Position numbers and translations under genes: made by a program | Notes under the pieces: generated by a model | Database searches by the model: none | What the model was told of the DNA's origin: nothing | The model's input: only the letters and a program-made list of their open reading frames with translations | Shown: piece after piece, positions 1 through 7,980 of the stretch | Layout of the letters: each line of letters opens with the position of its first letter | Position numbering within the stretch: position 1 is the first letter of the stretch | Source: Octopus sinensis | Taxonomy: Eukaryota | DNA: 7,980 nt | NCBI RefSeq assembly: GCF_006345805.1 | Contig: NW_021828640.1 | Location: forward strand, 1-7,980 | Direction: 5' to 3'

Positions 1-283
1 GCCACAGTCAATGACTGAAACAAGTAAAAGAGAAAAGAGACCGATAGAATAAGTACTGGGCTTACAAAGAATAAGTCCTGGGGTAGATTTGCTTGACTAA
101 AGGTGGTGCTCCAGCATGGCTGCAGTCAAATGACTGAAACAAGTAAAAGAGAAAAGAGACTGATAGAATAAGTACTGGGCTTACAAAGAATAAGTCCTGG
201 GGTAGATTTGCTTGACTAAAGGCAGTGCTCCAGCATGGCCGCAGTCAAATGACTGAAACAAGTAAAAGAGAAAAGAGAAAAGA
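1..283 (+). mobile_element. Tandem array (119-bp period) of the 3' end of SINE family A
   Basis: AAAAGAGA recurs at 33, 152 and 271. Each unit (GATAGAATAAGTACT...GCTCCAGCATGGC..CAGTCAAATGACTGAAACAAGTAAAAGAG) is the reverse complement of the 3' ends of the family A copies at 2903, 5565, 5921 and 6559. Confidence 0.9.
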
Positions 284-300
284 CGAAGATACAAATATCT

Positions 301-361
301 ACAGAGCTGTATCTATTAGCGGCAATGCTAAATATGATAGCCGCAAACATTATAGTTCTGT
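301..361 (+). other. 61-nt imperfect hairpin, pre-miRNA-sized (candidate only)
   Basis: ACAGAGCTGTA (301-311) pairs with TATAGTTCTGT (351-361), including 2 G-U pairs. GCGGC (319-323) pairs with GCCGC (340-344). Paired by eye only. Confidence 0.3.
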
Positions 362-416
362 GTCTATACATGTTCCTAGTCTGGTGGTCTGATACTATTT
401 CCTCTGGGATGGCACG

Positions 417-590
417 GGTGTGGCGGCGGCGGTGGTGGTGGTAGTGGTGGTGGGTGGCAAGGAATAATTAATCAATTCCTTGATTAGCATCGGCCAGAGG
501 TTGGTCGTGATTTATATTTGCGGGGGGGGGGGGGGGGAGAGAGAAAAACAACAAAAATAACCAAAAAAAAAAACAAAAACAAAAATAAAA
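417..590 (+). repeat. Low-complexity tracts: (GGC/GGT)n, G16 run and A-rich tract
   Basis: GGC/GGT triplets at about 417-457, G16 at 522-537, A/C-rich run at 543-590. Confidence 0.8.
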
Positions 591-937
591 TCAAGATGAA
601 ATATAATTAATTTTCACGAATTTAGAACTTGTCTTGGATGCCGAAGTTGACCGACCGGTTGAATATTGGTTTTGCGTTCCGTGCTTGAATAAGCATCTTG
701 TGATCACTGAACCGGCAAACCAGCCGACCGACCGACCGGCAGGCCGATCGGTAGGCCAACAGACCAGCCGATTAGCCGTCCAGCCAGCTTGTTCGGTTCC
801 GATCGATATCGGAGATGATTGCGACTGATCGTTGCAAAAGTCGATCTGTTGTCTGTTGACGGTTCGCTTGGTTAAACATAAGCAGAAAGAAGAAGTCTTG
901 ATACGGTTCTGGGAAAGGGGAGAAATGCTTGCAGTAG

Positions 938-1586
938 TGTGTATGTATGTACATATGTGTGTATACACATATATATATGCATGTGTGTATGTATTTGTGT
1001 GTGTATGTGTGTATGTGCATCTGTGCGTACATGTATGTACATGTGTGTATACACATATATATATGCATGTGTGTATGTATTTGTGTGTGTATGTGTGTAT
1101 GTGCATCTGTGCGTACATGTATGTACATGTGTGTATACACATATATATATGCATGTGTGTATGTATTTGTGTGTGTATGTGTGTGTGTGTGTTTATATAT
1201 ATATATGTCTGTGTATATATGTATGTGTCTCAGTATTTAAATGTATGCATGTGTGTGTGTGTATTTATATATATGTGTGTGTGTGTGTGTGTGTGCATGT
1301 ACATATGTGTGTATACACATATATATATGCATGTGTATATGTACTTGTGTGTGTATGTGTGTGTGTGTTTATATATGTATGTGTCTGTGTATATATGTAT
1401 GTGTCTCAATATTTAAATGCATGCATGTGTTGTGTGTATATATATATGTGTGTGTGTGTGTATATATATATGTGCGTGTGTGTATATATATATATATGTA
1501 TATGTACGTCTCAATATTTAAATGTATGCAAGTGTGTGTGTGTGTGTATATATGTGTGCATGTATATATGTGTATGTATATATATA

Positions 1587-1618
<32 letters not shown>

Positions 1619-1890
1619 CACACACCATGCATACATTTAAATATTGAGACACATATACATATACACAGACACATGCACATATATATATATATATACTATA
1701 ATATATATATATATATATGTATGTATGTATGTGCATATGTATGTATATGTTGTATGTATATATACATGACATACATGTATGTGTATAAATACATGTGTTT
1801 GTGTGTGTATATACATATTGTCAGGGTAGGTGGGTCTGTTTTGGACATACACATATATGACAGTAGGAAGCACACACACACACATACATG
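938..1890. repeat. Compound (TA)n/(TG)n microsatellite field with an 86-bp minisatellite and a recurrent 27-bp motif
   Basis: GTATACACAT at 961, 1047 and 1133 (period 86) and again at 1311. GTGTCTCAATATTTAAATGTATGCATG-like motif at 1225, 1401 and 1508, and inverted at 1626-1652. Confidence 0.95.
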
Positions 1891-1931
1891 TTTGATGCCT
1901 TAAGAATTTTACCTACCTTTAAGAGTCTGAG

Positions 1932-2112
1932 AAGTAATTCCTTTTGGGAATATCTTGAAGCAAACCCAGAAAGCTATAAATGATAGAATGTAAATGGTAA
2001 GATGGAAACCCCTTTTGGGGAGAAAAACTCAAAGGATTTCCAACCAATATTTGCATGCTATTAATTATAGATTCATGTGTGCACTTCGAGACATTCCAAA
2101 AAGGAATTACTT
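1932..2112. repeat. Long imperfect inverted repeat / fold-back (MITE-like)
   Basis: 1932-1960 AAGTAATTCCTTTTGGGAATATCTTGAAG matches the reverse complement of 2084-2112 at 26 of 29 positions. Similarity continues inward to a loop at about 2020-2027. Confidence 0.8.
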
Positions 2113-2129
2113 TATATCTACCTCCCTAC

Positions 2130-2574
2130 TTTTTTTTCTCTCTCTCTCTCTTTGTCTGTATCCATCCATCTATCTGTCCGTCCGTCTGTCCATCTATCTA
2201 TCTATCTATCAATCTATCCATATATCTATCTCTCTCTCTTTCTTTCTCTCCCTCTCTTTCTCTGTCTATCTATCTATCCTTCTGTCTATCTGTCTATCTA
2301 TCTATCTGTCTATCTATCTCTCTCTCTCTTTATCTATATATCACTCTTTCTCTATCTATCTATCCTTCTATCTATCTGTCTATCTCTCTCTCTCTCTCTT
2401 TCTCTATCTATCTATCTGCCTATCTATCTATCCTTCTGTATATCTATCTGTCTGTCTATCTATATATCTCTTTCTCTATCTATATCTCTCTCTCTCTTTA
2501 TCTCTCTTTCTCTAGCTATCAATCTATCTATATCTATCCATCTATCTCTTTCTATGTGTATGTGCATGTATATA

Positions 2575-2605
<31 letters not shown>

Positions 2606-2785
2606 GTGTATGTGTGTGCATATATATGTGTGTGTGTATTTATATATATGTCAGTTTATATGCATGTGTCTATGTATATATGTATGTCTCAATATTTCAA
2701 TGTATGCATGTATCCATCCATCTGTCTGTCTCTCCCCTTCCTACCTCTCTCCCTTCCTTCTCTCCATCTCCCCCCCCTCTCTAAA
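2130..2785. repeat. (TATC)n/(TC)n microsatellite followed by a (TA/TG)n tract and a pyrimidine tract
   Basis: Direct inspection. Includes another copy of the TGTCTCAATATTT.AATGTATGCATG motif at 2685-2710. Confidence 0.95.
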
Positions 2786-2902
2786 TATGCTTGTGTGTTT
2801 GTGCATGCATGCGTGTTTAACACCTTATACCTAAGCATGCCATGATACAGCTTATATATAAATGCTGCTATATGATTGTGTATGTATTTCTTTTATCTTT
2901 GA

Positions 2903-3312
2903 CTTTTCTTTTACTTGTGTCATTTCGACTGCAGCCATGCTGGAGCACCACCTTTAGTTGAGCAAATCGACGCAAGGACTTATTCTTTGTAAGCCTAGTT
3001 CTTATTCTATCGACCTCTTTTGCTGGACTGCTAAGTTACGGGGACTTAAACACACCAGCATCGGTTGTTAAGATGTTGGGGGGGACAAATACGGACACAC
3101 AAACATATAGATACACACACACATACAGACACACACACATATATATATACAATGGGTTTCTTCCAGTTTCTGTCTCCCAAATCCACTCACAAGGCTTTGG
3201 TCAGCCTGAGGTGAGAGTAGAAGACACTTGCCCAAGGTGTCACATGGTGGGACTGAACCCGGAACCATGTGGTTGGTAAACAAGCTACTTACCACAAAGC
3301 CACTCCTGCGCC
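2903..3312 (-). mobile_element. Full-length SINE family A (tRNA-derived head, CORE-like domain)
   Basis: Minus strand starts GGCGCAGGAGTGGCTTTGTGGTAAG (A-box-like) and carries GGGTTCAGTCCC (B-box-like), then GTGACACCTTGGGCAAGTGTCTT (resembles the CORE-SINE core), an internal TA/TG tract and an AAAAG tail. Homologous copies occur elsewhere in the window. Confidence 0.88.
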
Positions 3313-3337
3313 TATATATATATATATATATATATAT

Positions 3338-3540
3338 GTGATCTCTTGAGCACCACCAGCAAAAAAATTTTTTCCTCTGTCTTCCCTTCTCGGGATCTTT
3401 CCTTCTCCTTTGTTTCCGACGAAGAGCTCCGCTCGAAACGTTAAACCCTCCTTCCCTTCTTTCCTGAGCATCAAATAATACTTTAATTGTTCCACGTCCT
3501 CACATTGGTGTGTTTTTTTCTGTGTTTTCTTGTTTGGATA

Positions 3541-3543
<3 letters not shown>
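3338..3543 (+). mobile_element. Short element in a (TA)n tract carrying a minimal hammerhead fold; probable Penelope-like terminal fragment
   Basis: Bounded by (TA)n at 3313-3337 and 3544-3579. Contains the hammerhead-like motif at 3412-3446. Confidence 0.6.
3412..3446 (+). ncRNA. Minimal type I hammerhead ribozyme motif (core variant CCGACGA)
   Basis: Stem I GUUU (3412-15)/AAAC (3443-46); core CCGACGA (3416-22; consensus CUGANGA) plus an extra A; stem II GAGC-ucc-GCUC (3424-34); GAAA (3435-38); palindromic AACGUU in place of stem III; cleavage triplet GUU. Confidence 0.65.
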
Positions 3544-3579
<36 letters not shown>

Positions 3580-3581
<2 letters not shown>

Positions 3582-3990
3582 AATTAAGGACTGAACACGA
3601 AAAGTGGACAGTCAACATGTTAGATATAGATGTCAAATCGCCATTCTCCACAAAAAGTCTATGTTCTCAGATCAAACTCAACACAAAACCAAAGCAATAA
3701 ACAAGTGAAAAATATACGAAATAAATATTTACCCATGTACTAAATTTAGTTTCGGTTGTTATTTTCCGCAAGGAAAAGTGCAACTATCATCAGCATGGTC
3801 CCATATAAAATGCAATTTGCTATACTAAATGCCAATACGATACCGAAATATCGCGTGCATGGAGTACGGCCTATTACATTTGAAATATATATTTCAAATG
3901 TCTCTACTTTTGGGCGATGAGACCCGAGAAAACTAGCCTGCAGCTAAAGTTAGCAGCAGTTAATTTATCGGTTGAGAGAACAAATATTTA
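3580..3990 (-). mobile_element. Second hammerhead-bearing element between (TA)n tracts; probable Penelope-like/retrozyme-type fragment
   Basis: Complex sequence bounded by (TA)n at 3544-3579 and an AT tract at about 3990-4050. Contains the hammerhead at 3733-3798 and several hairpins. Confidence 0.55.
3733..3798 (-). ncRNA. Type I hammerhead ribozyme
   Basis: Minus strand reads CCAUG CUGAUGA ua GUUG cac UUUUCC uugc GGAAAA uaa CAAC c GAAA CUAAAUUUAG UA CAUGG. This gives stem I CCAUG/CAUGG, an intact CUGAUGA and GAAA core, a long stem II, a palindromic stem III and a GUA cleavage triplet. Confidence 0.8.
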
Positions 3991-4004
3991 TATAAAATTT
4001 ATAT

Positions 4005-4009
<5 letters not shown>

Positions 4010-4048
<39 letters not shown>
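4010..4048. repeat. (TA)n microsatellite
   Basis: Direct inspection. Confidence 0.95.
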
Positions 4049-4055
<7 letters not shown>

Positions 4056-4145
4056 GTATGTTGCGTTTGTGAAAATCCTCAATTTTAATATTTAGATATT
4101 GTTTATTTAGGACTACATTAGCTAATGTATATAGTATAGTAGTCA

Positions 4146-4225
4146 GTGTTTGTTGTTGTTGTTTAGCCCCAGGTCAGTCCTGATCCAGTTGTACAATGAT
4201 CAATGACAGTCCCCATATCACCTTA
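4146..4225 (-). mobile_element. Possible degraded 3' end of a retroposon with a (CAA)n tail
   Basis: (GTT)n at 4147-4163 abuts TTTAGCCCCAGGTCAGTCCTGATC, which resembles a recalled octopus repeat end. There is no second copy in the window to confirm it. Confidence 0.3.
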
Positions 4226-4568
4226 ATTTATTCCTACATACTCTCTCTTCCATATTTCTACTGTTTCCAATGTATTTTTCCATTTATAATAGAAGATTTG
4301 GCTGTTATTTCTAGTATTGTGTTGTTATTTCTAGTGGCCTTTTTAATTTCCCAAGAAAGAGAAATTTTCAATAACTAAGGATCTGGTTTAAGGAATTCTA
4401 TGGTTGTTAGTTTTGAAACCTGACACTGCTTTTTGTTTTTATTTTGATGGATTGGATTGTCTTGTTAAAAGCTGATCAATTAAAAGCTCATCAATCAATA
4501 ATTATCCAACATGATCAATACCTCATTCATGATTCTTGACTGCTTTCATGTTTACATTCATGGTTTTT

Positions 4569-4745
4569 GCACGTAAAAATCACCATCTGAACATTGTCGA
4601 TGCCGGTTCCGCCTGACTGGCTCCCATACCAGTGGCGCGTAAAAAGTACCATTCGAACATGGCTGATGCCAGTAACCCCTGACTGGCTTTCGTGCCAGTG
4701 GCATGTAAAAGGCACCATCCGAATGTGGCCTATATCAGTACTCCC
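4569..4745 (+). mobile_element. SINE-like family C, 5' part (66-bp internal tandem repeats), interrupted by an insertion
   Basis: GCRYGTAAAA..ACCAT recurs at 4569, 4635 and 4701 (period 66). The period continues exactly at 5290 once the 523-bp insertion plus duplication is subtracted. Confidence 0.8.
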
Positions 4746-4818
4746 AAGTGGTTAAGGCATTGGGTTTGAAATTCAATGGGAGTTTCCCACACAGGAACGT
4801 ATCCTGTTCACAGTGCAA
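4744..4818 (+). pseudogene. 5'-truncated tRNA-Ser retrocopy (anticodon reads TGA; possibly decayed from CGA)
   Basis: D-loop AGTGGTTAAGGC; anticodon stem TTGGG/TTCAA with loop TTTGAAA (anticodon 4767-69); long variable arm GGGA-gtt-TCCC; T-stem ACAGG/CCTGT; 3' acceptor strand TCACAGT; discriminator G, then CAA. Colinear with eukaryotic tRNA-Ser. The 5' acceptor strand is missing and the T-loop is mutated. Confidence 0.85.
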
Positions 4819-5049
4819 GGCGGTGAGCTGGTAGAAACATTAGCACACTGGGTGAAATGCTTAGTGGTATTTTGTCTGCCGCTACGTTCTGAGTTCAAAT
4901 TCCACCGAGGTCGACTTTGCCTTTCATCCTTTCGGGGTCGAGAAATTAAGTACCAGTTATGCACTGGGGTCAATATAATCGACTTAATCCGTTTGTCTGT
5001 CCTTGTTTCTCCCCTTTATGTTTAGCCCCTTGTGGGCAATAAACAAATA
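4819..5049 (+). mobile_element. SINE family B, monomer 1 (tRNA-related head; Nin/Deu-like central motif)
   Basis: GGCGGTGAGCTGGTAGAA head, GAGTTCAAATTCC B-box-like motif, GGTCGACTTTGCCTTTCATCCTTTCGGGGTCGA..AAATTAAGTACC central motif and an A-rich end. A second copy follows directly. Confidence 0.85.
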
Positions 5050-5254
5050 AGAAACGTTAACACGCCGGGCAAAATGCTTAGTGGTATTTCGTCGGCTGCT
5101 ACGTTTTGGTTCAAATTCCGCTGAGGTCAACTTCGCCTTTCATCCTTTCAGGGTCGATTAAATAAGTACCAGTTATGCACTGGAGTCACTATAAACAACT
5201 TTGTCTGTCCTTGTTTGACCCCTCTGTGTGTAGCCCCTTGTGGGCAGTAAAGGA
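5050..5254 (+). mobile_element. SINE family B, monomer 2 (lacks about 14 nt of the 5' end)
   Basis: Colinear with 4833-5049 from AGAAAC onward; ends TGTGGGCAGTAAAGGA at the target-site duplication. Confidence 0.85.
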
Positions 5255-5526
5255 ATATCAGTACTCCCTGACTGGCCCCTGTGCCAGTGGCATGTAAAAA
5301 GTACCATCCGAATATGATTGCTGCCAGTCCCACCTGCAGGTTGCATGTAAAAAGCACCTACTACACTCTCAGAGTGGTTGGCATTAGAAAGGGTATCCAG
5401 CTGTAGAAACATTGCCAGATCAGATTGGAGCCTGGTGCAGCCTCCTGGCTTCCCAGACTCCAGTCAAACCGTCCAACTCATGCTAGCATGGAAAGCGGAC
5501 GTTAAAAACGATGATGATGATGATGA
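5255..5526 (+). mobile_element. SINE-like family C, 3' part with (GAT)n tail
   Basis: Resumes the 66-bp repeat (5290, partial at 5343), continues GGTTGGCATTAGAAAGGGTATCCAGCTGTAGAAAC and ends GGACGTTAAAAAC(GAT)5. Confidence 0.8.
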
Positions 5527-5564
5527 CATGCAGATATTTATACACACATACATAATTACACATG

Positions 5565-5911
5565 CTCTTTTTCTCTTTTACTTGTTTCAGTCACTTGACT
5601 GCAGCCATGCTGGAGCACCGCCCTTTAGTCGAGCAATCAACATCAGGACTTATTCTTTGTAAGCCTAGTACTTATTCTATCGGTCTATTTTGCCAAACCG
5701 CTAAGTCACAGGGACGTAAACACATCAGCATCAGTTGTCAAGTGATGTTGCGGGGCTTCTTTCAGTTTCCATCTACCAAATCCACTCACAAGGCTTTGGT
5801 CGGCCCGAGGCTATAGTAGAAAACACTTGCCCAAGGTGCCACGCAGTGGGACTGAACCTGGAACCATGTGGTTGGGAAGCAAGCTACTTATCACACAGTC
5901 ACTCCAGCGCC
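5565..5911 (-). mobile_element. SINE family A copy with the internal microsatellite segment deleted
   Basis: Colinear with 2903-3312 from tail to head, but jumps at about 5750 from GATGTTG directly to GGGCTTCTTTCAG. Confidence 0.88.
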
Positions 5912-5920
5912 TATATTTAT

Positions 5921-6122
5921 TCTTTAATTTGCTTCAGTCATTTGACTGTGGCCATGCTGGAGCACCATCTTTAGTCGAGCAAATCGACCCCAGGATTTAT
6001 TCTTTGTAAGCCTAGTACTTATTCTATTGGTCTCTTTTGCCAAACTGCTAAGTTACGGGGATGTAAACACACCAACATCGGTTGTCAAGCGATGGTGGTG
6101 GGGACAAACACAGACACACACA
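5921..6122 (-). mobile_element. SINE family A, 5'-truncated copy (3' half only)
   Basis: Matches 2903-3110 and stops in the internal (CA)n tract. Confidence 0.88.
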
Positions 6123-6124
6123 TA

Positions 6125-6546
6125 TTTTATCATTGTTCCAGTCATTTAACTGTGGCCATGCTGGGGTACCGCCTTTAAGAATTTTTAGTTGAATGAATCA
6201 ATCTCAGTACTTTTACTAAGGGTTAGGGTTACTATTAAGCCTAGCACTTATTTCATCAACCTCTACTGCTGAACTGCTAAGTTACAGGCATGTAAACACT
6301 CCAACACTGGTTGTCAAGCAGTGGGATGGGGGACAAACAGACTCAAAAAGACATACACACAAACACACACATTTATACATACATATGTACAACAGGCTTC
6401 TTTCAGTTTCCGTCACCCGAATCCACTCACAAGGCTTGGGTTGACCCAAGGTTATATTAGACGACACTTGCTTAAAGTGCCATCCAGTGGAACAGAACCC
6501 AGAACGATGTGGTTGGGAAGCAAGCTACTTACCACACAACCACACC
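6125..6546 (-). mobile_element. SINE family A, older or diverged full-length copy
   Basis: Same tail-to-head order with many more substitutions; head ends at CCACACAACCACACC. Confidence 0.8.
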
Positions 6547-6558
6547 TATATATATATA

Positions 6559-7980: not shown

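What the first reader, a model, noticed from the sequence alone, without database searches (positions are those of the whole stretch)
3733..3798. Hammerhead ribozyme with an intact catalytic core on the minus strand
Seen: the minus strand reads CCAUG-CUGAUGA-[stem II: GUUG/CAAC plus UUUUCC/GGAAAA, loop UUGC]-GAAA-CUAAAUUUAG-UA-CAUGG. The conserved core nucleotides are present, stem I pairs 5/5, and stem III is the perfect palindrome ACUAAAUUUAGU. Predicted cleavage is after GUA, between window positions 3738 and 3737. Known: type I hammerheads with palindromic stem III occur in Penelope-like element termini and retrozymes and can act as dimers. Inference: this is a self-cleaving RNA of a non-autonomous retroelement, with an unusually long stem II. 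Caveat: the pair closing stem II is A.C rather than the usual G-C, preceded by an extra U, so this copy may be impaired.
Basis: partly seen in the sequence, partly recalled or inferred. Interest (0 to 1): 0.85.

Follow-up and report, generated by a model that had tools for sequence, protein, structure and literature searches.

The report
Hammerhead retrozyme riding Penelope-like transposons
The motif is a hammerhead-ribozyme sequence inside a truncated copy of a 510-base non-coding repeat, part of which recurs over 2,000 times in this animal genome; the repeat likely cuts its own RNA and is likely pasted into TA repeats by Penelope-like transposon enzymes, a kind of element already described in other animals.

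Summary
Confirmed. Window 3798-3733 (-) is a type I hammerhead, predicted to cut between 3738 and 3737. It lies in a 5'-truncated, single-ribozyme copy (3580-3999) of a 510-nt non-coding unit inserted in (TA)n. A 24-mer from the unit's 3' end has 2,483 exact genomic matches. Three lineages keep stems I, II and a palindromic stem III through compensatory changes. Insertions show Penelope-like hallmarks: tandem units, 5' truncation and head-to-head inversions, with a ~106-nt tail on exactly one arm in 37 of 39. It is a non-LTR retrozyme, likely moved by a Neptune-type element; young intact ones are present but share no sequence with it. The extra U is lineage-wide and a known Penelope-hammerhead trait. 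The A.C pair is rare in this lineage (2 of 39 copies) and costs 3.8 kcal/mol, but non-G-C closures occur in amplified sister lineages. Cleavage, expression and circles were not shown. This is a known kind of element; the scan noted Penelope hammerheads on shark and rotifer DNA before.

The parts
3580..3999 (-). 5'-truncated copy (unit positions 91-510 of 510) of the retrozyme, lineage A; 97.9% identical to a full natural unit
3733..3798 (-). type I hammerhead ribozyme motif
3794..3798 (-). stem I, 5' strand (pairs 5/5 with 3733-3737)
   Evidence: compensatory C-G/U-A change between lineages
3787..3793 (-). catalytic core C3-A9
   Evidence: invariant in 43 of 43 lineage-A rows
3785..3786 (-). 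extra U after A9 (lineage-wide) and A10.1 (G in 36 of 39 distinct lineage-A copies)
3754..3784 (-). long stem II: proximal stem, conserved 3x3 internal loop, 6-bp distal stem with tetraloop, C11.1
3739..3750 (-). palindromic stem III (4 bp plus self-complementary tetraloop as a monomer; 12-bp duplex as a dimer)
3737..3738 (-). predicted cleavage site, after GUA
   Evidence: hammerhead rules, not tested
3580..3650 (-). conserved 3'-terminal 70 nt of the unit (61 of 73 columns identical across three lineages); the first reverse-transcription start site is inferred at its end
3544..3579 (.). (TA)n target array on the 3' side of the element
4000..4059 (.). short duplication of the element's 5' junction followed by the (TA)n array; no target-site duplication can be called

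Best explanation
The motif is a type I hammerhead inside a 5'-truncated copy of a 510-nt non-coding repeat (a non-LTR retrozyme) that likely self-cleaves its tandem transcripts and is likely copied into (TA)n arrays by the reverse transcriptase-endonuclease of a Penelope-like element, probably of Neptune type. Steps. (1) Shown: intact loci hold 1-9 head-to-tail units, each with one hammerhead. (2) Inferred: multimeric transcripts are cut after GUA. Two ribozymes are predicted to pair through the palindromic stem III; in lineages B and C the monomer is predicted to bury its own CUGAU core, so the dimer would act as the on-switch. (3) Inferred from other retrozymes: unit-length RNA is ligated into circles. 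(4) Shown as DNA anatomy, inferred as mechanism: the partner protein cuts (TA)n and primes reverse transcription at two sites 106 nt apart, unit positions 510 and 106, both next to TATA motifs, one per target strand. This gives head-to-head, 5'-truncated arms with a tail on one arm. (5) Shown: the window copy started at 510, stopped at 91, has one ribozyme and a rare G10.1-to-A change; it is probably a dead end, able to cut weakly or only in trans.
For: Family: 52 matches among the 40 best candidates scored, the 40 near-full-length ones 95-100% identical; 2,483 exact matches to a 3' 24-mer, control 0. Covariation: 99.1% of 585 cells paired in stems I and III, with both-side changes at 2 of 9 pairs, against 8.5-34% for slid controls. 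Stem II pairs 2, 3 and 5 covary. Stem III is self-complementary in 60 of 67 distinct sequences with several different palindromes. The AU/GC change at its loop-closing positions could pair in a monomer only around a 2-nt loop. Folding of 64-75-nt fragments: core sequestered in the monomer in 18 of 18 lineage-B and 18 of 19 lineage-C sequences; double hammerhead below twice the monomer energy in 17 of 18 and 18 of 19. Anatomy: 39 of 56 unbiased insertions are head-to-head, 37 of these 39 carry the tail on exactly one arm, none on both (binomial p 3e-9 against 0.5). These are described Penelope-like features (PMC8557442), and two RT start sites flanking the tail were shown in vitro for an anole element (PMC11167929). 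Candidate partner: 781-aa RT plus GIY-YIG frames, 98-100% identical among five loci, with a CxxxxCxxC linker, ending in (TA)n with their own tail and a minimal hammerhead variant. GC content 33%; the circular unit folds with z -4.6, 0 of 40 shuffles as low.
Against: No sequence similarity between the unit and any of the 39 GIY-YIG/PLE loci examined (best E 0.21), so the partner is inferred from target and anatomy only. No pile-up of 5' truncations at the cleavage site: 2 of 92 within 5 nt, where about 2.3 are expected from the 21 within 50 nt. The DNA therefore gives no sign that cleaved linear RNA is the template; most arms stop 40-80 nt downstream of the site and lack the ribozyme. No Rfam hammerhead match. 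Units within one insertion are not always closer to each other than to outside copies (L010, L012, L024), which argues against simple rolling around one circle in those cases. The antisense strand folds nearly as well (z -4.1). In print, 8 of 9 Xenopus retrozyme dimers did not cleave in vitro (bioRxiv 2026.07.22.740005), and the anole ribozyme needed its protein and was dispensable for insertion in vitro. Covariation counts reflect few independent events among related lineages.
Confidence: 0.8

Rival explanations
1. The unit is the detached pseudo-LTR of an autonomous Penelope-like element not found here, so the window copy is an ordinary 5'-truncated PLE end.
For: Same insertion anatomy as PLEs; Xenopus retrozymes match PLE pLTRs. 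One lineage-C copy lies about 1.1 kb downstream of, and in line with, a broken PLE fragment (L131). Only 150 of 5,029 GIY-YIG candidates were scored.
Against: Full units are preceded by another unit or by (TA)n in the loci examined. Three lineages 73-87% alike keep the same ~505-530-nt non-coding unit. tblastn of PLE proteins on 174 retrozyme loci gave fragments in 6, with no shared linking sequence seen.
Confidence: 0.1
2. The ribozyme folds but its cleavage is not needed for transposition: uncleaved multimer transcripts are the template, and the hammerhead is protein-dependent or serves another step.
For: No truncation signal at the cut site; tolerant 10.1-11.1 pair; heterogeneous units within some insertions; the anole result. 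This rival is compatible with the element's identity in the best explanation and differs only on the role of cleavage.
Against: Core, GUA and stems are kept through compensatory changes across three lineages, and several unalignable repeat families in the same genome keep the same architecture, which implies selection on the catalytic fold.
Confidence: 0.3
3. A satellite-like DNA repeat spread by recombination or DNA-level transposition, with a chance or vestigial hammerhead.
For: Tandem arrays of up to 9 near-identical units exist.
Against: Dispersal over all large contigs, fixed 3' ends, variable 5' truncation, inversions and one-sided tails mark target-primed reverse transcription; structure-preserving covariation.
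Confidence: 0.03

Closest known systems
Metazoan non-LTR retrozymes (Cervera and de la Pena 2020, PMC7229834; Li, Clavereau and Pollet 2026, bioRxiv 10.64898/2026.07.22.740005)
   Same: Non-coding, low-GC tandem units with one type I hammerhead each; monomers, dimers and multimers; proposed PLE dependence.
   Different: 510 nt (170-400 typical in the 2020 paper, within the 51-972 range of the 2026 one). No sequence match to a resident PLE end was found. Ribozyme has the PLE-type extra nucleotide and a long, internally looped stem II. Expression and circles not shown. No cephalopod example seen in the passages read.
Hammerheads of Penelope-like elements (Cervera and de la Pena 2014, PMC4209133)
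   Same: Short stem I (5 bp), long stem II, extra nucleotide between A9 and 10.1, G10.1-C11.1 in most lineage-A copies, palindromic stem III suited to dimers.
   Different: Stem III is 10-12 nt, not minimal; stem II has a conserved 3x3 internal loop 5 bp from the core; U.U, U.C and A.C closures occur in amplified lineages; no ORF attached.
Neptune and other EN+ Penelope-like retrotransposons (Craig et al. 2021, PMC8557442; Frangieh et al. 2024, PMC11167929)
   Same: (TA)n target, partial tandems, inverted 5'-truncated copy, tail on one end, two apparent RT start sites.
   Different: Non-coding; tail about 106 nt against 30-40 bp; both start sites lie at TATA motifs matching the target, whereas the anole Poseidon element starts at sites not homologous to the cut DNA.
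Hammerhead satellites of newts and Dolichopoda cave crickets (PMC2837043; newt case via PMC7229834)
   Same: Repeat-encoded type I hammerhead with single and double-hammerhead folds; similar unit size to pDo500.
   Different: Dispersed retrotransposed insertions with short arrays, not long satellite blocks.

Membership tests
Type I hammerhead ribozyme | Core CUGANGA, GAAA and UH around a three-way junction with open stem I | tested here: met
Type I hammerhead ribozyme | G10.1-C11.1 closing pair (quasi-conserved) | tested here: not met
   A.C in this copy; G-C in 36 of 39 distinct lineage-A copies; variable in lineages B and C
Type I hammerhead ribozyme | Loop 1-loop 2 tertiary contact | tested here: inconclusive
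   Internal loop of stem II and GUAA after stem I are conserved across lineages; no structural test
Type I hammerhead ribozyme | Match to an Rfam hammerhead model | tested here: not met
   none at E<=10
Type I hammerhead ribozyme | Site-specific self-cleavage | not testable with these tools
   needs in vitro assay or raw RNA reads
Non-LTR retrozyme | Tandem units of a few hundred nt, each with a type I hammerhead | tested here: met
   family level; the window copy itself is a single truncated unit
Non-LTR retrozyme | No protein-coding capacity, low GC | tested here: met
   33% GC; only short stop-to-stop frames (65 and 125 aa) overlap the window copy; indels between lineages
Non-LTR retrozyme | No LTR, PBS or PPT | not tested
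   no dedicated search; no LTR-like layout seen
Non-LTR retrozyme | Expressed as linear and circular unit-length RNA | not testable with these tools
   only contigs were available; see Tried and rejected
Penelope-like mobilisation | Partial tandems, inverted 5'-truncated copy, one-sided tail, microsatellite target | tested here: met
Penelope-like mobilisation | Sequence homology to the pLTR of an autonomous PLE | tested here: not met
   0 of 39 PLE/GIY-YIG loci; sample incomplete (150 of 5,029 candidates scored)
Autonomous Penelope-like element | RT plus GIY-YIG ORF joined to the repeat | tested here: not met

The most novel reading that the evidence does not exclude
This genome holds a guild of sequence-unrelated retrozymes that hijack one Penelope-like protein through a shared signal in the tail: a small CC-ACU-GG stem-loop motif found in lineages A-C and in two families that do not align to them (L223, L225/L226), though not in two others or in the 39 PLE loci. 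Each insertion is built by a dimeric enzyme that primes the two target strands at two different UA motifs by pairing with (TA)n, and the ribozyme carries a built-in monomer-off, dimer-on switch because its stem III palindrome can pair with its own core. That would define the cis-signal of retrozyme parasitism and give genome-scale support for two-site priming.
Probability: 0.3. Interest if true: 0.65.

Novelty: new member of a known kind. Interest (0 to 1): 0.4.

Why it matters
Retrozymes and Penelope hammerheads are known, so the motif alone is not surprising. The value is in the family. It is young, has thousands of copies and several lineages, and shows the Penelope insertion signature unusually cleanly (tail on exactly one arm in 37 of 39 head-to-head insertions). 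This links the two-start-site result obtained in vitro to genomic insertions of a non-coding parasite. It offers natural ribozyme variants (closing pair, extra nucleotide, palindrome length) and intact candidate partner proteins for testing two open questions: what the hammerhead does in Penelope-type transposition, and how a retrozyme with no homology to its helper is recognised.

Tried and rejected
Expression: no RNA holder listed; six holding runs were only guessed to be RNA. Four runs were laid, all as contigs. Contigs of two RNA-guessed runs appeared to begin at the cleavage site or one base after it. I rejected this: a 4-T/5-T variant 30 nt downstream (visible) would break 31-mer contigs at exactly those places. 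The depth step at the site in one run is confounded by the 90% likeness cut-off and by most genomic copies lacking the ribozyme. Truncation at the cleavage site: a few copies start there (L108, L150 exactly; L029, L053, L100 within a few bases), but the unbiased sample shows no excess (2 of 92). ADAR-type editing trace: A>G 10 against T>C 12 in 47 lineage-A-like copies, no strand bias. Rolling around a single circle: supported by two arrays (C1:29.27 Mb, L212), not by L010, L012, L024; left open. Partner search: a recalled Pfam accession was not in the library; the RVT_1 search listed 150 places that I did not fetch or classify; a motif from a loose end had 0 genomic matches; L131 inspected and judged a probable chance neighbour. 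Rfam: only microsatellite-driven miRNA hits. MAFFT misaligned stem II between lineages, so stem II pairs were counted by motif anchoring and only stems I and III on the alignment. No earlier finding by sequence.

Full report
Observation. A relaxed descriptor hits 7 of 1000 shuffled windows. Rfam gives no hammerhead match, and the 66-mer alone folds at z -1.83, so the case rests on homologues.

The element. They define a 510-512-nt unit with a sharp 3' end on (TA)n, variable 5' truncation, tandem units and inverted copies. The window copy is unit positions 91-510 (3580-3999), between two TA arrays, with one ribozyme. Related lineages B (about 87% identical; 64 pattern matches) and C (about 73%; 305 and 157 matches) have the same unit. 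A 24-mer from the 3' end matches 2,483 times and a loose ribozyme pattern 1,667 times against 16 for its control; the latter includes other families. The tail (87 of 108 columns identical) and the last 70 nt (61 of 73) are better conserved across three single representatives than the middle (121 of 190) or the ribozyme region (39 of 78, with a length change).

The ribozyme across copies. Of 43 aligned lineage-A rows, 40 have G at 10.1, 2 have A and 1 a gap; four rows are duplicates from overlapping loci, so 36, 2 and 1 of 39; seven partial copies were left out. The extra U is in all 43. An extra nucleotide at this place, a short stem I, a long stem II and a palindromic stem III are listed as traits of Penelope hammerheads (PMC4209133; parts 1-2 of 4 read). 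A review passage reports that U at the extra position raised trans-cleavage 3-4-fold in a viroid hammerhead (PMC3705267, passages). Among 66 distinct sequences (one chimeric copy dropped), stem I pair 4 is C-G in A and B and U-A in C; stem II pairs 2, 3 and 5 covary; the closing pair is G-C, U.U (23 of 27 in C), U.C (6 of 20 in B) or A.C (4 of 20 in B, 2 of 19 in A); the internal loop and the GUAA after stem I are nearly invariant. On the 65-row alignment, stems I and III are 99.1% paired with two both-side changes. These are few independent events, and two of the five shuffle measures do not exceed their controls. Stem III is self-complementary in 60 of 67 sequences; six of the seven exceptions are single-base deletions, perhaps assembly errors.

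Folding. For the common lineage-A sequence the hammerhead is the minimum-energy fold (-15.6). For the window copy it ties with an inactive fold at -11.8, in which the core pairs with the palindrome's 3' half. In lineages B and C, with 10-nt palindromes, that inactive fold is the monomer minimum in 18 of 18 and 18 of 19. The double hammerhead lies below twice the monomer energy in 17 of 18 and 18 of 19, and equals the co-fold minimum in 13 of 18 and 11 of 19. These are isolated fragments, without concentration or tertiary terms. Dimeric hammerheads are established for amphibian retrozymes (PMC7229834, passages) and proposed for cricket satellites (PMC2837043, passages).

Insertion anatomy. I took the first 100 of the 2,483 matches, all on contig C1, as a sample unbiased for the 5' end, giving 59 loci; three covering one 9-unit array were left out of the architecture count. 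Of 56, 39 are head-to-head; 37 of these carry the tail on exactly one arm, 2 on neither, none on both; tail ends cluster at one place. In about six the tail arm is itself truncated within the tail, and the classification was automatic. Inverted truncated copies and a one-sided 30-40-bp tail are described for PLEs (PMC8557442, passages). An anole PLE protein cuts and extends both strands and starts at two sites flanking the tail (PMC11167929, parts 1-2 of 4). I infer one start site per strand. Both sites here abut TATA motifs, so pairing with the nicked target is plausible (inference). 5' ends peak 40-80 nt downstream of the cut site with no excess at it (2 of 92), and 25 of 92 extend upstream of it, so templates were uncleaved or circular at least in those cases.

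Helper. A GIY-YIG search scored 150 of 5,029 candidates. A young family has 781-aa RT-GIY-YIG frames, 98-100% identical among five loci, with a CxxxxCxxC linker and an upstream 479-aa frame without Pfam match (RVT_1 just under its cut-off). It ends in (TA)n with a ~40-nt tail and a U3-A8 hammerhead variant read by eye. The linker marks Neptune and Nematis per PMC8557442; no tree was built, so 'Neptune-type' is a label by motif. None of the 39 loci resembles the unit. The helper is therefore inferred, at about 0.6 for a Neptune-type element.

Other families. One search revealed further hammerhead repeats with the same looped stem II. Seventeen regions were fetched: four families that do not align to A-C (L214-217, L218-222, L223, L224-226) and more distant relatives (L227-230), nearly all with palindromic stem III and most beside (TA)n. 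A 12-nt tail motif of A-C recurs in L223 and L225/L226 but not in the other two families or the PLE loci.

Comparison and verdict. It works like, and meets the testable criteria of, a metazoan non-LTR retrozyme; the PLE link for that class is argued in bioRxiv 10.64898/2026.07.22.740005 (parts 1-3 of 5 read). It is not an autonomous PLE. Six searches (listings only, apart from the papers named) showed no paper on a cephalopod retrozyme. No supplements were read, and those of the 2014, 2020 and 2021 papers, as well as Repbase and Dfam, may list this family.

Noticed in passing
L214-L217, L218-L222, L223, L224-L226 (G000 contig C1): Four more hammerhead-bearing repeat families that do not align to the window's family, with different palindromic stems III, the same looped stem II and mostly (TA)n targets; head-to-head pairs seen in several.
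   Followed up: partly
L094:174-3877 and L091-L099: Young Penelope-like family with intact 781-aa RT-GIY-YIG frames and an overlapping upstream 479-aa frame with no Pfam match; the 3' region has repeated CCAAT-, CRE- and TATA-like motifs (read by eye) and a U3-A8 minimal hammerhead.
   Followed up: partly
L098:1-1741 (-): A second PLE family (47% identical protein) whose 3' region carries a hammerhead-like motif with a U4-to-C core change and a 6-nt palindromic stem III, read by eye.
   Followed up: no
window 3580-3640 (-) and unit junction: A CRE-like TGACGTC, then a reverse CCAAT and a TATA run at the unit junction could be a Pol II promoter; the window copy has a G-to-A change in the CRE-like motif, and the CCAAT part is not kept in lineage C. 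Motif names recalled.
   Followed up: no
window 3580-3985 (-): Four of the five substitutions against the L008 unit are G-to-A on the RNA strand; the family-wide excess (18 against 10) is not significant.
   Followed up: partly
window 3876-3901: A perfect AT-rich hairpin containing an internal TATATA that was not seen used as a 3' end in the sampled insertions.
   Followed up: no
window 1-278, 2911-3320, 4546-4747, 4820-5260, 5267-5520, 5569-7090: Many copies of other dispersed repeats, some tandem or inverted, that also recur in the flanks of fetched loci; probably SINE-like.
   Followed up: no
G000 C1:29.275-29.280 Mb (L157-L165): A nine-unit head-to-head array whose units differ by 0-4 substitutions, fewer than to any outside copy examined.
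   Followed up: partly
L131:2985-1574 (-): Lineage-C copy truncated just upstream of stem I, about 1.1 kb downstream of a broken PLE endonuclease fragment on the same strand.
   Followed up: partly

Follow-up and report, generated by a model that had tools for sequence, protein, structure and literature searches.

The interval 4732-5268 of the window, the whole 7,980-nucleotide stretch of the Octopus sinensis contig NW_021828640.1 analysed here, is a single-copy fusion of a tRNA-Ser(TGA) piece with a dimer of the short interspersed element SINE B, inside one 14-bp target-site duplication (TSD). This fusion belongs to a recurrent class, in which tRNA 3' ends are joined in sense to an intact SINE head. 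The initial annotation of the stretch had missed this membership, as well as the fact that the class consists mostly of pre-tRNA fusions. Taken alone, the window locus is a dead and ordinary example, and its value lies in the class that it exposed.

The tRNA-Ser/SINE B fusion in the window

All the features described here lie on the + strand; family letters B and C are those of the initial annotation, and A and E are labels added in the follow-up analysis. The insertion sits in a host repeat of family C, made of 66-bp units, which occupies 4569-4745 on the 5' side (TRF period 66 at 4569-4730; family D18) and is back in register at 5269-5526, with (GAT)n at its end. The 14-mer ATATCAGTACTCCC is found exactly at 4732-4745 and at 5255-5268, cannot be extended and has no third copy in the window, with a chance expectation of about 4e-6 (composition-based, 30 x 30 placements). 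The last two nucleotides (CC) of the left copy are at the same time nucleotides 11-12 of the tRNA, and the first three of the right copy are shared with the SINE tail. When the insert was excised in silico the 66-bp period remained intact, the next host unit resuming in register at 4744, and both copies of the 14-mer have bases that set this host unit apart from the others, as expected for the duplication of this very site. The exact duplication and the restored period, both pointed out in the initial annotation, are thereby confirmed.

The join is not an assembly artefact, because a contig from run X3, belonging to a study (P2) other than the possible source study (P1), spans 4701-4845 with no differences; in run X6 no junction-spanning contig was present among those listed. 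Among the joints listed from the run data, which are dominated by repeat copies, none crosses the insertion. On the flank, an X3 contig of depth 2 differs from the window at 19 of 249 positions (4164-4412), compared with 0 of 145 in the junction contig, with a paralogue, a divergent haplotype or errors as possible sources of the mismatch.

The tRNA piece, at 4744-4815, aligns without gaps to nucleotides 11-82 of the tRNA-Ser(TGA) gene at G000:C15:5532943-5533024 (locus L002), with 10 mismatches in 72 positions, four of them at CpG. This gene is the closest of 22 Ser gene variants, a set drawn from the 40 candidates scored out of 174. The proposal of a 5'-truncated tRNA-Ser copy, which had been staked on the alignment of 4744-4818 to a host tRNA-Ser, is borne out over 4744-4815. 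Neither ARAGORN nor Rfam called a tRNA on this copy, in such a way that its identity comes from the genome's own genes, and its folding is no better than that of shuffled sequences (z -0.74). The copy lacks nucleotides 1-10, so its A box is partly lost; comparison with the gene also revealed three changes in the B box, at 4794-4804 in the T-loop, and the absence of the parent gene's trailer. With the A box cut and the B box altered, the window copy is, as judged from its sequence, promoter-dead.

The tRNA piece is followed by a C at 4816, probably C74, with which the post-transcriptional CCA begins, as none of the 22 Ser gene variants carries a C after nucleotide 82. This evidence of one base speaks for a processed tRNA whose last base was C74, or for a CCA with a base lost or changed, and a Ser gene with a C-initial trailer among the unscored candidates (40 of 174 having been scored) is a possible alternative source. 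The next two bases, AA at 4817-4818, are the usual leader of SINE B, preceding the head in 24 of 30 ordinary copies and in 34 of 40 fused copies, with a C before the AA in 0 of those 24. Since AA is the leader of the family, the most fitting reading of CAA in the window is a single C in front of that leader, and the "G-CAA" end described in the initial annotation need not be a mutated CCA. From that description the unusual C is retained, being unlike any of the 22 Ser gene variants, and the fusion need not be spacer-free.

The first SINE B monomer is full length (4819-5050, by the head pattern) and the second begins at monomer nucleotide 15 (approximately 5050, to 5257, by alignment), in agreement with the start at 4819 and the second monomer proposed earlier. 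The head pattern of SINE B has 20,393 exact matches in the genome, and a loose 13-mer head pattern has 118,675. The tail-to-head join of the window dimer has 1,453 matches and is a common dimer form, which makes a double template jump unnecessary as its explanation. One of the named octopus SINE families is OK. For comparison with named families, OR1 and OR2 are named in PMC4824008 and PMC4758252, the consulted parts of which give no sequence for them. The duplications around SINE B copies often begin with GGTA or TATA/GATA at about head+231 (L035-L063 and fused loci), and this site is also found inside SINE B itself, suggesting a target preference and self-nesting.

The tRNA and the SINE parts were probably integrated in one event, as the initial annotation had it. 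One TSD surrounds both parts, no tRNA 3' sequence is repeated after the SINE tail, the sister loci described below share the layout, and the non-CpG divergence is equal in the two parts (6/62 in the tRNA part against 28/364 in the SINE part, p=0.61), consistent with one age. The changes in the T-loop, including A58 to T, were considered as marks of copying through modified bases and discarded, since the tRNA part shows no excess of such changes over the SINE part (transversions 3/62 against 10/364, p=0.42).

A genome search with 4740-4822 returned three matches, the window locus itself and two tRNA-Ser(TGA) genes, and only the window locus carries the join, which supports a one-off chimera. 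The undescribed composite family that had been contemplated is not supported: the search detected no multiple copies of the same join in unrelated flanks, as an amplified SINE family with a tRNA-Ser head would leave, and the one other Ser-B fusion (L324) has 14 nucleotides of tRNA plus trailer inside a 16-nt duplication, with a join that differs from that of the window. Neither is this copy supported as a new SINE head, being a single copy whose added head has no working A and B boxes (nucleotides 1-10 are absent and the T-loop has three changes). Nor is the piece an antisense tRNA half of the twin-priming type, as it lies in sense and covers nucleotides 11-82.

Recurrence of tRNA-SINE fusions in the genome

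A strict pattern of T-loop, CCA and SINE head with 0-3 spacer bases had no match in the genome, because the one exact B case has four extra A. With a looser pattern this case was found at L095, where the 3' part of a tRNA-Asp, CCA, four A and a B-type head follow one another and a 9-nt duplication surrounds both parts. A tRNA-Asp pattern had 132 matches; 20 of these loci were fetched, and 8 of the 20 turned out to be fused to a SINE head, so that many of this genome's dispersed "tRNA genes" are such retrocopies, which matters for tRNA gene counts. A large tandem array of tRNA-Asp genes, with a spacing of about 158 bp, was also seen at G000:C5:18.29-18.40 Mb.

A pattern of a T-loop plus a B head in sense had 82 matches, whereas an antisense control with a slightly looser pattern had 38. 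All 82 loci were examined and 40 were tRNA-positive, that is, they aligned to a library of ARAGORN calls from the fetched loci, other fused copies being part of this library, or matched Rfam RF00005, which was applied to 40 of the 82 loci, with 10 confirmed. L107, L198 and L209 were removed from the positives by hand, and duplicates among the rest (L211/L212 and probably L219/L220) leave about 38 events. L209 and L198 were rejected as tRNA fusions because their T-loops are those of another SINE. The pair L098/L107, with TCA in register, was rejected as a CCA-type fusion, as it represents a degenerate tRNA-like family with one relative in a similar flank. This degenerate family (L098 at 1452-1522, and L110-L113) has TGT at the anticodon position and an atypical loop; three copies have similar flanks, and L098 scores 24.5 bits in Rfam, under the cut-off. 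At L198, L184, L201, L204 and L228 the duplication spans some 70-90 nt upstream with a T-loop and no clear tRNA match, these upstream parts being possibly heads of other SINEs or unrecognised tRNAs captured likewise.

The position of the duplications differs between the two sets of loci. Among the 40 positives, a TSD of at least 9 nt is present in 17, always around the tRNA and never beside the head, and was not found in 23, whereas among the 42 other loci it lies beside the head in 9, encloses the upstream part in 6, falls between in 2 and was not found in 25 (enclosing versus beside the head, Fisher p=1.8e-4). Swapped flanks gave 0-2 of 40. Two of the 17 enclosing duplications are not independent or clean, as L212 duplicates L211 and L215 reflects a local duplication of 40 nt, which brings the clean ones to 15.

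The tRNA is 5'-truncated in 23 of the 37 B positives scored with the library, and the last base of the partner is T in 33, G in 5 and C in 2 of the 40. A run of T4 is present at the join in 22 of the 40 and absent in 18; both promoter boxes together with no T4 run were found in 7. With a family A pattern there were 114 matches, of which 30 were fetched; of these 30, 22 were tRNA-positive (L245/L246 being one event) and 13 were truncated. The 30 loci yielded no enclosing duplication that was convincing, so the single-event status is less direct for family A. Altogether, 62 loci were classified as fusions (40 B and 22 A) in what is a partial survey, and a GTTCAA variant pattern had 98 matches as a raw, unclassified pattern count. 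For SINE B, at least 40 fusions in 118,675 head matches correspond to a minimum of about 0.03%, as the pattern demanded an intact T-loop and would miss the window copy itself.

Exact CCA joins are rare, being seen at L095/L161 (1 of 40 B), L240 (1 of 22 A) and L312. The joins are diverse: only L211/L212 are identical, with the same flanks, and L202/L215 differ at 2 positions and in their truncations. Nine of the 10 matches to one tRNA-Glu trailer are fused to repeats. These repeats come from several families, and truncation and join vary from match to match, the picture that independent events would leave; no parent gene of this trailer was found among the 10 matches. Three fusion trailers are shared with unfused genes that have other upstream flanks: L256/L133 over 11 nt, L144/L138 over 10 nt and L197/L136 over 8 nt. 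Most members of the class are pre-tRNAs ending in a U-rich trailer, many of them 5'-truncated and each with a different join, and the window copy is of a rarer, trailer-less type.

U6 also takes part in fusions. Of 26 dispersed copies, from 46 of 48 hits fetched, 20 have a repeat joined to them when the flanks are read by eye, and none is joined to SINE B. Copies of U6 and of pre-tRNAs were found joined 0-8 nt before one internal motif of the tail of family A and its relatives, with U6 at L267, L269, L272, L296, L297, L299, L300 and L307-L310, and at the further loci L314, L315, L320 and L144. This suggests that the tail motif is a preferred RNA 5' end, either of a short tail-only family or of a cleavage site, and if that end carries a 5'-OH the joins there could be ligation products. 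Within the window, family A forms a fold-back layout at 6770-6964, where a copy and an inverted partial copy have arms (6770-6850 and 6884-6964) that are 85% complementary, and its tail is in tandem at 1-278, a 119-bp duplication at the contig start with 2.3 copies of 95% identity. A large tandem array of U6 genes lies at G000:C1:141.92-141.95 Mb.

Origin of the fusions

The window fusion was probably produced by one event of target-primed reverse transcription, in which the reverse transcriptase (RT) jumped end-to-end from the SINE RNA to the 3' end of a processed tRNA. The RT would prime at a nick in the family C repeat, where the 3-nt overlap with the tail lies, and copy a pre-existing SINE B dimer RNA up to its 5' AA leader. 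It would then jump onto a tRNA-Ser, most likely ending at C74, and copy 72 nt of it, the insertion being resolved at the 2-nt CC overlap between tRNA and target. This reading is based on the layout, namely on the enclosing duplications, the sense orientation, the junction of the partner's 3' end with the intact 5' leader of the SINE and the joins that differ by locus, and on the recurrence of such fusions genome-wide, with tRNAs of many isotypes and repeats of several families taking part and the partner usually having a T-rich pre-tRNA trailer at its end. The initial annotation had placed the jump on an intact CCA end; C 4816 fits a processed 3' end, and the rest of the CCA cannot be attributed to the tRNA, which leaves this part of the proposal weak. 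The R2 enzyme jumps between RNA ends, favours non-templated purines and captures pyrimidine-ended RNAs, according to the consulted part of PMC11581009, and this purine preference fits the T-ended majority, the scarce CCA joins and the C-ended partner in the window. The T bias is no proof of base-paired jumping, as any pre-tRNA offers a T-rich end.

In an alternative to which we give a minor share of probability, the tRNA and the SINE RNA would be ligated by an RtcB-like or another ligase, and the hybrid RNA retrotransposed as one template. Such ligation is described as demonstrated for U6/L1 in human cells in the part of PMC6789731 consulted. It predicts the same single enclosing TSD, and in fact a jump and a ligation before reverse transcription give indistinguishable DNA. 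The repeat-fused U6 copies in this genome (20 of 26 dispersed copies, flanks read by eye), and the involvement of several repeat families that may use different enzymes, would also agree with it. However, Pol III RNAs are expected to have 3'-OH and 5'-triphosphate ends, so at these joins the intact SINE 5' leader (AA in 34 of 40) would bring a triphosphate and the partner a 3'-OH. Both kinds of ends sharply reduce RtcB ligation, as reported in PMC6789731, although another ligase or end processing is a possible route.

Less probable still, and conceivable for the window locus alone, is a history in two events, in which the SINE dimer was inserted first, with its TSD and AA, and a tRNA cDNA was later captured at the 5' junction by DNA repair through the 4-bp repeat CAAG that flanks the tRNA piece (4745-4748 and 4816-4819). 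The order TSD-AA-head is indeed the ordinary layout of SINE B. Nevertheless, CpG decay at G13 of the tRNA accounts for the left CAAG, 3 of the other 4 CpGs having decayed as well, and C74 plus the leader for the right one; a later capture would also have to strike this exact junction, the two parts are equally old, and the enclosing layout recurs at 15 clean sister loci. We consider it very improbable that the fusions go back to a SINE insertion at the terminator of a tRNA gene, where Pol III reading through from that gene would have given a composite master, later amplified into a family. Most sister fusions do carry a genomic trailer, and the lack of a T4 run at the join in 18 of 40 would allow read-through in principle, but a TSD beside the head was found in 0 of the 40 tRNA-positive B loci, the joins differ from locus to locus with only L211/L212 identical, the window copy is devoid of its parent gene's trailer, and CCA fusions cannot arise in this way.

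The current view is that SINEs acquire their heads through a template switch to a tRNA; as a rule, the founding event has to be deduced from families that are already complete. This genome preserves the intermediates before any amplification, so that they can be tallied according to isotype, kind of end, truncation and state of the promoter, and such counts allow testing the jump against ligation, and also why so few fusions found families. The fusions are likely a fossil record of how SINEs can gain new front ends. Going further than the single-jump reading of the window locus, and with about even chances in our opinion, the enzymes that copy several SINE families may routinely pass the 5' end of the SINE and continue on nuclear pre-tRNAs or on other Pol III RNAs with a U end, and the hundreds of independent fusions so produced would be a fossil series of SINE head gain. 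The copied terminator or the cut A box would then explain the near-absence of families, and the few fusions that keep both boxes and have no T4 run (7 of 40) would be proto-families.

Comparison with known chimeras

In the consulted parts of the literature, with subscription papers mostly outside this scope and supplementary tables that could hold cases, no report of recurrent sense fusions of pre-tRNAs with full-length SINEs was found, and the consulted main text of a recent octopus repeat annotation (PMC13282606) has no occurrence of "chimer". The parts consulted of the works cited below do describe related systems. Among them are the Group IV chimeras of small RNAs with non-LTR elements, that is U6/L1, U6/L2, U6/RTE and rare U6atac/Alu (Doucet et al. 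2015, PMC4476161), in which a small Pol III RNA lies in sense 5' of the retroposon inside one TSD, oligo-U-ended partners are favoured and the events are independent and one-off. The window locus has two layout features of this group, one TSD round both parts and a host small RNA in the same sense on the 5' side. However, the partner in Group IV is U6 or U6atac and the retroposon a 5'-truncated LINE, whereas here tRNAs or pre-tRNAs of many isotypes are joined to a full-length SINE at its intact 5' end. In that work the snRNA-Alu cases are described as rare and the switching as perhaps restricted to U6 and U6atac (PMC4476161).

Human tRNA/LINE-1 chimeras also have the tRNA and the retroposon in one TSD, of 9-19 bp in 8 of 8 checked; they comprise 21 loci, mostly with antisense tRNA halves ascribed to twin priming (10.1101/2025.02.02.635956), in contrast to the 62 loci of our partial survey, with sense orientation, joins at the 3' end of the tRNA or pre-tRNA and SINE partners. 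Tailless and pre-tRNA retropseudogenes (Schmitz et al. 2004, via PMC2912911 and PMC4476161) are likewise TSD-flanked tRNA copies made by the LINE machinery, although they are 3'-truncated and stand alone, whereas the copies here are 5'-truncated or whole and fused to SINEs. Recurrent fusions of a small RNA with a SINE or LINE in a non-mammalian genome are known in Magnaporthe (WEIRD/Mg-SINE/MGL), including one tripartite case within a 14-bp repeat, but with one partner RNA instead of many tRNAs (PMC2104539).

A switch from SINE RNA to tRNA was proposed for the head swap of PittSINE (Suh et al. 2017, PMC5729268) and for the origin of SINEs in general, including SINEU and SINEs with bipartite LINE parts (PMC4494074, PMC5786205, PMC4758252). 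The founding event proposed for these families, a switch from SINE RNA to a tRNA inside a TSD, would have the layout seen here (PMC5729268, PMC4494074, PMC5786205). Those families, as well as the bipartite-LINE SINEs, are amplified and their founding event is deduced, whereas here the unamplified intermediates are seen directly; moreover, the head was replaced in PittSINE (PMC5729268), whereas here a tRNA was added before the old head, in a window copy that appears promoter-dead. The kind of event is already known from U6/L1 and tRNA/L1 chimeras, and the sense fusion of pre-tRNAs to full-length SINEs is a new variant of it.
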